From an uncultured Gammaproteobacteria bacterium (GTDB lineage: Bacteria > Patescibacteriota > Patescibacteriia > 2-01-FULL-39-33), in the NCBI GenBank assembly GCA_964558935.1, contig CAZLFP010000002.1, positions 16,356 through 80,355 of the forward strand: a stretch of DNA of 64,000 bases. Direction: 5' to 3'. How positions within the stretch are numbered: position 1 is the first letter of the stretch; the number at the start of each line of letters is the position of its first letter. Positions 1 through 64,000 of the stretch are shown piece after piece. The notes under the pieces are model-generated. The model ran no database searches. It had not been told where the DNA came from and saw nothing but the letters and a program-made list of their open reading frames with translations. A program made the position numbers and the translations under genes.

Positions 1-1567
1 TGGTTTAGATAAACAAGATGAACAAGCTTTAATTGATAATTACTACTCTCAATTTGAAATTTCCTTAGCTGAAAAACAACAAGCTTTTGAATTAGCAAAG
101 ACGTTTTTTTCGCTAAATTTAGACAAATATTTGTTTAATCAACCCAAAGGAACCAAGCGAGAAAGAAAGGAAGTGGCCAAAGCATTATTATCAGAGTATT
201 TGGAAAAAGACGAATTAAAAGAAGCACATCCAGAAATAAAAGAGTACATAAAAAATGAGTTTGAAGAGTATTTGGAACAAGCTGTTTCGCAAGCCATTTT
301 GGATCAGGAATTAAGAGTGGATGGTCGTACCTTAACACAGATTCGACCATTGTTGGCTGAAGTTGGCCTATTACCCAGAACACATGGTACAGGCCTGTTT
401 TCACGAGGAGAAACTCAGGTTATGAGTATTGTCACCTTGGGATCACCGGGAGATGCCCAAATTATGGATGAGATGACTCAAGATGACACTAAAAAGCACT
501 ATATGCATTTCTATAACTGCCCTCCGTATGCCTTTGGCGAGGCCGGTGCATTCCGAGGAGCGGGTCGCAGAGAAATTGGACACGGTGCGCTTGCTGAAAA
601 AGCTTTAATCCCGGTTTTACCGACTAAAGATGATTTTCCTTACACCATCTTGGTTGTATCTGAAGTTATGGGCTCAAACGGCTCTTCTTCCATGGCATCA
701 ACCTGCGGTTCAACTTTAGCTCTGATGGATGCCGGTGTACCTCTTAAGAAGCCGGTGGCCGGTATTGCGATGGGATTGGCTTCAAATGACCAAACTTACC
801 GAATTTTAACTGATTTACAAGACTTGGAAGACGGTCCTGGTGGTATGGACTTCAAGATTACAGGCACTGAAGATGGCATTACAGCCATTCAAATGGATAC
901 AAAAACTCAAGGTTTAAGCCTGGAAATATGTCAAAAAACCATTGACCAAGCTAAACAGGCCAGATTAGAGATACTGGATGTTATGGCCAAAGCTATTGCT
1001 GAACCGCGTTCTGAGTTATCTGAATTTGCGCCTAGAATAATTAGTTTTAGAATTGAGCCTGAGAAGATCGGTGAAGTGATTGGACCCAGTGGTAAGGTAA
1101 TAAACGCCATTATTGACGAATGTCAGGTGGAGATAGACATTGAAGATGATGGTTTGGTGATGATAACCGGCTTGCAAGCACAAGGAGCAGCTAAGGCTCA
1201 AGAGATAATCCAAAATATTGTCAAAGAGGTTGAAGTCGGTGAGATTTACGACGGTAAGGTCACTCGCATTATGGATTTTGGTGCTTTTGTGCAAATATTG
1301 CCGGGTAAAGAAGGTATGGTGCATATCTCTGAATTTTCCAACCAGCGCGTTGACAAGATTGGTGATGTGGCTAAAATCGGAGATGTTTTTAAAGTTAAAG
1401 TGATTGAAATTGATAGGATGGGAAGAATTAACTTGTCAGTTAAACAGGCTGATCCTAAGTACCAACCGGATCAGGATTCTAGACGCAGAAAGCCGAATGA
1501 CAGAGGTCCTCAGGATAGACGTCAGCATAAAGATCGAGATAGAAGAAATTTTAACAAGCGCAGATAA
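1..1567 (+). CDS. pnp: Polynucleotide phosphorylase (PNPase), 5'-truncated at window edge; second RNase PH domain, KH domain and S1 domain visible
   Basis: Frame 2 is open from base 2 with no stop. The translation contains RNase PH-like, KH ([12 protein letters not shown]) and S1 ([13 protein letters not shown]) segments. It ends with a basic tail. Confidence 0.88.
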
Positions 1568-1585
1568 AAAGGGTATAATGTAGGA

Positions 1586-2905
1586 ATGATATTCCCTTGG
1601 TTAAGACAAAAAAGGATCTTCCAGCATCACAGACTGATTATTATGTCTGGGTTGGGGGTTCTTTTTTGTTTATTATTGGCTTATTCCATTTACCAACAAT
1701 ATTACAAAGATACCCTCTTAGGGTATATACCGGAATCATCTAAAATCTACCTGCATCTTAATCGTCCGACTTTTAAGACCAGACTCTCATTAGATAATCT
1801 GATTTTCAAGCTTTTTAATTCTTTTGATATACGGGATTTTAAGCCGGCCTGGATTAAAAGAGAAATGGCGGTGATGGAAAAAGACAATCAGTTTTATCTG
1901 GTTGTTCGAACACATAGTCAGCAACTGGTTAAGCGATTTCTGCAAGAAAATGATGTTAACCATGGCTGGTTGGACGGCAGTCGAGTTGTAATTGGAGAAT
2001 TTCCACCGGATTTTCATTTTGACAAGCATAAAATTATCGTTAAACAGCTTAACCGAAGCTTTAGATGGCCTTCAGATCTGAAACTGTATATGAATACTGG
2101 TTTAATTAACGAGTCTCAGGCATTAGATTACCAGATGATCAAACAGATGTTATTCAACACGTCCGGACATCTCTATTTGTCAGGTCGTTTTAAGCAAGAT
2201 AAGCTGCTCGTTAGTATCAACGACACAAAAGCCCATGATTTTGATTTACCGGAGATGTTTGAGGCGTATGATTTTAATCTGTACAGTCATCGTGCCGAAT
2301 ACCTCGATCCTTTTCTAAATCAGATTTTAGCTGTTTCACAGGATGAATACGCCGTAATCCAAGATTATTTGACCGGCTGGCAAACAGATTTTAAATTGGA
2401 TTTGACAAGTTCCCTGTATAAGAAATTAACTCAATCCAAAGTGTTGGTTTTAGTGCAGCAGGCTACCAGTACCGATGATTATCTAACAGATTACCGCTTT
2501 CATGTGAACTTTGAATTGCCCCAGGCTTTGGATTTCGAACAGATTGCACAAATGGAAGAAATCTTAAAAAACATTCTGGCTCAAAAGTATCCAACGCCAG
2601 TCAAGCAATCTTTAACAGATGGCACAATAATAACCGAGTTGTTGCCGGTTACTGACGAATACACTTTTGTCTCACAAAATGGATTTGAAACATTAATTGT
2701 TCAAGATCAGCTACTGGCGTATCAAGTGAGAGACAACCACCTAGCCATCACCAACAGCCGTGATTTAATGGCTAATTACAACGTAGCTGTAGCAAAAGAC
2801 TATTTAAGTCTTAAGACTCAACTCTTACCACAGACCGAGGTACTGGATTGGTTAAAAGCTTTTGAAACAATAGCTTTAGAAAATAATTCTCTGGTGTTGG
2901 AATAA
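1586..2905 (+). CDS. Hypothetical protein with N-terminal transmembrane anchor
   Basis: 439-aa ORF with an N-terminal hydrophobic helix. No recognisable motifs. Confidence 0.5.
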   Translation: MIFPWLRQKRIFQHHRLIIMSGLGVLFCLLLAYSIYQQYYKDTLLGYIPESSKIYLHLNRPTFKTRLSLDNLIFKLFNSFDIRDFKPAWIKREMAVMEKDNQFYLVVRTHSQQLVKRFLQENDVNHGWLDGSRVVIGEFPPDFHFDKHKIIVKQLNRSFRWPSDLKLYMNTGLINESQALDYQMIKQMLFNTSGHLYLSGRFKQDKLLVSINDTKAHDFDLPEMFEAYDFNLYSHRAEYLDPFLNQILAVSQDEYAVIQDYLTGWQTDFKLDLTSSLYKKLTQSKVLVLVQQATSTDDYLTDYRFHVNFELPQALDFEQIAQMEEILKNILAQKYPTPVKQSLTDGTIITELLPVTDEYTFVSQNGFETLIVQDQLLAYQVRDNHLAITNSRDLMANYNVAVAKDYLSLKTQLLPQTEVLDWLKAFETIALENNSLVLE

Positions 2906-2943
2906 TAAAACCCGTCACAAGACAAGTGACGGGTAATTCTTGT

Positions 2944-3510
2944 TTATTGAACAAAAGCTCGTTCGTTGTTTTGTCCAATGGTAATGCCAGCACGCAATCC
3001 CAGTTGAATCGCTTTGCTCAGTAGATACTGACCTTCTTCCGATTGCAGAAAGTCCCGCATTCCCTCCAGCTTGGAACCCGAGATGCCCATTACCAGAAAG
3101 TCGACCACTTGAGTCTCTGGGATCTGTGAGAATTCCTTTTCATACTCAGCTTGAGCTTTCTGGGCTGCTGCTAGCGAGGTATGCTGTGCGACTCGAGCCC
3201 AGTAAAAGGGTTTTGAACAGATCACTTCGAATGTCAGCTTCAATTCAGTCTTTGACTGATCCGTCTCTGACTGATCCGTTAGCACACGGACATCGTGAGC
3301 ATGACAGCGCAACGGGCCAATATGGAATGTGACCAAGATACCAGCCTGAATGGCTTCTAACGGTTGGTCATCTGCATAGCTCGCGACTGAAAAAATACGG
3401 TCTTTGAGTTCATCAGGCGAGATAACTTTCACTCGCCAAGCCTGTTGTTTAGACTGGGTGGGGTCTGTCTCCAAAACCACTCCGGTTAGCATTGGTTCTG
3501 TGTTGCTCAA
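2944..3510 (-). CDS. Hypothetical protein encoded in a GC-rich segment
   Basis: 188-aa ORF. The local GC is clearly above the window background. No recognisable family. Confidence 0.4.
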   Translation of the reverse strand: MSNTEPMLTGVVLETDPTQSKQQAWRVKVISPDELKDRIFSVASYADDQPLEAIQAGILVTFHIGPLRCHAHDVRVLTDQSETDQSKTELKLTFEVICSKPFYWARVAQHTSLAAAQKAQAEYEKEFSQIPETQVVDFLVMGISGSKLEGMRDFLQSEEGQYLLSKAIQLGLRAGITIGQNNERAFVQ

Positions 3511-3589
3511 GATCGCGCCTCCTTTTGGTTTGAAACTAAACTGGACGATCTAACTGTATTATATCTCAGACTGATCGTCAAGAGTCTAT

Positions 3590-3720
3590 TTTATAATCAA
3601 CGATTAATCCACAGCCATATTTATTTAAATTTAGATAAATATATGCTTTGTACACATAATTTGTTCACAAGTGGTGGATAAGTCTGTAGATATCCACAGA
3701 ATCAGATGTGTATAAGTTGG
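3590..3720. promoter_or_regulatory. Cluster of DnaA-box-like 9-mers (four 8/9 matches to TTATCCACA on both strands) next to an AT-rich stretch
   Basis: Near-consensus boxes: TAATCCACA (3605-3613), GTGGATAAG on the opposite strand (3672-3680), ATATCCACA (3691-3699) and TGTGTATAA on the opposite strand (3707-3715). The AT-rich tract 3620-3650 lies alongside. Confidence 0.35.
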
Positions 3721-3763
3721 TGAGAGTGATTTTAATTAGCTAAATTTAGCTATATAATAGTCT

Positions 3764-3792
3764 TGACCCGGTTAAAAAAATATGCTATAATG
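3764..3792 (+). promoter_or_regulatory. Consensus sigma70-type promoter: TTGACC, 17-nt spacer, TATAAT
   Basis: Sequence ttgacc cggttaaaaaaatatgc tataat read directly. No ORF follows for about 400 nt. Confidence 0.6.
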
Positions 3793-3798
3793 ACTACA

Positions 3799-4160
3799 GT
3801 TAGTTGAAATTGTACCTTAGTAATTAATATTTGGAGAAAATTGCGATTAAACCGCGTATTAATCTCAGTTTTCTGTTTTCTACTAGGTTAACACGAAATC
3901 CGGAGGGACCGTGAGCTAACCTCCCAACCCATGCAACTGGTGCGGTCATAGGCTGACCCCAACAGAGAGAGGTACTCCTGTGGCCACAACCAAGGTAGAA
4001 AACTGGCTTCAGCTCAAGAAGCGCTTATACACCCCCTACGATAGTCATTTCTGCCGCTGATCCTCGTGGATTAGTCCAGAACAGTCCTAGGGCCGTAGGC
4101 GCAAGCACCCATACATTAATTATACATATAATAGGGGCGCAGCTTGCGCCTCTTTTTTTT
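3799..4160 (+). ncRNA. Candidate structured non-coding RNA or long leader of about 360 nt; identity unresolved
   Basis: No protein ORF on the + strand between the promoter and the terminator. The GC-rich core 3895-4130 contains a local hairpin (GGAGGG...CCTCCC). It ends with a GC stem plus a T8 run. I could not find tmRNA (tRNA-like end), SRP RNA or RNase P RNA (P4/CR-IV) hallmark motifs. Confidence 0.4.
4134..4160 (+). terminator. Rho-independent terminator
   Basis: GGGGCGCAGCTTGCGCCTC stem-loop followed by TTTTTTTT. Confidence 0.7.
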
Positions 4161-4207
4161 GTTAAATATTTGGTATAATACAATAACTTACTCATAGCAA
4201 TATTCGT

Positions 4208-4555
4208 ATGGATCAAACCACTCTTCAAGAACTCAAACAAATGCTGGAACAGAGAAAGCAAGAATTAATTAAACAGTTGGAAACGGTTGGTCATAAGGCA
4301 GAGGGAGAAGATAACTATGATGCCAATTTTCCTCAATATGGGGATTCAGCTGAAGACAATGCCATTGAAGTGGCGGATTATGCCACTAATTTGTCTTTGG
4401 AAAGAGAATTGGAACCGGAATTGAAAGATATTGACAAAGCTTTGGAAAGGATTAAAGAAGGCACCTATGGTAAATGCGAGAAGTGTGGCCAGGATATTGA
4501 TTTGGCCAGACTAAAAGTTATGCCATCTGCAACTGAATGTGTTAAGTGTAAATAA
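4208..4555 (+). CDS. DksA/TraR-family C4 zinc-finger protein
   Basis: C-terminal CEKCG-x17-CVKC motif. Size 115 aa. An extended -10 (TGGTATAAT at 4171-4179) lies upstream. Confidence 0.7.
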   Translation: MDQTTLQELKQMLEQRKQELIKQLETVGHKAEGEDNYDANFPQYGDSAEDNAIEVADYATNLSLERELEPELKDIDKALERIKEGTYGKCEKCGQDIDLARLKVMPSATECVKCK

Positions 4556-5008
4556 ATGAAGTTGGCAGTCAAAGTGTTGATAATTAATCTGGCTGTGTTT
4601 AGCTTGTATTTAGTTGATAGGGTTTTAAAATATATATTCTCTACCCACGGTGGAGAATATTTTATTTTAGGCAATTGGTTAAAACTACAATTAGCCTATA
4701 ATCCGGGAATTGCGTTTGGGTTGCCGCTGAATTATCTGCTGATTCTGTGTCTGTACTGTTTCATCTTATTTTTCTTAATCAGCCACTTGGTCAGTTGCTA
4801 TCTGCACAAGAAGCTGCTTAAAATACTCAGCTTGTCTCTTATTCTAGTCGGTGCTTTTTCCAATTTGTTGGACAGATTATATGTGGGGCGAGTGATAGAC
4901 TATATAGATGTGAAGTATTACAGTATTTTTAACTTGGCGGATGCCCTGATAGTAACGGGTGTGGTGATTCTGATTTGGTTGGTTTTTAAAGAGAGAGATC
5001 AAGTTTAG
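4556..5008 (+). CDS. lspA: Lipoprotein signal peptidase II
   Basis: Four TM segments. Conserved FNLADALIV motif. 150 aa. Confidence 0.85.
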   Translation: MKLAVKVLIINLAVFSLYLVDRVLKYIFSTHGGEYFILGNWLKLQLAYNPGIAFGLPLNYLLILCLYCFILFFLISHLVSCYLHKKLLKILSLSLILVGAFSNLLDRLYVGRVIDYIDVKYYSIFNLADALIVTGVVILIWLVFKERDQV

Positions 5009-5098
5009 ACAACCAGCCCTGTTTAACTTCACCGGAAGTTAGACAGGGCTTTCTTGTATAAGAGAAAAACGGCTAACCAAGTGTTAGCCGTTTTAAGT

Positions 5099-5611
5099 TT
5101 AGCCTCGCAAGAAGAACGTAGCCATTTTCCGCACCGCCCTATCTGCTGCTTCAGGATTACCTCCCCCGTTTCTGGCCATATCATAGGCCTGTTTGAGTTG
5201 AGTCAAACTCTGAGCGTTCTCAACCATTACAAAAGCTGCTTTTTTGGCAGAACCGGTGTGTGCCGGAGCATATTTTGCCAGCAGCTCGGCTTCTTCAAAG
5301 GAGCCGCAATCTTTAAGCGCTTTGCTGACCAAGATATTGAGCAGTCGGTAAGCGGCCCTTCCTTGGTGGCTGTCTACCCCGAATTCTTTCAGGGTTTGCC
5401 AGCATTGCATCATGCTTAAGGAATTGTCCATTGGAATTTGGCCGAAAGCATCTTCTATTTCAGCCCGGGACAAGCCGGTTTTGTCCATCATGACCGAGAC
5501 GTCTATCTGTGTATAGTCCAAGTCATTGATGGGTTTGGGATGGCCTTTGTACATCGTGTTCCCTCCTGTTGTCATGCCATAACCACCAGTTCTTTCAATA
5601 TATGAGAACAA
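5099..5611 (-). CDS. Hypothetical protein (GC-rich ORFan; true start uncertain)
   Basis: 170-aa ORF with elevated GC. An overlapping + strand ORF was judged less likely. Confidence 0.35.
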   Translation of the reverse strand: MFSYIERTGGYGMTTGGNTMYKGHPKPINDLDYTQIDVSVMMDKTGLSRAEIEDAFGQIPMDNSLSMMQCWQTLKEFGVDSHQGRAAYRLLNILVSKALKDCGSFEEAELLAKYAPAHTGSAKKAAFVMVENAQSLTQLKQAYDMARNGGGNPEAADRAVRKMATFFLRG

Positions 5612-5625
5612 GTCAGATTTGTCAA

Positions 5626-6894
5626 TTATCTGATGTAGTTTAACGGGTTAACCCGATTGCCATTTATTCTAACCTCAAAATGAAGATGGGCACCGGTTGA
5701 ATAACCGGTAGATCCTTCCAAGCCAATTACTTCTCCCTTTTGAACTTTCTGGCCGGGTTGAACCAAGATACGGCTGAAGTGGCCATACAAGGTTTGCAGT
5801 CCATTGCCGTGGTCAATTATAACATTGTAGCCATAACCGTATCTTAAATACTGAGTTCGAGATACAACGCCGGCTTGAACCGCTCGAATGGTTTTGCCAT
5901 TGCCACAGGCGATATCAACACCAGTGTGACGCCAACCACGGTAGTATTGCGTAATGCGACGACATTCACTGGGCCAATACATTTTGCCGTCGCTTGACAA
6001 AGTGGGTACTGTATAGGTAGGTGTGTCCACAGTACTGGCGTAAGTTCTAGGTGCGGAGGTATAGATAATACGTCCGCCCGGCACCATAATGGTTTCTCCA
6101 ACCGCCAGTAAATCATCACTGCCGACACGATTATACTCTCTAATTTTCTCGGCTTCAGCGTCGTATTTCTTGGCAATACTCAACAAGGTGTCCCCGCTTT
6201 TAACAGTGTGCAAAACACCGGAGGTGGGAGGGATGGCCAATTTTTGGCCTGGTTTAATAATGGAGTATGAAGACAGATTGTTGGCCCAGAGCAAGGTGTT
6301 AACAGAGACGTCAAAGTCACTGGCAATACTGCCAATACTGTCTCCTTCCTTGACTTCATATTCTTTAACACTGGTTCTGGTTATCTTAGCCGCTTCTGTA
6401 CTAACCAAATCCGGCTTTACCAAAGTGGTACCGCCTTGAGTGGTAGCTAAGACAGAATCCTGTTGTTCATCTAAGATTTCTTCTTCTCTTTTTTGAGCTT
6501 CAGAGTAAATATGACTTCTTAGGAAGGTATTTTCTCCTTGGTAGCTGGTGATACCGGATTCATCTATGACTGAATATGCATCTTCAATGGTTTCCAAATT
6601 TTCCAAACCCACAATATTGTAGATCAGAGCGTCTTGTCCGTAATTTTCATTGTTCTCATAAGCTAAAATGTTGGAAGTGGTAATTAACACGGCCATGATA
6701 ATCACCACACCATGGATGACATAGTGATTGGTTAAACTTAAGATGATCTTGTCTTGGGTGGTGTCTGCCTTGGATGAGTATTTGATTCTAAACCAACGGT
6801 ATTTATCGTAAACAGGTAGGATCAGGAATTTAAACAGGCCTTTCTGTATAAATTTTAAAGGATAAACGGTTAAATAAAAAAAAGGCTTGAGCAT
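5626..6894 (-). CDS. Membrane-anchored LysM-domain M23-family metallopeptidase
   Basis: N-terminal TM segment. LysM repeats (DSIGSIA, GDTLLSIAKKY). C-terminal M23 motifs HTGVDIA and GYSTGAHLHFEV. Confidence 0.85.
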   Translation of the reverse strand: MLKPFFYLTVYPLKFIQKGLFKFLILPVYDKYRWFRIKYSSKADTTQDKIILSLTNHYVIHGVVIIMAVLITTSNILAYENNENYGQDALIYNIVGLENLETIEDAYSVIDESGITSYQGENTFLRSHIYSEAQKREEEILDEQQDSVLATTQGGTTLVKPDLVSTEAAKITRTSVKEYEVKEGDSIGSIASDFDVSVNTLLWANNLSSYSIIKPGQKLAIPPTSGVLHTVKSGDTLLSIAKKYDAEAEKIREYNRVGSDDLLAVGETIMVPGGRIIYTSAPRTYASTVDTPTYTVPTLSSDGKMYWPSECRRITQYYRGWRHTGVDIACGNGKTIRAVQAGVVSRTQYLRYGYGYNVIIDHGNGLQTLYGHFSRILVQPGQKVQKGEVIGLEGSTGYSTGAHLHFEVRINGNRVNPLNYIR

Positions 6895-7068
6895 TATCCA
6901 TAGCCAGCCGAAGCCCTTGAAAGTAAGGGTTATGAGTCGAGTGATTATTTTTTTCAGTTGAAAACTGATATTATTAACTTATATCAAGATAAATTACGCT
7001 AGTAATTATATAACTATTCTGTCATTTTGTCAATTCAGATAATGACAGATTTATGCTACATTTAGTGT

Positions 7069-7995
7069 ATGTTGAAGCCGGAATTAATTCAAGCTGTTTA
7101 CGCCGTAGTCTGCTATTACGATCTGTTCGACTACCCAGTTACGTGGTTGGAGGTTTTTAAGGTCGTTAAAGTCAGGACGGATTTAATGAGTGTTAAGCAT
7201 GCTTTAACTAATTTACACATACAGGGTAAACTTGAAAGCAAGTTTGGCCATTATTTTTTACCTCACAGATCAAGTTTGGTTGCAGACAAGAAGCGTAAAC
7301 TGTTAATTGCCAATGAAAAATACCAAAAAGCCAAGCGGATTATCCGACTCTTAATTTGTTTTCCATTCATTCGAGCGATAGCCATTAGTGGTTCTTTGGC
7401 TTATTCCAATGCTGAGATCGGCAGTGATATTGATTTGTTCGTCATTACTAAACGGCGCAAAGTTTGGACAGCTCGCTTTTTCGTCCTATTCTTTTTGAAA
7501 ATCTTTAGATTAAGACCCACACAAGAAAAAAAGCAAGATAAAATATGTTTAAGCTTTCTATGTGATGAATCTCATTTAGCTTTGAATACCATATCTCATT
7601 ACACCAGTGGTTACCATTTTCCAGTCTGGCTCAGCCAATTTAACTTTCTATTTCAAACAGATGAGATTTTTTGGTTAGACAACGGTTGGTTGGTCAATCA
7701 TTTACCCAATTTCTATCCTCAGAGGATCAGTCAGAGACGACAGATTAATGACACTTGGCTGAGCTTGGGACTCAGACGAGTGTCGGAATTGGCTTTAAGT
7801 TCACCTGTGATTGAAAAGTGGTTACGGGCCTACCAGTTGAAAGTGATGCCTCAAGTTTACCAAGCACAAGCTGACAACCAGCAGGATGTTGTATTATTAC
7901 AGTACATGGTTAAAACTCATTTAAGCCGGCAAGGTCGGCAATATGATAATTTACTCACTCACAGATTAAACCAGCTTAGGTATGAACAAACTTAA
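7069..7995 (+). CDS. Nucleotidyltransferase-domain protein (Pol-beta superfamily-like)
   Basis: Motif ISGSLAYSNAEIGSDIDLFV matches the GS-x(n)-DhD nucleotidyltransferase signature. Confidence 0.45.
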   Translation: MLKPELIQAVYAVVCYYDLFDYPVTWLEVFKVVKVRTDLMSVKHALTNLHIQGKLESKFGHYFLPHRSSLVADKKRKLLIANEKYQKAKRIIRLLICFPFIRAIAISGSLAYSNAEIGSDIDLFVITKRRKVWTARFFVLFFLKIFRLRPTQEKKQDKICLSFLCDESHLALNTISHYTSGYHFPVWLSQFNFLFQTDEIFWLDNGWLVNHLPNFYPQRISQRRQINDTWLSLGLRRVSELALSSPVIEKWLRAYQLKVMPQVYQAQADNQQDVVLLQYMVKTHLSRQGRQYDNLLTHRLNQLRYEQT

Positions 7996-9259
7996 AAAAC
8001 TCGTCACCCATTTGATTTATTTACTCATTTTATTACTGCCGGTCCAGACCGTTTATCTGATACCGCGTCTCATAGACGGTGAAAAATGGCAGTATGGGAG
8101 TCTCATTATCTATGCCTGGGAGATAGTGCTTTGGCCAACCTTGTTTTTGGGTCTGGTCTACTTAGTCCAAGCCCGGAAAATACAGTTTAAAAAAATAGAG
8201 CTAAATAAGTTTAAGGTGGTGGTTTTAAGCTGGCTACTTGTTATTTTAACTGGTCTGGGCATTATTTGGGCCGGAGATCAATTACTGGCAGCTTATGCTT
8301 GGTTGAGATTAGTTGAGATAATGGCGTTGATGTTTTTGGTTTTAAATTTGGATTTGGAATTGATTAAAATTGCCAAGATTTTGACTTTTGTGGGAGCGGT
8401 GGAAGCTTTACTGGGCAGCTTCCAATTTGTCACTCAACAGGTTATGGCCTGCAAATGGTTGGGTATGGCACAGCATTTACCCGTTGAATTAACTTCATTT
8501 GTGGTCGACACCGGCAGTCATCGTTGGCTGCGAGCCTATGGTACTTTTGCTCATCCCAATATTCTGGGTGGTGTTTTGGTTGTCTGCCTGCTGGCTGCCC
8601 TTTGGTTGTATTTAATTCACAAACCGGGTTGGACTAAAGTTCTGGCAGCTGCTAGTCTGCCCATAATTGCGATTGGTTTGTTTTTTAGTTTTTCCAGGAG
8701 CGCTTGGTTGGCTTTAATGGCCGGTTTAATTATTTTAGTCTGGCAATTAAGATTGGAAAACAAGATTAAGCATTTAATTAGACCCTGTTTGTATTTGTTG
8801 GTTGTTGGCATTATGCTGTGTTTGGTGTATTGGCCTTTGGTCAATACTCGTTTAACCATCAAGGACAGATTGGAAGAGAAATCTGTGGAACAGAGATTGA
8901 GCTACCTAGACCAAGCCAAACTACTCTCCAAACGCAAGATGTTTCAAGGTACGGGCTTAGGCAATTACACGGTTGAGCTCATGTCAGCTTATCCTCGGCA
9001 AGCAGTCTGGGAATACCAGCCGGTTCATAATATCTATCTGCTAGCCTTAGTGGAATTGGGCATATTTGGCTGGCTGGCTTGGTGTTTGATCATCTGGATA
9101 GCCATTTGGCAAAAGCATAACCGGTCAATATCTTTGGCTTGGCTGGTCAGCTTGCTGGTCATTGGTTTTTGGGATCATTATCTATGGACTCAACTGGTTG
9201 GTTTAAGTCTGTTTTGGCTGGTCTTAGCCTTTAATTTTAGAGAAAAATTCGAGACTTGA
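7982..9259 (+). CDS. O-antigen ligase (WaaL/Wzy_C)-like polytopic membrane protein
   Basis: About 10-12 TM helices. Motif FSFSRSAWLALMAGL is typical of O-antigen ligase family loops. Confidence 0.55.
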   Translation: MNKLKKLVTHLIYLLILLLPVQTVYLIPRLIDGEKWQYGSLIIYAWEIVLWPTLFLGLVYLVQARKIQFKKIELNKFKVVVLSWLLVILTGLGIIWAGDQLLAAYAWLRLVEIMALMFLVLNLDLELIKIAKILTFVGAVEALLGSFQFVTQQVMACKWLGMAQHLPVELTSFVVDTGSHRWLRAYGTFAHPNILGGVLVVCLLAALWLYLIHKPGWTKVLAAASLPIIAIGLFFSFSRSAWLALMAGLIILVWQLRLENKIKHLIRPCLYLLVVGIMLCLVYWPLVNTRLTIKDRLEEKSVEQRLSYLDQAKLLSKRKMFQGTGLGNYTVELMSAYPRQAVWEYQPVHNIYLLALVELGIFGWLAWCLIIWIAIWQKHNRSISLAWLVSLLVIGFWDHYLWTQLVGLSLFWLVLAFNFREKFET

Positions 9260-9283
9260 CAGATATCTGGGATTTGTTAAAAT
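9256..9283 (+). promoter_or_regulatory. Putative groESL promoter (TTGACA ... TAAAAT)
   Basis: -35 and -10-like hexamers sit immediately upstream of the CIRCE element. Confidence 0.45.
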
Positions 9284-9299
9284 ACTAATTGATTAATAT

Positions 9300-9326
9300 T
9301 TAGCACTCTATTATATGGAGTGCTAA
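9300..9326 (+). promoter_or_regulatory. CIRCE operator (HrcA binding site): TTAGCACTC-N9-GAGTGCTAA
   Basis: Perfect inverted repeat ttagcactc tattatatg gagtgctaa, about 30 nt upstream of groES. Confidence 0.9.
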
Positions 9327-9357
9327 TTTAACTCACAAGATTCATAATACTAAAACT

Positions 9358-11297
<1,940 letters not shown>

Positions 11298-11311
11298 ATT
11301 TAAGTGACAAA

Positions 11312-11338
11312 GAAGCGGTTAATAACCGCTTCTTTTTG
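11312..11338 (+). terminator. Rho-independent terminator after groEL
   Basis: GAAGCGGTT aata AACCGCTTC followed by TTTTTG. Confidence 0.7.
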
Positions 11339-11441
11339 TATTGACACATTGACAAAAGTGTGTTAAACTCCACCTGGTTCTTTGAATTTTAACACCGGCA
11401 TCTAGCCGAACAAACGCAGGTCTCAACAGAGGAGTCTGAAT

Positions 11442-12671
11442 ATGCGACGTCAGGAATTTAAAGCTTTGAGCTTGCCCAACGGTTTGGACATATATTACTT
11501 GCGAGATAAGACTGTTAGTTTTGTCAGCCTGAAAATACTGCTGGCTGTAGGTAGTGAAGATAATTTGCCTGATCGTAATGGCTATGCCCATGCAGTGGAA
11601 CATCAGTTCTTTCATATCCCTAGCCTTGATGGCAAAAGTTTGTTGGATCATTGCAAAAAACTGGGTTACAAGATTAACGCTTCAACTGGACCCAGTTGGG
11701 TAGAGATTGAGCTTAAAGTGCCAACGACAGCTTTTGTTGAAATCTGGCCGTTGGTTCTGGAAATGATGACCTGTCCTCAATTGGGCACAGGCCTAAAAAA
11801 GGAAAAACAGGTAATTATCCAGGAAAGAATAGGTAATTCCACCATCTCTTTTTACGGCGCTATCTTTGGTCGAGCAGCTGAGGAGTACGGTAATCCTAGC
11901 TTAGCCTGCTTATCCCCTGATTGTCGTTTAGGAACAAACCAGGACATATTGGGGATGACATCACAAAAACTGTCAACTTTTTGGCGAAAGCACTTTGCCA
12001 ATAGCGTCAGATATCTCATAGTAACTGGTAATTGCGATCTGGAGATGATAGCTCATGATCTTAGCCAGTTGCCAGCTTTTGTAGCACCAAACAGGTCAGC
12101 GGAATTACCGATTCCGCCAGACCAAACAGTGCACCGCCTGTCTCTAAAAGAGAGTACTGGGGTGGTCAGACCCGAGCCCGGTGTTCTCATGTCTCCTCTT
12201 ATGATTTGGCCGTGCCGCACTTGTCAGGATTTGGATTTGATCAGTGATCTGATCGAGGATTTACTGCGCCGTCAGTTGTTTGAATTGATTCGCAATCAGA
12301 CAGGTGGTATGTACGACCTTAAATTCGAATCCTTTTTCAAACAGGAGGTTAAAATCATGCTTGGTATGTCTGTTTTACCCTTGAAAACAGGCAGTCAACT
12401 CATACAGCAGGTGGTGGATCAGGTTTTCTGTCAGAAGTTGTCTCAAGAGTGGTTTGCAGTCTCCAAACAGGCTCAGCTAATCGATCTTGAGGTGCTTGAC
12501 CAAACCCTGGGTAACAGGCTGGTTGAAACCAAACAGATGCTGGCAGATCATGGACAGATTCTAACCTTGAAACAACAGGTGGATTTCTATCAGAATTTGA
12601 CCTACCAGCAGGCAGATGAAGTTTGGTCTGTCATGCGTGACAGACTGCTCATGTTTGATATCCAACCCTAA
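11442..12671 (+). CDS. M16-family (pitrilysin/insulinase-like) zinc peptidase
   Basis: Inverted zincin motif HAVEH near the N-terminus. 409 aa. Confidence 0.65.
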   Translation: MRRQEFKALSLPNGLDIYYLRDKTVSFVSLKILLAVGSEDNLPDRNGYAHAVEHQFFHIPSLDGKSLLDHCKKLGYKINASTGPSWVEIELKVPTTAFVEIWPLVLEMMTCPQLGTGLKKEKQVIIQERIGNSTISFYGAIFGRAAEEYGNPSLACLSPDCRLGTNQDILGMTSQKLSTFWRKHFANSVRYLIVTGNCDLEMIAHDLSQLPAFVAPNRSAELPIPPDQTVHRLSLKESTGVVRPEPGVLMSPLMIWPCRTCQDLDLISDLIEDLLRRQLFELIRNQTGGMYDLKFESFFKQEVKIMLGMSVLPLKTGSQLIQQVVDQVFCQKLSQEWFAVSKQAQLIDLEVLDQTLGNRLVETKQMLADHGQILTLKQQVDFYQNLTYQQADEVWSVMRDRLLMFDIQP

Positions 12672-12745
12672 TCCATTTAAGTGGCTACTCAGCTAGTAGC
12701 CACTTTTTTTAATCCTGTAAATATTTATGGTATAATGTAAACAAT

Positions 12746-13159
12746 ATGCAAGACACTCCAAACTGGGAAAAGATAGATTTTACCATTTATTTCTCCTTCT
12801 TAAAATGGCCGGTTATTCTGGCTATTGTCTTGGAATTGTTTTTAAGAAGCTGGGCTTGGTATCAAGTGGGTATTGTTTCAGATAATTTAGATATGCTGGT
12901 TTGGCTGGTCAGATTACTGATCTTAACCGTCATTGGTTGGCGCGTTATCAAGAATTTTGGCGGTCATACAGCCGTCGCAGCCATGGCCGGTGCTTTAGCT
13001 GGTTTGCAAATCGGTTTGGTTGTATCAGTCTCGCGTTTGTTGGGAGGCTTGCAAGTTTGGAAAATATTTAACATTGTAACCGAAACCACTGTCTTAGCTG
13101 TTATTGGATCATTAATGGCCATTGCCATTACTTTTATTTTTACAGATCGTCGTAATTAA
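12746..13159 (+). CDS. Small integral membrane protein (hypothetical)
   Basis: 137 aa with four predicted TM helices. Confidence 0.5.
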   Translation: MQDTPNWEKIDFTIYFSFLKWPVILAIVLELFLRSWAWYQVGIVSDNLDMLVWLVRLLILTVIGWRVIKNFGGHTAVAAMAGALAGLQIGLVVSVSRLLGGLQVWKIFNIVTETTVLAVIGSLMAIAITFIFTDRRN

Positions 13160-13170
13160 TAACATACTAA

Positions 13171-13488
13171 ATGACTAAAAAAACTTTTGACAAAAAAGAT
13201 ATTGAAGACAACAAAGGTGTAGCTGCTATCTCATATCTATTCCTACTTTGTCTGGTACCTTTATTTTTAAAAAAAGACAGTCCTTATGCTCAAGCTCATG
13301 CCAAGCAAGGTTTGTCTATGTGTATTTTGTGGTTACTGGGAGTCTTTTTTTTCTGGATTCCCCTCTTCGGTTGGTTGCTTTGGCTAGTTATGTTTTTTAC
13401 CGCCATCATGTCAGCTTTGAAAGCTTGGAATGGTGAATATTGGGAAATACCTATTATTAAAGAAATTACCAAAGCCCTTAATTTATGA
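13171..13488 (+). CDS. Small integral membrane protein (DUF4870-like, tentative)
   Basis: 105 aa. Two TM helices. HAKQG motif. Confidence 0.45.
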   Translation: MTKKTFDKKDIEDNKGVAAISYLFLLCLVPLFLKKDSPYAQAHAKQGLSMCILWLLGVFFFWIPLFGWLLWLVMFFTAIMSALKAWNGEYWEIPIIKEITKALNL

Positions 13489-14978
13489 AAAGAACTAAAA
13501 TTGTTGCCACCATTGGTCCCGCTTCCGAGACTAAAACCATGATTAAAAGCTTAATTAAGGCCGGTATGAATGTAGCCAGGCTTAATTTTTCTCACGGCAC
13601 CTATGAGCATCACCAGTTGCTGATTAACAACCTAAGATCTGTTTCAGATCAAACAAAAGCCAATTTGGCTTTAATTCAAGATTTACAAGGACCCAGAATT
13701 AGAATCGGAGATGTCGCCGAAGAGGGCATAAAAGTAGACAAGGGTGACCAAGTCATTCTGGTGCCGGAAAACCACATCGTACCCATTAAAGCCTTGAATT
13801 TGTATGTTCCAATTCAATATCCGGAATTATACCAAGAAGTTAAAGTGGGCCACCCGGTTTTAATTGATGATGCCACTATTGAACTGCAAGTTAAAGCCAT
13901 TAAACACAAGGCCATCCATTGCCAGGTTAAGGTTGGAGGTATCATTAAGAGCCACAAGGGCATGAATTTCCCTCAGTCTTTAATTAAATGTCCGCCAATT
14001 ACAGACAAAGACTGGCAGGATTTGGATTTTGGCATAAAGAATAACGTGGAATACGTAGCCATGTCCTTTGTTAAAGACCCGGAAGATATATACAAGTTAA
14101 GACGCAAGATTTTTAGTTTGGAAAGAAAGTATGGACATGTAATCAAAGGCGATCTGAAAAAGCCTTCAGCTACCGGCAAAGTCAGTGGTGTGCATACCAG
14201 AATTATCGCTAAAATAGAAAGAAGAGAGGCGGTCAAGAATTTCAACAAGATTTTGGAAGCAGCTGACGGCATTATGGTGGCGCGAGGAGATCTGGGTATT
14301 GAAATGCCGTTTGAAGATTTACCTTTAATCCAAAAAAAGATCATAGATAAATGTCGCAAAGCCGGCAAGCCGGTAATCGTAGCCACTCAAATGCTTGATT
14401 CCATGATTCGAAATCCGGTTCCAACCAGAGCTGAAGTATCAGACGTCGCCAATGCGATTTTAGACGGCACAGACGCTATAATGCTGTCCGGTGAATCTGC
14501 GACTGGCAAATATCCGCTCAAGGCAGTCCAAGCCATGACTAGAATCGCCAATGAAGTGGAAGACAGGATGATCGCTGACCAAGAAATACAAGAAAACAAG
14601 TTCAAGAATCTAAGCTCCATTACTCAGATTATGAGCTTTATGGCTCAAGATTTGGCGGAAGATGTAACCAATGCCAAGCTGATTGTCTGTGCCACCACCT
14701 CCGGCTTTACAGCCAGAAACATTTCCAGATTCAGATCAGTTGTCCCGATTGTGGCAGTGGCACCTGCCGTTAAAACCATCAATCAGCTAAGCTTGTCTTG
14801 GGGGGCTACTTCTTACCAGGTTAAATTCACTTCTTCTTTTAACACCTTATTAACCAAGATTAAACAATTAGTTTTAACTCACAAGCTGGCCAAAAAAGGA
14901 GATACGATTGTAGCGGTGGCCGGCCATCCTTTTGGCTTCAAGGGCCAGACCAATCTAATTAAAGTTGAAATACTCTAA
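13485..14978 (+). CDS. pyk: Pyruvate kinase
   Basis: N-terminus TKIVATIGPASE ... NVARLNFSHG. 497 aa. Start overlaps the previous stop. Confidence 0.95.
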   Translation: MKRTKIVATIGPASETKTMIKSLIKAGMNVARLNFSHGTYEHHQLLINNLRSVSDQTKANLALIQDLQGPRIRIGDVAEEGIKVDKGDQVILVPENHIVPIKALNLYVPIQYPELYQEVKVGHPVLIDDATIELQVKAIKHKAIHCQVKVGGIIKSHKGMNFPQSLIKCPPITDKDWQDLDFGIKNNVEYVAMSFVKDPEDIYKLRRKIFSLERKYGHVIKGDLKKPSATGKVSGVHTRIIAKIERREAVKNFNKILEAADGIMVARGDLGIEMPFEDLPLIQKKIIDKCRKAGKPVIVATQMLDSMIRNPVPTRAEVSDVANAILDGTDAIMLSGESATGKYPLKAVQAMTRIANEVEDRMIADQEIQENKFKNLSSITQIMSFMAQDLAEDVTNAKLIVCATTSGFTARNISRFRSVVPIVAVAPAVKTINQLSLSWGATSYQVKFTSSFNTLLTKIKQLVLTHKLAKKGDTIVAVAGHPFGFKGQTNLIKVEIL

Positions 14979-14981
14979 GCT

Positions 14982-17357
14982 ATGCTTAAAACAAAGAACA
15001 TTCTATGGTTTAAAGATGTTGGTTTAAAAGATATTGGCTTAGTCGGCGGTAAGAATGCTTCTTTGGGTGAAATGTATCAAAGATTAAAGCCATTAGGTAT
15101 TGAAGTGCCTAATGGTTTTATAGTTACAGCAGCCGCTTACCAAAAATTTATTCGACAGGCGAAATTAAAAAAAATCATTTCTAACTTGCTGAAAACCACC
15201 ACTAAGAAAAATCTAAGTGCCAGAGGTAAAAAAATACGAGGCCTAATCTTGCAAGCAGAACTGCCTCAACTTCTGCAACAAGAGATAATAACCGCTTATG
15301 AACAGCTATCTAAGACATATCAAAATGAATACACGGATGTTGCTGTCAGGTCTTCAGCCACTGCCGAAGATTTGCCAACCGCCTCTTTTGCCGGACAACA
15401 AGAATCATATTTGAATATTCAAGGACAAGAGGCTTTGCTCAAAGCCGTTAGAAGATGTTTTGCTTCCCTCTTTACAGACCGCGCCATTTCATACCGCATG
15501 GACCAGCAGTTTAAACATGACAAAGTCTTGATTTCGGTTGGTGTACAGAAAATGGTTAGGTCTGACCTGGCCAGTGCCGGAGTCATGTTTACCATTGATA
15601 CTGAATCCGGTAACGATAATGTGATTTTAATTAACGCCGCTTATGGCTTGGGAGAATACGTGGTTAAGGGTACGGTTAATCCGGATGAATATTATGTTTT
15701 TAAAGGTACTTTAAATGAGAAATATCAGCCGATAATTTCCAGACAAGTGGGAGACAAGGTTAAAAAATTGGTTTATTCGAAAGATACTAATCAGCCGACT
15801 GTTGGCAAAACGGTTAAGCCTCAAGCTAGATTAAGATATGTGTTAACAGATCAAGAAATTTTACAATTAGCGAAATGGGGTCTTAAGATTGAACAATATT
15901 ACCAAAGACCCATGGACATTGAATGGGCTAAAGATGGATTGGATCATAAACTATATATTGTTCAAGCCAGACCGGAAACAGTTGGTTCTCAAAGAGATAA
16001 AAATGTCTTGGAGGAATATCATTTAAATGCAACGGGTAAACTGATTATAACCGGTGATTCCGTAGGCATGAAGATTGGGCAAGGCCGAGCCAGGGTTATT
16101 AACAGTGTTAAGCAGTTGAAAAGTTTTAAGGCAGGCGAAGTGCTGGTTACAAAAATGACGGATCCGGATTGGGAGCCAATCATGAAGAAAGCGGCTGCGA
16201 TTGTAACGGATTCCGGAGGTAGGGTCTGTCACGCAGCTATTGTCTCACGCGAATTGGGAGTGCCGTGTGTTGTTGGTACTCAAAAAGCAACACGCCAAAT
16301 TAAGACCGGCCAACAAATTACAGTCAGCTGCGCTGAAGGTGAGATCGGTAAAATATACAACGGTCTTATTCCGTTTGAAATTAGAGAAACAAATTTAAAA
16401 AAATTACCCAAGCCCAAAACTAAGATTATGATGAACGTGGGTAATCCTTATTTGGCTCTGTCTGCCTCTTTTATACCCAACGACGGAGTGGGGCTGGCCA
16501 GAGAAGAATTCATTATTTCCAATTACATCAAAGTTCATCCTCTGGCCTTGCTTAAATATGATCAGATAAAAGATGACAAAGTTAAAAAGCAAATAGATAA
16601 GTTAACTGCCAATCATGCTCAGAAGCCGGATTTTTTTACCGATAAATTAGCGGAAGGCATCGGCATGATTGCCGCCGCCTATTATCCCAAGGATGTGATA
16701 ATTAGATTGTCAGATTTTAAATCCAATGAATATGCAAATTTAATCGGTGGTTCTCAGTTTGAACCAGATGAACCCAATCCCATGTTAGGATGGCGAGGAG
16801 CTTCTCGTTACTATTCTGACAATTACAAACAAGCCTTTATCTTGGAATGTAAAGCTCTTAAAAAGGTTAGAGATGATTTTGGTTTGGACAATATTAAAAT
16901 CATGGTACCTTTCTGTAGAACAATTGAAGAAGGTAAGAAGGTTATACAAATTTTAAAAGATAATGATCTAAAACAAGGCGTCAAAGGTTTGGAAATCTAC
17001 GTCATGTGTGAAATACCTTCCAATGTCATTTTAGCTGAAGAATTTGCTCAGATTTTCGATGGTTTTTCCATTGGCTCCAATGATTTAACCCAGTTAGCTT
17101 TGGGTGTAGACAGGGATTCAGAATTAGTGGCTGATGTGTATGATGAGAGAAACCAGGCGGTCAAAGATTTAATCTCTCAGGTGATTAAAGTTGCCAGAAA
17201 ACACAAAAAGAAAATTGGCATTTGCGGACAAGCCCCTTCGGATTTTCCAGACTTTGCTCAATTTTTAGTTTCCCAGAAGATAGACAGTATTTCCTTGGTA
17301 CCAGATACGGTGATTAAGACGACCTTAGCGGTTTTGAAGCAAGAAAAAAAGAAATAA
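14982..17357 (+). CDS. ppsA: Phosphoenolpyruvate synthase (pyruvate, water dikinase)
   Basis: 791 aa. N-terminal ATP-grasp region (GGKNASLGEM). Phospho-histidine motif GGRVCHAAIVSRELGVPCVVG. C-terminal PEP-utilising domain. Confidence 0.9.
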   Translation: MLKTKNILWFKDVGLKDIGLVGGKNASLGEMYQRLKPLGIEVPNGFIVTAAAYQKFIRQAKLKKIISNLLKTTTKKNLSARGKKIRGLILQAELPQLLQQEIITAYEQLSKTYQNEYTDVAVRSSATAEDLPTASFAGQQESYLNIQGQEALLKAVRRCFASLFTDRAISYRMDQQFKHDKVLISVGVQKMVRSDLASAGVMFTIDTESGNDNVILINAAYGLGEYVVKGTVNPDEYYVFKGTLNEKYQPIISRQVGDKVKKLVYSKDTNQPTVGKTVKPQARLRYVLTDQEILQLAKWGLKIEQYYQRPMDIEWAKDGLDHKLYIVQARPETVGSQRDKNVLEEYHLNATGKLIITGDSVGMKIGQGRARVINSVKQLKSFKAGEVLVTKMTDPDWEPIMKKAAAIVTDSGGRVCHAAIVSRELGVPCVVGTQKATRQIKTGQQITVSCAEGEIGKIYNGLIPFEIRETNLKKLPKPKTKIMMNVGNPYLALSASFIPNDGVGLAREEFIISNYIKVHPLALLKYDQIKDDKVKKQIDKLTANHAQKPDFFTDKLAEGIGMIAAAYYPKDVIIRLSDFKSNEYANLIGGSQFEPDEPNPMLGWRGASRYYSDNYKQAFILECKALKKVRDDFGLDNIKIMVPFCRTIEEGKKVIQILKDNDLKQGVKGLEIYVMCEIPSNVILAEEFAQIFDGFSIGSNDLTQLALGVDRDSELVADVYDERNQAVKDLISQVIKVARKHKKKIGICGQAPSDFPDFAQFLVSQKIDSISLVPDTVIKTTLAVLKQEKKK

Positions 17358-17370
17358 TTATTGGTTAGAG

Positions 17371-17402
17371 AGCAGCCTGCTTTTTCGCAGGCTGTTTTTT
17401 GT
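17371..17402 (+). terminator. Rho-independent terminator after ppsA
   Basis: CAGCCTGC tttttc GCAGGCTG followed by TTTTTTG. Confidence 0.75.
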
Positions 17403-17403
17403 T

Positions 17404-17436
17404 TTGACATGATTGAAAAAGTAGTGTACAATGAAA
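17404..17436 (+). promoter_or_regulatory. Promoter TTGACA, 17 nt, TACAAT driving the GC-rich small-ORF locus
   Basis: Read directly. Begins 2 nt after the ppsA terminator. Confidence 0.55.
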
Positions 17437-17469
17437 AGTACGATTTTAAAAAAGAAAGGAGGGATAAGG

Positions 17470-17523
17470 TTGGAAGAGTCGACCAAACGCGGACCGCCGA
17501 AGTACACCAGATTCCATGGTTAG
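17470..17523 (+). CDS. Candidate 17-aa peptide (MEESTKRGPPKYTRFHG) with perfect SD; TTG start
   Basis: AAAGGAGGG lies 6 nt upstream of TTG. It terminates at TAG. Could be a leader peptide or a spurious ORF. Confidence 0.2.
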   Translation: MEESTKRGPPKYTRFHG

Positions 17524-17559
17524 GCCACCAAGGATCACAACAGGAGATGTGTATGAAGG

Positions 17560-17657
17560 CGAAGATTGAGCAGTTGGAACTGGTCAAGGAGAACAAGCGG
17601 AAATCTGGTCGCGAACCTCATCGGCGGCCCAAGCATCTGATCAAGGGAGGGAAGTGA
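17560..17657 (+). CDS. Candidate small basic protein (about 32 aa, K/R-rich)
   Basis: CAGGAG SD lies 6 nt upstream of ATG. Sequence MKAKIEQLELVKENKRKSGREPHRRPKHLIKGGK. GC-rich. Confidence 0.3.
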
Positions 17658-17854
17658 TGGGTCAAAAACAGCTTTATGAGTACCGGGTCAATTGGCTGGA
17701 GAATGGACAAGTTCAGACAGCGCTGTTGGAGATGACCCAAGCCGAGGGGTTGCAGTACCGGAGGGTGCTAATCAACAAGCCCGGCGTTTCGAATGTCAGT
17801 ATCACTAGCAATGGCCCGGTTCGGCCAGAGCTGCAACCGGTCATGACTGGCTAA
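17657..17854 (+). CDS. Hypothetical 65-aa protein, translationally coupled (GTGATGG overlap)
   Basis: AAGGGAGGG SD lies 5 nt upstream of ATG. Elevated GC. No known motif. Confidence 0.45.
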   Translation: MGQKQLYEYRVNWLENGQVQTALLEMTQAEGLQYRRVLINKPGVSNVSITSNGPVRPELQPVMTG

Positions 17855-17862
17855 CACAATTA

Positions 17863-17897
17863 AGCCTGGTTATTTACTCATAATAGCCAGGCTTTTA
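17863..17897 (+). terminator. Putative terminator (7-bp stem AGCCTGG/CCAGGCT, long loop, TTTT)
   Basis: Read directly. Weaker than the other terminators in the window. Confidence 0.35.
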
Positions 17898-17933
17898 AAA
17901 TTGCTTTACAGCTCCAAGTCTATTACAATATAG

Positions 17934-18734
17934 ATGACTATGATAAATTTTTTACACACCTTTAATCCTCAGCCCATTTTTCTGGACTTGGGACCCATCA
18001 GTATTCGGTACTACGGTCTTCTAATTTGCGTGGGTTTAATCTTAGCTCTAATTTTGGTTGAACATTTGGCAAGATTAAAAAAAATTAACTTAGACGTGTA
18101 TGAATTGGGTTTTGTTTTGGCTTTATTTGGAATTTTAGGCGCCAGGTTATATGAAGTGGTGATTATTAATTGGTCATACTATGCTCAAGATTTACTAAGT
18201 ATATACAAAATATGGCAGGGTGGCTTAGCTATTCATGGCGCAGTAATTGCCGGTTTGTTGGTGCTTCTGTTTTACAGTCGTAAATATCATCTGCAATTTT
18301 GGTCTTTAACAGACATTATTGCTCCCGCTTTAGCTCTGGGTCAAGCCATTGGCAGATGGGGTAATTATTTTAACCAAGAATTGTACGGTAGACCAACTGA
18401 CGTAGCTTGGAGTATTCCAATTCAGCCGGCTAACAGATTGCCCGGTTACGAGCAGTTTATGTATTACCACCCGACTTTTTTGTATGAATCCCTTATGAAT
18501 TTAGGCCTATTTATTTTACTTTTTATACTGGTTAAAAAGGTTAAACAACCGGGTATTGTCACCTTGGTTTATTTGGCTGGGTATATGATGATACGGTTTA
18601 TAACTGAATATGTCAGGATAGATCCCACACCTCAGATTCTGGGTTTTAGATTACCTCAGTTGGCCGGTGTAATCATTTTTGGCTTTGTGTTAGGTATATA
18701 TTTATCTAATTTTAAACAAAAAAAGACTGTTTAA
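17934..18734 (+). CDS. lgt: Prolipoprotein diacylglyceryl transferase
   Basis: 266 aa, polytopic. Signature GRWGNYFNQELYG. Confidence 0.9.
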   Translation: MTMINFLHTFNPQPIFLDLGPISIRYYGLLICVGLILALILVEHLARLKKINLDVYELGFVLALFGILGARLYEVVIINWSYYAQDLLSIYKIWQGGLAIHGAVIAGLLVLLFYSRKYHLQFWSLTDIIAPALALGQAIGRWGNYFNQELYGRPTDVAWSIPIQPANRLPGYEQFMYYHPTFLYESLMNLGLFILLFILVKKVKQPGIVTLVYLAGYMMIRFITEYVRIDPTPQILGFRLPQLAGVIIFGFVLGIYLSNFKQKKTV

Positions 18735-18787
18735 ATGTAATTTATGATCAACAACAAATACGTCTGATGGCGTATTAGTTGTTATTA

Positions 18788-18816
18788 TTGACAAAAATCT
18801 TATTTTATGATATAAT
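18788..18816 (+). promoter_or_regulatory. Consensus promoter TTGACA, 17 nt, TATAAT for the GC-rich four-gene cassette
   Basis: ttgaca aaaatcttattttatga tataat read directly. Confidence 0.6.
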
Positions 18817-18926
18817 TATATATTCAATTAATCGTATTTATTCCCTTATTTGGCCTCTTTTCTGCCAAGTAAAAAGGGTGAAAGGAGGGAGTAATTTGAC
18901 AATGTATCAAATACAGGAGACTGTAA

Positions 18927-19181
18927 ATGGAGATTCGCGAAGTAGGTCGCAACTACCTGGCAGTCTTTGTTCAGGTAGTGAAAGAGAACAAACAGGGCAG
19001 AAAGGTCCCGGTGCCACGCATTGGGGTCTTGCAAGATTATGCCGGCAAAGTTCGGCGCCGTGTGACCAGTCGGGATGGTCATCTGACCTTGTGGATCCAT
19101 GCCTTTCATGGTACGGAAAAGCAAGTGAGGTTGACTGTCCACAACCAACCCAACGTAACTAAGCTGGTTAGTTGGGAATAG
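18927..19181 (+). CDS. Hypothetical 84-aa basic protein (cassette gene 1)
   Basis: CAGGAG SD lies 7 nt upstream of ATG. Its stop sits immediately before the next gene's SD. An alternative-frame ORF (18896-19162) was judged spurious. Confidence 0.5.
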   Translation: MEIREVGRNYLAVFVQVVKENKQGRKVPVPRIGVLQDYAGKVRRRVTSRDGHLTLWIHAFHGTEKQVRLTVHNQPNVTKLVSWE

Positions 19182-19190
19182 GAGGTAGTA

Positions 19191-19718
19191 ATGGCTCGAA
19201 ACCAGGGAGGCCAACCAGGCCAACAAACCAAGAAGGTGACCTGCAAAGGATGCGGTCGCCTCAATGAGGACGGTAATAAGTATTGCCCGTCCTGCGGCTG
19301 TGATCCAAAGTCCGGTAAGAAAGCCGGACCGACGAAAATCGAGTTCGAGATCGAGGTTACCTATAGTGGTGACTTTGGTCGCTACAACATCCGAGTCCAG
19401 GTCACCAAGAACGGCCAGGGTGAGGATGATGGAAAGGTATGGGTCAGCGGTTTTAAGCCGACTGACAAGGTGGTTGTTGGTTCAAATACCAACACATCCG
19501 GTGGGTGTCCCACCCACCTGGAACTGGATTTGGTCAAGGGCTTTACCACCTTTGACTATGAGTTTCAGGGTGGTAAACGTTTGCTTGAGTTTGCCGCCTG
19601 CGGTAACCAGGCTAACACCTATCTCAAGCTGCGTGGTCCCAAGTATACCTCGCAGCCTAACCAACGTTTTTGGCAGCGGTTGCGTGAGAGCATCCGCCAC
19701 AAACAAGGGAGAGATTAA
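19191..19718 (+). CDS. Hypothetical protein with N-terminal zinc ribbon (CKGCG-x10-CPSCGC) and beta-rich C-terminal domain (cassette gene 2)
   Basis: Strong SD TAGGAGGT lies 4 nt upstream of ATG. 175 aa. GC about 55-60%. Confidence 0.6.
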   Translation: MARNQGGQPGQQTKKVTCKGCGRLNEDGNKYCPSCGCDPKSGKKAGPTKIEFEIEVTYSGDFGRYNIRVQVTKNGQGEDDGKVWVSGFKPTDKVVVGSNTNTSGGCPTHLELDLVKGFTTFDYEFQGGKRLLEFAACGNQANTYLKLRGPKYTSQPNQRFWQRLRESIRHKQGRD

Positions 19719-19719
19719 C

Positions 19720-20412
19720 ATGTTTCTTTACTTCCTGCTGTTTGGGCTGGCCTGTTTGGCAGCCGTATTCTGTCTGGTTTGCCAGTGTATCTGGGGAGAC
19801 AGGCAGGAACCAGACGCGAATGGCCAGATCCGGATCTACAATCCGGGCATCGAGTTCCTTGCGTCGGTTCGAACCAATAATAACTGGTGGCCACTTCTGA
19901 CCCTGGTTATTCCAACCTTCTTTTGGGGAGCTTTTCTGGTCAGTGGTTTCGGCAGTCCCCCAATCACCACCACTGTGCGGGAAGCCTACGATTGGAGTTA
20001 CCAGCAGGCACAACCGCTGGGACAATCCAGTCGATTCAAGCGCACGGTGTTGGCTGTCGTGAGTGGCGGCAACACAGAATTGGAAGAGCTGCAAACTGAT
20101 ACCCAGCAAAAAAACTGGGTAGAACAGCTTGCACCTAAACCAATTCCCATTGTCTACCGGACCTGGTTTTGGTTTAAGGCGGCTCTGTTAACCAGCTTTC
20201 TCTGGTTGATGTTGTCGCCACTCTGCTTGGTTGACGAGCTGGTGATGGCCGCTAAAGAAGCGACCAAGCGCCAGACTGCGAAAGGAAAGGCGAAGGGTAG
20301 TTCCGGAGAGGCCGGAACAAGTTCCGGCGGATATAACATGACGTGGGACTGGATCGGTGATTTCGGTTCTGCGTTCTTTGGATACTGGTTGTCGTCGCTC
20401 AGTCGGCGATAA
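19720..20412 (+). CDS. Hypothetical polytopic membrane protein (cassette gene 3)
   Basis: ATG is 1 nt after the upstream stop (taaCatg) with GGGAGAG upstream. At least three hydrophobic helices. The ORF-track N-terminal extension from 19264 overlaps gene 2 and was rejected. Confidence 0.55.
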   Translation: MFLYFLLFGLACLAAVFCLVCQCIWGDRQEPDANGQIRIYNPGIEFLASVRTNNNWWPLLTLVIPTFFWGAFLVSGFGSPPITTTVREAYDWSYQQAQPLGQSSRFKRTVLAVVSGGNTELEELQTDTQQKNWVEQLAPKPIPIVYRTWFWFKAALLTSFLWLMLSPLCLVDELVMAAKEATKRQTAKGKAKGSSGEAGTSSGGYNMTWDWIGDFGSAFFGYWLSSLSRR

Positions 20413-20428
20413 AGCAAGGAGAACAGTT

Positions 20429-21277
20429 ATGGCTGATAACGAAGTCAAATTCTCTTTCGGAGTGAAAGAGATTATCGTCACGGTGGTGACCTTGGTGTTG
20501 GTGGTTTTGTTGGTTTCCGCCACCGTGGGAAATCACAAACTGGGCTTTTTGGCGGCATCGGTCGTGTTGAGCATCGTGCTCAACAAGTATCTGTTGTCTG
20601 TCGAGAAGCAGGGTACAGCCATCGGCAGGTGGCTAAAGCAAAACAAGGTTAAGGAGTGGTGTCTGTTTGGCATCATTCTGCTGATCTTGCTCTTCCTGTT
20701 TATCAGTACGCTGGCTATCGATCCGTTTGACATGCTCAGGCAGATCGGCAGTCAGCCTAATCAAGGACAAGCTGACAACCAGCGAATCACCTTTCTCTTG
20801 CTGGCAGTCATTGTCTTCGGCTGCATAAGCTATGAGATGATTTTTGCCAACAAGCACAAGAAGAAGTTTTGGTTCTTGTGCGCAGTATTGCTGGCGTTGA
20901 TGCTGCCCACCTACAGTCTGCCGACTCAGGAGGCTGTCAAGAGTGTAAAGCAGGTCAGCAGTCATGTAAATCATTGGGTTAAGGCAGAGTCGGCTGCTTT
21001 AAAACCTAAGCCTCAAGCTCCGAGGGGGCCACGCGTGGTCTGCCGTAAGGAGGTTGAGGTAAAACCGGGTGAAAATACGACCGATGTGCTGCTGACTCAA
21101 GGCCAGCTCATTCGGCACTATTTCACACCCACAACCCCCACGATTTCATGGGCACCGGACGGAGAACCGACCAAGCAAGGTCAGCTGTTCGGTCCGGTGA
21201 GTGGTACCTACTACCACAACATCCACGTAATAGATCAAAGGTCGGGTTCGGTCATCGTCGAGGTGATTGAGCCCTAA
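20429..21277 (+). CDS. Hypothetical polytopic membrane protein with C-terminal soluble domain (cassette gene 4)
   Basis: AAGGAGA SD lies 6 nt upstream of ATG (MADNEVKF). Five predicted TM helices followed by an approximately 100-aa hydrophilic tail. Confidence 0.55.
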   Translation: MADNEVKFSFGVKEIIVTVVTLVLVVLLVSATVGNHKLGFLAASVVLSIVLNKYLLSVEKQGTAIGRWLKQNKVKEWCLFGIILLILLFLFISTLAIDPFDMLRQIGSQPNQGQADNQRITFLLLAVIVFGCISYEMIFANKHKKKFWFLCAVLLALMLPTYSLPTQEAVKSVKQVSSHVNHWVKAESAALKPKPQAPRGPRVVCRKEVEVKPGENTTDVLLTQGQLIRHYFTPTTPTISWAPDGEPTKQGQLFGPVSGTYYHNIHVIDQRSGSVIVEVIEP

Positions 21278-21283
21278 CCGCAA

Positions 21284-21334
21284 CGGCGGGAAAGTTCGTA
21301 TACTTTCCTGCCGTTTTCTATTTATCTTTTTTTT
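21284..21334 (+). terminator. Rho-independent terminator closing the cassette
   Basis: CGGCGGGAAAGT tcgtat ACTTTCCTGCCG (12-bp stem with one G:U pair) followed by a T-rich tract. Confidence 0.75.
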
Positions 21335-21353
21335 GGTATAATACACTATAATA

Positions 21354-21809
21354 ATGAATACTAAAATTATGCAAAAAATTATCATTTTCTTAATGCTATT
21401 TACAGCCTTGTTTTCACTGGCTGCTACTGTAAACGCGCAACCCGCCATGATGACAGCTGGTCCAGGTGGTGGTATCGGAGGAGGAAACACTCCACCCTTG
21501 GGCGGTGGTAACACTCCCCCAGCAGTTTCAGGTGGCGGCTCTGCTGTTGAATTGAGCAATCCTTTGAATAATGAAGGCAGTCTTGAAAAAACGGTTAATA
21601 ATATCATCACTTCAGTTTTGGGAATTACCGGTGTACTGGCTTTACTGGCTTTTATTTACGGCGGTGTACTTTGGATGATTTCATATGGAGACACGGCCAA
21701 AATTCAAAAAGGCAGAACCACCATGATTTGGGCAGTGGCCGGTCTGCTCATAATCTTCAGTGCCTACGCCATTATTAATTTGGTCTTTGACGCTTTGGGA
21801 GTACAGTAA
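21354..21809 (+). CDS. TrbC/VirB2-like (T4SS-type) pilin candidate
   Basis: Signal peptide ending AATVNA. Gly/Pro-rich linker. Two C-terminal TM helices separated by a short loop. 151 aa. Extended -10 TGGTATAAT upstream. Terminator downstream. Confidence 0.55.
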   Translation: MNTKIMQKIIIFLMLFTALFSLAATVNAQPAMMTAGPGGGIGGGNTPPLGGGNTPPAVSGGGSAVELSNPLNNEGSLEKTVNNIITSVLGITGVLALLAFIYGGVLWMISYGDTAKIQKGRTTMIWAVAGLLIIFSAYAIINLVFDALGVQ

Positions 21810-21824
21810 ATAGTCAATCATCTA

Positions 21825-21850
21825 ACCACCCTGCTCAGGGTGGTTTTTTA
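21825..21850 (+). terminator. Rho-independent terminator after pilin gene
   Basis: ACCACCC tgctca GGGTGGT followed by TTTTTT. Confidence 0.75.
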
Positions 21851-21913
21851 TTTACTTGACAAAAATATATAATGGGTATATATTCATAATATATTAAGTC
21901 ATAACATAAATAT

Positions 21914-22162
21914 ATGCCAAGATTAGACGGCAGTGGACCACAAGGTCTGGGAGCCGGGACTGGCTGGGGTATGGGCCCTTGCGGTGCTGGTCTGAGAAGA
22001 GGTCGTACAGGTTTGGGTAGAGTGTTTGGCTGGCCAAAGTCTGGCTATGGCCGCAGATACTTGAGCCGATCTGAAGAATTAAATGCTTTAAAGGAAGAGA
22101 AGGCTGATCTGCAAGCAGATCTAAAGGTTTTGGAAGAAGAAATTAAGACGTTGAGCAAGTAA
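21914..22162 (+). CDS. DUF5320-family protein (N-terminal MPRxDGSGP...G-x-G...C motif and C-terminal coiled coil)
   Basis: Start MPRLDGSGPQGLGAGTGWGMGPCGAGL then heptad-like ELNALKEEKADLQADLKVLEEEIKTL. 82 aa. Confidence 0.5.
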   Translation: MPRLDGSGPQGLGAGTGWGMGPCGAGLRRGRTGLGRVFGWPKSGYGRRYLSRSEELNALKEEKADLQADLKVLEEEIKTLSK

Positions 22163-22225
22163 AGATGATACAAAATAACTCCCGTAACTAAAGTTACGGG
22201 AGTTATGATATAATATACGATATAT

Positions 22226-22510
22226 ATGACCAGACCTAGATTATGTCGCCGAATCAAATTTAATCCGGCAATCAAATACTTTAAACCTCAGGGCGTACCT
22301 TTGCGTGAGCTAGAAGTGATCTATCTAACAGCTGAAGAAGTTGAAGCTTTGAGATTAAAGAACATTAAGAAACTAAGTCAGGTCGAGTCTGCTCGTCAGA
22401 TGAAAACTTCACAAAGTACCTTCCAAAGAATATTGTCTTCAGCTTACTCGAAAATATCATTGGCTATCATTCAAGGTAAGGCGATTCAAATCAGTTCAAC
22501 CACCAAATAG
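22226..22510 (+). CDS. DUF134/UPF0251-family predicted DNA-binding protein
   Basis: MTRPRLCRRIKFNPAIKYFKPQGVP ... AEEVEALRL ... resembles the DUF134 N-terminal pattern. 94 aa. Confidence 0.55.
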   Translation: MTRPRLCRRIKFNPAIKYFKPQGVPLRELEVIYLTAEEVEALRLKNIKKLSQVESARQMKTSQSTFQRILSSAYSKISLAIIQGKAIQISSTTK

Positions 22511-22988
22511 TGAAGTTTAAGACCGAGGCAAAACTGACCCAGGCCAGATAGGGAATCAGTAGATAAGCAGCCGGTTTAGATAGTCGGTAGAAAAGCAACA
22601 TAGTCCAAATAATGGCAATGATTAGTACCACGATTTCACATACAGCAGCTAAAGGATTTTGCAGGCCAAAGAACAGTACAGACCACAGAATATTTAACAT
22701 TAATTGAAAACCAAAAACAACGACCGCTGATCTGATCAGTGGTTTTTTAATACCTTGTCTGATAACTAAAAACAAGCTGATTCCCATTAGAATAAAGAGG
22801 GTGGTCCAAACAGGTGCAAACACCCAGTTAGGAGGATTAAAAACCGGTTTGTTTAGATCAGCATACCAATTGGGTATTTGAGGAGTTGTAAAAAAACTAC
22901 CGATAAAACCGGCGGCGTTTGTTAAGAGAATACAACCTATTAAGAGCGTACCTTGTTTAAGTGAGTTGTTAGATTGGATTTTTTCCAT
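22491..22988 (-). CDS. tspO: TspO/MBR family (tryptophan-rich sensory protein) membrane protein
   Basis: 165 aa. Five TM helices. Trp-rich loops (PNWYADL, NPPNWVFAPVWT). Family-typical length. Confidence 0.75.
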   Translation of the reverse strand: MEKIQSNNSLKQGTLLIGCILLTNAAGFIGSFFTTPQIPNWYADLNKPVFNPPNWVFAPVWTTLFILMGISLFLVIRQGIKKPLIRSAVVVFGFQLMLNILWSVLFFGLQNPLAAVCEIVVLIIAIIWTMLLFYRLSKPAAYLLIPYLAWVSFASVLNFTIWWLN

Positions 22989-23081
22989 ATTAGTATTATA
23001 CCATATAGATTTGACATCTGGGTATTCTCAGATTAAGATACAAACAGTAGTTTGTTCTTATCCAACCAGGAGGGTTTCTGT

Positions 23082-23541
23082 TATGGCTCTAACCAACCAC
23101 ACTTGGTATGAATGGTCAATGCAGCAAAGAGTGGATCAGTCTTTGAAGTATTGCCGACCAACCCTAGTATCTTCTCATGTTGTGGGTGTTTTGTTTGATA
23201 TCCTCTTTTCCTTTGTCTCAACTCTGGAGAAGATGCTGGAGTTTGAAACGGGACAGATTTTGGTGTGCAAGGCCAGTATCTGGGATGACAGGATTGTGAT
23301 CGAAGTCTGTCGTGCTCTGGCCAGACAGGTGTGTGCAGATCCCAAACAGTCTGCCGGAGTTCTGTTTGAGCCAAAATTGGAGTATGTCAGCTTGAGCCGG
23401 TATTGCTCATGTTCAATCACCAATACCAGAATCGCCTACCATCATCATGGCTGTAATTTAACCAGCCAAGAATTGGGAGGACTGGAATCGCTGGCTAAGG
23501 TGATTGCTGATGTCTTACAGACAGATCTGCCCAACTCGTAG
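23082..23541 (+). CDS. Hypothetical protein (start uncertain)
   Basis: ORF open from 22966 but overlapping tspO. Internal Met at 23082 was chosen as the start. No motifs. Confidence 0.3.
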
Positions 23542-23630
23542 TCGACAATTAGCTCATCATAGCGATGAGCTTTTTTATTGCTGATTGGCTTGTCATCAGG
23601 TACAATAGATGTGTAAAGATAAACAACTAT

Positions 23631-25142
23631 ATGACAAACAAACCGATTGTTTTAATTATTTTGGATGGTTGGGGTTACTCTGAAGAAACACAGTATAACG
23701 CCATCTTTGAAGCAGAAACACCTTTTTTTGATCAACTCTGGCAAAAATATCCCCACACTCTGTTAGAGGCCAGTGGTCAAGCGGTTGGCTTGCCTGAAGG
23801 TCAGATGGGTAACAGTGAAGTTGGTCATACCACCATTGGCGCCGGCAAGATCATTGACACAGATTTGGTCAGAATCTCTAAAGCAGCTCAAGCGGGTGAA
23901 TTTGCCACCAATCCGGCCTTTGTGCAATTATTTGATCATGTTAAAGAACACAATTCCACCTTGCATATTCAAGGTTTAATCGGTCCCGGTGGTATTCATA
24001 GCCATAGTCAGCATCTGGAGTATTTCTTGAAAGCAGCCAAGTCTGCCGGCATCACAAAAATTGCCATCGATGCCTTTACCGATGGCAGAGACACGCCTCC
24101 GCAAAGTGCAGCTGATTACCTGAAAGAGTTGGAAGATATTCTAGACGATATTGGCATCGGCTTTATTGCCACCGCAACCGGTCGCTTTTATGCTATGGAC
24201 AGGGATAATAATTGGGAGCGCGTTAAAAAAGCCGAGTCAGCCATCTTTGACTGCGACGGCAGAGTCTGTCGCAACCAGAGGCCATCTCAGGTAGTGAAAG
24301 AACTGTACCAGACAGGGGTCATTGATGAATATTTGGAACCGATTGTTTTCTTGGATGACCATAATGATGCTTACCCCATTCGCCAGAATGATGGTGTCTT
24401 GTTTTTCAATTTTCGAGCTGATCGAGCCAAAATGATTTCCCAAACAATTTTAAATAAAGCTCAAAATCTGAATCTCCGTTTTGTCACCATGACTAAATAT
24501 GATGATAATTACAACTGTTTGGTCGCTTTTGAGCCGGTTGAAATTGAAACAACTCTGGCCAAGGAAATCTCGCAAGCCGGTTATAGTCAAGCTCATATTG
24601 CCGAAACAGAGAAATTTGCTCACGCCACTTATTTTCTAAATGGAGGTCAAACCCAACCTTATCCTCAAGAAAAACACATATTAATTGAGAGTCATAAAGA
24701 TGTGGAATCCCATGCCTTAAAGCCCCAAATGAGAGCTTCGGAAATTACTCAAGCAGCACTAACTGCCATTCAAGAAGGTACAGATTTTATTTTCATCAAC
24801 TATGCCAATCCAGACATGGTGGGTCATACGGCAGATATACCGGCGATCATCCAGGCTCTGGAAGAAGTAGATCGACAGCTCCAGCTGTTGATACCGGCCA
24901 TAGAACAGGCCGGCGGTTTGGCCATTATCACCGCTGATCATGGCAATGCTGAATTCAATCTAGACGTACAAACGGGTCAAAAGCATACTGCCCACACTGC
25001 TAACTTGGTACCGTGTCTGATCACGGATGCTCAGGTTACTTTGCAAACAGGTGGTTTAGCGGATGTTGCCCCCACTATTCTTAAATTGATGGGAATTGAA
25101 AAACCAGTCAGTATGACTGGACAATCGCTGTTAGACAATTGA
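23631..25142 (+). CDS. gpmI: 2,3-bisphosphoglycerate-independent phosphoglycerate mutase
   Basis: Start MTNKPIVLIILDGWGYS. Metal-binding and Ser-phosphotransfer motifs present. About 503 aa from the internal ATG. Confidence 0.92.
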   Translation: MTNKPIVLIILDGWGYSEETQYNAIFEAETPFFDQLWQKYPHTLLEASGQAVGLPEGQMGNSEVGHTTIGAGKIIDTDLVRISKAAQAGEFATNPAFVQLFDHVKEHNSTLHIQGLIGPGGIHSHSQHLEYFLKAAKSAGITKIAIDAFTDGRDTPPQSAADYLKELEDILDDIGIGFIATATGRFYAMDRDNNWERVKKAESAIFDCDGRVCRNQRPSQVVKELYQTGVIDEYLEPIVFLDDHNDAYPIRQNDGVLFFNFRADRAKMISQTILNKAQNLNLRFVTMTKYDDNYNCLVAFEPVEIETTLAKEISQAGYSQAHIAETEKFAHATYFLNGGQTQPYPQEKHILIESHKDVESHALKPQMRASEITQAALTAIQEGTDFIFINYANPDMVGHTADIPAIIQALEEVDRQLQLLIPAIEQAGGLAIITADHGNAEFNLDVQTGQKHTAHTANLVPCLITDAQVTLQTGGLADVAPTILKLMGIEKPVSMTGQSLLDN

Positions 25143-25203
25143 CTACATGTATAAATTCGGCTAAAATACAGCTGGTTGAAAATCAATCTGTCAGGAGGTT
25201 AAC

Positions 25204-25671
25204 ATGGTACGAGGTGTGATTTGGGATTTTATGCGCACGTTGTATGATCCTGAATCAGGATCATTGACGGCCGGAGCCAGGTCGGTCTTAGAGCATTGTA
25301 AACAGCATGATTTACCCATGTGTTTACTCAGCAGTCAAGGGTCAGGCAATCGAGAACAGCAGATTCAAGCTTGCGGTATCCAACACTTCTTTGTTGATAT
25401 TCAGATAATTGCAGGTCATAAGACGGCAGAGCATTTCATCTGGGCGTCTTACGCCATGGATGTTATACCCAGAGATATTCTATTGATCGGAGATCGGGTT
25501 AAGAAAGAGATTGTCTTGGGTAACCGATTTGATGCCACAACTGTATGGTACCGCAGGGGTAAATTCGCTCAGGAAGAACCCGGCAGTCAGATTGAAAAGC
25601 CAAATTATACGATTACGGATCTCAAGCAAGTTATTGAGATTCTGTTACAGCTTACGGCCTGTCCGAGTTAG
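25204..25671 (+). CDS. HAD-like hydrolase family protein (degenerate motif I)
   Basis: N-terminal VIWDFMRTL resembles the DxDGT motif. C-terminal LLIGDRVKKEI resembles HAD motif IV. 155 aa. Confidence 0.4.
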   Translation: MVRGVIWDFMRTLYDPESGSLTAGARSVLEHCKQHDLPMCLLSSQGSGNREQQIQACGIQHFFVDIQIIAGHKTAEHFIWASYAMDVIPRDILLIGDRVKKEIVLGNRFDATTVWYRRGKFAQEEPGSQIEKPNYTITDLKQVIEILLQLTACPS

Positions 25672-25683
25672 GACAGGTCTTTT

Positions 25684-27027
25684 TTATATCACTGAACCCA
25701 GCAAAGGAATGGCCAATCTTTTTCTGAGAGTTTCGCCTGGCAATAGATTAATAGAGCGTTGCGTTTTGGTGCCTCTGTCATTCTGATGAGTAGCTTTGGT
25801 CATAGCCTCAAAGCTAGAGCCCATAAACAAAGTGTGCTTACCATAACGCTTAGACAGCTTATCTAAACTACCAAAGACAGTTTCCATTTTTTCAGCTTTT
25901 AAGACTTGTCCAAATAAATCCAATTGGTAGTCTTTCTGATCGGTTAGTCCCAGTAAGACAGCACCAGTGGCTCTGTATTCAATTTTAGGATTGTAAACGA
26001 ATTTAAAATATTTATCTACCAAATCTATAATTTCAGTCGGAATAATGGTAGCCCTGGATAGTTTAACTTCTAATCCATAATATCTGAAATCCTGACTCTT
26101 TAGGTAAAAGAAAAATTTAGTGGCAGCTAGTCCATGGCGCCTGGCTTTAATACAGGCATTTTCAATATTCTTAGACAATTGAGAAAAAACCATTTGTCTG
26201 GCACTAGAGGGTGGAGTAAAAGTTTTAGTTTTACTAATTGACTGATATTTATGTTTAGGTTTTTTATCTAACTCATACACTACCTTACCTCTTAGCTCCT
26301 GCCAAATCTCATAATGAGGTTTAGTCATTTTAGCTTTAACCCAATCTTCAGATTTGGTAGCAAACTCTAAAGTAGTGTTAATACCAAACTGTTTTAAGTA
26401 AGCACTGGTTTGAGGTCCAATGCCCCACACTTTATCTATGGGTAGTTTAGCTAAGAATTTATGAATGTCTCTACCTGGAATAGGAGTGTAACCAGAAGGC
26501 TTTTTCCATTTAGAAGCAATCTTAGCTAAAGATTTAGTTGGGGCTAAGCCTAAAGAAAAAGTAATGCCCAGTTCTTCATCTAAAGTGTATTTAATTTTGG
26601 CTGCTATTTGTTGGTAAGACATGTTAAGCGGACGCCTTAATCCGGTGAGTTCCGCAAAGCATTCATCAATACTGTATTCTTCTACAGCTGAAGTAAAACG
26701 TCTGACAATATTATACATGCGCATGGAAAACAAACTGTATTTCTCATAATCTGAAGGTAAAAAAACAGCCTCCGGGCAGATTTTTTTAACTTCAAATAAT
26801 CTCATTGCTCTGGTAATGCCCCTGGCCTTAGCCTCATAGCTCATAGAAGAGACAATGCCTCTTTCCATGCCGGTTACCACTGGTTTGCCTCTCAGTTTGG
26901 GATTAGTTGCAATTTCACAAGAGGCAAAAAAACAATCTCCATCTATGTGGATTATAGCTCTGGGATAATTGAATAAGTTTAAGGGTTGGGTCATAAGTTT
27001 AATATTTTCTGATAACAGCTTTGACAA
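25684..27027 (-). CDS. dinB: Y-family translesion DNA polymerase (DinB/UmuC-like)
   Basis: N-terminal IIHIDGDCFFASCE ... GKPVVTG catalytic motif. 447 aa. Overlaps the lexA stop, so they form an operon. Confidence 0.88.
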   Translation of the reverse strand: MSKLLSENIKLMTQPLNLFNYPRAIIHIDGDCFFASCEIATNPKLRGKPVVTGMERGIVSSMSYEAKARGITRAMRLFEVKKICPEAVFLPSDYEKYSLFSMRMYNIVRRFTSAVEEYSIDECFAELTGLRRPLNMSYQQIAAKIKYTLDEELGITFSLGLAPTKSLAKIASKWKKPSGYTPIPGRDIHKFLAKLPIDKVWGIGPQTSAYLKQFGINTTLEFATKSEDWVKAKMTKPHYEIWQELRGKVVYELDKKPKHKYQSISKTKTFTPPSSARQMVFSQLSKNIENACIKARRHGLAATKFFFYLKSQDFRYYGLEVKLSRATIIPTEIIDLVDKYFKFVYNPKIEYRATGAVLLGLTDQKDYQLDLFGQVLKAEKMETVFGSLDKLSKRYGKHTLFMGSSFEAMTKATHQNDRGTKTQRSINLLPGETLRKRLAIPLLGSVI

Positions 27028-27565
27028 TCGCAGTCACCTTTAATTCCGTATCCGGCATGATTGTCTTATATTTCTTATTAGCCGGAATTAAAAATATTTT
27101 GTTGTTTTCTTTTTTAAAATATTTCATGGTCCATTCACTATCTACTTCAGCAATGACAATATCTCCGTTCCTGGGTTCTAGCCCTCTCTCCACTAGGACT
27201 AGATCCCCAGGAACAATACCTGCCTCGATCATGGAATCGCCACTGACCTTTAGCATAAACGTGGCCTCTTGGTTATTAATTAAAAAATCATCTAAAGACA
27301 TGGTATCTGCTAATTCTTCTTCAGCGGCAGTAGGAAACCCAGCTTGAACAGTGCCTAAAATCTTAACACTCTCAGCTAAAGAATCAGGGATGAGCTTGCC
27401 ACTTTCATCTTTTCTCACAAATCCCTGGTCAACTAATTTATTAACTAGCTTAAAAACAGAATTCTTAGATTTAAAACTAAACAAGTCCATCATCTCCTGG
27501 TAACTAGGAAGGCGTCTGAACTTAGAATAGAATTTTCTAATTTTGTTTTTTTCTCTTTCGTTCAT
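26999..27565 (-). CDS. lexA: LexA repressor (wHTH plus S24 peptidase)
   Basis: 188 aa. N-terminal wHTH. Cleavage and catalytic region VQAGFPTAAEE ... KVSGDSMIEAGI ... with Ser/Lys dyad. Confidence 0.85.
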   Translation of the reverse strand: MNEREKNKIRKFYSKFRRLPSYQEMMDLFSFKSKNSVFKLVNKLVDQGFVRKDESGKLIPDSLAESVKILGTVQAGFPTAAEEELADTMSLDDFLINNQEATFMLKVSGDSMIEAGIVPGDLVLVERGLEPRNGDIVIAEVDSEWTMKYFKKENNKIFLIPANKKYKTIMPDTELKVTAIVKAVIRKY

Positions 27566-27577
27566 AATCTCAGTATA

Positions 27578-27593
27578 GTGAACGATTGTTCAC
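27578..27593. promoter_or_regulatory. LexA (Cheo-type) box GAAC-N4-GTTC in the lexA / SRAP divergent region
   Basis: gtGAACGATTGTTCac, 13 nt upstream of the lexA start. Palindromic. Confidence 0.65.
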
Positions 27594-27655
27594 CTGTCAA
27601 GTGGATAACTATCTTTGGTTTGTTTATCTTTAAAAATGTATTACAATATAGACAT

Positions 27656-28303
27656 ATGTGTGGAAGACTATCACTGGGAGTAACTAAAAAAGACTTGGAA
27701 AACTATTACAATTCCAAGCTGACTTTTAGTTTCAGACCGACTTACAATGCAGCTCCTTCTCAGACACTCCCTATTGTTAAAAACAATAATCCTAACAAGA
27801 TAGTACCTGCTACTTGGGGTTTTCTACCTGAGTGGATGCAAGATCAAAGACCAGCTGGATTCATAAATGCTAGGTCAGAAACTATCTTTGAAAAACCAGC
27901 TTTTAAAAAAGCTGCTAACTCACAAAGATGTTTAATACCAGCTGATGGTTTTTTTGAATGGAAGAAGATTGGAAACAGAAAACAACCATACTACATACAT
28001 TTAAAAGATAAAGGTATTTTTTCTTTGGCAGGACTCTGGGAATCTTTTAAAAAAGGATCTAAAGAAATATTAACTTTTACCATTCTGACAGTAGAACCTA
28101 ATTCTCTTATAAAAAAAATACATAACAGAATGCCTGTTATGTTAGACAAAAAACAAGAACAGATTTGGTTACAAGAAAATAACACATCTCAATTAAAAAA
28201 AATACTAGATCCCTTTAATTCTTTAAAGATGAAAGCTTATCCCATAAGTCTCTCAATAAACACTCCTGCTAACAATGACCCCAAGTATTTAGAACCAGTC
28301 TAA
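27656..28303 (+). CDS. SOS-response-associated peptidase (SRAP/YedK/HMCES family, DUF159)
   Basis: Starts MCGR (catalytic Cys2). Motifs PSQTLPIV, INARSET, PADGFFEWKK and HNRMPV. The ORF-track start at 27578 was trimmed to this ATG. Confidence 0.85.
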   Translation: MCGRLSLGVTKKDLENYYNSKLTFSFRPTYNAAPSQTLPIVKNNNPNKIVPATWGFLPEWMQDQRPAGFINARSETIFEKPAFKKAANSQRCLIPADGFFEWKKIGNRKQPYYIHLKDKGIFSLAGLWESFKKGSKEILTFTILTVEPNSLIKKIHNRMPVMLDKKQEQIWLQENNTSQLKKILDPFNSLKMKAYPISLSINTPANNDPKYLEPV

Positions 28304-28354
28304 TATTGACTTATTCTAACTATTGTGTTACCATAAGATGGTAGTAAGAATCCT

Positions 28355-28429
28355 GGGGGCGTAGCTCAGTTTGGTTAGAGCGCCTGCCTGTCACGCAGGA
28401 GGTCGAGGGTTCAAGTCCCTTCGTCCCCG
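28355..28429 (+). tRNA. tRNA-Asp (GUC)
   Basis: Cloverleaf read by hand. Acceptor GGGGGCG/CGTCCCC. Anticodon loop CTGTCAC. T-arm GGTTCAAGTCC. CCA not encoded. Confidence 0.88.
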
Positions 28430-28485
28430 CATTACAATGCAATATTAAACTCCCTGACAAGGGAGTTTTACTGTATAATAAAAAC

Positions 28486-28878
28486 ATGAAAAAGATAAAT
28501 AAAAAAATAAAAGACAGAACTGATAAGTGGATGTTGAGTAACGTGGTTAATGCTTGGGATAATCCCATTTTGTTTATATTTGTTATGGGCCTGAATCTAT
28601 TTTTTTGGTTTGATCAATTCGGTTCAAATTACTCAATTGTATTTTTATATTTCATTGGACTGATATCTTTATTATTAATACAATTAATAAAATTTAAAAT
28701 AATTCCATTAAATGAGTTGGCTCAAAGTAAAAGCAGGGTAAATGATATCATCTTGTATTTAATAATATTGCTTATGATTTATGGAGCAGTCTCGATTATC
28801 GTCTTGACTGTGATAGGTACAATGTTGGAACTAATGATTTTAATTGAATTGATAATGGATTTTAGAAGTATAGCTTAA
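28486..28878 (+). CDS. Hypothetical small membrane protein
   Basis: 130 aa, AT-rich, 3-4 TM helices. Confidence 0.45.
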   Translation: MKKINKKIKDRTDKWMLSNVVNAWDNPILFIFVMGLNLFFWFDQFGSNYSIVFLYFIGLISLLLIQLIKFKIIPLNELAQSKSRVNDIILYLIILLMIYGAVSIIVLTVIGTMLELMILIELIMDFRSIA

Positions 28879-28939
28879 TCTCTTGTTGGTCATCAAAGAA
28901 AACACCCCCGAAGCCTATCTTAGACTTCGGGGGTAAAGG

Positions 28940-30025
28940 TTACTTTTTGCCCAGGCGCTTCCAAGGCAACGGGCGTTGACGCTCGATGTGTTCGAGACGC
29001 CCGTAAATATCGTTCAGCTCTTGCTGAACGGTTGCTCCAGCAGCAGTCATAGCCGCTTCAGTCACCGCATTGGCTTGATCATGGACAGCCTGTTGGGCTG
29101 CCTGAGCCGATGTTGCAGCCGACTCTGCCGCAGCAGTCGAGGCGGCCAGCGAAGAGAAAGCTGTTCTCAAAGCCTTATCTTCGAAGTCGTTATTCTTGTC
29201 ATTGCAGAGCAAGTCCACCTCGCTCTCTCCATAGACTCCAGCCACTGCGGCCTCTTCGATAACCCTCACTCTGCCCATAATCTTGTCCAGCTCAGTCCGG
29301 GAGCGGGACTTATGGGTGTTCAAATCCGTTTGTACGGATTTGATGGACCTGGCATTGGCCTGGATGTCGGTGTAGAGGTCTGAGTAAACCTTGTCGATAC
29401 TGTCCAGGCTTCTAATGCCTGCTTGTAAGACATAGGTTTGGACCTCGGTAAATTTTTCCGTGTTAGCCAGGTCATTGATTTCCAGGTCAGTGGCTTCCGG
29501 ATAGGCAGCCTTGGCAAGAATCTTCTTGTCTTGCTTCAACTCACCCTGGACATCTAGCAGGTTCGAGTCCAGAACCTGGATCTGGTCTGCCGCATCCGTG
29601 AGTGTGATGGGGCACTCTTCCTGTTCGAAGTTCCAGAATTCTTTGAACTTGCCGCTGATATTGGCGGCCAGTTCACCGGCATCCTGGGCTTCTCTCGTCG
29701 CCGCCCTGGCCGTCTGGTTCGCTCGGTAGGTGAACCAAGCGGACACGAGAAGTCCGGCGATCAGCATGCACATTAGGACCCAGGCCAGACCAAGACTCAC
29801 TCCCAGCCTGTTGATCCGCCAAGACTCATTCGGTTGCGGTTGGGTATCATCTACCGCGTCGGCCGTCTTGTTGAGCTCAGAGATGTCTTTCTCTGTCTGC
29901 TTAATGGCCGTTGACACGGCCATCATTTCTTCCTGCTCTTCATCTGTCGGCTTCTCGATTGACTCGAGAGCCGCCAACTGCCCTTTCAGGCGTTGTAGAT
30001 CTGCCTGCAGTTCATCCAGGTTCAT
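28940..30025 (-). CDS. Hypothetical coiled-coil membrane protein encoded in a GC-rich (about 55%) segment
   Basis: 361 aa. N-terminal coiled coil. Single TM (LGVSLGLAWVLMCMLIAGLLVSAWF). Long extracytoplasmic coiled-coil and Ala-rich tail. Confidence 0.55.
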   Translation of the reverse strand: MNLDELQADLQRLKGQLAALESIEKPTDEEQEEMMAVSTAIKQTEKDISELNKTADAVDDTQPQPNESWRINRLGVSLGLAWVLMCMLIAGLLVSAWFTYRANQTARAATREAQDAGELAANISGKFKEFWNFEQEECPITLTDAADQIQVLDSNLLDVQGELKQDKKILAKAAYPEATDLEINDLANTEKFTEVQTYVLQAGIRSLDSIDKVYSDLYTDIQANARSIKSVQTDLNTHKSRSRTELDKIMGRVRVIEEAAVAGVYGESEVDLLCNDKNNDFEDKALRTAFSSLAASTAAAESAATSAQAAQQAVHDQANAVTEAAMTAAGATVQQELNDIYGRLEHIERQRPLPWKRLGKK

Positions 30026-30274
30026 TCTTTCTTCCTCCTCATTTTTCCCGGCAAGACTATCTTGCCAGGATTTTGTGGTTGTCAGTGAACATCAGCAAAC
30101 ACCATGTTTACCGAATATATTAGTGTATCATAAATATTCAAAAATGTCAATGTTTTGAAACAAAATTTGTTTAAATTTAGATAAATTATCTTTAACTCGA
30201 GAAGATTAATATTCTTCCTCTCTCTTTTGATATAAATATGGTATAATATATGCAAGAAAATATCTTTAATTAAT

Positions 30275-33200
30275 ATGGCTACTAAGCAAAAGTCAGAAAC
30301 CCCTGCTGCACAAGAACAGTTGTCAGCTCAAGAGGGAGGCGATTTATCTCAGATGAGATCAAGCACTCTTGGCATGTTGCAAGAAACGATAGCTGAAGCA
30401 GATCCCACCCATCAACATTTTGAGGATTTTACTGAAACTGATCTAGCTGGATTAGATGAGGATCAGTTAAGTGAGTTACAAGTATACTTTGAGGTGTTAC
30501 AAGATAAATTCAGCTCGGAAAACATAGATGAGCAACAGACTGAGTATATTGAACAGATTGTGGCGGCTCTGGCACAATTCTTACCTGAAAAACTGGTGCG
30601 AGAAAAGTGTCTGGATTATCGGGAAGTGGAAGAACCATCGGGTGAGGTTGAGTCTTCATCTGTGACAACTGCAGAACAACGGGAGCAAAAGACTCAACAG
30701 GCAGTTGAGTATTTTAAGTATTTATTTGATCAGGCGGTGCGAGATCATGACCTGACTACCGTTGAAGCCATTAAAGATTTCAATGCCGGTGATGGTACAC
30801 AGGAGGTGGGCGTGGATCTGATTTACAAACGAGTGTATGAAGAATACAAGCGAGCGGAGATGGATGACCAGAGTTTTGATGAACAAACCGAAACATATTT
30901 AATTAATCATATGAGAAGACTAATTGACCGCAGACCAGATCGTCAGCCAACAAAGCCAGAAACCGTAGAAGACAAAACACAAGAGCTGACTGATGCCCTG
31001 ATCACAGAATTTGAGCGTGAGGTCGAGCAATATAATTTGATGGAATATTCCAATCTGAAACAGTACATACAAAATAGAGAAGTTGCTTCTTTGACCAAGA
31101 GAATCTTAGAACAGCATGCTGATTGGCAGTTTAATAAAAACCAAGCTATAGATGATTTCCAAGAATATGTTGCAAGGTTTGTCAGCGAAATTAAAGATGG
31201 TCGTGAACAGGTAACAACAGCTGAAAATTCAGCTGAACAAGAGCAGAATGAAGTTGCAGAAGCAGTCGCTTACTTTCAAGAATTATTGGACTATTATGTA
31301 GAAAACAAAGTTTCCAACAAAATAGAATTTAATAGTTCAGTTATGCTTGGCTTAAGAGACAAGCTTAAAGATGATGTTTTGCATCGGTATGATTTAAAAG
31401 GTCAGGCTTTGGATGATTTTGATCAGCAAGTGCAAGCATATTACAAACAAGTTTTTGAGGCTTTACCTGATGAAGAAACAGATTCAGGATCTACTAAAGT
31501 TAATCCATTTAGAGATAAATTGAAAAGAATAAAAGAGCAAGAACAAAAACCACCGGCGGCAACTCCTGAACAAACACCACCGGCGGCAACTCCTGAAGCT
31601 CCAGATGAAACAAGTGTGAGTCCTCAAGAACAGCAGCCTCAAGAGCCAGAACCAGTTAAGGTTAAAGTTACAGATCGTAGAGCTGGTAATGTAGAAAGGC
31701 AAACAATAGTAAAGGAAGCTAACCAGCGTGAAATAAAAGAAACACAACCTGAAGAGCAAGATGATTTTTATCCTGCGGAAGCTGAAGCTCACGGTTGGGA
31801 ACCAGATGGTGAGCAACCCAAATCAATTACTCCAGAAGAAAGCGCTAAACCAATTGCCCCAGAAGTAAGCGCTGAGTTAGAAGTCAACCTAGAACAAGCC
31901 AGAATCGCCTATTACCAAGCTAGAATGCAAAACAAAAAACCGGCAGACTTAGAGCCTTTAAGACAAGCCTACGAAGCAGCTTTAAGAGTTAAGATTGAAG
32001 CTCAAGTGGATCGTGGCAATACAGAGTCAGCAATTGCAAATCAAATGTTGGAGGCATATCAACAGGAAGAAAAACAGATTGAAGAGCTATATGGAGAGCA
32101 TACCGGATCTTGGTGGGAAAAGAAACTGGCTTGGATTAATAAGCAGGCTGGTAAACGTATGGCTGTAGGTTTAAGCATGTTGGGTGCAAATACAGCTTTA
32201 TGGGGAGTAACTAAATTGGCGCCTGAGCTGTTATCTGCCGTACCGGTAGTTGGTACAGTAACAACTATTACTCGTATTCCTTTAAGCTTTTTAGGTGGAG
32301 TGGCATTAGCTGAAGGTTTAATGGCTAGATCATATGAAAGAGGTATAACCACAGATGTTTACAATAAGTTAAAGAAAAAACATTCCAAAGGCATTTTGTG
32401 GTGGCGGAAAACAGATCATGATGCGATAAAACAAGAAATTCCTGATGCTATCGGGAACATTGAGTTACCTGAATTGCAGAAGGAACTGTCTAAATTAAGA
32501 GTGATTGCCGAGCGCAAAGGCGGTAGACGGCAAGAGGTGTTTGGAGCGGGCTATTCGGATGTCGCTGAAGCTATCTACCAGAAAGCTATTGTGGAAATGG
32601 CAGCTCGTTTTACCAGGATGGAACAAGAGCAGCGCGATGATTCTCAAGAGGATGAACAGGTTAAGGCTCAGTTGCTAAACAGCATGTTAGACGACTACCT
32701 GGGTGATGTACATCTGGCAGAAGAAGCCGAGGGTCGCAAAGATAAAGCGGTTGCAAAAAGACGTATGGCCATCTCCCTAGCGGCTGGTACAGCTTTAGCC
32801 GCCTTTCCGGCTAATCGTTTAATTACCGGTTGGGGCGGAGCAGAAATCGCTGACGCCAGCGGTGTGGATTCTGAATTAATGGCTTATAATACTCCACCGG
32901 CAGTTGACACTCCGTCCGAATTAGACATGGCCCCAGATCAGACAGGTGTGGAAGCTTCTGTCGGGCCCAGAGATCTTGTATTACCAGCTGAACCGGATTT
33001 AACACTGGCTCAAGAGTTTGGTCAATCCCATGCTTTACTTGAAGCAACCGGAGCAGAAATTCAGGTTGAAGCGGGTGGCCCTATCCAAGTTACTTACGAG
33101 ATTGGAGCCGGCAAAGACTTTGCGCACTTAGACCAAGCCTTAAGAAGATTGGTCGTTCAAGAGTTCAATGTCGGACAGGATAATACTTTCAGTGCTCTTG

Positions 33201-34687
33201 AAGCCGGACAGGCTGAAAACGTTTTAGCTAATTTAAGAACTTTGTTGGAAGGTAATCCGGTAGCCGGTTTTAAACCCGAAGATATTAAGGGGGTGGTGAG
33301 TTATGCGGACGGTAAGCTGGTGGTACAGGATTACGAGCAATTTGAAGGCTTGTATGGTAAGTTGTTAGGCCATGCGCAAGAAATCATCACTGAAGAGTCA
33401 GGAGCTTTGGATCATATAAATGCTACCTCAGTTAAAAACTGGGAAAAGATGTTTGCTCTCAAAGATTCGGTCAACACTGCTGATGTAGATTTTAATAGCT
33501 TTGTGTCTGACGCTGGCCCAACCCAGCCCGGCATGTCCATGCCTCAGCCAGTAGATGGTGCTGCGCCTGAGCCAACTCCCTTGGCGATGAGTGAAGCAGC
33601 TGCTGTGCCAGAAGTAGGAGTCGAGGTGGAAATACCGACAGCTGAAACACCATCACCGGTAGAGGTTCAAATTGAACCAGACAGCATGTCTGAAACCGTG
33701 CCGGTTGAAACAAGTGGTTCACTTGACAGTTTGTATGCACCATCTGCGGAAGTACCTGCTGAATCAGTCGGGGAGGCTGCAGTTCTATCTGCAGAAAACA
33801 TGGATCACATAACTAGCGAGATGTTGGCTGACATGCAGACACCACAGAACGATATAACCCAGATGTTTCTAAACAATGAACTTGAGAAATTAAATGCCCA
33901 GGTTCAGGGTAAACTTCATGTTTTTAAAGAAATAACGGATGGTAAGCTTGCGATTACTTTAAGTATAGGAAATGAGCCGGTTGAAATGATAATCGATGGC
34001 TCATCTGTCGCTGATCTAAATGATCAATTTTCACCTGAGTTACAAAGTCAAGTTGCAACCATTGTTAAGAATATAGTTGAAGTTAAAGAAACCGCTGGAT
34101 TTGACAACGGAGAAGAAGCGTTGAAATTCATGAATTTGATTAGTGCCGTACAAGACACAGATGAAAGTCAGATGGCAGTTTTTTACCAAGGCGTAAAGTG
34201 TGAGCCAGTGGGTATATTAGCCAAGGAATATGTAGGTAGTTGGCTTCAAACAGCTAAGCAGCAAGAGATATTTGAACATTTGTTAGCTACATCTAAAGAA
34301 AATATTGATTACCAACAAATTGCCAATATTATCAAAGTCACAGGTAAAAGTGTTCTACCAGGCGGAGGAGAAGTCTTTTTGATGGAGAGTATAGTAGAGG
34401 GTACTACAGAGTCGTTAGAACCAATTTTGGGAGATTTAGTACATAGCGACACTACCGTACCGGTTGTTGACAATTTGCGTAACGTAACGATTGAAAATCT
34501 GGGTCCGCATAATTTAAAGCTGACTCTAGAGTATGGAATGCGAAGGCCACAAGCGATTATCGAATATATTCAAGGAGATAGATTGGTTAGAGAGCAATTT
34601 GATGTTTCCGGAACGTTTGGTAACAGTTTTGATAATGCTTTAGAATACATGCGAAATTTCGATCCCAAGGTAAGACTTGAATTGTAA
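30275..34687 (+). CDS. Giant (1470-aa) highly acidic hypothetical protein with central TM hairpin
   Basis: Uninterrupted ORF. Glu/Asp/Gln-rich. Tandem repeat PPAATPE(Q/A). Hydrophobic segment around residues 620-680. Extended -10 TGGTATAAT upstream. Confidence 0.7.
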   Translation: MATKQKSETPAAQEQLSAQEGGDLSQMRSSTLGMLQETIAEADPTHQHFEDFTETDLAGLDEDQLSELQVYFEVLQDKFSSENIDEQQTEYIEQIVAALAQFLPEKLVREKCLDYREVEEPSGEVESSSVTTAEQREQKTQQAVEYFKYLFDQAVRDHDLTTVEAIKDFNAGDGTQEVGVDLIYKRVYEEYKRAEMDDQSFDEQTETYLINHMRRLIDRRPDRQPTKPETVEDKTQELTDALITEFEREVEQYNLMEYSNLKQYIQNREVASLTKRILEQHADWQFNKNQAIDDFQEYVARFVSEIKDGREQVTTAENSAEQEQNEVAEAVAYFQELLDYYVENKVSNKIEFNSSVMLGLRDKLKDDVLHRYDLKGQALDDFDQQVQAYYKQVFEALPDEETDSGSTKVNPFRDKLKRIKEQEQKPPAATPEQTPPAATPEAPDETSVSPQEQQPQEPEPVKVKVTDRRAGNVERQTIVKEANQREIKETQPEEQDDFYPAEAEAHGWEPDGEQPKSITPEESAKPIAPEVSAELEVNLEQARIAYYQARMQNKKPADLEPLRQAYEAALRVKIEAQVDRGNTESAIANQMLEAYQQEEKQIEELYGEHTGSWWEKKLAWINKQAGKRMAVGLSMLGANTALWGVTKLAPELLSAVPVVGTVTTITRIPLSFLGGVALAEGLMARSYERGITTDVYNKLKKKHSKGILWWRKTDHDAIKQEIPDAIGNIELPELQKELSKLRVIAERKGGRRQEVFGAGYSDVAEAIYQKAIVEMAARFTRMEQEQRDDSQEDEQVKAQLLNSMLDDYLGDVHLAEEAEGRKDKAVAKRRMAISLAAGTALAAFPANRLITGWGGAEIADASGVDSELMAYNTPPAVDTPSELDMAPDQTGVEASVGPRDLVLPAEPDLTLAQEFGQSHALLEATGAEIQVEAGGPIQVTYEIGAGKDFAHLDQALRRLVVQEFNVGQDNTFSALEAGQAENVLANLRTLLEGNPVAGFKPEDIKGVVSYADGKLVVQDYEQFEGLYGKLLGHAQEIITEESGALDHINATSVKNWEKMFALKDSVNTADVDFNSFVSDAGPTQPGMSMPQPVDGAAPEPTPLAMSEAAAVPEVGVEVEIPTAETPSPVEVQIEPDSMSETVPVETSGSLDSLYAPSAEVPAESVGEAAVLSAENMDHITSEMLADMQTPQNDITQMFLNNELEKLNAQVQGKLHVFKEITDGKLAITLSIGNEPVEMIIDGSSVADLNDQFSPELQSQVATIVKNIVEVKETAGFDNGEEALKFMNLISAVQDTDESQMAVFYQGVKCEPVGILAKEYVGSWLQTAKQQEIFEHLLATSKENIDYQQIANIIKVTGKSVLPGGGEVFLMESIVEGTTESLEPILGDLVHSDTTVPVVDNLRNVTIENLGPHNLKLTLEYGMRRPQAIIEYIQGDRLVREQFDVSGTFGNSFDNALEYMRNFDPKVRLEL

Positions 34688-34717
34688 ATAGTGTTTAATT
34701 TAACCTAACTCAAACAT

Positions 34718-35038
34718 ATGAAATTAAAATTCCTAGCTGCCGATATCTTTGATCTGATGGGTATGAGTAATTTACCGGATGATCAAAAGATTGCCATGTT
34801 AACCAAAATGAATGCCATTGTCGGGCAAAGAATCATGTTCCGAGTCATGGATCAATTGTCTGAAGCAGACAATGAAGCTTTGGACAAATTAATTCAAGCA
34901 GAGGCCGGTCAAGATGAGATCAATAATTTCCTCAAAGGCAAAGTAGATCTGGAGATGATCATTACCGAGGAAATCACCCAGTTTAAACAGCAGCTCAGCC
35001 AAGACTTCAACGCTATTATCCAATCTGCCAAGCAGTAA
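34718..35038 (+). CDS. Hypothetical 106-aa protein
   Basis: ORF immediately downstream of the giant gene. Acidic and helical. No motif. Confidence 0.45.
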   Translation: MKLKFLAADIFDLMGMSNLPDDQKIAMLTKMNAIVGQRIMFRVMDQLSEADNEALDKLIQAEAGQDEINNFLKGKVDLEMIITEEITQFKQQLSQDFNAIIQSAKQ

Positions 35039-35086
35039 GATGAATCAAAAAACCACTCCGGCCAGGAGTGGTTTTGTAGTTGATGG

Positions 35087-35431
35087 TTATTTCAGTTTCT
35101 CAACAATTTGAGCAAAGACCTGAGGTTCTTTTTCTGCCAGTTGAGACAAGACTTTTCTGTCCAGCTCCACCTGGTTTTTCTTAAGTTTGTCTATGAATTG
35201 AGAATAACTCAAGCCGTGTTGTCTGACAGCAGCGTTTAATTTTGTCTGCCATAATCTTCTGTTGACTCTTTTTTTGGCTCTTCTGTCTCTTAAGGCATAA
35301 GCTCCGGCTTTGGTGGTGGCAGTCTTAGCCAACTTGATCAAATTCTTTCTGCCCCACTTGTAGCCCTTGGCCTGCTTTAAAATATTTTTTCTAGTTTTTG
35401 AATGGATTACGCCACGTTTAACTCTCGGCAT
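35087..35431 (-). CDS. rplT: 50S ribosomal protein L20
   Basis: 114 aa. Starts MPRVKRGV ... KRRLWIARINAA-like, basic. Confidence 0.95.
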   Translation of the reverse strand: MPRVKRGVIHSKTRKNILKQAKGYKWGRKNLIKLAKTATTKAGAYALRDRRAKKRVNRRLWQTKLNAAVRQHGLSYSQFIDKLKKNQVELDRKVLSQLAEKEPQVFAQIVEKLK

Positions 35432-35436
35432 ATGTT

Positions 35437-35637
35437 TTAATTATACGGTATCATTTTCTTAATATTCTTCACATCAGCTTTAGCGATCTGTGAATCCCGT
35501 CTTTTGTTTCTTTTGGTGTTGCCGGATTCACGAGCATTAAAATGATCTTGGCCACCGGTTCTTTTAAGAATTTTTTTCTTTTTAGTGACCTTAAATCTCT
35601 TAGCAACCGCTTGTCTGGTTTTTAATTTTTTAGGCAT
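35437..35637 (-). CDS. rpmI: 50S ribosomal protein L35
   Basis: 66 aa, basic. Starts MPKKLKTRQAVAKRFKVT. Confidence 0.9.
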   Translation of the reverse strand: MPKKLKTRQAVAKRFKVTKKKKILKRTGGQDHFNARESGNTKRNKRRDSQIAKADVKNIKKMIPYN

Positions 35638-35645
35638 ATGATTAG

Positions 35646-36209
35646 TTACAGACTGATAACAGCAGACAATTTGTTACCTTGTTTTTTAACTGTCTGTTCT
35701 GTTTTAAGTTCTTTATCTTCAATTAAATTATTAATCTCTGAGATAAACCGGATAATTTGTTCTTCAGCCAGATCCGCATGCTGATTTTCTCTGCCTCTGA
35801 GTTGCATTTCAATCTTAACCTTGTGACCTTCTTGCAGAAATTTAAGAGCTTGTTTGCCTCTGAATTCTTGGTCATGCTGGGAAATTCTGGCAGATAGCTT
35901 AACCGTTTTGGTTTCGGTGGTTTTTTGTTTGGCTTTCTGTTTTCTTTCTTGTTTGTCTCGCTGGTATTTGAAACTGCCGTAGTCCATAATCTTACAAATT
36001 GGCGGCTGGCTTTTGGGTGAAACTTCGACTAAGTCCAAGTCTCTCTCACGAGCCAAAGCCAAAGCTTGGCGGACATTGACCACTCCCAGGCTTTCTCCTT
36101 GGTCATCGATTAACATGACTTGTTGAGCCAAGATTTTCTCGTTGGCTCTAAATTCTTTGTGGCTTTTGGATTGTTGTTGTTTTTTACGACCGCGAAAAGA
36201 TCTGCGCAT
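35646..36209 (-). CDS. infC: Translation initiation factor IF-3
   Basis: EKILAQQVMLIDDQGESLGV ... DLDLVEVSPKSQPPICKIMDYGSFKY. The ORF is open to 36287. The true start is probably at or after the internal ATG at 36209. IF-3 often uses non-ATG starts. Confidence 0.82.
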   Translation of the reverse strand: MRRSFRGRKKQQQSKSHKEFRANEKILAQQVMLIDDQGESLGVVNVRQALALARERDLDLVEVSPKSQPPICKIMDYGSFKYQRDKQERKQKAKQKTTETKTVKLSARISQHDQEFRGKQALKFLQEGHKVKIEMQLRGRENQHADLAEEQIIRFISEINNLIEDKELKTEQTVKKQGNKLSAVISL

Positions 36210-36620
36210 TAGCTGAATTATTAATCGGGTGGAGATGAGGAGTAATGAACTCCTGTCTGGCAATAAGCGAAGTAAATCAGTTGACAAGTTTTTGCTCTTT
36301 GAATGTTTTAAGCTACAACCTAACTAAAGAGCGAGATAGTCATAGCCGAAGTCTGTAAGTTTAAATAACTTACCCAGACTAAGCAAGTTACCGAGCCTAA
36401 GAATATGACACCGCTACCAACCATATAGGCCTAAGCTGGGCGATGGCTGTCAGCTTATTTAAGCAACAGCTGGTGCCAAAGCTAAACCGCTAAAAGCAGT
36501 TTTGACTCTAGCTAATAAGTTTTTTGCACTTATCTGGTGATGGTTTTTGACCTGGTTGCCAACAAACCGGACTTGCTGATTTACCTGTTATTCCCATCGA
36601 ATCATAACATCCCCAAGATA
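36210..36620 (-). promoter_or_regulatory. Long (about 400-nt), moderately GC-rich 5' UTR of the infC-rpmI-rplT operon; candidate L20-leader-type autoregulatory RNA
   Basis: No ORF in the segment. Position equivalent to the L20 leader of Firmicutes. Not verified by motif. Confidence 0.25.
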
Positions 36621-36624
36621 GGAA

Positions 36625-37092
36625 TCAGGATCTTTTTAAAGATCGGTTAATTTCACGCTCAGCCTCTCTTTTCTTGATAGTCTGGCGCTTATCTAGCTTG
36701 GTTTTACCTTTGGCTAGACCAATATCTAATTTAATTAATCCTTTCTTAGTATATACGGAAATTGGTATAATTGTCAAGCCCTTTTGGCTTAATTTACCAA
36801 TTAAAGATTTAATTTCCTTTTTTTTAAGTAAAAGTTTGCGCGGTTTTTCCGGTAGATAGTTTTTTTGCTGGCTTTGAGCCGGTTTGTAAGCAGAAATATG
36901 GCTATTTTTCAGCCAGACCTCACCTTGGCCGTCAATGGTTACATAACTGCCTTTTAAGCTAATTTGACCGTTTTTTACCGCTTTGACTTCCGGCCCGGTC
37001 AAAGCAATGCCGGCTTGGTAGGTCTGGATCAGTTCATAATTGAACAAACCCTGTTTGTTGGTTTGAATTATACCCATAGATAGAATTGACAC
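36625..37092 (-). CDS. smpB: SsrA-binding protein SmpB
   Basis: 155 aa. GIALTGPEVKAV ... and a C-terminal basic tail. Confidence 0.92.
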   Translation of the reverse strand: MSILSMGIIQTNKQGLFNYELIQTYQAGIALTGPEVKAVKNGQISLKGSYVTIDGQGEVWLKNSHISAYKPAQSQQKNYLPEKPRKLLLKKKEIKSLIGKLSQKGLTIIPISVYTKKGLIKLDIGLAKGKTKLDKRQTIKKREAEREINRSLKRS

Positions 37093-37156
37093 TTAGACTA
37101 ATGGTTAGTATAATTTTAGTAAAGATAACTCATTTAGGCAATATTTTATTTGCTCC

Positions 37157-38200
37157 ATGCCTGCCTCACAAGATAAAATTACGATTGAAATCTCTTCTTT
37201 GACCATGATTAAGGTGTTAATCATCATTTTGTTGGTCTTCTTTTTGTTTTTCATTCGTCAAATAATCTTATTGGTTTTTGTCTCATTAATACTAGCTTCG
37301 GCTTTTGATCCCTGGGTGGATTACATGCAAAAGCATAAGATGCCCAGAGTAGTTGGTGTCTTAATCATTTATGCGATTGTGTTTTTAGTTCTGGGTTTTG
37401 CCACTTATTCCATTATCCCTCCGATTGCCATTGAAGTCAGTCAGTTGGCCAATGACTTCCCGGTTTATTGGGAGAACATCAATAGCAGTTTGCAAAATTT
37501 TCGTGCCTTCAGTACTGACCATGGCCTAAATGATAATATCAGCGGATCATTGAAAGCCGTGCAAGATGCTTTAAGCGGTGGCGTATTCAGTACCATCTGG
37601 TCATTCTTTGGTGGAGTTGTGTCGTTCTTTATTATTATGATGATTACTTTTTACATGACGGTGGATGAACAAGCTCTGAAAAGAATGTTAAGATCCACCA
37701 TTCCGGTTAAATACCAGCCTTACTTCACTTACATTGTCAATCGCATGCAAGAGAAGATTGGATTGTGGCTCAGAGGCCAGCTCCTGCTTTCTTTCATTAT
37801 CTTTATTCTAACTTTGATTGTTTTAACCATTGCCGGCGTTAAATACGCTTTAGTCCTGGCTCTGTTTGCCGGCATTACGGAGATCATTCCTTATATCGGA
37901 CCTTTTATTGGGTTGGTGCCGGCTGTTTTCATTGCTTTTACCCAGTCCCCCATGTTGGCCTTAATTATTTTAATTGCTTATCTGATTATTCAACAGTTAG
38001 AAAATAATTTTATCGTGCCTCAGGTAATGAAAAAAGCGGTTGGCTTGAATCCAATCGTGACTATTGTGGTCATGTTGGTTGGTTTCCAGATTGCCGGAGT
38101 ATTGGGTGTGTTATTGGCGATTCCAGTCACCACAGCCGCTGGAGTTTTATTTGAAGATATCTTTTTTTCCAAAGATAAAGAAATTAAAAAAACCACTTAG
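37157..38200 (+). CDS. AI-2E family (UPF0118/PerM-like) transporter
   Basis: 347 aa. 7-8 TM helices. Conserved GITEIIPYIGPFIGLVPAV segment. Confidence 0.8.
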   Translation: MPASQDKITIEISSLTMIKVLIIILLVFFLFFIRQIILLVFVSLILASAFDPWVDYMQKHKMPRVVGVLIIYAIVFLVLGFATYSIIPPIAIEVSQLANDFPVYWENINSSLQNFRAFSTDHGLNDNISGSLKAVQDALSGGVFSTIWSFFGGVVSFFIIMMITFYMTVDEQALKRMLRSTIPVKYQPYFTYIVNRMQEKIGLWLRGQLLLSFIIFILTLIVLTIAGVKYALVLALFAGITEIIPYIGPFIGLVPAVFIAFTQSPMLALIILIAYLIIQQLENNFIVPQVMKKAVGLNPIVTIVVMLVGFQIAGVLGVLLAIPVTTAAGVLFEDIFFSKDKEIKKTT

Positions 38201-38249
38201 TTTATAAATAATGTCTGATGGTTAAACTGTTAGACAAGGAGAAAAATAA

Positions 38250-38822
38250 ATGCCAAGACGAACTAATCGGGACGTCTCCGAAATGGTAGACGACCAAGAT
38301 CAAGACTTTGCCAGTGAAGTTGAGCAAGACTTTGAAGCACAAGTCGAAGCTCACTCACCCAGGAAGGGCGGCAACTTGATGAAAATCATTATCACCATCA
38401 TCGTGATCGTTGTTGTGGTTATTGGTGGCTGGTATGTTTTAAGCCTGTTTACTGACATTAGTTTTCCTGGACAGGGCGGTAGCGTTCAGGGCGTGTCAGA
38501 TGACTGGCAGGCGGTTTTCTTAGACAATGGCCAGGTGTATTTTGGTCAGATTAAATCTGTTAGTGACCGAGAATTGGTCTTAACCAACATTTACTATTTG
38601 CAGGTGATTAACAAGCCGTTGCAAATGACAGCAGATGGTACAGAAGACGCCACTCAACAGACTCAACAGGAATTAACGCTGGTTAAGTTGGGCAATGAAT
38701 TACACGGACCAACCGATGAAATGGTTATTAACCGGGATCGGGTTTTGTTAACTGAAAAGTTAAAGGCAGACTCTCCGGTGGTTAAAGGTATTCAAGATTA
38801 CATCAATAAACAGCAAGAATAG
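38250..38822 (+). CDS. Hypothetical membrane-anchored protein
   Basis: 190 aa. Acidic N-terminus. Single TM (IIITIIVIVVVVIGGW). Extracytoplasmic domain. Confidence 0.45.
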   Translation: MPRRTNRDVSEMVDDQDQDFASEVEQDFEAQVEAHSPRKGGNLMKIIITIIVIVVVVIGGWYVLSLFTDISFPGQGGSVQGVSDDWQAVFLDNGQVYFGQIKSVSDRELVLTNIYYLQVINKPLQMTADGTEDATQQTQQELTLVKLGNELHGPTDEMVINRDRVLLTEKLKADSPVVKGIQDYINKQQE

Positions 38823-38899
38823 TGCTTAGTTATTAGTTAAATCCCGTCGCCTCTCAGCGGCGGGATTTTATGATATAATAAGGATATAGATATCTAATT

Positions 38900-39412
38900 A
38901 TGACTCAAAACCATTGGGAGACAGACAATGACTATTTAACGCTTGAGCAGGCAGCTCAGTTACTTAAGTGTCGAGTAGATTTTGTGGAAAGACTGGTTGA
39001 ACAGCACCGACTCAAGGCTTTTAAGATGGGTTATGATTGGCTGACCACCTCAGACTGGTTGCAAGAATACCGCCGGTCGTTGCAAGTTGAATTTGAGCAA
39101 GCCATCAAACACACAGGAGATAATAGCCGGGAGACTTCACCCTATGTTTTGCCGGTTGTTTCTTTTTTTCAGACACCGGCATGGAAATGGTCGGTTATAT
39201 CCATTGGTTTGACTCTGGTATTTTCCATTGTTTTGGGAGTGATCGGTTTGGTGGTGTTGGATTGGGATCTGCCTCAAATCAATGACGAGAGATTAACTTT
39301 AGGTTTTCGGACTTTAATGTCAGATATCTGGCAGCCAAACGGCCAAGTGGCTGGGATAAGTGAGAATGTTTGCTCGCTTGACACCCCTGGTTGTCAAATA
39401 ATGGATTATTAG
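38900..39412 (+). CDS. Hypothetical HTH-domain protein with C-terminal TM segment
   Basis: The N-terminal LTLEQAAQLLKCRVDFVERLV resembles the excisionase/MerR-type HTH. TM at about residues 95-120. Confidence 0.4.
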   Translation: MTQNHWETDNDYLTLEQAAQLLKCRVDFVERLVEQHRLKAFKMGYDWLTTSDWLQEYRRSLQVEFEQAIKHTGDNSRETSPYVLPVVSFFQTPAWKWSVISIGLTLVFSIVLGVIGLVVLDWDLPQINDERLTLGFRTLMSDIWQPNGQVAGISENVCSLDTPGCQIMDY

Positions 39413-39451
39413 TTAAAATTACACCACTTAAAAGATTGACCTATACATCAT

Positions 39452-40828
39452 ATGGCTGACAAAAAATCAGATATTATGTCTCAGATTGTGGCTTTGGCCA
39501 AGAGACGTGGCTTTATTTATCCCTGTTGTGAAATCTATGGCGGTTTAGCCAACGCCTACAGCTATGGTCCGTATGGAACAGAGTTAAAAAACAACATTAA
39601 GCAATTGTGGTGGAAGACGTTTGTAAAAGACCGGGCAGATATTGTGGGTTTAGATGGACCGATTTTGCTTCATCCCAAGCTATGGGAAGCTTCAGGCCAC
39701 ACCACCGGCTTCAATGACGCTCTGGTGGATTGTAAGGCATGTCAAAAAAGATTCCGGGCAGATCATTTGGTCGAGCAGGCCACCGGACAGGATTTGGAAG
39801 GCAATCTCAGAGCTTTGTCCGAAGTTTTGGTTAAGGAGCAGGTTGCCTGTCCCAATTGCGGTAATTCCAATTGGACAGAGGTGAGAAATATGAATTTGAT
39901 GTTTGAGACTCAGATGAACGGCATTGACCAACCAATTTTTCTAAGACCAGAAACGGCCGGAGCAATCTTTGTGGATTTCAAAAATGTCGTGGATTCAATG
40001 CGTGTTAAAATTCCATTTGGTATAGCTCAGATCGGCAAGGCTTTTCGCAACGAGATTGTTGCCGGTAACTTTATTTTTCGAGTTAGAGAGTTTGAACAAA
40101 TGGAAATTGAGTATTTTATAGACCCGGAAGAGGAATGGGAAAAATTGTTTGACACCTGGCTGGACCAGCAAGAAGCTTTTACTTTAGCTTTGGGAGCCAG
40201 TCAGACAGATATTCGCAGATACCAGCATCCCCAAGAGAAGCTCTCTCATTATTCCAGAAAAACCGTGGATATTGAATATAATTTTCCCTTTGGTTTTGCT
40301 GAATTGTACGGCTTGGCTCACCGGGGAGATTTTGATCTGTCTGCTCATGCTAAATACGCCAACACGGATTTAAGCTATTTTGACCAAGCTCATGACAGAA
40401 AGTATGTGCCGCATGTCTTGGAACCGACTTTTGGAGTGGACAGGTCTGTTTTGGTGGCCCTGTGTGCCGCCTACACCTCAGAGCAGGTGGAAGAAGGTGA
40501 GCGAGTGGTGATGAAATTTCCGTATGCTCTGGCACCGGTTAAGATTGCGATTTTTCCATTGCTCAAAAACAAGCCAGCATTGGTTGAAAAAGCTCAAGAA
40601 TTGTTCAATGATTTGAAAGATGATTATGTGTGCGAATTCGATGATAACGGCAATATTGGCAAGCGATACCGACGACAGGATGAAATTGGTACCCCGGTGT
40701 GTTTAACTGTCGATTTTGATTCTTTACAAAACGAAGATGTTACTGTCCGGGATCGTGACAGTATGCAGCAGGAGAGAGTTAAATTGGCGGATCTAAAACA
40801 TTATTTAGCTAACAAATTTAATGTATAA
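39452..40828 (+). CDS. glyQS: Glycyl-tRNA synthetase (dimeric alpha2 type)
   Basis: 458 aa. N-terminus ALAKRRGFIYPCCEIYGGLANAYSYGPYG. Class II motifs. Confidence 0.93.
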   Translation: MADKKSDIMSQIVALAKRRGFIYPCCEIYGGLANAYSYGPYGTELKNNIKQLWWKTFVKDRADIVGLDGPILLHPKLWEASGHTTGFNDALVDCKACQKRFRADHLVEQATGQDLEGNLRALSEVLVKEQVACPNCGNSNWTEVRNMNLMFETQMNGIDQPIFLRPETAGAIFVDFKNVVDSMRVKIPFGIAQIGKAFRNEIVAGNFIFRVREFEQMEIEYFIDPEEEWEKLFDTWLDQQEAFTLALGASQTDIRRYQHPQEKLSHYSRKTVDIEYNFPFGFAELYGLAHRGDFDLSAHAKYANTDLSYFDQAHDRKYVPHVLEPTFGVDRSVLVALCAAYTSEQVEEGERVVMKFPYALAPVKIAIFPLLKNKPALVEKAQELFNDLKDDYVCEFDDNGNIGKRYRRQDEIGTPVCLTVDFDSLQNEDVTVRDRDSMQQERVKLADLKHYLANKFNV

Positions 40829-42083
40829 AACTAAACAATTCGATAACGGAGTTAGATTAATCACTGCTCCTTTGTCTGAAACCAAAACAGCGACTTTGTT
40901 GGCTTTGGTTAAAACCGGTTCGCGTTGCGAGTCAGTGGATAATAACGGTGTTTCCCATTTCATTGAGCACATGATGTTTAAGGGAACCAAGAAGCGGCCG
41001 ACAGCATTGGATCTGACCAAAGCTTTGGATGGCGTCGGAGCGGAATTCAATGCTTTTACCGGCAAAGATTATACCGGTTACTATGTTAAAGCGGATACTA
41101 AACATTTGGATTTAGCCATTGATGTGTTATCTGACATGTTGCTCAATTCCAAGTTTGAAACCAAAGAGATTAATCGTGAGAAAAAAGTGATCATTGAAGA
41201 AATTAACATGTATGAGGACAATCCGGTTATGTACGTGGAAGACTTATTGGAGCAGACCATGTTCGACAAAAAACCGCTGGGCTATTTCATTGCCGGTCGT
41301 CGCGAAAGTGTTTTTCATCTTGATCGGTCAAAATTGGTCAGCTACCGTGACCAATACTATACTGGTCCGCAAACTGTAATTACTTTAGCCGGTAAGTTTG
41401 CAGACAGTCATATCAGTCAAATTGAGAAGAAATTCAAGTTCAGCCACAGTGGTCAGCCAACGACTTTTGATAAATACAAATTCAACCAGAAAAAACCCCA
41501 GGTCAAGATTAAATACAAAGATACGGAACAAACACAAATTGCTTTGGGCTTTCCCGCCTATGCCTACACCAACAAAAAAATCTATCCTTTAACTGTTTTG
41601 TCCGTTATTTTAGGGGGTAATATGAGTTCCAGATTGTTCATGAATGTCAGAGAAAAAAAGGGCTGGGCCTATTTTGTCCATTCTGATTTGAATATCTATG
41701 AAGATATTGGTAGTTTGGTTATACAAGCCGGTTTGGATAAATTAAGATTAGAACAGGCCCTGTCTTTAATTGTTTGTGAATTGCAAAAAATCATTAAAGG
41801 TGTAACCGGCGAAGAGTTGACTAGGGCTAAAGAATATTTGGCCGGCCGAACCGCTTTAAGCCTAGAAGACACTTCCAGATTGGCTCAATGGTATGGTAAG
41901 CAAGAATTGTTGACCAACCAGATTCTAACTCCGGAACGCAAAATCAAGAAGATTATGGCGGTAACCGGCAGTCAGGTTAAACAGGTGGCTAAAGAAGTGA
42001 TTAATTTCAACAAGGCGAGTTTAGCCATTATTGGACCTTACACCAATCGTCAACCTTTCAGGGATATTTTAAAAGTTAAATAG
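40821..42083 (+). CDS. M16-family zinc peptidase
   Basis: HFIEHMMFKGT inverted zincin motif. 420 aa. Confidence 0.72.
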   Translation: MYKTKQFDNGVRLITAPLSETKTATLLALVKTGSRCESVDNNGVSHFIEHMMFKGTKKRPTALDLTKALDGVGAEFNAFTGKDYTGYYVKADTKHLDLAIDVLSDMLLNSKFETKEINREKKVIIEEINMYEDNPVMYVEDLLEQTMFDKKPLGYFIAGRRESVFHLDRSKLVSYRDQYYTGPQTVITLAGKFADSHISQIEKKFKFSHSGQPTTFDKYKFNQKKPQVKIKYKDTEQTQIALGFPAYAYTNKKIYPLTVLSVILGGNMSSRLFMNVREKKGWAYFVHSDLNIYEDIGSLVIQAGLDKLRLEQALSLIVCELQKIIKGVTGEELTRAKEYLAGRTALSLEDTSRLAQWYGKQELLTNQILTPERKIKKIMAVTGSQVKQVAKEVINFNKASLAIIGPYTNRQPFRDILKVK

Positions 42084-42084
42084 T

Positions 42085-43371
42085 ATGAAAATTGGAATAG
42101 ATTGCCGTACAATTTTAGATCCAGGTCGGGGAGAACAGGCTGGTATTGGTCACTACACCCATTATTTAATTAAAAATTTAATTAAATTGGACTCGACCAA
42201 CCAGTACGTACTTTTTTTTGACAGTCGTTACCAAAAAACCAAGCAGTACCAAGCTCCTAACGTTAAGATTAAATATTTTCCTTTCTACCAATACAAAACC
42301 TATTTGCCCATTACCTATTCACAAATGCTAATGAGCGCTTTTTTGGGACAAGAAAAGTTGGATGTTTACCATTCACCGGCCAATACCCTACCCCTGCCAT
42401 ACAACCGTCCCTCCGTCATAACCATCCATAATTTGGCTGTCTACAAGTACCCCAAGTTTTTCCCCGCCCAATTGTTGAGTCGAGAAGGTTTTTCCAATAA
42501 GATTTTGTTGCCACAATCGCTGAAAAAAGCTCACAAGATTATTGCCAATTCCAAAAGCACCAAAAAGGATATTATTGAAGAATTCGGTATCGAAGAGGAC
42601 AAGATTGAAGTGGTATACCTTGGAGTCTTAAAGGCTGGTCAAAGAGAAGAGGTGGACTTTGAAGCTGTTAAGGCTAAATATGGTTTGGGAAATAAATATT
42701 TTTTGTTTTTGGGTACAATTGAACCAAGAAAAAACTTAGTCACCTTAGTCAAAGCTTTTCGCAATTTAAAGATGGAATATGACACCCCGGCTCAGGACTG
42801 CCAGCTGGTTTTAGCCGGTGCTCCCGGTTGGAAAGACAAGCCAGTTTACCAAGAAATTACCAATGCCAATGCCGCCATTATTGGTTCAGACAACAAGCGA
42901 AGTGGCAGAGAAAGAAGATCCGGCTTCGATACCCGCAGTGACAAGCAAAAACAAAAACAAGGTGAAAGAAGAAAAACCGGAGACAGAAGAAACAACCAAC
43001 CGGTTAAGCATATTGGCTATGTCACTCACCAGGAAAAGATCGCTTTGCTTAAAAATGCAGTTGGCTTTGTTTTTCCCAGTTGGTATGAAGGATTTGGACT
43101 CCCGATAATCGAAGCTATGAGTTTTGGCATTCCGGTTATTACTTCCAACCTAAGTTCCATGCCAGAGGTTGTTGGTGAAAAGAATGCCCTTCTGGTCAAT
43201 CCCGGCAAAGAATCCGACATAGTCGATGCCATGACGCAAATTTTAACAGACGAAGGACTAAGGGAAGAATTAAGTATTAATGGCGTTAAAAGAGCGGGCG
43301 ATTTTACTTGGGATAAATGCGCGGAGCGCACTTTAAAAGTTTACCAGCAAGTTTACCAGGGTACAAAATAA
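42085..43371 (+). CDS. GT4-family (GT-B) glycosyltransferase with a charged low-complexity insert
   Basis: C-terminal SWYEGFGLPIIEAMSFGIPVITS motif. An approximately 45-aa insert, RSGRERRSGFDTRSDKQKQKQGERRKTGDRRNN, precedes it. Confidence 0.8.
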   Translation: MKIGIDCRTILDPGRGEQAGIGHYTHYLIKNLIKLDSTNQYVLFFDSRYQKTKQYQAPNVKIKYFPFYQYKTYLPITYSQMLMSAFLGQEKLDVYHSPANTLPLPYNRPSVITIHNLAVYKYPKFFPAQLLSREGFSNKILLPQSLKKAHKIIANSKSTKKDIIEEFGIEEDKIEVVYLGVLKAGQREEVDFEAVKAKYGLGNKYFLFLGTIEPRKNLVTLVKAFRNLKMEYDTPAQDCQLVLAGAPGWKDKPVYQEITNANAAIIGSDNKRSGRERRSGFDTRSDKQKQKQGERRKTGDRRNNQPVKHIGYVTHQEKIALLKNAVGFVFPSWYEGFGLPIIEAMSFGIPVITSNLSSMPEVVGEKNALLVNPGKESDIVDAMTQILTDEGLREELSINGVKRAGDFTWDKCAERTLKVYQQVYQGTK

Positions 43372-43407
43372 GCAGAGAGAATAAAACTCGGAACTGATCC
43401 GAGTTTT

Positions 43408-43896
43408 TTAGATGAAGGAAATAATGGAAGTTAGAAAGATTAAGATGGCAATTTGCAGTATGATGCCAATTTTAATTGGCATAGTGTATTTAATTCTTTG
43501 AGTTATGCAACGATGGATTTTGGAATGCAGTAGATAGAACCATTCCAAAGCTTTAATGTTTTTTATTTTGTAAATGGCGACCAACAGATCCGGCAAAATA
43601 GCTCCAATGATAGCCAGATTAACCGGGTCGTTTTGGGCAAAAGGATACGTTTTAAAAATAAAGATCAGATAGAGAGCCAAAACCACAGCATCCACTGAAC
43701 CGTATAAAGCCATCAGACGTTCTTTGGCAATATCATTGACTTTGATGCCAAAGAATTTTTTTTCCAATATTTCATCTCCATGTGGAATAATATCCAACAA
43801 GAAGTGAGATAGAAAGGCCAAAACAAAGGCCCAAACACGATGATTAATTTTTTTGCCAATAATGGCTCCGGCGGCCGCATGTATGGTAATAAACAT
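43408..43896 (-). CDS. Small membrane protein, possibly DUF457/YdjM-like metal-dependent hydrolase
   Basis: 162 aa, 4-5 TM helices. HFLLDIIPHGD motif. Confidence 0.35.
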   Translation of the reverse strand: MFITIHAAAGAIIGKKINHRVWAFVLAFLSHFLLDIIPHGDEILEKKFFGIKVNDIAKERLMALYGSVDAVVLALYLIFIFKTYPFAQNDPVNLAIIGAILPDLLVAIYKIKNIKALEWFYLLHSKIHRCITQRIKYTMPIKIGIILQIAILIFLTSIISFI

Positions 43897-43985
43897 AAGC
43901 TAAATAATACCTTTTTCTGATTATATCAAGCTTTCTTAAATAAAAAAAGGGTGTTGTTGTCTTGACAATAACACCCTAAAATGGG

Positions 43986-44642
43986 TTAGCTTTGAGGCTG
44001 TTTAGTCTTCTTTTCCTCCAGGAATTGGCGTCCCTTGCCCACATCCGTGTTGACCGGAGTGTTTGTCTGACACAGCGGGCACTCATCTGCCGACCAGCTC
44101 TTGATCTCTTGCTGAACCAAGCTGACAATCTTGGGCGGCTCGCCAACTTGTTCGTAGCCGGTTACATCCCGCTCCCAGAGTAGAGCCAGACCGGTAATGA
44201 TACCACCATGCTGTCTGCCCAGTTCCACCACTTGCTTGGCAGATTTGCCGGTAGTCATGATATCTTCCACCACCAGGATTCTCTGGTCTTTGATCCACTG
44301 GTCGTAACCGCGACGGATTTCAAAGCCACCTTCCTGATTCTTCTCAGCGTAGATCGCTTTGACTTGTCGTCCCGTAATCAGGGACAGATGCAGGGCAACA
44401 TACTGAGCCAGAATAATGCCACCCAAGGCCGGTCCCAAAACCGTGTTAATCTTGTCAGTGGCAAATTCCCAAGCCAGCAGACTGCACATGCCTGAGATAA
44501 CTCCGGGATCGGTGTAGACCGCATCCTTGTTAACATAGGTGTCACTGTGACGACCTGAGTTTAGGACAAAGTGACCTTGTCGCAAAGCTCCGGCTCGCTT
44601 GAAAAGATCCTTGATCTGTTCATGTGCTTGATGTCCCGGCAT
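43986..44642 (-). CDS. pyrE: Orotate phosphoribosyltransferase with C-terminal extension
   Basis: PRPP-binding motif ILVVEDIMTTGKS. 218 aa. GC-rich coding relative to the background. Confidence 0.85.
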   Translation of the reverse strand: MPGHQAHEQIKDLFKRAGALRQGHFVLNSGRHSDTYVNKDAVYTDPGVISGMCSLLAWEFATDKINTVLGPALGGIILAQYVALHLSLITGRQVKAIYAEKNQEGGFEIRRGYDQWIKDQRILVVEDIMTTGKSAKQVVELGRQHGGIITGLALLWERDVTGYEQVGEPPKIVSLVQQEIKSWSADECPLCQTNTPVNTDVGKGRQFLEEKKTKQPQS

Positions 44643-44644
44643 GA

Positions 44645-45382
44645 TTATTCTCCTCGTCCTGCCTGTGAGATTTCTTCGGCAATGCGTTTGGCCGCTTCCA
44701 CCGGTGAACCCATTTCCTCCGGCGGTTGGGTAATGGGTCGTCCAATGACCAAGTAATCTGCTCCGTCTTCAATCGCTTGCTCGGGAGTGGTGATTCTCTG
44801 CTGGTCATTGGAAGCTGCCCACTTGGGACGGATGCCCGGGGTAATGAATTCCAATTCCTGCAATTCCAGTTGCTGTCTAAGGAGTTTCAGTTCCTGCGGT
44901 GAACAGATAATGCCGTCACAACAGGCCGAGTCAGCATCGCGTGCCAACTGTAAAACCTTGGCCTTGCTGGGCGCTCCGAATATGAGGTGAGCCTGGTTTT
45001 CTTCCAGTGAAGTCAGGACCGTAACAGCCCAGATAAAGGTTGATTCTTGGAGCAACTTTGCGGTCTCGCTCGCTTGAACTGCTTGTTGCATAGCTTTGAT
45101 ACCGCAGGACGCATGGACATTTAAGGCATAGACGCCCAAATCAATTGCAGCTTGGGTAGCCGCTTTAACCGTATTGGGAATGTCACAGAACTTGCCGTCA
45201 TAGAAAACCTTGCCTCCGAGCTGGTGAACAGTTTCAACAACTTGAGGCGCTCCAAATTTGGTAATGGCTTCCAAGCCGATCTTGAACAGCCCGACCTGGT
45301 CATGTAATTGTTCGACCAGCTTTTTGAGCTGATCCAAATCGCTGACATCCAGAGCTACAATAATTCTGTCTTTGGGTTGCAT
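44645..45382 (-). CDS. pyrF: Orotidine-5'-phosphate decarboxylase
   Basis: DRIIVALDV ... LFKIGLE N-terminus, catalytic Asp/Lys region. 245 aa. GC-rich. Confidence 0.85.
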   Translation of the reverse strand: MQPKDRIIVALDVSDLDQLKKLVEQLHDQVGLFKIGLEAITKFGAPQVVETVHQLGGKVFYDGKFCDIPNTVKAATQAAIDLGVYALNVHASCGIKAMQQAVQASETAKLLQESTFIWAVTVLTSLEENQAHLIFGAPSKAKVLQLARDADSACCDGIICSPQELKLLRQQLELQELEFITPGIRPKWAASNDQQRITTPEQAIEDGADYLVIGRPITQPPEEMGSPVEAAKRIAEEISQAGRGE

Positions 45383-45472
45383 GTTTCCCTCCTAAGGTTG
45401 GGTTAAAAAGAACACCGAGCCTTACATAGCTCAATATGAGAGTTTAGATTAGTTTAGAGAAAAAGTCAAGAC

Positions 45473-45820
45473 TTAAGACTTAAGATAATCTTTCTTGTAT
45501 TTTACTATTAGAATCAGAATTAGAAGATCTGTTATGAGAGATATAATATCTATTGCTCCAACTTCATCTGTAACGGTTAGAATAATGTTGCCAAAGATAA
45601 AGAGTAAAGTCAGCCAAAGAATTATTTTTTTTGTATTCCATAGCAATCCCAGAACAAAGTAGATAATTGAATTTATAAGCAGTAGTAGAGCAACTACATA
45701 AAAACTAGCTTTGGAATTAGGACTAGCTTGATAGAAAAAATAAAAAAAAGAAAGCCCCAGCCAAATTAGAGACTTTAGATAAAGTAGATATTGTATATTT
45801 CCAAAATTCAATATCTTCAT
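45473..45820 (-). CDS. Hypothetical small membrane protein
   Basis: Start moved to the internal Met (MKILNF) to avoid overlap with tRNA-Leu. 3-4 TM helices. Confidence 0.4.
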   Translation of the reverse strand: MKILNFGNIQYLLYLKSLIWLGLSFFYFFYQASPNSKASFYVVALLLLINSIIYFVLGLLWNTKKIILWLTLLFIFGNIILTVTDEVGAIDIISLITDLLILILIVKYKKDYLKS

Positions 45821-45823
45821 GTG

Positions 45824-45905
45824 TGCCGAAGGAGGGAGTCGAACCCTCACACCCGAAGGTACACGATTTTGAGTCGTGCGTGTCTACCAGTTCCACCACT
45901 TCGGC
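45824..45905 (-). tRNA. tRNA-Leu (CAA), long variable arm
   Basis: The reverse complement reads GCCGAAGTGGTGGAACTGGTAGACACGCACGACTCAAAATCGTG ... GGTTCGACTCC ... CTTCGGCA. Anticodon CAA. Confidence 0.85.
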
Positions 45906-45911
45906 TAATGT

Positions 45912-45986
<75 letters not shown>

Positions 45987-45994
45987 CTGTCTTG

Positions 45995-46067
45995 TTGCGG
46001 GGGCCGGACTCGAACCGGCGACCTGCGGGTTATGGGCCCGCCGAGCTGCCAACTGCTCTACCCCGCG
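45995..46067 (-). tRNA. Initiator tRNA-fMet (CAU)
   Basis: The reverse complement reads CGCGGGGTAGAGCAGTTGGCAGCTCGGCGGGCCCATAACCCGCAGGTCGCCGGTTCGAGTCCGGCCCCCGCAA. C1:A72 mismatch. GGG/CCC anticodon stem. Confidence 0.9.
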
Positions 46068-46178
46068 TCACTAGTGATTAGTATTGTAGCATAAATAGTA
46101 ATTTTTGGCAATATTTAGTTCTTTTTTATTTATACCCAATGCATCTTTCACCTATATGTGGTATAATATAAACAAATT

Positions 46179-46943
46179 ATGGGACAAATCATTTCGGTTG
46201 TAAATCAAAAAGGTGGAGTCGGAAAGACCACCACATCGGTCAATCTGGCAGCTTATTTAAGCTTGCTGGGTAAATTTGTGTTGCTCATAGATTTAGATCC
46301 TCAAGCCAATGCCACTTCTAATTTAGGAATTTCCAAAGAACTGGATAAAGGCGTGTATGAAGTCTTAACCGGTCCTTATTCTTTTAGAGAAGTAGTTTTA
46401 GATACCAAGCATGATTTTTACAAACTGGTGCCTTCCACCACCTCTTTGGCCGGAGCCAATGTGGAGTTTGTAAACTTAGATCGAAGAGAGTTTAGATTAT
46501 ATGACAATCTGTTGGAAATTAAAAACGATTACGATTACATCATTATTGACTGTCCTCCTTCGTTGGGACTTTTAACCATTAACGGGTTGGTGGCTTCTGA
46601 CCAGATTTTAATCCCGGTGCAAGCTGAATATTTCGCCTTGGAAGGCTTGGGCCAGCTCATGAACACAATTGGTTTAATCCAAAAACACATTAAACCGGAA
46701 TTGGACGTGATGGGGGCGGTCTTAACCATGTATGATTCCCGTTACAGATTGGCCAATGATGTCTTACAGGAATTGTACAGATATTTCCCGAATAAAATTT
46801 TTAGATCCGTCATTCCCAGAACCGTTAGACTGTCTGAAGCACCATCTCATGGTAAAACCATCTTAGAGTACGATCCTCAGGGTAAAGGGGCTAAAGCTTA
46901 TGAAAGATTAGCCAGAGAAGTATTATATAATCATAATTATTAA
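46179..46943 (+). CDS. parA: Chromosome partitioning ATPase ParA/Soj
   Basis: Deviant Walker A NQKGGVGKTT. 254 aa. Confidence 0.9.
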   Translation: MGQIISVVNQKGGVGKTTTSVNLAAYLSLLGKFVLLIDLDPQANATSNLGISKELDKGVYEVLTGPYSFREVVLDTKHDFYKLVPSTTSLAGANVEFVNLDRREFRLYDNLLEIKNDYDYIIIDCPPSLGLLTINGLVASDQILIPVQAEYFALEGLGQLMNTIGLIQKHIKPELDVMGAVLTMYDSRYRLANDVLQELYRYFPNKIFRSVIPRTVRLSEAPSHGKTILEYDPQGKGAKAYERLAREVLYNHNY

Positions 46944-46947
46944 ACAT

Positions 46948-47826
46948 ATGGCAGGTTTAGGTCGAGGATTAGATTCCTTAATACCCAATAAAAAAATAAC
47001 TCCCTCCAACTTAGATAAAGAGATAGACAGTTCTTTAAAGACTTTAACCGGACAAGCCAATGAGCAAGTTCAGGAGATCGAGGTTGGTAAAATTGTACCC
47101 AATCCTCATCAACCGAGATCGGATTTTGACCAAAAAGAATTAGATGAACTCACAGAGTCAATTAAGATTCATGGCGTACTTCAGCCATTAATCGTGACTC
47201 AAGTTGAAGATCAATACCAAATTATTGCGGGAGAGCGAAGGTATCGGGCGGCCAAGTCAGCCGGTCTGAAAAAGGTACCATGTATTGTTAGAGATGTAGA
47301 TGAGCAAAAGAAATTTGAATTGGCTTTAATTGAGAATGTGCAGAGACAAAATTTAAATGCGGTCGAAACCGCCATTGCTTACAAAAAGCTGATGGATGAT
47401 TTTAATCTGTCTCAAGCTGAATTGGCTAAGCAAATTGGCAAAAGCCGAGTCGCTATTACCAACACTTTAAGAATCTTGAAATCTCCGGATGAAGTTAAAC
47501 AGGCGATGATTAAAGGCAAGATCAGCGAAGGTCACGCCAGAGTGATTGTTTCTTTGCCGGAAGAAGATCAGTTAAATATTTTAAATCAGATAATCTCCAA
47601 CAAAATGAGTGTTAGGGATACGGAGAAAGAAACCAAGAAAGTGATGTTGGCAAAAAAGATCGGCAAGGCTAAGATAGATCCGGAAGTGATGGCTAAAGAA
47701 GATAAACTGGAAAAATATTTGGAAGCCAAGGTTAATATTATTAAATCCGGAGGGCGGGGTAAGATAGTTATTACCTTTCATACCGATGAAGAGTTAAATG
47801 ATGTCTTAAATAAGATATTTAAGTAG
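46948..47826 (+). CDS. parB: Chromosome partitioning protein ParB/Spo0J
   Basis: GERRYRAA ParB box. HTH segment. 292 aa. Confidence 0.9.
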   Translation: MAGLGRGLDSLIPNKKITPSNLDKEIDSSLKTLTGQANEQVQEIEVGKIVPNPHQPRSDFDQKELDELTESIKIHGVLQPLIVTQVEDQYQIIAGERRYRAAKSAGLKKVPCIVRDVDEQKKFELALIENVQRQNLNAVETAIAYKKLMDDFNLSQAELAKQIGKSRVAITNTLRILKSPDEVKQAMIKGKISEGHARVIVSLPEEDQLNILNQIISNKMSVRDTEKETKKVMLAKKIGKAKIDPEVMAKEDKLEKYLEAKVNIIKSGGRGKIVITFHTDEELNDVLNKIFK

Positions 47827-47887
47827 TTGATATATCTGTAAAGAGCAAAAAAGGAGTGTCTGACTACACTCCTTTTTAGTCTGTCAA

Positions 47888-50074
47888 TTATTGACACTCC
47901 CGATTACTACACTTAGATCCGTTTTTCGTTTCAGTCATGGGATAACCGCATTTATCACACTTATCTCCGGTTGGTTTACCCCAAAAAGCAAAGTCACAAT
48001 TTGGGTACTGGTCACAGCCGTAAAATATTCCTTTGCGACTTCTCTTGGTTGCAATTTTACCCTTGCCGCACTTCGGACAATCCAGGTTCAAATCCTGAGC
48101 TTGTTCTTTTTTAATGTATTTGCATTTGGGATAATTGGAACAGCCCACAAAAGCTCCATATCTGCCATGTCTTTCAACCAAGTCAGATCCACAGTCAGGA
48201 CACTTCTCATCTATTTTTTTAGGTGGTTCTTTTTCTCCGTTATCTCCAATGTTAATGGTATTCTTGCAGTCCGGATAATTGGAACAAGCCAGGAACTTGC
48301 CAAACCTGCCCATTTTAATTACCATCTCAGCTCCGCATTTATCACACTTTTCATCTGTTTTTTCTTCAGTTAAGTCTTTCTTATTTAATTCTTGGTCTTT
48401 GGTCATAAGATTTTTGTTAAAAGGTGTATAAAAGTCTTTGATGACGGGTTGCCACTTTCTTGTGCCTTCTTCAATCTTATCCAAGTCGTCTTCCATTTCA
48501 GCCGTGAAATCATAATCTACAATTTCCTTAAAGTGATCTACCAACAGATCATTAACCACAAAGGCAATGTCTGTGGGAGCTAATCTTTTTTGGTCATTTC
48601 TTTCCACATAGTTTCTGGCAATGATGGTGGCAATGGTGGGAGCATAGGTTGAAGGCCGGCCAATGCCTTTTTCTTCCAGAGCTTTGACCAGGGTAGCATC
48701 GCTGTATCTGGCCGGAGGTTGAGTGAATTTTTGTTGCGGATCTATTTTTAATAAATCCAATTTATCTTGACTTTCCAAATCCGGCAAAATTTCTTCTTTG
48801 GTGGAAGCCGGATAAATCTTAAGGAAACCATCGAATTTAATAATCTGACCGGTCATCTTAAATATGTATCGCTGTTTGTCATCCGTAATTTCCAACGAGC
48901 TGTTTTCCAATTCAGCCGGAGCCATTTGACAAGCAATCGCTCTTTGCCAGATTAATTGGTAGAGTTTAAATTGTCTGGGATCTAATTTAGATTCAATTTC
49001 TTGAGGTGTTCTTAAAGCAGAAGTTGGTCTAATCGCTTCATGCGCTTCTTGCGCACCTTTGGATTTGGCTTTATATACCTGAGCTTTATAGTATTTGTCG
49101 CCCAATTTATTATTTATGAAATCCTTGGCTTCATTTAGGAATTTGGCAGACAAATTCAAAGAGTCTGTTCTCATGTAGGTGATTAATCCAACAGAGTCTC
49201 CGTCTAATTCCACTCCCTCATATAACCGTTGGGCCAGCATCATGGTCTGTTTGGCGGAAAAACCCAATCTGCGGTTAGCTTCTTGTTGCAAAGTGGAAGT
49301 GGTGAAAGGCGGTAGCGGTTTTTTGGTGGTTTGTCTCTTGGTAATCTCTCCAACTTGGTATTGTTGCTTTTCAATATCTTTGACTAATTTGGTTGCTGCT
49401 TTTTCAGAACCGATGGCCAGTTTATCTAAAGTCTTGCCGTCTACTTTTCTCAGCTGAGCAGTAAATGGCTCAGACGTGTCATGTTTGAAATCCCCAAATA
49501 TTTCCCAGTATTCATCGCTTTTAAAAGCTTGAATTTCTCGTTCTTTTTCAACAATCAGTCTCACCGCAACTGACTGCACTCGACCGGCTGACAGGCCTCG
49601 GGCAATTTTTTTCCATAACAAAGGAGACAGTTTGTAGCCAACCAATCTGTCTAACACCCGTCTGGCTTGTTGTGAATCCACCACAGCCATGTTGATGTGG
49701 CGAGGATTGTCCAAAGCTTCCTTAATGGCTTCTTCGGTAATTTCATGAAAAGTGATTCTTTTGGTTTGGTCAACCGGTACTTTCAAGATATGCGCCAGAT
49801 GCCAAGCAATGGCTTCCCCTTCACGATCTTCATCAGTCGCGAAGTAGATGTCATCCGCCTTTTTAGCCAACTCTTTCAATTTGGCAACTTGTTTTTTGGA
49901 TTTGGCCGGAACGGTATAGCTGGGTTCAAAATTATTGTCGATATCCACTCCCAATTTGGATTTCGGCAAATCTCGGATATGGCCAAACGAGGATTCTACT
50001 TTGTAATCCCGGCCTAAAAATTTGGAAATAGTTTTTGCTTTGGTGGGAGACTCAACAATAACTAATTTAGACAT
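47888..50074 (-). CDS. topA: DNA topoisomerase I with C-terminal zinc ribbons
   Basis: Toprim N-terminus LVIVESPTKAKTI. Catalytic Tyr region. Multiple C4 zinc ribbons at the C-terminus. Confidence 0.92.
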   Translation of the reverse strand: MSKLVIVESPTKAKTISKFLGRDYKVESSFGHIRDLPKSKLGVDIDNNFEPSYTVPAKSKKQVAKLKELAKKADDIYFATDEDREGEAIAWHLAHILKVPVDQTKRITFHEITEEAIKEALDNPRHINMAVVDSQQARRVLDRLVGYKLSPLLWKKIARGLSAGRVQSVAVRLIVEKEREIQAFKSDEYWEIFGDFKHDTSEPFTAQLRKVDGKTLDKLAIGSEKAATKLVKDIEKQQYQVGEITKRQTTKKPLPPFTTSTLQQEANRRLGFSAKQTMMLAQRLYEGVELDGDSVGLITYMRTDSLNLSAKFLNEAKDFINNKLGDKYYKAQVYKAKSKGAQEAHEAIRPTSALRTPQEIESKLDPRQFKLYQLIWQRAIACQMAPAELENSSLEITDDKQRYIFKMTGQIIKFDGFLKIYPASTKEEILPDLESQDKLDLLKIDPQQKFTQPPARYSDATLVKALEEKGIGRPSTYAPTIATIIARNYVERNDQKRLAPTDIAFVVNDLLVDHFKEIVDYDFTAEMEDDLDKIEEGTRKWQPVIKDFYTPFNKNLMTKDQELNKKDLTEEKTDEKCDKCGAEMVIKMGRFGKFLACSNYPDCKNTINIGDNGEKEPPKKIDEKCPDCGSDLVERHGRYGAFVGCSNYPKCKYIKKEQAQDLNLDCPKCGKGKIATKRSRKGIFYGCDQYPNCDFAFWGKPTGDKCDKCGYPMTETKNGSKCSNRECQ

Positions 50075-50082
50075 ATACAACT

Positions 50083-51024
50083 TTATAGTTTAAAGACATT
50101 AGTTTTAATATTACAGGATTTGGCTGGTTTGTCAATGTTGGATTGTAAATTGAGTGTTTCCAGCACATCTTTTGGGTTTAATATCAGCTTGGCTCCCAAC
50201 TGGATTAAGCGGTTGGTACCTTGGTTTTGAGGATTAAAAATATTAGCCGGAATAGCCATAACTTCTCGGTTTTGTTCCAGGGCTTGGTAAGCCGTGATCA
50301 AAGAACCGGAACGCTCCGGAGCCTCAATGACCAGAGTGCCCAGGGCTAAACCGGAAATGACGCAATTTCTAATTGGAAAGGTGTAGATGCTGGCCGGTGT
50401 GAATAATGGAAATTGGGAGAGAACACAGCCTTGAGTCGCTAATATATGTTGCAGATAAGGTCGCTTGTTTTGACTGATTAAATCCGTACCTAAGACAGCC
50501 ACGGTCGGCTGATGATTCTGCCAACAGACCTGATGCGCGATAGTGTCAATGCCTTGGGCTAAACCGGATACAATGGTGATGTGATGTAAGCATAAGTCTT
50601 GAGTTATCTTGTGGGTGACTGACTGAGCATAACCTGATGGCTGGCGAGTGCCAACCACTGCCAAGGTTGGTTGTTGTAAACACTTTAAGTTGCCTTGGTA
50701 ATACAAGATCCAAGGCGGGTTTTTAATCTGCTTCAACAAGTAGGGATAATCTTGATCCAACCAGCTGGTAACTTGAATTCGGTAATGCTTCAGTTTAGCC
50801 AATTCTTGGTCCGGATCAATTCTCTTCTTGAGTCCTGCTAAAGTTTGAGCCAGCTCCGGCTTAAAGCCGGCTTTTAACCAGTCTGGATAACTGGCCTGCC
50901 AAGCGGCTTCCATGTCTCGCTGAAAGTGGCTTAAGATTCTTTGGAAGCGCAGGAAGGATATTTTACGACTGACTGAGAAGGCTATTAAATACTTAAGATT
51001 GGTGGTATTTTGACAGCTTGACAT
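50083..51024 (-). CDS. dprA: DNA processing protein DprA/Smf
   Basis: LAVVGTRQPSGYA ... GLAQGIDTIAHQ Rossmann-like DprA core. Adjacent to topA as in many Firmicutes. Confidence 0.85.
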   Translation of the reverse strand: MSSCQNTTNLKYLIAFSVSRKISFLRFQRILSHFQRDMEAAWQASYPDWLKAGFKPELAQTLAGLKKRIDPDQELAKLKHYRIQVTSWLDQDYPYLLKQIKNPPWILYYQGNLKCLQQPTLAVVGTRQPSGYAQSVTHKITQDLCLHHITIVSGLAQGIDTIAHQVCWQNHQPTVAVLGTDLISQNKRPYLQHILATQGCVLSQFPLFTPASIYTFPIRNCVISGLALGTLVIEAPERSGSLITAYQALEQNREVMAIPANIFNPQNQGTNRLIQLGAKLILNPKDVLETLNLQSNIDKPAKSCNIKTNVFKL

Positions 51025-51049
51025 ATGTGACTTGACTTTTTAGGTAAAG

Positions 51050-51507
51050 GGTGTTAAACTTAGCTATTGAGAGCACTTTACAGGCAGATTTCTGTCTGTT
51101 AGTTGGTGGATTTGGCTGCCCCCCTCCTGCAGTCAAACTACCGTGAATTATGGCCCCATCTTTTTGGATGGAGTCATATACTAACAGGCAGTGATCTGCT
51201 TGTCAGTGCCAGATCTTGGAGAGGATGAGTCGACCAGGAAACTCAATTCCTCCTTTAGTTACCAACAACGGTCACTCTTGGTCCTCATCCTCTCCAACCT
51301 CAATAGTTTCTTCTATGGGGCAGCTACGTAGTGCTAAATAGCTCGTAGGCGCCTAAGGGCTTTTTTAGCTTACCTGTCCCACCAATTTACTGCCGGGAGT
51401 AGAGCAGAACAACAGTGCGCAACCAGATGCATTGCACACCATCCATCCAGAGATGCTCTACTCCCGACCAGACAATACAACGGTTACTTGCGCAAGTAAC
51501 CGTTTTT
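51050..51507 (+). ncRNA. Candidate highly structured non-coding RNA (about 450 nt), antisense to the flanking minus-strand genes; identity unresolved
   Basis: No ORF of 60 aa or more in dprA/pth orientation. Two perfect 12-bp long-range inverted repeats (GGAGAGGATGAG ... CTCATCCTCTCC and GGGAGTAGAGCA ... TGCTCTACTCCC). Terminal + strand terminator. Possible promoter TTGACT-16-TTAAAC at 51036-51063. Confidence 0.35.
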
Positions 51508-51510
51508 TTA
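51482..51510 (+). terminator. Rho-independent terminator (plus-strand)
   Basis: GGTTACTTGCGCAAGTAACC palindrome followed by TTTTTTT. Confidence 0.7.
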
Positions 51511-51517
51511 TTATCTT

Positions 51518-52084
51518 TCAATTATGCAAGTTCATGGCTTCAGGTAATGATTTTGTCAGCAGGTCCTGTACAGCCAGTGATGTTTTGCCCAGGACCGCTC
51601 TTAGTTTTATACCATGTAAGAGATGAATATTTTCTAAAACGTAATCGGCAGTATCCACACGTGCCAATTTTGGTGTTTTAACACCAATTCTAAGTCTGAC
51701 AAAATCTTGAGAACCCAGGGCATGAATAATGGATTTGACACCATTATGACCTCCAGCTGATGAGTTACGGCTGATTCTAATCTGACCAAAGTTTAAATCT
51801 ATATCGTCATGAATAATAATTATATCTGTTAGTTGAGCATGGTAATACTGAGTCACCAGTTGTACGGCCTGTCCCGAATTGTTCATGTAAGTCAGGGGTT
51901 TTGCCAGGATGACTTTTTGTTGTTGCCAATGACCTTCGGTTAGACTGGCTTGCAGTTTGGATTGGTCTTTGAAATTATTTAAATCCAAGTCCTGTTTTAA
52001 TGTGTCTAAAGCCAGAAAACCCAAATTGTGCCAATTTTTACGGTATTGAGGACCGGGATTGCCCAGGCCAATGATGATTTTCAT
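51518..52084 (-). CDS. pth: Peptidyl-tRNA hydrolase
   Basis: MKIIIGLGNPGPQYRKNWHNLGF. The ORF-track N-terminal extension was trimmed. Confidence 0.88.
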   Translation of the reverse strand: MKIIIGLGNPGPQYRKNWHNLGFLALDTLKQDLDLNNFKDQSKLQASLTEGHWQQQKVILAKPLTYMNNSGQAVQLVTQYYHAQLTDIIIIHDDIDLNFGQIRISRNSSAGGHNGVKSIIHALGSQDFVRLRIGVKTPKLARVDTADYVLENIHLLHGIKLRAVLGKTSLAVQDLLTKSLPEAMNLHN

Positions 52085-52085
52085 A

Positions 52086-53447
52086 CTATTTCTTTTTTGT
52101 ACTCCATTTTTTAACTTCCATTTGAAGGGGAGTGCCAATGATGTTGAATTTTTTTCTTAAGTTGTTTTGAATAAATCTGATGTAAGAGAAATGTAAGATT
52201 GCAGGATCATTTACGTAAATGATAAAGCGAGGCGGATTGGTTTTAACCTGCTCGATGGCGTAGATATACGGGTTCTTCAAGCCCTTGCCTCGAGATGGTC
52301 TGTGTTTCTTAATGTTAGATTTTAAGAATAACTCAAGTTGCTTCTTAGTCAGCTTAATCTTTTTAGCCTGATTAATGTCTAAAATCAGGTCTAAGATTTT
52401 TTTAGTTCTTTGGTTTTCTAAGGCTGAGGTGAAGATGATGGGAGCCCACCACAGGTAAGGAAAATGCTTTTGGTAGTAGTCTATGTATTCTTGAATGGTA
52501 TTGGTTTCTTTGTCAGGAATTAAATCCCATTTATTGGCTACAATCACCAAAGGTTTGGAAGCTTCTAAGATAGCTTGAGTTATCTTTTTATCTTGAGCAT
52601 CGATTTTTTTTTGAGCTTCGGTGACAAACATGACAATGTCCGCGTCTTCAATGGCAGATAAAGATTTCAGGATGGATTTTTTTTCCAAGGTTTCATTATT
52701 AATCTTGCTTTTTCTTCTAATGCCGGCTGTATCAATTAAAACAAAATTCTGATCCTGGTATTCAAATTCAATGTCATGGGCTTCACGGGTCGTGTGCGCA
52801 ATGTCGGTGACAATCACTCGTTCTTCGCCCAAAATGGAGTTTAACAAAGAAGATTTACCGACATTGGGTTTGCCGACAATAGCGATTTTAATCTGTTCTT
52901 TTTGGTCGGCTTTTTTAATTCGAGTATCTTTTTTCGGCAAGCGACTGAAAATGATGTCCAACAGATCTCCACAACCGGAACCGTTGACAGCTGAGATCAT
53001 AATGGGTTCATCCAGGCCCAGTTTGTAGACCTCGGAATCTGCCTGGTGCCACCGAATTGAATCTGCTTTGTTGCCGATTAATAAAGTTCTATCTTTTAAT
53101 TTGCTCTTAATTAAATCCCTGGCCAGTTCTTTATCCTGAGGTAGAATGCCGACTTTGGCATCATAGACAAATAAGATTAAATCTGCTTCCGCAATCGCTT
53201 GCTTGGCTTGTTTTACAATATTGGCTTCAATTGGATTATCCTTTTTGTTATCTATATCCAAGCCACCAGTGTCGATTAAGATAAATTCCCGACCCTGCCA
53301 TTTAACCTTGTCGATGTTGCGGTCTCTAGTTGTACCGGCTATATCTGAAACCAGCGCTTTATTTTTTTCAATTAAGCGATTGAACAAGGTAGATTTGCCG
53401 ACATTGGCTCTTCCAATTATGGCAACTTGCGGTATAGTGGTTTTCAT
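52086..53447 (-). CDS. der: Ribosome-biogenesis GTPase Der (EngA), tandem G domains plus KH-like domain
   Basis: Two P-loops (GRANVGKST, GKPNVGKSS). 453 aa. Confidence 0.92.
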   Translation of the reverse strand: MKTTIPQVAIIGRANVGKSTLFNRLIEKNKALVSDIAGTTRDRNIDKVKWQGREFILIDTGGLDIDNKKDNPIEANIVKQAKQAIAEADLILFVYDAKVGILPQDKELARDLIKSKLKDRTLLIGNKADSIRWHQADSEVYKLGLDEPIMISAVNGSGCGDLLDIIFSRLPKKDTRIKKADQKEQIKIAIVGKPNVGKSSLLNSILGEERVIVTDIAHTTREAHDIEFEYQDQNFVLIDTAGIRRKSKINNETLEKKSILKSLSAIEDADIVMFVTEAQKKIDAQDKKITQAILEASKPLVIVANKWDLIPDKETNTIQEYIDYYQKHFPYLWWAPIIFTSALENQRTKKILDLILDINQAKKIKLTKKQLELFLKSNIKKHRPSRGKGLKNPYIYAIEQVKTNPPRFIIYVNDPAILHFSYIRFIQNNLRKKFNIIGTPLQMEVKKWSTKKK

Positions 53448-53526
53448 GTCTTTAATGGTAGCTTAAAATGGGTTTTTTTTCAATGAAAAGTAAAACCCAC
53501 CTTAGTGCGTAAGGTGGGTGGGTTGG

Positions 53527-53958
53527 CTAGTCGTACCAATAGCCTTCGTCTTCCAGTATTTGCCGAATGGAATCCGGCAGATATGGCAAGACGATCTGGA
53601 CTTTTTTCTGGGAGGTGGTGGTTATAACCAGCTCACAAGATTCGATTGAGTCTTCGCACATACTTTTGCAGTAGTCTGACTCATAGTACGAATCATTGTA
53701 GTCTGGCTCATCTTCCCAGAAATCGTAAGAGTCATCGCAAAGATTAACTCTGGCCTGTCGCCACACTTTCAGGGGCAGGCCTGGGAGTAGACGCTCGAAC
53801 TGATTACGAGTCATCTCTCCGATACTGAGATTGACCGAACGTCGCCCCAGATTGCGACGCTTGGCCAAATCTTTCTTACGATTCCGTTCAAAACGAAACC
53901 GCCGTGTCTGTTTTTCCGCCTCGACACGGATAGGCGAAGGGGGTCGTAACATGCTCAT
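53527..53958 (-). CDS. Hypothetical protein (basic N-terminus, acidic Cys-containing C-terminus) in GC-rich island
   Basis: 143-aa ORF. The opposite-strand ORF 53831-54277 overlaps it. Confidence 0.4.
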   Translation of the reverse strand: MSMLRPPSPIRVEAEKQTRRFRFERNRKKDLAKRRNLGRRSVNLSIGEMTRNQFERLLPGLPLKVWRQARVNLCDDSYDFWEDEPDYNDSYYESDYCKSMCEDSIESCELVITTTSQKKVQIVLPYLPDSIRQILEDEGYWYD

Positions 53959-54343
53959 TCCTCTTGGCGTTGCCGAAGCTCAGCCTTGCCGGATCTGCGA
54001 TCCTGGCGGCTGTAGTGCTTCTTGCCATGTTTGGAGGACATGGGTCCTCCTACCTGGATCAGGTGAAGTTAAATCAACCCCAGATGGGGATAGGTTAAAA
54101 ATACCCAGTAAATACCAGATTAAAGCGGATATTAATATTTACGGTGAAATAGTCAGAATTGCTTCTTTGGGTAAGAAATTACCGGCGATTCTCATTAAAG
54201 ATAAGGAGATCGCAGAAACATTTAAATCTATTTTTGAACTGGCTTGGGAAGGCGTTAAGAATCAGTCTAAGAAGTAAGTCAGATATAAGAAACTACCTTG
54301 TCAGGTGGTTTTATAATTAAAAAAAGGAACGAGTGGCTCGTTC

Positions 54344-54634
54344 CTAAGATTTGGGTTTGTCTTTAAATTCGGCATCAGAGAATCGGTCATGACAGGATAA
54401 ACAGCGTTTGACGGAAATGTACTTATCCGTCGTGTCTGGAACTTGCAGTTCCAGAATCCTGGCAAATTTTTTTAATCCCTCAGGATCTGTACCTCTGGTT
54501 CTACCGCAGCCGGTACAAAAAATGGCAATACCCTGAGACAGCTCTTCAGCTTCGTTTAGCTTTCTGAGCACCGGTTTATGATTACCGGTCGGTTTACTCT
54601 TGACTGCTTGGCCAAGTAATTCTGCTTTGTTCAT
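54344..54634 (-). CDS. Hypothetical zinc-ribbon protein (C-x2-C ... C-x2-H)
   Basis: IFCTGCG ... CLSCH motifs. 96 aa. The hairpin GGAACGAG-tgg-CTCGTTCC immediately downstream (54322-54342) serves as a terminator. Confidence 0.45.
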   Translation of the reverse strand: MNKAELLGQAVKSKPTGNHKPVLRKLNEAEELSQGIAIFCTGCGRTRGTDPEGLKKFARILELQVPDTTDKYISVKRCLSCHDRFSDAEFKDKPKS

Positions 54635-54692
54635 ACGGCCTCCTTTCTGATTGCGTGACTATATATGATACTGGCGATTTCACTGCCAGCGT

Positions 54693-55193
54693 TCACAATA
54701 ATTTCATCCAGATCTGTCTGTCGTGTTCATCGCCTTCCGGATCAAGGCTTTTGGGATATACAATGTCCACATCTGTCTTGGTATCTCCGCCTTTGTCATA
54801 AGTGGAAACCCCCAAAGTTACGCGAATGACTCCGTCGCTGACCTCGTAATCAAAGAAAGCATCAGTGGCAACGTGAGAAGCATAATCTGCATAAGTACCA
54901 ACTGCTGTATAGAATTTAAGCCTCTCGTTCACTTCTGCATAACTTCCCAGTTGCAACTGTTCAAGGATAGAAGCGAGATATTGCCTGAGATAATTGGCAA
55001 AGTAAGCTTTGGGCTCTTTGGGATCACTGGGTTGTCTGTCCATGACATCAGCCAAAGCTTCTTCTTCTGTCATGAAATCGTGTTTTTGTTCTTTCCACTC
55101 TTCCCATTCCACGGCATCGACAACTGCCTCAAAAGCTTCTCTTTCTGCCAAACGGCCGGTCCATTTTTCCGGTTCGTACTTGCGATAAGCCAT
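54693..55193 (-). CDS. Hypothetical acidic protein
   Basis: 166-aa ORF, Glu/Asp-rich. No recognisable motif. Confidence 0.45.
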   Translation of the reverse strand: MAYRKYEPEKWTGRLAEREAFEAVVDAVEWEEWKEQKHDFMTEEEALADVMDRQPSDPKEPKAYFANYLRQYLASILEQLQLGSYAEVNERLKFYTAVGTYADYASHVATDAFFDYEVSDGVIRVTLGVSTYDKGGDTKTDVDIVYPKSLDPEGDEHDRQIWMKLL

Positions 55194-55251
55194 ATCATTG
55201 GATTATTGCTTAATGAGTATATCTTACCATGAAATTTATGTCAAGACAAGG

Positions 55252-55280
55252 TTGACTTGTGACTTAAAATAAGATATAAT
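55252..55280 (+). promoter_or_regulatory. Promoter TTGACT, 17 nt, TATAAT for tRNA-Glu
   Basis: ttgact tgtgacttaaaataaga tataat. The tRNA begins about 15 nt downstream. Confidence 0.6.
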
Positions 55281-55294
55281 CTTGTTTGTACCTT

Positions 55295-55366
55295 GGGGCT
55301 ATCGTCTAGTGGTTAGGACACCAGGTTTTCATCCTGGTAACCGGGGTTCGATTCCCCGTGGCCCTA
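55295..55366 (+). tRNA. tRNA-Glu (UUC)
   Basis: GGGGCTATCGTCTAGTGGTTAGGACACCAGGTTTTCATCCTGG ... GGTTCGATTCC ... TGGCCCTA. Anticodon TTC. Followed by the terminator ACAACCA aaca TGGTTGT TTTTTTT. Confidence 0.88.
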
Positions 55367-55379
55367 CTTGGATAAATAA

Positions 55380-55407
55380 AAAACAACCAAACATGGTTGT
55401 TTTTTTA
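55380..55407 (+). terminator. Rho-independent terminator after tRNA-Glu
   Basis: Stem ACAACCA/TGGTTGT plus T7. Confidence 0.7.
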
Positions 55408-55419
55408 TAGATCAGAAAA

Positions 55420-55455
55420 ACCTCATTTCACGTTTGAAATGAGGTTAAGTGCTTT
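55420..55455 (-). terminator. Candidate minus-strand terminator: perfect 12-bp stem AACCTCATTTCA/TGAAATGAGGTT
   Basis: On the minus strand it is followed by TTTTCTGATC. The stem abuts the stop of the 55455-55658 ORF. Confidence 0.45.
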
Positions 55456-55658
55456 TAGTCTTCTTCCAATTTTATCATCTGTTCCAGGCACATTAAGGTC
55501 GAGATCAGATGACCAGCCCGCTTGGCTTTTTCCAAATTTTCTGTGGAAATCTGGCAGACTTGCCAGTCTTGGCAAATCAAGATATTCTCGCATTGAACAT
55601 GCGGATCAAAGGCAAGCGACATTTCTGTCAAAAACAGATGTTCAATGAGGGGGAGCAA
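55455..55658 (-). CDS. Hypothetical 67-aa Cys-containing protein
   Basis: Overlaps the upstream ORF end by 17 nt, suggesting a two-gene minus-strand unit. Confidence 0.3.
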   Translation of the reverse strand: MLPLIEHLFLTEMSLAFDPHVQCENILICQDWQVCQISTENLEKAKRAGHLISTLMCLEQMIKLEED

Positions 55659-55980
55659 CCCTAATCAGATTGGCGTTCTCACTTATGAATTTGGCTTTGA
55701 TAGCCGTTCGCTTTTTAACGCTGTCTTCAGCTTCAAGCTGTTGTCGTAGCTGTCTGAATACACGATCACACCGATCTTTATTCTGAGCTCGAATGATCGA
55801 AAGGCGTTTTTGGTAGTCGTTGAGAGTACCAAGGAATGTAGTGCCAAAAATGCCTTCAATCGTAGGATTCCATTCACTAATAGTTGCTTCGCTTAAGCAA
55901 CTCATCTGATGTTGAAGTTGGTCTAAGAAACTCATCGCTTTCCTCCTGTGTTGGTTGAAATAGCTTCTTACTTGTATCAT
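55642..55980 (-). CDS. Hypothetical protein (112 aa; start uncertain)
   Basis: Open frame with a helical basic C-terminus. No motif. Confidence 0.35.
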   Translation of the reverse strand: MIQVRSYFNQHRRKAMSFLDQLQHQMSCLSEATISEWNPTIEGIFGTTFLGTLNDYQKRLSIIRAQNKDRCDRVFRQLRQQLEAEDSVKKRTAIKAKFISENANLIRVAPPH

Positions 55981-56046
55981 AAAACATTAAATTTGTCAAT
56001 GTGAGCATTGAATATTCTCTGCCAGCATGCTATAATCCCAAGGATT

Positions 56047-57057
56047 ATGCATATCTTAGCCATTGAAACATCTTGCGATGAAACTGCAGCGGCCGTTATT
56101 TGTCACAGCCGTGGTCAACTTAACATTGTCTCAAATTTGGTTTCTTCCCAAATAGACATTCATAAACAATATGGAGGTGTTGTGCCAGAAGTGGCGGCGC
56201 GGGAGCATGTTAAGAATATTATTCCGGTTATTGAGCAAGCTCTTTGCCAGGCCAAAGTCAAACCGGATAAAATTGATCTGTTAGCCACTGTATCTGGTCC
56301 CGGTCTGATTACCTCGCTTATGGTGGGAGTAGAAGCCGCGAAAGCTTTGTCTTACGCCTGGCAAATACCACTGCTGCCAGTCAATCATATGTATGCCCAT
56401 ATGGCTGGTAATTTTTTAACAGCTTTGGAATTTCCGGCTTTGTGTTTGATTGTGTCCGGTGGTCATACCGAATTAATTTATTTAAAGGATTATTTTAGCT
56501 TTGAAAAGCTGGGAGCCACCATTGATGATGCGGCGGGAGAAGCATTTGATAAAGTGGCTAAGTTACTGGATTTAGGCTATCCGGGTGGACCCATTGTGTC
56601 TAAGTTGGCTTTAGATGGTGATCCCAAAGCTTTCGCCTTCCCCAGGCCGATGCTAAACCGTCAGAACTCTGACTTTAGTTTCTCTGGTTTAAAAACAGCT
56701 GTTTTGTATGCAGTACAAAAACACACAGGCAGATCTCGACAGTTTCAGGCAGACATTTGTGCTTCTTTCCAACAAGCAGTGATAGATACATTGGTTGGTA
56801 AGACTGTGAAGGCAGCCAAAGAGTATGATGTTAAAACTGTCATGTTGGCCGGTGGAGTGGCAGCTAACCAGGCATTAAGGTCAACTTTAGAGCAAAGAGT
56901 TACGGATTTGAATCTGGAATTTAAGGTGCCGGAATTCAAGCTTTGTACCGATAATGCTGCTATGGTTGGCATTGCTGCCTATTTTTTGTCTCAAAAGCAA
57001 AAGATTAAACTGGATAATTGGAAAAAAATAAGTGTAGATCCTAATTGGGAATTATGA
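56047..57057 (+). CDS. tsaD: tRNA N6-threonylcarbamoyladenosine synthase TsaD (Kae1/YgjD)
   Basis: MHILAIETSCDETAAAV ... HMYAHM ... metal-binding motifs. The ORF-track N-terminal extension was trimmed. Confidence 0.9.
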   Translation: MHILAIETSCDETAAAVICHSRGQLNIVSNLVSSQIDIHKQYGGVVPEVAAREHVKNIIPVIEQALCQAKVKPDKIDLLATVSGPGLITSLMVGVEAAKALSYAWQIPLLPVNHMYAHMAGNFLTALEFPALCLIVSGGHTELIYLKDYFSFEKLGATIDDAAGEAFDKVAKLLDLGYPGGPIVSKLALDGDPKAFAFPRPMLNRQNSDFSFSGLKTAVLYAVQKHTGRSRQFQADICASFQQAVIDTLVGKTVKAAKEYDVKTVMLAGGVAANQALRSTLEQRVTDLNLEFKVPEFKLCTDNAAMVGIAAYFLSQKQKIKLDNWKKISVDPNWEL

Positions 57058-57461
57058 AAATAATCTCTAAAAGTGAAAAAGAAACTTTGAAAATCGCTCA
57101 GGCTTTGACTGCCAAACTGCAAGGTGGAGAAGTCTTGTGTTTAATGGGAGATCTGGGTTCCGGTAAGACAGTTTTCACCAAAGGCGTAGCCAAAGCTTTA
57201 AAGATCAAACAAACAATTACCAGTCCGACCTTTGTGTTAATGAAAGTTTATGAAGGAACTAAGCAGTTGGTGCATATTGATGCGTATCGGTTGAGATCAG
57301 GTGATGAATTGGAGGCGATCGGAGCTACCGATTACTTTCATGATCCCAAGACCATTACCGTAATTGAATGGGCAGAACGCGTCAAAGATATTTGGCCGGA
57401 TAACCGGCGAGTCATTGAATTCAAAGTACAGGGAGATAACAGGCAGATTATAATCAAGTAG
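57045..57461 (+). CDS. tsaE: t6A biosynthesis ATPase TsaE (YjeE)
   Basis: P-loop GDLGSGKTVFTKG. 138 aa. Overlaps the tsaD stop. Confidence 0.85.
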   Translation: MGIMKIISKSEKETLKIAQALTAKLQGGEVLCLMGDLGSGKTVFTKGVAKALKIKQTITSPTFVLMKVYEGTKQLVHIDAYRLRSGDELEAIGATDYFHDPKTITVIEWAERVKDIWPDNRRVIEFKVQGDNRQIIIK

Positions 57462-57533
57462 ACAAGATCAAACAATAAACTCGGGCTTAACCCGAGTTTT
57501 TTTAATCTCATTACCAAACCAATGGTCCGTTCT

Positions 57534-59237
57534 CTATTCAGCCACTCTAAAGACTTCTTCAACTGTGGTAATCCCGTCCAAAGCTTTTAATAAGCCGTCT
57601 TGAGCCATGGTTATTACACCCTTGTCATGAGCTATTTTCTTAACTTCCACCTCAGATATGTCAGAATTAATTTTTTGTTTAACATCATCATCTATGGGCA
57701 TGATTTCGTAAATGCCAATTCTGCCTTTAAAAGTCAGACCCTGACATTTGTCACAACCTTGGCCGGCATAAAACTTTAGATTATTAATATCCACTTGTTC
57801 ACCTGAGGCTGCAGGTATTTTGGCCAGTAAATTTTTAGCTCTTTCCAGCAGTTCAGACTCCAGTTCTACTTCTTGTTTGCAGTGATCACAAATACGTCTG
57901 ACCAGTCTTTGTCCAATGGCTACGTTTAAAGCTGGTGCTAGTAAGAACGGTTTAACGCCCATAGATAGAAATCTGGGAATAGTGCCAAAGGCATCATTGG
58001 TATGAATGGTGGATAGCACTAAGTGTCCGGTTAATGCGGCTTGAATGGCAATTTCAGCCGTTTCCAAGTCTCTGATTTCACCCACCATAATAATATCCGG
58101 ATCTTGGCGCACAATCGATCTTAAACCTTTGGCAAAAGTATAGTCTTTGTTGACTTGACTTTGGTTAATGCCTTCCAGCTCGTATTCGATTGGATCCTCA
58201 ATGGTAATAATTTTCGTTTCCGGATTGTTCAATTTTCTCAAGATCGAATACAGAGTGGTGGTTTTACCGGAACCGGTTGGACCGGTCGTAATGATCATGC
58301 CATTGGGACGACTAATTTCTCTTTGTAGAACCTTAAAAGCTTGTCCTCTCAGGCCTAAATCTTCAAACGCCAAACCAACAGCTGTTGACATGAGAAGACG
58401 CATTACAATGCTTTCTCCAAAAGCAGTTGGCAGAGCAGAGACACGCACATCCACCTTGCCTTGGTCTAAATAGATAGTAAATCTACCATCTTGTGGTCGG
58501 TCTGTGATATTGATTTTCAACTGAGCCAATTGTTTCATTCTGGAAGCCACCTTGGGCCAGATTTCTTTATTTAAAATGGCAGCATCGTTTAATACACCGT
58601 CAATTCTGTATCTAATCTTGACATCTTTTTCTTCAGCTTCAATATGAATATCTGACGAACGTGCCTTAATGGCGGCAGCGATCAGCAGGGTTACCATGTC
58701 TGTAATGGAGGTTTTTTGAATGGTTTGGTTTAAAGTTGTAAAGTCAGCGATTTCTTTTTCAAAGCGGTCCAAGTCAGCTTGCTTAATGTCTAAACCGGAT
58801 TTGAATTCCCTTAATTTGGGAAGAATTTGGTATAGTTTGTAGGCGGATTGAAAGCTGTTTTCCGACATCAGGCTGATTGAAACTTGGGCATGTAATTTAT
58901 CTGACAGCTCTTTAGCCAAATTCTTAATATTTTGGTTGTAGTCTGTGGTCGCAATTTTAATGGTTGCCCCGTCGTTTAAATAACAAATGACTTTGTGTTT
59001 TTGGGAGGTGGCTTCATCTAGTGTTCGAATACTTTCCGGGCTGATTTGAAAGCCAACCAAATTAACATAGCCAATACCAAGTAAAGCGGCTTTGTTTTCC
59101 GTTTCTTCTTCTATGTCTTTTAAGGTGATTTGTTTGATCTTGGATTGTAATTCTTGTTCAGTTGAAGCGTCCTCATCTGCCTGGCCTTTATGGCTGGGCA
59201 GCAAGTCTTCAATGGATGGACCGATTCCCATAGTCAA
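57534..59237 (-). CDS. pilB: GspE/PilB-family secretion/pilus assembly ATPase
   Basis: Walker A TGPTGSGKTTTLYS. Asp and His boxes. C-terminal CxxC ... CxxC. 567 aa. Confidence 0.85.
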   Translation of the reverse strand: MTMGIGPSIEDLLPSHKGQADEDASTEQELQSKIKQITLKDIEEETENKAALLGIGYVNLVGFQISPESIRTLDEATSQKHKVICYLNDGATIKIATTDYNQNIKNLAKELSDKLHAQVSISLMSENSFQSAYKLYQILPKLREFKSGLDIKQADLDRFEKEIADFTTLNQTIQKTSITDMVTLLIAAAIKARSSDIHIEAEEKDVKIRYRIDGVLNDAAILNKEIWPKVASRMKQLAQLKINITDRPQDGRFTIYLDQGKVDVRVSALPTAFGESIVMRLLMSTAVGLAFEDLGLRGQAFKVLQREISRPNGMIITTGPTGSGKTTTLYSILRKLNNPETKIITIEDPIEYELEGINQSQVNKDYTFAKGLRSIVRQDPDIIMVGEIRDLETAEIAIQAALTGHLVLSTIHTNDAFGTIPRFLSMGVKPFLLAPALNVAIGQRLVRRICDHCKQEVELESELLERAKNLLAKIPAASGEQVDINNLKFYAGQGCDKCQGLTFKGRIGIYEIMPIDDDVKQKINSDISEVEVKKIAHDKGVITMAQDGLLKALDGITTVEEVFRVAE

Positions 59238-59340
59238 AGTTAGGATAATAATTATTTGTATTATAGACTTTTTAAACTGTCTTTACAAGCATAAACCCCG
59301 CCTTGAATGAGGGCGGGGTTGAGTGAATATTAGCTTGAAG

Positions 59341-60360
59341 TTATTTACTGGCTAGGCGGTCTGTAAATTTTTGGTATGTCCTGATAATCTTAGCTATTCC
59401 GTCATTACTACTGATTTTGTTAAATAAAATTGTCCAGCATGACCATTGAAAAACACTTAAAATAGCTGTTGAGAAAACCACCAAAGCGACAGCTAGGAAG
59501 AAAGTTAAGCCGGCAATAATCAATTTTAAGTAATATGGTATGCCAATGTAAAAAGGTAAGACTACAATCGTAGTGGCGGTTAAGATGGTTGTTAGTAGAG
59601 TAACTGTGACAAAGGTTAAAAAGTAGATGATAAAGAGTAAGAACGCCATTTCCAATGAGACCAACCAATTGCGTTTAAAGAGTTCCCAGGCTTGGTCCAT
59701 AGCTTGGAAGATGGGTTTTTTCTTCAGGACAATGTACAGAATTTGGAAACGCACCAAAAAAGCGACAATAACAGCCAAGAAGACGAAAAGAATGAAAGAT
59801 AGGTAATAGACAATGCGACCAGCGAGTTCCAAATCTGCCAAAAGCAGCAACTCTTTGCCCAAGATATATACGGCTAGCCCTAAGATGACTTTCAGTGTGA
59901 TATCCACCGCCAAGACCGGCCAAAAATATTTATTGCCCTGAACCAGAGCTTGGTTTAAGGATGTTTTACGGTTACGGCTTAAGGTGTTGATGCTGTTGAT
60001 TAAACCAGCTTGCGAGACAACAGAGAGCCAGAGTATAAAGATGGCAAAAGCTATGACTAGCAGCAGCATTAAAAGGGAAGCTAAGATATTTAAAGGATGA
60101 CTGCTCAAACCGGCGTAAATGCCAGTCCATGCATTGCCGCTAATCGCCAGTCCCTCTTGCCAACCGGTGGCAAAACCAACCCAGATACTGTTAAGGAAAC
60201 TGTTCTCCAGCTCTGGATCAGATAAGGTTCTGAACAAAACTTCAAATTCACCACTTGTAACTAAAGCTGCAAAAAAGCCTAGAAACCAAATTGCCTTGAA
60301 TTTCTTGGTAATTGACCAAGCCTGAGCAAAGATTGGTCGGTATAGTTGGTCTGTTCGCAT
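59341..60360 (-). CDS. Hypothetical polytopic membrane protein
   Basis: 339 aa with about 7 TM helices. Not PilC-like (no GspF repeats). Confidence 0.5.
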   Translation of the reverse strand: MRTDQLYRPIFAQAWSITKKFKAIWFLGFFAALVTSGEFEVLFRTLSDPELENSFLNSIWVGFATGWQEGLAISGNAWTGIYAGLSSHPLNILASLLMLLLVIAFAIFILWLSVVSQAGLINSINTLSRNRKTSLNQALVQGNKYFWPVLAVDITLKVILGLAVYILGKELLLLADLELAGRIVYYLSFILFVFLAVIVAFLVRFQILYIVLKKKPIFQAMDQAWELFKRNWLVSLEMAFLLFIIYFLTFVTVTLLTTILTATTIVVLPFYIGIPYYLKLIIAGLTFFLAVALVVFSTAILSVFQWSCWTILFNKISSNDGIAKIIRTYQKFTDRLASK

Positions 60361-60473
60361 ATCTTAGATTATTTTTTATCTCCCTTATATTATAACATAA
60401 AAAAGAAAATGTAGAAATAAAAAAGAATATCAATTAAAAAAACTCCCCATACAGGGGAGTTTTAGATCTAACC

Positions 60474-62306
60474 TTATTTAACCTCTTCTTTCTTTTCTTC
60501 AAACAAAGCTTTAAATTCTTCTGCTTCAATAGTTTCTTTTTCCAGCAGTTCATTAGCTATCTTGTCCAGCATCTCCCTATTCTCAGTAATGATTTTGGTG
60601 GCTAAAGCAGCCGCTTCATCTGTTAAGCGTTTAATTTCTTCATCTATTTCCTGAGCTGTTTTTTCCGAATAATCTCTTTGTTCATGCAGTTCTCTACCCA
60701 AGAAAACCAATTCTTCTTTTTGACCAAAAGTTCTTAGTCCCATTTTGTCACTCATGCCGTACTCCGTAATTAACTGTTTGGCTAACTGGGTTACTTGTCT
60801 TAAATCTCCTTGAGCTCCGGTGGTAACTTGGTTAAAGACCACATCTTCAGCAATTCTACCACCCAAACTAACAGCCAAGTCTTCCAGGAATTCTTCTTTA
60901 GTGTGTAGTTTTCGGTCTTCCAATGGCAGTTTTAAAGTAAAACCGGCTGCGCTACCTCGTGAGATAATGGATACTTTGGAAACCGGATCGGTGTTCGGCA
61001 AGAGATGGGCGACCAAAGCATGACCGGCTTCATGGTAAGCAGTAATTTTCTTTTCTTGTTCGTTTAAGATGTGACTCTTTCTTTCCGGCCCCAACATAAC
61101 CTTATCTATACTTCTTAAAATATGATCATTGGTAACTTGTTTCTTATTTTCCAAAGCGGTTAAAATGGCTGCTTCATTTAACAGATTAGCCAGATCTGCT
61201 CCGGAAAAACCAGGTGTTCTCTCGGCTGTTAATCTTAGATTAACCTCAGGAGATAAGGGTTTGGTTTTGGCGTGTACTTTTAGAATGGCTTCTCTGTCAT
61301 TGATATCCGGTAAGTCTAAAATAACTCTTCGGTCAAAACGACCTGGTCGCAGCAGTGCTTTGTCTAAAACGTCTGGTCGGTTGGTGGCAGCAATGACGAT
61401 AACATTGGCGTTGGGTTCAAAACCATCCATTTCAACCAAGATTTGGTTTAAGGTTTGTTCTCTTTCATCATGAGAACCGCCCAGGCCAGCCCCTCGTTGT
61501 CTGCCCACTGCATCTATTTCATCGATAAAGATAATACAGGGAGAATTCTTTTTGGCTTTTTTAAACAAATCTCTAACTCTGGAAGCACCCACACCGACAA
61601 ACATTTCCACAAATTCTGAACCGGAAATAGAAAAGAATGGCACACTGGCTTCACCGGCTACGGCTTTAGCCAATAAAGTTTTACCGGTTCCAGGAGCGCC
61701 TAAAAGCAGAACGCCTTTTGGAATCTTAGCTCCCAAGGCAATGAATTTTTTGGGATTCTTTAAAAAATCCACTACCTCAGTTAATTCTTGCTTGGCCTCT
61801 TTAACACCAGCTACATCTTTAAAAGCCACTTTGGTGTTTTTGTTGGGATTAAATTCTTTGGCCTGGCTTTGTCCAAAACTCATGGCTTTGTTGTTGGCAC
61901 CTTGAGCTTGTCGCATAATGAACCAAAAAAAGGCGACAAAAAAGATAATGGGAATAACAAAAGGCAAAACAGTCACTAAAACAATTTGCCAATCGCTATC
62001 CGTTTGCACTTCAATATCTATTTGTCTGATTTTTTCAGGATCAACACTGTAATTGTTTAAAAGTGAGCTCAAGCTTTCAGTCATTTCCTTTTTTGCAATT
62101 TCCTGTCTTTGATCTTTTAAAGTAATTAAGAGCTTCGTGTCCTGAACTTCAATTTTTTGAACCTGGTCGGTTTCTATCTGGTTGATTAAAGTTGTAATAT
62201 CTACCGGTTCGATATTATCTTCAGACAAATTAAAAAAACTGAGCAAGGCGCCGATTAGAATTAGCACCAAAAAAAAGATTAATACATTTTTAGTCACACT
62301 TTTCAT
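60474..62306 (-). CDS. ftsH: ATP-dependent zinc metalloprotease FtsH
   Basis: Two N-terminal TM helices. AAA Walker [21 protein letters not shown] region. Zinc motif HEAGHA. Confidence 0.95.
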
Positions 62307-62368
62307 GAGTTTATTTCAAGTTAGATATGAGTTATAATATATGCATATAATAATGATTTTGACTCAAA

Positions 62369-62956
62369 ATGTCAAATAAGTTGAAAAAAATTACGGATCA
62401 GGTACTGGCTACCAGTCTATTAAAGTTAATTCCTGGTTGGTTAAGCCCCAATTTCTTTTCGGTCTTAAGGTTGGTACTCATCCCTTTTGTGGTTCTGTTT
62501 ATCGTTCTAAATTGGTTTGGTTTAAGCTTAAGTCTGTTTATTTTGGCAGCTGTCTCAGACAGTATAGACGGAGCTTTAGCCAGAACCAGGCATCAGATAT
62601 CTGACAAAGGTGTTTTAATGGATCCGGTGGCAGATAAGTTGTTAATCATCTTAACTATTTTGTTTTTAATGTTATATTATCCAGAACCTGTCTTGTTTAT
62701 TGCAATCATTGTTATTAATATCATCTTAGGCTTGGGTGCGTTCATATCCTTGGTTATTAAAGGGCAAGCTCCAACTTCTAATGTAGTTGGCAATCTAAAG
62801 ATGATGTTGGAATCTTTAGGCATTGTTTGTGTTTTTATCTTCTTAGCTTTCCCAACCATCTATACCTACTGGTTATCCGTTGCTGTTTTAATAACCGCAT
62901 TGTTGCTTGGCATGTTAAGCATTCTAGTCTACACTTACCGACATGTTATGGAATAA
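62369..62956 (+). CDS. CDP-alcohol phosphatidyltransferase family protein
   Basis: Motif DSIDGALAR-x8-G-x3-DPVADK, i.e. D-G-x2-AR ... G-x3-D-x3-D. 195 aa. Membrane-embedded. Confidence 0.8.
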   Translation: MSNKLKKITDQVLATSLLKLIPGWLSPNFFSVLRLVLIPFVVLFIVLNWFGLSLSLFILAAVSDSIDGALARTRHQISDKGVLMDPVADKLLIILTILFLMLYYPEPVLFIAIIVINIILGLGAFISLVIKGQAPTSNVVGNLKMMLESLGIVCVFIFLAFPTIYTYWLSVAVLITALLLGMLSILVYTYRHVME

Positions 62957-62987
62957 AAAAACTCCCTAGCCATAGGGAGTTTTTTAT

Positions 62988-63986
62988 TTAAGCTTGTTCT
63001 TCTGCTTGAGGTGTATCAGCCGGAACTGCTTTTTTGTCTTCAGCCGGCTCTTCTGCTTTAGGTTCTTGAGATGTTTCTTCAACTTTTGGTTCTTCTTGTG
63101 TTTCCTTCTTTACTTCTTCCGGTTTAGGTTCAACCAAACTTAAGCCCAATCGATGATTCTTGGGTTCCATGGAAACAATGAAGAAATCCAGTTCATCACC
63201 AGCCTTGGCTACATCATGGATGTTGTTAACCGGCTTGTCTGTTAATTGGGAAATATGGGCCAAGCCTTGAATATCTTCATCGATTTTGACAAATAATCCA
63301 AAGGGATTGGCTTTCACTACCTTGCCTTTAACTTTTTGTCCAATTTTGTATTTCTTGTCTAATTCAGCCCAGGGATCAGTGGCTAATTTCTTCATAGATA
63401 AAAAGATTTTGGAATTTTCAATGCCAATGATCTCAGCTTTAACGCTCTGGCCAACTTTGACAAAATCATTCGGATCATCAATTCGTTGCCAAGCGATTTC
63501 AGAGATATGGATCAAGCCTTCCAACTTGTCGAATTCCACAAACACTCCAAAGTCAGTTACGGCTGTCACCTTACCTTCAATGACATCGCCTACTTGGTAT
63601 TTGTTGATCACATGCTGTTGAGTTTGTTCCCACGCCGCCTTCTCTGAGACGATTAACTTATCTTCGTTTTCATTGGCATCAATAATTTTAGCTTCAAACT
63701 TTTGTCCAATGTAGCTTTTGAGAATTTCCAAGATTCTGTTCTTGTCACCACCCTGAACTCTAGGATAGTGTTCCGGAGATAATTGAGAAACCGGTAGAAA
63801 GCCGATGGTGTTTTCGACTTTAATCATCAAGCCGCCTTTATTGGCGTCAGTAATTAATGCTTCCACCACGGCACCGTCTTGCTCATACTGTTTAATGTTT
63901 TTCCAAGCTTTTTGTCTGCCTGCGTAACGGAAAGACAGTTCCATTTCACCATTTTCATTTTCCAATTCCAAAACGGTCGCTTCCAC
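62988..63986 (-). CDS. rpsA: 30S ribosomal protein S1 (may extend past window end)
   Basis: Multiple S1 repeats (GDVIEGKVTAVTDFGVFVEF, GQKVKGKVVKANPFGLFVKI). Acidic C-terminal tail. Frame still open near 64000. Confidence 0.8.
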   Translation of the reverse strand: MEATVLELENENGEMELSFRYAGRQKAWKNIKQYEQDGAVVEALITDANKGGLMIKVENTIGFLPVSQLSPEHYPRVQGGDKNRILEILKSYIGQKFEAKIIDANENEDKLIVSEKAAWEQTQQHVINKYQVGDVIEGKVTAVTDFGVFVEFDKLEGLIHISEIAWQRIDDPNDFVKVGQSVKAEIIGIENSKIFLSMKKLATDPWAELDKKYKIGQKVKGKVVKANPFGLFVKIDEDIQGLAHISQLTDKPVNNIHDVAKAGDELDFFIVSMEPKNHRLGLSLVEPKPEEVKKETQEEPKVEETSQEPKAEEPAEDKKAVPADTPQAEEQA

Positions 63987-64000
63987 TTGGTCACCCGGTT

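Follow-up and report, generated by a model that had tools for sequence, protein, structure and literature searches.

In the 64-kb stretch of DNA analysed here, which stems from a Buchananbacteria-like Patescibacterium and to which we refer as the window, a pair of dksA-like and lspA genes (4208–5008) is preceded by a predicted non-coding RNA of about 364 nt on the forward strand (3797–4160), whose 5′ end is placed from the position of the −10 element and whose 3′ end corresponds to the U-tract of a terminator. The genes rpsO, pnp and a hypothetical gene are transcribed toward this site and dksA and lspA away from it, and searches of the flanking proteins of 439 and 188 residues against Pfam and NCBIfam provided no useful match. 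The promoter preceding the RNA (3763–3791, + strand) is of the σ70 type with the organization TTGACC-17-TGCTATAAT, contains a TG-extended −10 and matches the consensus in 11 of 12 positions, in agreement with the TTGACC-17-TATAAT promoter proposed in an initial annotation of this DNA. The canonical terminator noted in the same annotation is found at 4133–4160, where the hairpin AGGGGCGCA-GCT-TGCGCCTCT is followed by T8. The stretch after the promoter had also been described as free of open reading frames and as containing a GC-rich structured core. Both features are evident, with the longest reading frames inside the RNA encompassing 27 residues on the forward and 41 residues on the reverse strand, a GC content of 50–59% between 3850 and 4150 compared to 26–33% in the flanks, and a minimum-free-energy fold with a z-score of −5.2, which ranges from −4.8 to −7.9 across members of the RNA family. 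The terminator ends 47 nt ahead of the start codon of the dksA-like gene. The interval contains an extended −10 of the dksA-like and lspA genes (TGGTATAAT, 4171–4179, + strand), with an equivalent element following the RNA terminator in the other loci inspected. The claim that the next gene has its own promoter 12 nt further on thus holds for the extended −10 but not for a good −35, which is absent.

Distribution of the RNA gene

The described organization is not confined to the window. A module consisting of DnaA boxes, a near-consensus promoter, an RNA of 320–465 nt and a terminator was identified in related contigs, of which at least 24 are distinct, and is located directly 5′ of the dksA-like/lspA pair in nearly all cases. 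Homologues of the RNA at the same position were detected by nhmmer in 12 loci from genomes and about 10 more from metagenomes. Conservation of the predicted RNA family thus extends over a branch of the ultra-small Patescibacteria that includes Buchananbacteria-like and further members. The terminator is present at all homologous loci and the extended −10 in every RNA-bearing locus examined, either as TGnTATAAT or, in locus L051, as TGCTATATT, while the −35 is TTGAC-like in most of them and degenerate in L011, L012, L037, L043 and L044. Since all homologues were retrieved via dksA, the linkage of the RNA to this gene is partly an effect of ascertainment. The RNA adjoins the dksA-like gene even where the upstream synteny is lost. 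In L051, the two are separated by an entire gene together with a terminator and a promoter-like element. Conversely, no RNA was found within 3 kb of dksA at L008, L036, L039 and L042, where the identity of the DksA protein is similar. Distant variants in L050 and L053 reach E-values of only about 0.06–0.12 with a model of the 3′ domain of the RNA. A match of the same model in the window (54319–54400, − strand) was rejected as an ordinary terminator following a small reading frame, and a scan of viral contigs with the 3′-domain pattern yielded no matches.

Fold of the RNA

The predicted fold starts with a single-stranded 5′ tail carrying a conserved motif (GUACCUUAG, 3812–3820; family consensus G-Y-W-C-Y-UUU-AA). 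It is followed by hairpin H1 (GAGAAAAUUGCGAUUAA ... UUAAUCUCAGUUUUCU, 3834–3874), an AU-rich element in which covariation extends over 13 pairs with many compensatory changes. An internal mismatch of H1 is conserved, and the tip is variable, with an expansion by 70–110 nt in L003 and L010. The 5′ strand of H2/H2′ (GUUUUCUACU-AGGUU, 3875–3889) pairs with a 3′ strand (AACC-AA-GGUAGAAAAC, 3988–4003) to form a covarying 15-bp long-range helix, which is paired to 92% with changes on both sides in 10 of 15 pairs. This helix closes a multi-branch domain comprising the hairpins H3–H5 and a conserved purine-rich single-stranded motif (3959–3972; CCAACAGAGAGAGG in the window, family consensus CCCACAAAGAG). 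Three U/C-rich segments, located in the 5′ tail, the H6–H7 linker and the 3′ end, were considered as partners of the latter, none of which proved consistent. Within the domain, H3 (GGAGG-GACCGUGAGCUAA-CCUCC, 3902–3924) exposes a loop with the core UGAGCU (3912–3917), while the variable hairpin H4 (GGUCA-UAGGC-UGACC, 3944–3958) is predicted from reading the sequences. Beyond H2, hairpin H6 (GCUUC-AGCUCAA-GAAGC, 4006–4022) contains the loop core AGCUCA (4011–4016), which is complementary to the loop of H3 and would engage it in a kissing interaction.

The 3′ domain is composed of H7, H8 and H9/H10. Hairpin H7 (4045–4081), which is interrupted by internal loops, accounts for helices 1–3 in the covariation of this domain, and H8 (ACAG...CCGU, 4081–4096), which contains a conserved A·C mismatch, for helix 4. 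A pairing of the base of H1 with the H8 region that would resemble P4 of RNase P RNA was rejected, as covariation supports H8 as a local hairpin. The last helix, H9 (4097–4160), is the long-range stem of the terminator, in which AGGCGCAAG (4097–4105) pairs with CUUGCGCCU (4143–4151) ahead of U8, and which encloses the small hairpin H10 (CCC, 4108–4110, with GGG, 4134–4136). With 90% pairing and changes on both sides in 7 of 8 pairs, the terminator stem is part of the conserved fold, and an alternative local hairpin (4133–4153) is also possible in this genome.

Comparative analysis, which had been suggested as a check in the initial annotation, supports H1, H2/H2′, H3, H9, the 3′ domain and the kissing loop between H3 and H6. 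RNAalifold identifies 42 pairs spanning H1, H2, H3 and H9, 29 of them with compensatory changes. Pairing in H2/H3 amounts to 91%, compared to 80% in shuffled alignments and about 50% with slid partners, and in the 3′ domain, where 33 of 34 pairs show double changes, to 75.5% compared to 66% in shuffles, with none of 500 shuffles equalling the observed value in either case. Since some rows of the MAFFT alignment are displaced by one column at the H6 loops, the kissing loop was left out of the alignment-based counting of pairs and instead assessed loop-to-loop in 18 sequences with curated loops of verified presence and position. In 17 of these, at least five contiguous Watson–Crick pairs are found (5–6 bp), compared to a mean of 2.7 in non-cognate combinations of H3 and H6 loops. 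The contact is realized by eight distinct complementary pairs (UGAGCU/AGCUCA, GGAGC/GCUCC, UGGGC/GCCCA, AGGGC/GCCCU, CAGGC/GCCUG, UCGAAC/GUUCGA, UGAAC/GUUCA and GAAGC/GCUUC). Conserved G·U pairs in H2 identify the forward strand as the transcribed strand.

DnaA boxes and the question of an origin

Upstream of the promoter, the initial annotation had noted four DnaA boxes on both strands within about 110 bp. These are found within 111 bp (3605–3715) when scored as 8/9 matches to TTATCCACA, and the cluster is conserved in related loci. The distal box (TAATCCACA, 3605–3613, + strand) has a position and orientation peculiar to this genome, and a further box (ATATCCACA, 3690–3698, + strand) is likewise specific to it. 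The remaining two, located on the reverse strand and given here as read on the RNA strand, are GGTGGATAA (3673–3681), which at −124 from the RNA start corresponds to a conserved box at −125, and TGTGTATAA (3707–3715), which at −90 corresponds to a conserved box at −91. With 19 matches in the whole window compared to 18.3 expected by chance, the number of boxes is unremarkable, whereas about 0.03 occurrences of four boxes in 111 bp would be expected and no second cluster of this kind is found in the window, so that it is their clustering and not their number that is non-random. In related loci, the density of boxes in the 215 bp 5′ of the promoter is 9.3 per kb compared to 0.26 per kb elsewhere, a 36-fold difference. 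As would be expected for a DnaA-regulated promoter, the boxes occupy conserved positions relative to it, at −136, −125 and −91 from the RNA start and in a single orientation, in most of 22 loci. The window deviates from this pattern by its two extra boxes of opposite orientation and by a −136 position that matches only 7/9. Box clusters are also found 5′ of the divergent RNA variants in L046, L050, L053 and L051, despite their differing upstream synteny.

The boxes are accompanied by two copies of an AT-rich palindromic element. The upstream copy (TTTATTTAAATTTAGATAAAT, 3620–3643, with the core TAAATTTAG at 3626–3634) is found in related loci directly 5′ of the distal pair of boxes, at about −150 to −170. 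The promoter-proximal copy (3735–3760, with CTAAATTTAG at 3740–3749) abuts the −35 on its upstream side and is fixed at −56 in most loci; it could serve as a regulator site or in the manner of an UP element, and we know of no protein that binds the palindrome CTAAATTTAG.

Like an origin of replication, the region combines a cluster of DnaA boxes with AT-rich repeats, and it had been described as oriC-like in the initial annotation. If it were the chromosomal origin, the RNA would be an origin-proximal transcript aiding opening or priming. The grouping of three to four boxes with AT-rich repeats in some 150 bp, the sole such cluster in the window, is consistent with this proposal, as is the strong transcription known beside origins in other bacteria, such as that of mioC and gidA in E. 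coli. Conversely, the switch in GC skew that had been proposed as a check is not observed. The top-strand skew was calculated for the window, L020 and L021 and amounts to about +0.17 in forward-strand genes and about 0 in reverse-strand genes to the left as well as to the right of the site, and the strand-corrected value is about +0.09 on either side, with the left side covering only 3.6–9.5 kb. As the values on both sides are alike, the replication-associated component of the skew keeps its sign. In addition, the genes are co-oriented through the site instead of diverging from it, no DnaA motifs are detected in the 64-kb window, in accordance with the earlier remark that neither dnaA nor dnaN is nearby, and the boxes are unidirectional in the family and phased to the promoter like regulatory sites. 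We thus consider it very unlikely that the site serves as oriC and, given the constant sign of the skew and the single direction of the genes, regard it as a predicted non-origin DnaA-binding locus. As such, it might act as a DnaA-titrating locus or one affecting the nucleotide state of the protein, akin to datA and DARS, with the RNA gene being unrelated and merely syntenic. In datA and DARS, DnaA boxes are combined with sites for the bending protein IHF, and the phased boxes and conserved AT-rich sites, which could be targets of such a protein, would fit this role, as would the location outside of an origin. However, the boxes keep a constant distance from the RNA promoter across a wide divergence, and where synteny changes the cluster stays with the RNA and neither with dksA nor with the upstream genes, which makes this alternative improbable. 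A datA/DARS-type function and the DnaA-controlled RNA gene that we favour are mutually compatible. Together with the DnaA-box clusters and the sda and dnaA promoters of B. subtilis and with datA and DARS of E. coli, the locus shares boxes outside of oriC with conserved spacing (here 11 and 34 bp) and an adjoining promoter and AT-rich elements. It differs from them in that the controlled gene would be a large structured non-coding RNA and that the DnaA sites are predicted from sequence.

Identity and possible role of the RNA

In searches of Rfam 15 at gathering thresholds, covering the window and 19 loci, no family matches the RNA, and searches restricted to the RNA of two divergent members (the window and L005) are likewise negative at E ≤ 10. 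These results agree with the initial annotation, which had found no signature of tmRNA, SRP RNA, RNase P RNA or riboswitches. When three sub-regions were searched at E ≤ 10, the only matches (RmaA, STnc40 and similar families) were terminator-driven chance hits and were rejected. No covariance-model match to OLE, raiA, ROOL, GOLLD or HEARO was obtained in the window and related loci, and the RNA lacks the features that define RNase P RNA, 6S RNA, SRP RNA and tmRNA. The tmRNA gene that was expected to exist somewhere in this genome is located in the window (36227–36614, − strand, 102.6 bits), and the RNA, which does not contain a tRNA-like end, was rejected as a tmRNA. Among the candidates initially proposed, a novel RNA is the appropriate one since no Rfam family matches. 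In the literature, we found no description of such an RNA or of a module of DnaA boxes and a non-coding RNA in Patescibacteria.

A long attenuator leader had also been proposed, in which case the RNA would act in cis as a riboswitch or attenuator controlling dksA and lspA by termination or read-through. The position directly 5′ of these genes in nearly all loci, with a terminator 47 nt ahead of the start codon, would be consistent with such a leader. It is nevertheless unlikely in light of the terminator helix H9 being among the most conserved and covarying elements without a conserved, mutually exclusive antiterminator, the extended −10 following the terminator in the loci inspected, and the gene, terminator and promoter-like element that separate the RNA from dksA in L051. 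Moreover, no cis-regulatory or aptamer family of Rfam matches at E ≤ 10, and with 320–465 nt and ten helices the RNA is far above the size of known leaders except for T-boxes, whose signature is absent. A relation to 6S RNA had also been suggested, and the RNA could be a functional analogue of 6S or Ms1, namely a global RNA-polymerase-binding RNA encoded beside the polymerase-binding factor DksA. Its strong promoter of the type found in stable RNA genes, the persistent adjacency of a dksA-like gene even at lost upstream synteny and the generally poor sequence conservation of 6S RNAs would be compatible with this view. However, RF00013 does not match, the RNA is about twice as long as 6S RNA, and its covariation-backed fold is branched and contains a kissing loop, with unpaired 5′ and 3′ ends instead of an end-closed rod with a central bubble, all of which renders such an analogy highly doubtful. 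Finally, the RNA shares its size class and a strong housekeeping-type promoter with class A RNase P RNAs including those of CPR bacteria, and it could be a strongly diverged member of this family. In 10 of 35 complete CPR genomes, thresholds for RF00010 had to be lowered to 5 bits, placing some of their RNase P RNAs below the Rfam thresholds (Lui et al., 2021, PMC8172020). There are also superficial resemblances to RNase P RNA in the strings ACAGAGAG, as found in J11/12, GUAGAAAAC-UGGCUU and an ACAA-GGGCUUA loop, and a few short strings resemble CR-II and CR-V. Against this relation, neither RF00010 nor RF00011 aligns at E ≤ 10 with the RNA of the window or of L005 when searched by itself, P4 and CR-I (GGAAAGUCC) are missing, and P1 is absent as the ends are unpaired with each other, the 5′ tail being single-stranded and the 3′ end being part of the terminator helix H9. 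The CR-like strings either lack conservation within the family or form strands of covarying helices (H2, the H3 loop and H8), and the CR-IV-like string GUAGAAAACUGGCUU pointed out in the initial annotation turns out to consist of the 3′ strand of H2 and the 5′ strand of H6. In addition, class-A-like RNase P RNAs were found in all genomes studied by Lui et al., including five of the class ABY1 (PMC8172020). We regard this relation as extremely improbable.

We thus consider it probable that the locus encodes an independently transcribed structured RNA of an uncatalogued family, with a promoter that would be controlled by DnaA, at a site that is not an origin. Transcription would start from the near-consensus σ70 promoter with its conserved extended −10 and end at the intrinsic terminator H9. 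The transcript would fold into a 5′ domain, formed by H1 and by H2/H2′ around H3–H5 and tied to H6 by the kissing loop, followed by the 3′ domain. DnaA, probably together with a protein binding the palindrome, may modulate the otherwise very strong promoter, in which case the output of the RNA would follow the status of DnaA and replication. As the promoter is already close to consensus, we lean toward a damping over an activating effect. The RNA itself might be trans-acting and provide a folded scaffold or a component of a ribonucleoprotein, and gene neighbourhood offers a single, weak lead to a partner in the DksA-like RNA-polymerase-binding protein, which as in the case of 6S RNA would suggest a link of a stable, abundant-type RNA to the polymerase. 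A more far-reaching possibility, which we put forward tentatively, is that of a new large structured RNA class across Patescibacteria that is wired to DnaA and, in these genome-reduced and mostly uncultured bacteria, couples the status of replication to global gene expression, either with the DksA-like factor or as ribozyme or RNP scaffold.

The closest parallels are the raiA motif and OLE RNAs, two orphan large structured non-coding RNAs of bacteria neighboured by raiA and oapA, respectively. The RNA described here shares with them a large multi-helix architecture with long-range or pseudoknot contacts, an own promoter and terminator, one persistent protein-coding neighbour and a lineage-restricted distribution. 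It differs in the lack of an Rfam match, its occurrence in the phylum Patescibacteria and the dksA-like/lspA pair as neighbour, and to our knowledge an upstream array of DnaA boxes has not been described for either. Few bacterial RNAs above 300 nt with complex folds are known, and RNase P, tmRNA, OLE, raiA and ROOL/GOLLD have each opened new biology. Current annotation (Rfam 15) overlooks the present family, and oriC predictors based on the counting of DnaA boxes could wrongly call its locus an origin. Patescibacteria account for a large share of bacterial diversity and their tiny genomes retain little that is dispensable, so that a conserved RNA of 360 nt with a consensus promoter is likely important. 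A structured RNA gene under a phased array of DnaA boxes would, if true, constitute a new type of member of the DnaA regulon and offer a concrete, testable entry point to the control of the cell cycle in organisms not yet available in pure culture.

An RNA gene upstream of dksA and lspA

A consensus scan recovered the promoter and terminator that the initial annotation had placed around an ORF-free stretch, with TTGACC-17-TATAAT at 3763-3791 (+), which matches in 11 of 12 positions and carries a TG preceding the -10 element, and a G+C-rich stem-loop of 9 bp plus a T8 tract at 4133-4160 (+), and no plus-strand ORF longer than 27 aa between them in the window. The enclosed RNA (3797-4160, about 364 nt) contains the GC-rich structured core described there, with a G+C content of up to 50-59% compared to 26-33% in the flanks and a predicted fold of -117.9 kcal/mol, with z = -5.2 relative to dinucleotide-shuffled sequences. 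Downstream follow genes of a DksA/TraR-type zinc-finger protein (dksA-like, 4208-4555) and signal peptidase II (lspA, 4556-5008), an order resembling ylyA-lspA of B. subtilis. Upstream are the 3' part of pnp, a gene for a 439-aa protein without domain match and, oppositely oriented, an ORF of 188 aa. The DksA-like protein is closest to the yteA/DksA-like families of NCBIfam, with scores under their cut-offs; it has relatives that are annotated as 'Patescibacteria group bacterium' and its coding loci belong to Candidatus Buchananbacteria and other Patescibacteria/Parcubacteria MAGs.

In nhmmer searches of such loci, using first the window RNA and then a profile as queries, we found a homologous element just 5' of dksA at 12 loci from genomes and about 10 more from metagenomes, whose retrieval via dksA biases the RNA-dksA association, and two additional homologues by contig look-ups. 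The common gene order is rpsO-pnp-hypothetical-(small ORF)-element-dksA-lspA, and RNA lengths range from 322 to 464 nt. An extended -10 element (TGnTATAAT) and a U-tract terminator are found in every homologue and a TTGAC-like -35 element in most, being degenerate in L011, L012, L037, L043 and L044. Three distant loci (L046, L050, L053), with DksA proteins of just 45-47% identity, keep a TTGACA-17-TGnTATAnT promoter, dksA-lspA and a 340-400-nt non-coding stretch with strong fold (z = -5.7 to -7.9), to which a model of the 3' domain matches weakly at the expected position in L053 and L050 (E ~0.06-0.12). In two loci (L021 10927-20381, L022 5032-14486), the comM-like gene (ChlI/Mg_chelatase) following lspA is truncated to 288 aa, compared to 506 aa in L020, and succeeded by HTH, HNH, N6/N4 methylase and large serine recombinase genes, which looks like a mobile element inserted in comM.

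The proposal of a long attenuator leader of dksA-like/lspA was not borne out. In the loci inspected, an extended -10 element is located 3' of the U-tract, and in locus L051 a terminator, then a promoter-like element and an entire gene separate dksA from a divergent but recognisable RNA copy (tail AGCACUUUAAA, CUCUCUUACU ... CCAAAAAGAUGGUAAGAG; 3'-domain model E = 0.0075). The element is thus an RNA gene and not a leader.

Fold and covariation

Of the 42 pairs that RNAalifold predicted from 15 sequences, 29 show compensatory double changes. All pairs together make up an AU-rich long hairpin H1, the long-range H2/H2' (CUGUCUUUUACU-nGAUA with UAUC-n-GGUAGAAGACAG), hairpin H3 and the long-range H9 (AGGCGCAAG with CUUGCGCCU), the latter being the stem of the terminator. 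Conserved U.G pairs in H2 identify the plus strand as the functional one. On anchor segments of 18 sequences, which were cut out by hand and are somewhat biased towards the proposed structure, H2/H2'/H3 are 91% paired, compared to 80% in shuffles (0 of 500 as high) and 47-55% for slid partners. In a MAFFT alignment of this domain at the 3' side from 24 sequences, with our own structure of H7, H8, H9 and H10, 75.5% of cells are paired, compared to 66% in shuffles and 35-46% upon sliding, with both-side changes in 33 of 34 pairs. The comparative check suggested by the initial annotation thus supports the fold by compensatory changes, and the structure of the RNA is under selection.

The H3 loop is complementary to that of H6, the first hairpin 3' of H2, by 5-6 Watson-Crick pairs in 17 of 18 sequences, encompassing eight distinct sequence pairs with all four Watson-Crick combinations at the first position, whereas non-cognate loops average 2.7 pairs and just 6% of shuffled loops get 5. 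This is strong evidence that both loops would form a kissing interaction, either within or between molecules. Formally single-stranded are the conserved 5' tail GYWCYUUUAA and an invariant motif of purines, CCCACAAAGAG, which reads CAACAGAGAG in the window. The latter (3959-3972, CCCACAAAGAG(G); CAACAGAGAGAGG in the window) is complementary to the 5' tail at 3812-3820 (GUACCUU) and elsewhere in the family to CUCUU of the H6-H7 linker or CCUCUUUU of the 3' end (window 4150-4158), and may contribute to a further pseudoknot or to 3'-end protection. Among peripheral variations, the H1 tip carries an insertion of 70-110 nt with own hairpins in L003 2461-2924 and L010 1502-1936, and RNAs of the L005 group start with an extra perfect hairpin (CAGUGAUUAUGAUAAUCACUG). 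In the window genome and several others the 5' strand of H9 is partly duplicated (GGGGCGCAG), permitting a second local terminator hairpin (4133-4153) in competition with the family-wide long-range H9 (4097-4151).

Relation to known RNA families

A scan of the whole window with Rfam 15 at gathering thresholds returned nothing at 3797-4160, and at E<=10 only weak matches carried by the terminator hairpin were obtained for 3500-4300, the RNA alone and the divergent L005 homologue. No Rfam 15 family explains the element, in agreement with the reported lack of tmRNA, SRP RNA and RNase P signatures, and our literature search found no earlier description of this RNA. The scan located a full-length tmRNA (102.6 bits) at 36227-36614 (-), directly adjoining the ORF 36625-37092 (-) previously read as smpB, so that ssrA, correctly predicted to exist somewhere, is found in the window itself. 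Five tRNA genes are located at 28355-28429 (+), 45824-46067 (-) and 55295-55366 (+), three of them tightly clustered in the minus-strand interval.

The RNase P reading required care because RNase P RNAs of CPR bacteria may score under Rfam thresholds (Lui et al. 2021, PMC8172020). No alignment to RF00010 was found even at E<=10. Since the 5' and 3' ends are unpaired there is no P1, neither GGAAAGUCC nor P4 is present, and the CR-IV-like GUAGAAAACUGGCUU noted initially is composed of the 3' strand of H2 and the 5' strand of H6. The string ACAG preceding H8 pairs with CCGU, and ACAA..GGGCUUA corresponds to the kissing loop. The exact match of CAACAGAGAG to J11/12 of E. coli M1 is specific to the window, the family consensus being ACAAAGAG. 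With regard to the suggested 6S-like identity, a rod of the 6S type is likewise excluded by the branched fold and its unpaired ends. We thus rejected RNase P, 6S, SRP and tmRNA identities. The RNA belongs to a conserved, covariation-supported family with its own promoter and terminator that is absent from Rfam 15.

DnaA boxes and proposed role

The DnaA-box cluster described initially consists of four 8/9 matches to TTATCCACA at 3605 (+), 3673 (-), 3690 (+) and 3707 (-). The entire window contains 19 such matches versus 18.3 expected, and since four within 111 bp compare to about 0.03 expected, their clustering is not random. In most loci, boxes reside at -136, -125 and -91 relative to the inferred RNA start, all TGTGGATAA on the RNA strand, with a density of 9.3/kb in the 215 bp 5' of the promoter versus 0.26/kb elsewhere in the loci; the window has two extra boxes in opposite orientation and just a 7/9 match at -136. 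A palindrome CTAAATTTAG is contained in a 20-bp AT-rich element at -56, directly 5' of the -35 element, with a second copy at about -150 to -170, directly 5' of the distal box pair. Two more perfect copies are located in the window, at 113-122 and at 30171-30180, the latter about 95 nt 5' of a 1470-aa ORF (30275-34687). The palindrome may serve more generally as a regulator or UP-type site and not be specific to the RNA promoter. The distant L046, L050 and L053 retain clustered boxes, perfect or near-perfect, beside unrelated upstream genes (encoding a TPP enzyme at one locus, YchF and Bro-N at a second), and the boxes thus travel with the RNA gene. They form a DnaA-box array that is conserved, phased and linked to the RNA promoter.

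The same boxes had been likened to an oriC/DnaA-regulated region. On both sides of the site, plus-strand genes of the window, L020 and L021 have a top-strand GC skew of about +0.1 to +0.2 and minus-strand genes one of about 0, indicating a coding-strand effect on top of a replication-strand effect whose sign is the same to the left and to the right. Moreover, rpsO, pnp and the following gene read towards the site, and DnaA signature motifs are absent from all frames of the 64 kb, in line with the initial observation that no dnaA is nearby. The site therefore does not look like a replication origin, on evidence that is good but not final since the left side covers only 3.6-9.5 kb.

As judged from sequence, DnaA, perhaps together with a palindrome-binding protein, would modulate the RNA promoter. 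For a promoter this close to consensus, which also has an extended -10 and an AT-rich element 5' of it, we lean towards damping over activation. As a partner of the RNA, the DksA-like neighbour is a weak candidate, given the biased retrieval and four dksA loci of similar identity with no RNA within 3 kb. The RNA itself would act in trans as a folded scaffold.

Follow-up and report, generated by a model that had tools for sequence, protein, structure and literature searches.

What is encoded by the short GC-rich segment that separates ppsA from lgt in a Patescibacteria genome? The original prediction described it as a mini-operon of three tiny ORFs, which could be a small toxin/antitoxin-like pair, a leader-peptide regulatory unit or a set of small-protein genes. 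The segment was analysed as part of a 64,000-nt stretch of DNA (the window); all coordinates refer to the window and all features discussed are on the + strand. On balance, we regard it as probable that the segment is an independent transcription unit, in which two small proteins are controlled by a translated leader peptide (a candidate ultrashort RxPP arrest leader, lacking a signal peptide).

Anatomy and setting of the unit

The upstream boundary is the intrinsic terminator of ppsA (17364-17400), a CAGCCTGC/GCAGGCTG hairpin followed by a T-run, read directly from the sequence. Immediately after it comes the -35 box of a sigma-70-type promoter (17404-17432: TTGACA at 17404-17409, a 17-nt spacer, TACAAT at 17427-17432), as had been proposed. 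This promoter matches the consensus at 11/12 positions and is the best promoter-like site within 16800-18600. The transcription start is predicted at ~17438-17440, and not at about 17443 as first suggested. An in-frame ATG at 17431 falls within the -10 box and is therefore not expected in the transcript.

At the other end, a terminator-like hairpin (17862-17894: 13 bp, 7-nt loop, -18.5 kcal/mol, z = -5.3) and a short U-run make up the element 17862-17896. The hairpin had been correctly anticipated, but the accompanying T-run amounts to four U only and the terminator scan made no call there. In L081, L082, L003 and L001, a hairpin and U-run are found at the equivalent position, with a different sequence in each. 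The unit abuts the promoter of lgt, whose -35 region would overlap the terminator of the unit.

Between these boundaries, three ORFs of 17, 34 and 65 codons occupy the three reading frames, each with its own Shine-Dalgarno sequence (SD); the first and last lengths are those originally given, and the second ORF, put at about 32 aa, has 34. When the segment was shuffled with preservation of dinucleotides, at least three SD + start + ORF events (ORFs of at least 10 codons) in 461 nt were obtained in 18/2000 shuffles. SDs are otherwise rare in this genome, where most long ORFs have none. The GC content is 0.53 (17470-17860), versus 0.41 for the window, 0.39 for ppsA and 0.37 for lgt, in keeping with the contrast of about 50% to an AT-rich background that had been noted. 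Other GC-rich islands are present in the window.

The unit had been thought to bear no obvious relationship to its neighbours, which proved wrong: the ppsA-lgt neighbourhood is kept in other genomes and the gap is filled by comparable units. Among the loci compared, ppsA and lgt are paired with a gap of 0-3000 nt in 25 (two of them duplicates). Similar promoter-to-terminator units lie 3' of ppsA or pyk in many Patescibacteria, nearly all of them directly 5' of lgt, and such units fill the ppsA-lgt or pyk-lgt gap in many loci. The same promoter layout was found in L001, L082, L003 and L117.

A syntenic copy of the mini-operon lies in L081, a related metagenome contig from JGI sample 3300030616, which retains the promoter hexamers (with a different spacer), the SD and TTG start of ORF1, a 34-codon ORF2 and the ORF2/ORF3 stop/start overlap. 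The segment has no blastn or tblastx similarity to the rest of the window or to 80 lgt loci. Its position is stably syntenic and not mobile.

The small proteins encoded by ORF2 and ORF3

ORF2 (17553-17657, ATG to TGA) encodes a Lys/Arg-rich small protein of 34 aa (MKAKIEQLELVKENKRKSGREPHRRPKHLIKGGK) and is preceded, at a distance of 6 nt, by the SD AGGAG (17542-17546); an alternative in-frame ATG is located at 17547. ORF3 (17657-17854, ATG to TAA) encodes an orphan small protein of 65 aa that is already called as the NCBI protein P0001. Its SD (AAGGGAGGG, 17643-17651, with GGAGG at 17646) lies within the 3' end of ORF2 and its start overlaps the ORF2 stop as UGAUG, an arrangement from which translational coupling of ORF3 to ORF2 is predicted; an alternative GTG is found at 17654.

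Both frames are conserved in L081. There, ORF2 has exactly 34 codons at the same place, and 16/34 residues are identical to those of the window (pN 0.36, pS 0.63; identity at codon positions 1/2/3 of 0.56/0.68/0.50). In the window, its GC1/2/3 values are 0.59/0.32/0.71 and its frame scores best of the six. For ORF3, a search of 1.84 billion representatives returned P0002 as the sole homologue (73 aa, 37% identity, E = 9e-6); its gene occupies the syntenic position in L081 (pN 0.42, pS 0.71; identity at codon positions 1/2/3 of 0.48/0.66/0.40). The order of identity (2>1>3) and pN<pS are coding-like for both ORFs. An AlphaFold2 model of ORF3 built from two sequences has a pLDDT of 89 and a beta-beta-alpha-beta topology; a first single-sequence model was of too poor quality for use. 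From the substitutions, the codon statistics and the model, ORF2 and ORF3 look like real genes, as the small-protein option of the original prediction had it. The two refuting conditions named with that prediction, frames lost in homologous regions or compensatory RNA pairs across the ORFs, were checked against L081 and the outcome favoured coding.

The substitutions also bear on a structured non-coding RNA in which the ORFs would be accidental. Such an RNA would suit a GC-rich segment in an AT-rich genome, and the minimum free energy of the whole transcript is somewhat low (z = -2.2 for the + strand, -2.75 for the - strand). However, the window and L081 differ in a pattern that tracks the codon positions of two frames, with the switch exactly at the UGAUG junction, the protein fold of ORF3 is confidently predicted, and the RNAalifold consensus consists of scattered short helices (-40 kcal/mol over 505 columns). 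With Rfam 15, searched up to E = 10, nothing above 22.5 bits was found at 17300-18000 (best E-value 1.3); the gathering-level Rfam matches in the window are tmRNA and tRNAs only, outside the mini-operon. We consider a non-coding RNA highly improbable.

The three consecutive frames, the foreign-looking composition and the other GC-rich islands could likewise be taken as signs that the ORFs are the frameshifted remains of a single larger GC-rich gene acquired by horizontal transfer. This explanation is equally hard to credit: the three-ORF layout, lengths and junctions are the same in L081 despite ~40-60% amino-acid divergence, each ORF has its own SD, and no larger protein matches any of the frames.

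An addiction pair, such as a small toxin-antitoxin module to which ORF1 would be irrelevant, would fit the overlap of two small genes, of which one encodes a very basic product, and their having a promoter and a terminator to themselves. Sequence-profile searches with the three peptides and their relatives gave no match in Pfam, PHROGs, PADLOC, NCBIfam or the PDB. ORF3 retrieved only itself in a word-indexed protein search, in phage, plasmid and viral collections and in a first metagenome scan. The ORF2-ORF3 pair occurs in the window and in L081 only, its positional counterparts elsewhere being a single small gene, and the locus is syntenic rather than mobile, with no copies in the phage or plasmid collections. 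A toxin/antitoxin-like pair, one of the options put forward at the outset, is therefore very improbable.

When the ORF3 model was used in a fold search, the only resemblance, to NikR C-terminal/ACT-like domains, was not significant (best E = 0.46, TM 0.57). Two other candidates were set aside: the 1118-aa repeat protein P0003 matched ORF3 (E = 6e-5, five stretches) and was left unused, as the match was judged by eye to be repeat-inflated; and a supposed resemblance of ORF2 to a degenerate ribosomal protein L36 was dropped, because the PDB profile search gave no ribosomal protein.

The small proteins encoded upstream of lgt in L082, L003, L163, L167, L169, L001, L042 and L117 (alignment A6) are 45-74 aa long. 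They share with the mini-operon the same slot, an individual promoter and terminator, a strong SD and sometimes an RxPP leader, but profile-profile comparison found no sequence similarity to ORF3/P0002 (hhalign probability 0.1, with 3 and with 10 sequences), and homology is not claimed.

The ORF1 leader and its R-x-P-P motif

ORF1 (17470-17523) is a mini-ORF of 17 codons with a TTG start and a TAG stop (MEESTKRGPPKYTRFHG). Its SD (17454-17463, GAAAGGAGGG; AAAGGAGGG at 17455-17463) has a GGAGG core at 17458-17462, 7 nt before the TTG, is identical in L081 and is predicted to be unpaired (P = 0.81). Codons 7-10 (17488-17499, CGC GGA CCG CCG) encode Arg7-Gly8-Pro9-Pro10, the predicted arrest module.

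Counterparts of ORF1 were found in five loci: L081 (MRVSAKRGPPLN), L001 (MPLNKIARPPPRYIQ), L042 (MPRVRPPPEV...), L002 (MREVQERPPPEV) and L117 (MKPLGERAPPFGIPINWED). All six leaders are SD-led, start with TTG and are the first ORF after the promoter; they have 12-19 codons, with the exception of L042 (33). Within residues 5-11, 6/6 leaders have R-x-P-P (x = G, A or P), preceded by 4-7 residues; the peptides have nothing else in common, and the residues that flank the motif show no conservation. ORF1 has RGPP and the others RGPP, RPPP (three leaders) and RAPP, so that PPP is present in three of the six. In five leaders, 2-9 residues separate the end of the motif from the stop. The small, SD-led gene that comes next begins 29-131 nt after the leader or overlaps it, as in L042, where the overlap is AUGA; since this leader runs into the small gene, stalling would lower downstream translation there.

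Between the window and L081, ORF1 codons 4-10 (S-x-K-R-G-P-P) differ by two synonymous third-position changes and a Thr to Ala change at codon 5. Across the six leaders, Arg is encoded by CGC, CGG, AGG, AGA, AGA and CGC, and Pro by CCG, CCU and CCA. The use of both CGN and AGR codons for the Arg indicates that the selection which conserves R-x-P-P operates at the level of the peptide, not of the RNA; some RNA-level selection may act as well, since CCNCC in the proline codons is complementary to GGAGG. By descent, window/L081 and L002/L042 form pairs, and the six related loci represent ~four independent lineages.

The motif was surveyed in SD-led short ORFs on both strands of all the AT-rich loci compared: R[GAPS]PP was present in 8/1653, all from the six loci (L002 being counted three times), and the other 1645 had none. 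Without the SD requirement, its frequency was 0.05%. The sequence 'MPRHLRGPPQL' in the ppsA-lgt gap of L021 was discarded, as it has no SD and, by eye, is antisense to a probable reverse-strand gene.

A leader ORF is found in only about half of the units. Those of L082, L003, L163, L166, L167 and L169 have the same 5' GAAAGGAGG without a leader ORF, so the locus can do without the leader. In the first five of these, GAAAGGAGG is placed ~25-30 nt after the -10 box. SD-like 5' stabilisers exist in Gram-positive bacteria, and where most genes have no SD, a strong one at the 5' end may serve expression or stability in general. ORF1 and its SD could accordingly be a mere ribosome-loading or mRNA-stabilising element, with constitutive small proteins and no regulatory role for R-x-P-P. 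Yet this would leave unexplained why R-x-P-P, the TTG and the position of the motif (residues 5-11) are kept in six diverged leaders, and why the motif is absent from all other SD-led short ORFs sampled; we judge a stabilising element alone to be quite unlikely. The recurrence of a conserved, SD-led R-x-P-P mini-ORF in six loci instead argues for the leader-peptide option among those originally listed, with ORF1 as the putative leader.

Predicted RNA remodelling and known arrest leaders

Two hairpins are predicted in the leader RNA. The TTG of ORF1 is enclosed in a small GGUUGG/UCGACC hairpin (17468-17484, -5.8 kcal/mol, z = -2.7) and has an unpaired probability of 0.02; the hairpin is also predicted in L081 (-7.0 kcal/mol, z = -3.3), where U-A is replaced by U-G and G-U by A-U. 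In a second, putative attenuator hairpin (17495-17561, -19.9 kcal/mol), which is only modestly unusual (z = -2.0), ORF1 codons 9-16 (17495-17517) pair with the SD, the AUG and codons 2-3 of ORF2 (17542-17561). The ORF2 SD pairs with 17512-17517 in the minimum-free-energy structure and is roughly half open across the ensemble. Between ORF1 and ORF2 there is no evident attenuator terminator.

The effect of a ribosome on ORF1 was modelled by constraint folding. When the ribosome footprint was set for Pro9 in the P site, opening the ORF2 initiation region cost 2.4 instead of 8.8 kcal/mol, and no other ORF1 codon gave a lower value. Unmasking in the same direction was predicted in L001 (9.1 to 4.0), L117 (15.6 to 9.2) and, weakly, L081 (8.9 to 6.5); constraint folding gave no effect in L002 or L042.

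RAPP and RGPP have been published as the arrest module in arrest peptides of the SecM, ApdA and ApdP types. They are versatile modules, of which RGPP is the most robust: the Arg is irreplaceable, and at position 2 of RAPP the change of Ala to Gly is fully permissive, to Pro partly or largely so, and to S or D partly so (PMC12992588). In the stalled ribosome, the P site holds the third residue and the A site holds Pro, and EF-P brings no relief (PMC12992588). From random-library selections, RxPP (x = G, A, S or P) was recovered as a sufficient minimal motif (PMC10951233).

The known family comprises SecM (RAGP), ApdA and ApdP (RAPP), ApcA (RAPG), CruR (RAPP) and the Streptomyces RAPP/RGPP uORFs. 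The leaders described here resemble RAPP/RGPP peptides in the core motif, the invariant Arg, the identity of x (G, A or P) and the position of the motif near the C-terminus of an upstream ORF co-oriented with the following gene(s). A predicted RBS-sequestering helix that is melted by a stalled ribosome is the secM-secA paradigm. However, the motif of the natural members is located at the C-terminus of proteins of ~100-200 aa, most of which carry a signal peptide or transmembrane segment, or a ligand-binding motif (CruR), with arrest released by force or folding. The leaders here, at 12-19 codons (33 in L042), have no N-terminal regulator module and no export or folding release domain, as 12-19 residues leave no room for a hydrophobic segment or a signal peptide; the genes downstream of them code for small cytosolic orphans, and their host is a Patescibacterium. 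N-terminal neighbours modulate arrest in the natural RAPP-type peptides that have been studied.

Arrest on short nascent chains is known from the ErmCL/ErmBL class, in which chains of ~9-10 residues arrest the ribosome in a leader ORF and a hairpin rearrangement frees the downstream RBS. That arrest requires a bound antibiotic and other peptide motifs, whereas nothing at ORF1 suggests a small-molecule cofactor.

The combined evidence leads us to the following model, whose stall geometry is taken from the literature. Transcription would start ~7 nt after TACAAT, and the strong SD would draw ribosomes onto the 17-codon ORF1. With Met-Glu-Glu-Ser-Thr-Lys-Arg-Gly-Pro-tRNA in the P site (Pro9, 17494-17496) and the A site occupied by Pro-tRNA (Pro10, 17497-17499), R-G-P-P would block peptide-bond formation, by analogy with the published modules; we thus infer a stall on a 9-residue nascent chain. 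The arrested ribosome, covering ~17482-17509, would hold open the 5' arm of the hairpin (17495-17517/17542-17561), in which the ORF2 SD and AUG are otherwise paired, and the folding predictions suggest that the ORF2 initiation site would be opened in this way. ORF2 (34 aa, basic) would be translated next and ORF3 (65 aa, beta-beta-alpha-beta) through UGAUG coupling, and the 3' hairpin would terminate the transcript ahead of the separately promoted lgt. The 9-residue peptidyl-tRNA might instead drop off rather than arrest. The 'regulation' by ORF1 could also be constitutive, because neither a signal peptide nor any other obvious means of release is present.

The same folds are equally compatible with ORF1 as a proline-codon sensor of the MgtP/MgtL type, on which a pause when Pro-tRNA(Pro) or EF-P is limiting would remodel the leader and turn on ORF2 and ORF3. 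The architecture is almost identical to that of Salmonella mgtP, an SD-led leader of 17 codons with Pro codons 10-12, where pausing frees the downstream RBS (PMC3641672), and EF-P is reported to control such mgtP/mgtL-type leaders (PMC5299641, PMC6460261). ORF1 shares with them the SD, a length of ~17 codons, consecutive Pro codons at ~9-12 and alternative stem-loops, one of which sequesters the RBS and start: it has 17 codons, PP at 9-10 and the predicted hairpin (17495-17561) that overlaps codons 9-16 and the ORF2 RBS. PPP in half of the leaders also suits such a sensor. In contrast to ORF1, the mgt leaders, to which it has no sequence relationship, sense Pro-tRNA or EF-P largely via transcription attenuation and have no conserved Arg at -2. 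A Pro-codon sensor gives no role to the Arg that is strictly conserved, in both codon families, two residues before the Pro pair; this is the irreplaceable residue of RAPP, and the published RAPP/RGPP arrests are not relieved by EF-P (PMC12992588). We rate the Pro-codon sensor as unlikely and retain the candidate RxPP arrest leader as the preferred reading.

Among tetrapeptides, RAPP/RGPP is the one that bacterial proteomes avoid most strongly, and its known place has so far been at the active end of long, exported 'monitoring substrates'. The arrest-peptide survey took in proteins under 300 aa from GTDB annotations (PMC12992588). Proteome-based surveys of this kind would miss leaders such as ORF1, as the ORFs are too short for annotation; such sub-annotation-size elements are overlooked.

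A broader reading, which is possible but less likely than not, is that Patescibacteria use an unrecognised class of ultrashort, export-independent R-x-P-P leaders (TTG start, strong SD, nascent chain of 7-10 residues) to gate fast-evolving small proteins next to lgt. Such a peptide is too short for a pulling force to act on it, and read-out or release of the stall would consequently fall to a trans-acting translation factor such as EF-P or an ABCF ATPase, to the supply of Pro-tRNA or to ribosome rescue. The leader would thereby sense the condition of the translation machinery in organisms whose ribosomes are reduced and unusual. For the unit, a link to lipoprotein maturation is conceivable.

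Beside lgt, the analysis flags a small-protein locus that is conserved yet fast-evolving. If the candidate arrest leader is what it appears to be, the arrest module would work, or at least be selected, essentially alone after only 4-7 residues; arrest-peptide regulation would reach the Candidate Phyla Radiation; and a 17-codon ORF with a predicted RBS-unmasking hairpin would provide a very compact natural test case.

Architecture and initiation signals of the unit

The layout claimed in the original prediction, a promoter-to-terminator unit of three small ORFs between ppsA and lgt, was borne out by reading the sequence of 17100-18200 together with the ORF list. All features of the unit lie on the forward strand. 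The end of ppsA (17357) precedes the gene's terminator, a hairpin and T-run (17364-17400), and the promoter adjoins the T-run: TTGACA (17404-17409), 17 nt and TACAAT (17427-17432), an 11/12 match and the top promoter-like site within the 1.8 kb scanned. All three ORFs are preceded by a strong Shine-Dalgarno (SD) sequence. The leader mini-ORF, ORF1 (TTG 17470 to TAG 17523), has GAAAGGAGGG, with the GGAGG core 7 nt before the TTG, and encodes the peptide MEESTKRGPPKYTRFHG. ORF2 (ATG 17553 to TGA 17657; AGGAG, 6 nt spacing) was present as predicted but encodes 34 aa rather than about 32; its stop overlaps the start of ORF3 (UGAUG). ORF3 (ATG 17657 to TAA 17854; AAGGGAGGG, 5 nt spacing) encodes 65 aa. 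The unit is closed by a terminator hairpin (17862-17894; 13 bp, -18.5 kcal/mol, z = -5.3) with a short U-run, and the downstream lgt has a separate -10 box, a few nt ahead of its start codon. The GC content was 0.53 in 17470-17860 vs 0.41 across the window.

Of 2000 dinucleotide shuffles, 18 attained the observed three combinations of SD, start and ORF in 461 nt. The SD signal is sharper in this genome than that figure suggests, because most long ORFs here lack an SD and many seem to be leaderless, the ATG lying 5-10 nt behind a TATAAT-like box. SD-less, AT-rich long ORFs start, for example, at 1586, 12746, 17934/17940, 21354, 22226, 28486 and 46179, and the pattern suggests that leaderless mRNAs are widespread in this Patescibacterium.

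Perfect AGGAGG SDs accompany a second gene class of distinct composition and initiation signal: GC-richer genes (0.44-0.54), mostly orphans, at 2944-3510(-), 19191-19718(+), 25204-25671(+), 28940-30025(-), 43986-44642(-), 44645-45382(-) and 54344-54634(-). The set also includes a phosphoribosyltransferase and the OMP decarboxylase (pyrF), and the class may be horizontally acquired. The window also carries a tmRNA (36227-36614(-)) and five tRNA genes (28355-28429(+), a cluster of three at 45824-46067(-), and 55295-55366(+)).

A syntenic relative and the slot beside lgt

The lgt gene assigns the window to Patescibacteria (nearest lgt 53% identical, Buchananbacteria-like MAGs among GTDB representatives). 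No match was obtained for the segment in Rfam, at the gathering score or at E <= 10, for any of the three peptides in Pfam or PHROGs, or in phage, plasmid and viral collections and a first metagenome scan; nothing similar turned up in the rest of the window or among 80 lgt loci. With ORF3 as query, a word-indexed search across 5.8 billion proteins returned ORF3 itself alone.

Exhaustive HMMER searching of 1.84 billion representatives yielded a single convincing ORF3 relative, P0002 (73 aa, 37% identity over residues 4-60, E = 9e-6), encoded in the metagenome locus L081. This contig carries the 3' part of ppsA, its final stretch nearly identical to that of the window, followed by a terminator, TTGACA ... 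TACAAT, GAAAGGAGGG, 7 nt and TTG. Its ORF1 has 12 codons (MRVSAKRGPPLN); its ORF2 has 34 codons, with 16/34 residues the same as in the window, and overlaps (TTGA) the 73-codon ORF3 homologue. A hairpin and U-run, unlike the window's in sequence, close the unit before the lgt start.

Substitutions between the two loci were coding-like in two different frames, with the frame switch at the ORF2/ORF3 junction: pN was 0.36 and pS 0.63 for ORF2 (identity at codon positions 1/2/3 of 0.56/0.68/0.50), and 0.42 and 0.71 for ORF3 (0.48/0.66/0.40). Both ORFs had the GC1 > GC2 < GC3 signature, and a codon model built from the other GC-rich, SD-led genes in the window ranked each ORF's own frame first of six. 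AlphaFold2, with a two-sequence alignment, gave a confident beta-beta-alpha-beta model of ORF3 (pLDDT 89, pTM 0.66), for which Foldseek against the PDB found only a non-significant resemblance to NikR C-terminal/ACT-like domains. Because of the coding-type substitutions, the codon statistics and the confident ORF3 model, ORF2 and ORF3 most likely encode genuine small proteins that evolve fast and have no assigned function. The RNAalifold consensus of the two loci consisted of scattered short helices and gives the structured-RNA reading no support.

Among the readings of the original prediction, a leader peptide together with small-protein genes was supported, and the toxin-antitoxin pair was contradicted by several tests. 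Two further alternatives, a structured RNA and pseudogene debris, were likewise each contradicted by several tests.

The ppsA and lgt genes were neighbours, with gaps of 46-2000 nt, in 25 of the loci compared (two being duplicates). Gaps of about 400-1100 nt usually held a unit running from promoter to terminator, in which a small gene of 45-130 codons stands behind a strong SD. A common small-protein family (alignment A6) occupies this slot, which adjoins lgt and follows ppsA or pyk, in L082, L003, L163, L167, L169, L001, L042, L117 and L166. Given that hhalign detected no similarity between this family and ORF3/P0002 (probability 0.1), its members are termed positional counterparts of ORF3, and homology is not claimed. 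In L166 (2042-2434) the lgt-upstream protein is tandemly duplicated into a single 130-aa ORF, whose two beta-beta-alpha units both have D-P-P-L-P at their end. In L003, the region between a small ferredoxin-like ORF and the lgt-upstream unit contains a GC-rich stretch (5350-5520) that has two strong hairpins, ccctggcttttaagccagggg and ccccgctctttagagcggggg.

The lgt mRNA is probably leaderless, because a -10-like box lies about 4-10 nt before the ATG in the loci inspected (window 17924-17940, L082 2790-2805, L003 5990-6007); the U-run of the terminator that closes the small unit would overlap with the lgt -35 region. The ATG at 17940 of the window (MINFLH) matched the relatives' N-terminus (MNFLH) better than that at 17934. 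Downstream of lgt (19000-21300) is a GC-rich block (about 0.52) of long overlapping ORFs (19191-19718, 19264-20412 and 20357-21277), the first having a weak zinc-ribbon match; in relatives, lgt is followed by TrbC/T4SS-pilin-like and double-zinc-ribbon genes.

An R-x-P-P motif in the leader ORF

Every locus was scanned for SD-led short ORFs. A TTG-initiated mini-ORF with an R-x-P-P (Arg-x-Pro-Pro) motif was the first ORF after the promoter in six distinct loci: the window (start 17470, MEESTK-RGPP-KYTRFHG), L081 (1627, MRVSAK-RGPP-LN), L001 (= L084; 2549, MPLNKIA-RPPP-RYIQ), L042 (5638, MPRV-RPPP-EV..., 33 codons and AUGA-coupled to the small gene), L002 (5549, MREVQE-RPPP-EV) and L117 (= L118; 5377, MKPLGE-RAPP-FGIPINWED). 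TTG, not ATG, was the start codon in 6/6, and nothing outside the motif was conserved. The motif appears to be kept at the amino-acid level, because its Arg codons (CGC, CGG, AGG, AGA, AGA, CGC) and Pro codons (CCG, CCU, CCA) vary among the leaders.

R[GAPS]PP occurred in 8 of 1653 SD-led short ORFs (both strands, all AT-rich loci), all from these six loci, L002 contributing three nested starts; its frequency was 0.05% among 56,085 short ORFs when no SD was required. R-x-P-P was absent from the 18,252 residues of the window's long ORFs, where about one was expected, so that this absence is non-significant alone.

In nearly all units GAAAGGAGG follows the -10 box at a distance of about 25-30 nt, with or without an ORF behind it. 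Where it stands without a leader ORF (L082 2434-2443, L003 about 5623, L163 about 1690, L166, and L167 about 2135), it forms an SD-like 5' element and may serve as a ribosome standby site or mRNA stabiliser. A role of SD1/ORF1 purely in 5' ribosome loading or stabilisation would match such units but is at odds with the conservation of the motif.

RAPP and RGPP are versatile arrest modules, RGPP giving the most robust arrest (Fujiwara et al., 2025; PMC12992588). No residue can stand in for the Arg of the RAPP module; replacing the Ala with Gly is fully permissive, and with Pro partly or largely so. The arrested ribosome holds the third residue in the P site and the fourth, a Pro, in the A site and is not relieved by EF-P, and in many phyla no tetrapeptide is more under-represented than RGPP (PMC12992588). 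Random-library selections yielded RxPP, the minimal motif being enough, and RAPP has been described as an 'arrest module' joined to an N-terminal 'regulator module' (Morici et al., 2024; PMC10951233). The natural examples there are proteins of about 100-200 aa, mostly exported or membrane-bound (SecM, ApdA, ApdP); CruR, another, has 145 aa (PMC9426467). Apart from a proteome-frequency panel, no mention of Patescibacteria leaders was found in these papers.

The architecturally closest known element is Salmonella mgtP (17 codons, SD-led, Pro codons 10-12), in which a translation pause at the Pro codons changes the structure of the leader and makes the downstream RBS accessible (PMC3641672). ORF1 could likewise sense Pro codons, EF-P or Pro-tRNA without intrinsic arrest, which is consistent with the architecture of the unit but leaves the invariant Arg unaccounted for.

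Predicted consequences of a putative leader stall

A conserved 6-bp hairpin encloses the ORF1 TTG in the window (17468-17484) and in L081 (1625-1641), with U-A/U-G and G-U/A-U changes between them and a TTG P(unpaired) of 0.02; with the universal TTG start, it would keep leader initiation low.

A predicted hairpin of -19.9 kcal/mol (z = -2.0) joins ORF1 codons 9-16 (17495-17517) to the SD of ORF2 (SD2), its AUG and its codons 2-3 (17542-17561). In constraint folding, a 28-nt ribosome footprint was forced unpaired, and the cost, over the ensemble, of making the ORF2 initiation region accessible was calculated. In the window the cost fell from 8.8 to 2.4 kcal/mol with Pro9 in the P site, exactly the minimum when the footprint was slid across all ORF1 codons; no such drop was seen with the ribosome at the start codon (9.2) or stop codon (8.3). 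The corresponding values (kcal/mol) were 9.1 to 4.0 in L001, 15.6 to 9.2 in L117 and 8.9 to 6.5 in L081, and were unchanged in L002 (10.2 to 10.2) and L042 (4.9 to 4.9). A ribosome stalled at Pro9 would thus open the ORF2 initiation region, with mixed support across loci. In L042, stalling would lower downstream translation, because translation of the small gene is coupled to that of the leader. With 9 residues, the nascent chain is out of reach of a pulling force applied outside the ribosome, so that any signal modulating or releasing the stall would have to act in another way.

The feature is best described as a candidate ultrashort RGPP-type arrest leader, one that would control an operon of two small-protein genes in the conserved position next to lgt.

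Follow-up and report, generated by a model that had tools for sequence, protein, structure and literature searches.

O-antigen and capsule loci are variable surface-structure loci that are replaced by homologous recombination between conserved flanks. In Thermococcales, VARTIG is a hypervariable Ig-domain gene module for which conflict or self/non-self recognition has been proposed (PMC8416519). In Patescibacteria, VirB2-like pilins occur widely and vary in sequence; some are unlinked from virB4, and their arrays are interspersed with genes other than pilins (PMC12102498).

Here we analyze a cassette located between lgt and a VirB2/TrbC-type pilin gene in a 64-kb window (the whole stretch of DNA that was analysed). 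Judged by sequence comparison, the cassette represents the allele, in this genome, of a hypervariable and lineage-restricted Patescibacteria operon with a fixed lgt/VirB2-like-pilin address. The core of the operon, g2-g3-g4 (the triad), is previously undescribed; a 2025 survey of Patescibacteria T4SS does not mention the triad genes, and the words 'zinc' and 'Lgt' each have 0 occurrences in it (PMC12102498).

Like O-antigen and capsule loci, the triad lies in a fixed chromosomal slot between conserved genes, its alleles are deeply divergent in close relatives and identical in diverged backgrounds, and its base composition is atypical and its breakpoints mosaic. In contrast to those loci, the cargo consists of three small family-less proteins rather than sugar-pathway enzymes, its GC content is above rather than below that of the genome, and the variable part lies behind a leader RNA that is structured and conserved. 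The triad shares with VARTIG its restriction to a lineage, the lack of an assigned function, an Ig-like domain protein and a hypervariability attributed to recombination between genomes (PMC8416519). No sequence relationship between the two was detected, however; the Ig-like protein of the triad (g2) is small, predicted to be cytoplasmic and bears zinc ribbons, two of the triad proteins are polytopic membrane proteins, the address next to lgt and the pilin gene is fixed, and a polymorphic-toxin-like layout is missing. As in the T4SS pilin arrays of Patescibacteria, the right neighbour of the triad is a highly variable PF18895/PF04956 pilin, although the triad genes match no T4SS profile of Pfam.

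Organization of the locus

All features of the locus, from lgt to the pilin gene, are on the forward strand. The conserved left flank is lgt (prolipoprotein diacylglyceryl transferase, positions 17934–18734; Pfam PF01790, E 2.4e-67), and a terminator-like scan placed 3′ of it a hairpin with an 8-bp stem (18757–18776) that is probably the lgt terminator. Four co-directional genes follow, each ORF coinciding with an NCBI gene call: g1 (84 aa, 18927–19181), g2 (175 aa, 19191–19718), g3 (230 aa, 19720–20412) and g4 (282 aa, 20429–21277). They are separated by gaps of 9, 1 and 16 nt, and an AGGAG/GGAGG-type Shine-Dalgarno, read from the sequence, precedes each start. The right flank of the variable locus is a VirB2/TrbC-type T4SS pilin gene (21354–21809), whose product matched PF18895 (E 1.1e-9, 38.7 bits, cut-off 26.6) and PF04956 (E 1.5e-7). 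A possible promoter of the pilin gene itself, TGgTATAAT, was read at 21334–21342, 11 nt 5′ of its ATG. The neighbours of the cassette in the window are PK, PpsA, Lgt, pilin, DUF5320, DUF134, TspO and GpmI.

An independent Logan contig (L001) reproduced the lgt-end/g1/g2/g3 junction at 100% identity. Between alleles, dN/dS was 0.39 for g2, 0.11 for g3 and 0.22 for g4 (purifying selection), so g2, g3 and g4 are real genes. An ORF overlapping g1 (TTG at 18896, with a GGAGG at 18884–18888) was rejected as coding, with a GC3 of ~0.35 and a low-complexity product; its GGAGG lies in the purine arm of the leader hairpin described below.

Promoter, leader RNA and terminator

A sigma-70 promoter with the pattern TTGACA-17-TATAAT and an extended −10 (TG at 18808–18809) is present at 18788–18816, with a consensus score of 12/12. 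The same pattern was found three times in the 64-kb window, against 0.03 expected. A matching promoter was present 5′ of the triad in 9 of the 10 triad lineages examined, with TTGACA and the TG extension in eight of them and TTGACT in L097; in L102, no consensus promoter was found at this place.

The promoter is followed by an AT-rich 5′ leader of ~105–110 nt (18817–18926), examined by alignment of the leaders and by MFE folds. It contains a conserved pyrimidine-arm/purine-arm hairpin of ~55 nt (18839–18893), derived from single-sequence MFE folds and a hand-drawn structure; RNAalifold predicted no consensus structure for the full-length leaders. Pairing in the leader was 76%, compared with 70% when shuffled (1/500) and 52–62% when slid. 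A covariance model of the leader (R1) found all 12 of the triad loci to which it was applied, with E between 4.5e-11 and 7e-4 (3e-10 for the window). Among them is the locus of L102, which had been left out of model building. In 622 kb, R1 gave no further match below E 1e-3 except reverse-strand matches at the same sites. Rfam gave no match in the leader region at gathering thresholds, and at permissive E-values it gave only chance-level miRNA/snoRNA matches far under threshold.

An intrinsic terminator (21282–21334) lies 3′ of g4 and consists of a 14-bp stem with 7 GC pairs (21282–21315), then a T-run. Sequence and comparison show that the operon is driven by an extended −10 promoter of consensus type, together with the conserved leader structure, and is closed by an intrinsic terminator. 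The self-contained transcription unit of the preliminary description, with its TTGACA-17-TATAAT promoter, its strong terminator and its four tightly coupled genes, was borne out in coordinates, sizes, gaps and Shine-Dalgarnos, and the TG extension can be added to it.

Features of the four proteins

The g1 protein is basic (pI 10.7) and soluble, and was seen in two lineages only, that of the window and L085. Its single homologue (P0015, from L085; 32% identity, E 9e-4) is likewise encoded upstream of a g2 homologue, and g1 is an accessory, lineage-specific add-on to the triad. An origin of g1 as a copy of the Ig-like domain of g2 was considered and rejected, the hhalign match being weak (E 0.0087, probability 4.6%).

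The N-terminal motif proposed earlier for g2, CxxC-x10-CxxCGC, was seen at C18xxC21-x10-C32xxC35GC37. Homologues of g2 were found with E-values down to 1.4e-17, and each of the four ribbon cysteines is conserved in at least 90% of the 13 homologues. The ribbon weakly resembles the nucleic-acid-binding ribbons of ribosomal proteins (E 0.0035–0.1). Beyond it, there is an Ig-like beta-sandwich (residues 52–148), whose fold match is generic at 10–12% identity, and a C-terminal helix (160–172). When compared with fusions of a zinc ribbon and an Ig-like domain of the Big_1/invasin type, g2 falls below the Pfam cut-offs, with 14.8–17.4 bits against zinc-ribbon families PF13240, PF12773 and PF17032 (cut-offs 25–29 bits). 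Unlike the Ig domains of adhesins, g2 has no signal peptide, and a TM segment is absent from every member of its family. The g2 protein is predicted to be cytoplasmic, with a zinc ribbon and an Ig-like domain.

The two membrane proteins that had been claimed were both recovered: g3, for which at least three helices had been proposed, has 3 hydrophobic helices, and g4 has the proposed 5, followed by a beta-rich C-terminal tail of 117 aa. In g3, N54 is invariant and belongs to an NNN motif that precedes TM2, and E173, which follows TM3, is conserved; g3 aligned with its positional counterparts with an hhalign probability of 97% (E 4.5e-11). For g4 the corresponding alignment was statistically weak (E 0.0021, probability 13%), and the protein was assigned to its family also by position and motif conservation; its basic TM2-TM3 loop carries a diverged form of the family consensus LExLEKDSAxKR. 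In a positive-inside analysis, the TM2-TM3 and TM4-TM5 loops of g4 are KR-rich, hence the C-terminal domain is predicted, by the positive-inside rule alone, to face outward. A single-sequence AF2 model of g4 had low confidence (pLDDT 56.6) and was too poor for a fold search.

Searches for known families

The absence of a recognisable family, as first described, holds for the curated libraries: beyond the sub-threshold Pfam zinc ribbon of g2, g1–g4 gave nothing above threshold in Pfam, PHROGs or PADLOC. With PADLOC-DB v2, g1–g4 gave 0 matches at E <= 1; the alternative cassettes and the triads of L082 and L093 gave 0 at E <= 0.01. Among PDB sequences, no match was obtained beyond the zinc ribbon, and none with the g4 profile. 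When 10 g3-type and 9 g4-type proteins were compared with Pfam at E <= 0.1, there were only scattered single chance matches, none of them to the TrbL/VirB6, VirB3 or VirB8 families.

A word-indexed search of 5.8e9 proteins retrieved with g2 and g4 only themselves, and a g2 family profile added almost nothing from the same set. By blastn, the cassette matched none of 50,697 phage and 72,556 plasmid records. The seven ORFs of at least 525 aa in the 64-kb window encode PpsA, TopA, FtsH, a PilB-type T2SSE, GroEL, GpmI and a 1470-aa protein, the largest, which has no Pfam match; none of the seven matched VirB4, the T4SS ATPase. A genome scan anchored on PpsA found no close sibling, the top match being 64% identical; it did yield L003, a relative that lacks the triad (see below).

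The triad in other Patescibacteria

Exhaustive search with neighbourhood retrieval identified g2-g3-g4 as a rare, Patescibacteria-specific triad present in 10 lineages, recovered by two independent routes (g2 homologues and pilin-anchored metagenome loci). Where contigs are long enough, the order is lgt, promoter, leader hairpin, g2-g3-g4 and T4SS-type pilin. The lgt gene lies upstream of the triad in L086, L087, L089, L093, L097, L098 and L102, and a PF18895/PF04956 pilin immediately downstream in the window, L082, L086, L093, L097, L098 and L102. The surrounding backbone, groEL-PK-pps-lgt, is syntenic; in L093 it is rearranged, yet the lgt-triad-pilin block is intact. Identity of Lgt across the triad lineages is as low as ~50–65%.

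In two relatives, L003 and L121, lgt adjoins the pilin gene and the triad is absent, so the pilin does not need the triad. In L116, an unrelated GC-rich two-gene cassette occupies the same lgt-pilin slot. Another unrelated GC-rich two-gene cassette lies 5′ of the pilin in L100, where lgt is elsewhere on the opposite strand; similarity of a 299-aa protein of L100 to g4 was not significant. The L116 and L100 cassettes fit a general cargo hotspot as well as a pilin-linked function.

The preliminary description had argued for horizontal acquisition and had proposed to look for the cassette in sibling genomes. The cassette is indeed missing from L003 and L121, but g2-g3-g4 operons fill the same lgt-pilin slot in 10 lineages, so it is not a one-off insertion of foreign DNA. 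Relatives carry the genes with the same raised GC in a conserved locus, close to what that description had named as evidence against its own reading.

Exchange of alleles between genomes

Patescibacteria retain homologous recombination and competence, and mostly swap genes among themselves (PMC12455944). Although L089 and L102 share 89% identity in Lgt, their g2, g3 and g4 proteins are only 38%, 31% and 50% identical. At the DNA level, the two are 86–95% identical up to the start codon of g2, identity is absent for ~2.2 kb, and then reaches 89% from inside g4 into the pilin gene. The reverse was observed with L093 and L095, which have the same cassette (100% identity) in a backbone of ~96% identity, with 54–89% in the pilin region; the pilins share 62% aa identity within this ~96% DNA backbone. 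Between L093 and L094 the flanks are 100% identical around an imported internal tract of 66–88% identity. The window and L085 have an identical leader hairpin but 32% identity in g1 and 24% in g2.

The breakpoints vary by genome pair (at the start codon, inside g2, inside g4), which argues for homologous rather than site-specific recombination. Flanking direct or inverted repeats were limited to short, low-identity matches at chance level, and no integrase or transposase is encoded between lgt and the pilin gene. Gene-wide dN/dS values of 0.11–0.39, being below 1, show no positive selection for the genes as a whole. These comparisons show that the coding part of the cassette is exchanged between genomes by homologous recombination.

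Base composition

The GC content of the cassette is 0.51–0.53 (0.475–0.57 in 200-nt windows), and that of the flanks is 0.366 (lgt) and 0.439 (pilin gene). The atypical composition reported earlier is real but was overstated, the cassette not reaching the 55–60% given for it. GC3 is 0.58–0.65 in the cassette, compared with a median of 0.40 (sd 0.08) for 69 window ORFs. Expression-linked codon bias was ruled out as the cause of this high GC3, since GC3 is 0.36 in GroEL and 0.39 in the pilin.

In every lineage, the triad exceeds the rest of the locus by 5–14 GC points. An excess so constant is not the mark of one recent foreign donor; it belongs to the recombining gene pool and may reflect GC-biased gene conversion. 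The horizontal acquisition that had been deduced from composition stands insofar as horizontal exchange occurs, but its form is allele replacement between conserved flanks.

Discussion

We favor, at about even confidence, the reading that the operon encodes an envelope complex that is strongly expressed, is diversifying and has a link to the pilin. The g2, g3 and g4 proteins would form this complex at the cell surface, with or alongside the pilin, and it could be an anchor, platform or specificity factor for host-cell contact, or a phage target. It would be under diversifying selection by an agent that we infer, and homologous recombination replaces its alleles wholly or partly, with lgt, promoter and leader as the left arm and the 3′ end of g4 and the pilin gene as the right arm. 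The link to the pilin is inferred from gene neighbourhood. A strong terminator separates the triad from the pilin gene, which seems to have its own promoter; both observations go against the link.

Variability of this kind might also be expected of an anti-phage defence or superinfection/entry-exclusion module in a variable hotspot, an explanation that we consider unlikely. In that case the membrane proteins would keep DNA from entering or abort infection, nucleic acid would be sensed or bound by g2 and g1, and the hypervariability would come from an arms race with phages. Such a conflict system would fit a hotspot where alleles diverge deeply between near-identical backgrounds yet agree fully between diverged ones, as well as the empty sites of L003 and L121, the unrelated cassettes 5′ of the pilin (in L116 in the very same slot), the atypical GC and the faint likeness of the g2 ribbon to ribosomal-protein ribbons. 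However, PADLOC was silent for the window proteins and for their L082 and L093 homologues, as were the PHROGs, and no nuclease, ATPase, protease or other effector domain was recognized. The context is housekeeping, with no neighbouring defence genes, and a single address with promoter and leader conserved at ~50–65% Lgt identity is unusual for defence cargo. The defence or exclusion idea of the preliminary description thus received no positive support.

It is distinctly improbable that the triad is highly diverged T4SS-like pilus machinery dedicated to insertion or assembly of the adjacent VirB2-like pilin, with g4 as a VirB6/PrgH analogue, g3 as a VirB3/VirB8-like partner and g2 as a cytoplasmic adaptor. 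The adjacency to a PF18895/PF04956 pilin is invariant, g4 resembles VirB6 in being polytopic (5 TM) with a large extracytoplasmic domain, and the scarcity or undetectability of VirB6 homologues in some Patescibacteria classes suggests extreme divergence (PMC12102498). Against this, the g3 and g4 families lack Pfam matches at E <= 0.1 (TrbL/VirB6, VirB3 and VirB8 included) and the g4 profile a PDB sequence match, the window has no virB4-sized ATPase match (its 1470-aa ORF being without Pfam match), L003 and L121 have the pilin without the triad, and core machinery is not expected to swap between strains at such a rate. We consider it very improbable that a mobile element (prophage, ICE or integron-like) inserted once by the pilin gene and left the cassette there as remnant or cargo, or that the cassette is an assembly chimera. 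Its own promoter and terminator, its atypical GC and its absence from L003 would suit a mobile element, but there is no integrase or transposase, no flanking repeat beyond chance and no match among the phage and plasmid records, and breakpoints that differ between pairs are the pattern of homologous recombination. The junctions are reproduced by an independent contig and nine other lineages, which argues against a chimera.

Within the favored reading of a pilin-linked envelope complex, a bolder version, which we regard as rather doubtful, is that the triad and its private leader RNA constitute a system, unrecognised until now, by which episymbiotic Patescibacteria determine partner specificity or tell self from non-self. 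The triad would be a membrane platform anchoring or gating the neighbouring VirB2-like pilus, and the choice of host cells or phages able to engage the cell would depend on which of the exchangeable alleles is present. The leader would act in cis as a new regulatory RNA, to which the zinc-ribbon protein of the operon may bind, and the locus would be a natural case in which recombination drives GC enrichment in a genome that is streamlined and AT-rich.

The operon contributes three protein families not in Pfam and an RNA motif not in Rfam. As a caution, a GC-rich island in an AT-rich Patescibacteria genome is not necessarily DNA recently acquired from a foreign source: the GC excess of the triad is stable across 10 lineages, in a locus that recombines. 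For a cultivated Patescibacterium, VirB2-like pilins and the T4SS-like apparatus have been reported among the few systems that epibiotic growth requires (summarised in PMC12102498). A hypervariable, strongly promoted, pilin-adjacent operon that is exchanged between strains and bears its own leader is a concrete, testable candidate for a specificity determinant.

The Cassette Is an Operon With Its Own Promoter and Terminator

Between lgt (PF01790) and the T4SS pilin gene (PF18895, PF04956) of the window, the four co-directional genes claimed in the preliminary description were all found on the forward strand, and NCBI gene calling on a 145-kb contig gave exactly the same genes: g1 (18927-19181, 84 aa, pI 10.7), g2 (19191-19718, 175 aa), g3 (19720-20412, 230 aa) and g4 (20429-21277, 282 aa). 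The intergenic gaps are 9, 1 and 16 nt, and an AGGAG/GGAGG-type Shine-Dalgarno sequence precedes every start. Scans bore out both proposed boundaries. The promoter (18788-18816, +), with a putative transcription start near 18823, is a 12/12 match with a TG extension, and its exact pattern occurs three times in 64 kb (0.03 expected); the terminator (21282-21315, +) has a 14-bp stem followed by a T-run. The lgt/g1/g2/g3 junction was reproduced in a short independent Logan contig.

An 88-codon ORF starting at TTG 18896, 7 nt past a GGAGG (18884-18888) and overlapping g1 in another frame (18884-19162), was judged non-coding, given its GC3 of about 0.35 and low-complexity product. This strong GGAGG lies within the conserved leader hairpin, in the purine arm.

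VirB4 was absent from the window, the content of which is housekeeping genes only. A tmRNA gene unreported by ARAGORN was found at 36227-36614 (-) (Rfam RF00023, 102.6 bits). At 30275-34687 lies the gene for an acidic 1470-aa protein (pI 4.5) that Pfam does not match at E <= 1e-5 and that is possibly a large protein of the cell surface.

The Triad Occupies a Fixed Address in Other Lineages

The absence of a recognisable family, as first described, persisted: Pfam, PHROGs and PADLOC gave nothing above threshold for g1-g4, a sub-threshold zinc ribbon in g2 excepted, and blastn of the cassette DNA against phage and plasmid collections gave no match. Word-indexed searches of 5.8e9 proteins returned only the query itself. 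When the concatenated g1-g4 were compared exhaustively (phmmer) with 1.84e9 representatives, seven distant homologues of g2 (E 1.4e-17 to 4e-4, 32-41% identity), one of g1 (E 9e-4) and none of g3 or g4 were recovered.

In related Patescibacteria loci, the g2-g3-g4 triad was found in the same order. In L082, a g2 homologue precedes a 3-TM protein (233 aa), a polytopic protein (388 aa) and a PF18895 pilin, in that order; in L086, the order is PK, Lgt, g2 homologue, proteins of 230 and 396 aa, and pilin; in L087 and L089/L090, Lgt is followed by homologues of g2, g3 and g4. L085 carries homologues of g1, g2 and g3, and g1 is limited to this locus and the window lineage. By a second route, a pilin-anchored metagenome scan followed by family HMMs, L093/L094/L095, L097, L098 and L102 were gained, all with lgt-g2-g3-g4-pilin. 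The wider backbone, groEL-orf137-PK-(pps)-lgt, is syntenic between loci; in L093 it is rearranged, yet the lgt-triad-pilin block is intact.

By profile comparison, g3 shows clear homology with the proteins at the same position in other loci (97% probability in hhalign, E 4.5e-11). The homology of g4 is weak by this measure (E 0.0021); its counterparts have the same position and 5-TM layout, and like g4 they have a basic loop between TM2 and TM3 and a comparable beta domain at the C terminus. In the g3 proteins, three TM helices are conserved; a loop of 68-94 aa is predicted to face outward and the tail inward. The g4 family has mostly five TM helices, and the KR-rich TM2-TM3 and TM4-TM5 loops would place its 117-270-aa beta-rich C-terminal region outside. 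In the window, g4 lacks the middle domain of its homologues, and its TM2-TM3 loop is a diverged version of the family consensus LExLEKDSAxKR. Family profiles of g3 and g4 found nothing in Pfam, nor did that of g4 among PDB sequences.

A Promoter and a Leader Hairpin Are Conserved Upstream of the Triad

A consensus promoter precedes the first cassette gene in 9 of the 10 triad-carrying lineages (TTGACA-17-TGnTATAAT in eight, TTGACT in L097); none was found in L102. The triad 5' UTRs, 113-165 nt long, have in common a ~55-nt element, at 18839-18893 in the window, in which a pyrimidine-rich arm is paired with a purine-rich arm. In an 8-sequence alignment, 76% of cells are paired, compared with 70% when shuffled (1/500; arm composition lifts this baseline) and 52-62% with slid partners, and nine pairs are altered on both sides (17/500). 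These pairing statistics lend the predicted hairpin moderate support. Its covariance model recovered 12/12 triad loci searched, with E-values from 4.5e-11 to 7e-4; one of them, L102, was outside the training set. No other match below 1e-3 was obtained in 622 kb, which took in the whole window and some 45 further pilin loci, bar those on the reverse strand of these sites. The window and L085 have identical hairpins, despite 32% identity in g1 and 24% in g2. The leader matches no Rfam family; as judged by these comparisons, the leader RNA and the triad genes are outside all described families.

The Coding Part Is Exchanged Between Genomes

L089 and L102 share 89% identity in Lgt, compared with 38% in g2, 31% in g3 and 50% in g4. 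Their DNA is 86-95% identical across lgt and the leader as far as the g2 start codon, then lacks detectable identity for ~2.2 kb, and is 89% identical from within g4 into the pilin gene. Between L093 and L095, the cassette is 100% identical over ~2.5 kb, the backbone ~96% and the pilin region 54-89%. Between L093 and L094, flanks at 100% enclose a tract at 66-88% that runs from the 3' end of g2 across g3 into the 5' end of g4. Neither a recombinase gene nor boundary repeats are present at the cassette, and breakpoints differ from one genome pair to another, which points to homologous rather than site-specific exchange of the coding part. The dN/dS values (g2 0.39, g3 0.11, g4 0.22; lgt 0.18-0.24 and pilin 0.37 for comparison) indicate that g2-g4 are functional and under purifying selection within allele lineages.

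These data establish that (i) the cassette is a conserved-address operon; (ii) it carries a promoter and a leader of its own; and (iii) it is rapidly exchanged between genomes.

The VirB2-like pilin is itself a diversity hotspot (L093 9977-10414 and L095 9253-9708, 62% aa identity), its N-terminal (mature, exposed) part being the most divergent. Compared with L089, ~1.65 kb is inserted in L102 between lgt and the leader (3861-5613). The insert codes for a 429-aa polytopic protein of no assigned family and has a direct duplication of ~50 bp at its ends (L102 3861-3913 and 5560-5613 both match L089 852-905).

The lgt-Pilin Slot Is a Hotspot With Raised GC Content

Two related loci, L003 and L121, have no triad, and the pilin gene directly follows lgt after gaps of 42 and about 40 bp. 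In L116 (6773-9792), the slot is filled by an unrelated cassette of two GC-rich genes (587 + 417 aa). Another (426 + 299 aa) lies upstream of the pilin gene in L100 (7503-9697), where lgt is elsewhere, on the opposite strand. Each has a strong promoter, and their proteins gave no match in Pfam or PADLOC. The lgt-pilin slot is a hotspot. Both pairs combine a long membrane-anchored protein with an Ala/Lys/Glu-rich C-terminal region and a TM protein with a beta-rich C-terminal domain. Directly downstream of the L100 pilin gene, an ORF (10254-11096) has a YFDGDG motif resembling LAGLIDADG homing endonucleases.

Cassette GC is raised as first described, at 0.51-0.53 rather than the 55-60% given then. 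Cassette GC3 is 0.58-0.65; across 69 ORFs of the window the median is 0.40 (sd 0.08), and the values for lgt and the pilin gene are 0.35 and 0.39. The preliminary description took the raised GC as arguing for horizontal acquisition. The excess over the rest of the locus, however, recurs at 5-14 points in 10/10 triad lineages (window 0.518/0.409, L082 0.510/0.370, L093 0.553/0.446), and such constancy cannot be accounted for by a single recent foreign donor. Expression codon bias was ruled out as the source (GroEL GC3 = 0.36). The pattern could stem from a recombination hotspot with GC-biased gene conversion, or from a flexible gene pool of higher GC that the lineages share.

Other GC-rich units were observed. 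Between pps and lgt, a mini-unit (17400-17900, GC 0.50-0.54) comprises a promoter (17405-17433, TTGACA-17-TACAAT), two ORFs with Shine-Dalgarno sequences (17553-17657, 34 aa; 17657-17854, 65 aa, GC3 0.66) and a terminator (17862-17894). The pps-lgt gap of L003 (12450-13450) is taken up by another pair of GC-rich genes: one for a hotdog protein resembling FabA, the other an ORF of 67 aa. An orphan gene at 28940-30025 (-) (GC 0.54, GC3 0.63), with a promoter (30150-30122, -, TTGACA-17-TACACT) and a terminator (28935-28903, -, 15-bp stem), encodes an acidic, coiled-coil-like 361-aa protein with one TM helix. This product has no Pfam match, and its sole PADLOC match, a weak LmuB (E 2.7e-4), is probably a coiled-coil artefact. 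At 43986-45382 (-), a pyrE-like phosphoribosyltransferase gene (GC3 0.57) and pyrF, for OMP decarboxylase (GC3 0.52), show that compositional islands in this genome take in housekeeping genes too.

A Candidate Envelope Complex Beside a Variable Pilin

We infer that the triad proteins assemble into an envelope complex, which would act with or beside the variable VirB2-like pilin, and that its part in host contact or phage interplay may drive diversification. Four observations count against strict pilin dependence: a terminator separates the triad from the pilin gene, the latter has a putative promoter of its own, L003 and L121 lack the triad, and L116 and L100 carry other cargo upstream of the pilin gene. 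An extended -10 (TGgTATAAT, 21334-21342) ends 11 nt before the pilin ATG (21354), which has no Shine-Dalgarno sequence; the pilin mRNA may have little or no leader.

A defence or exclusion module, the speculative reading of the preliminary description, is unlikely: it has gained no positive evidence, PADLOC giving none above threshold. That the triad is diverged VirB6/VirB3-type machinery is quite improbable, profile tests having been negative, and an origin of the cassette as a mobile-element remnant or chimera is contradicted. In kind of behaviour, the triad locus resembles the VARTIG module of Thermococcales (PMC8416519) and the classical variable surface loci that undergo recombination. 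Neither a 2025 survey of T4SS genes in Patescibacteria (PMC12102498) nor work on the genomic islands and HGT of this group (PMC12455944) mentions it. For the study of episymbiotic bacteria, the triad locus is of more than average interest.
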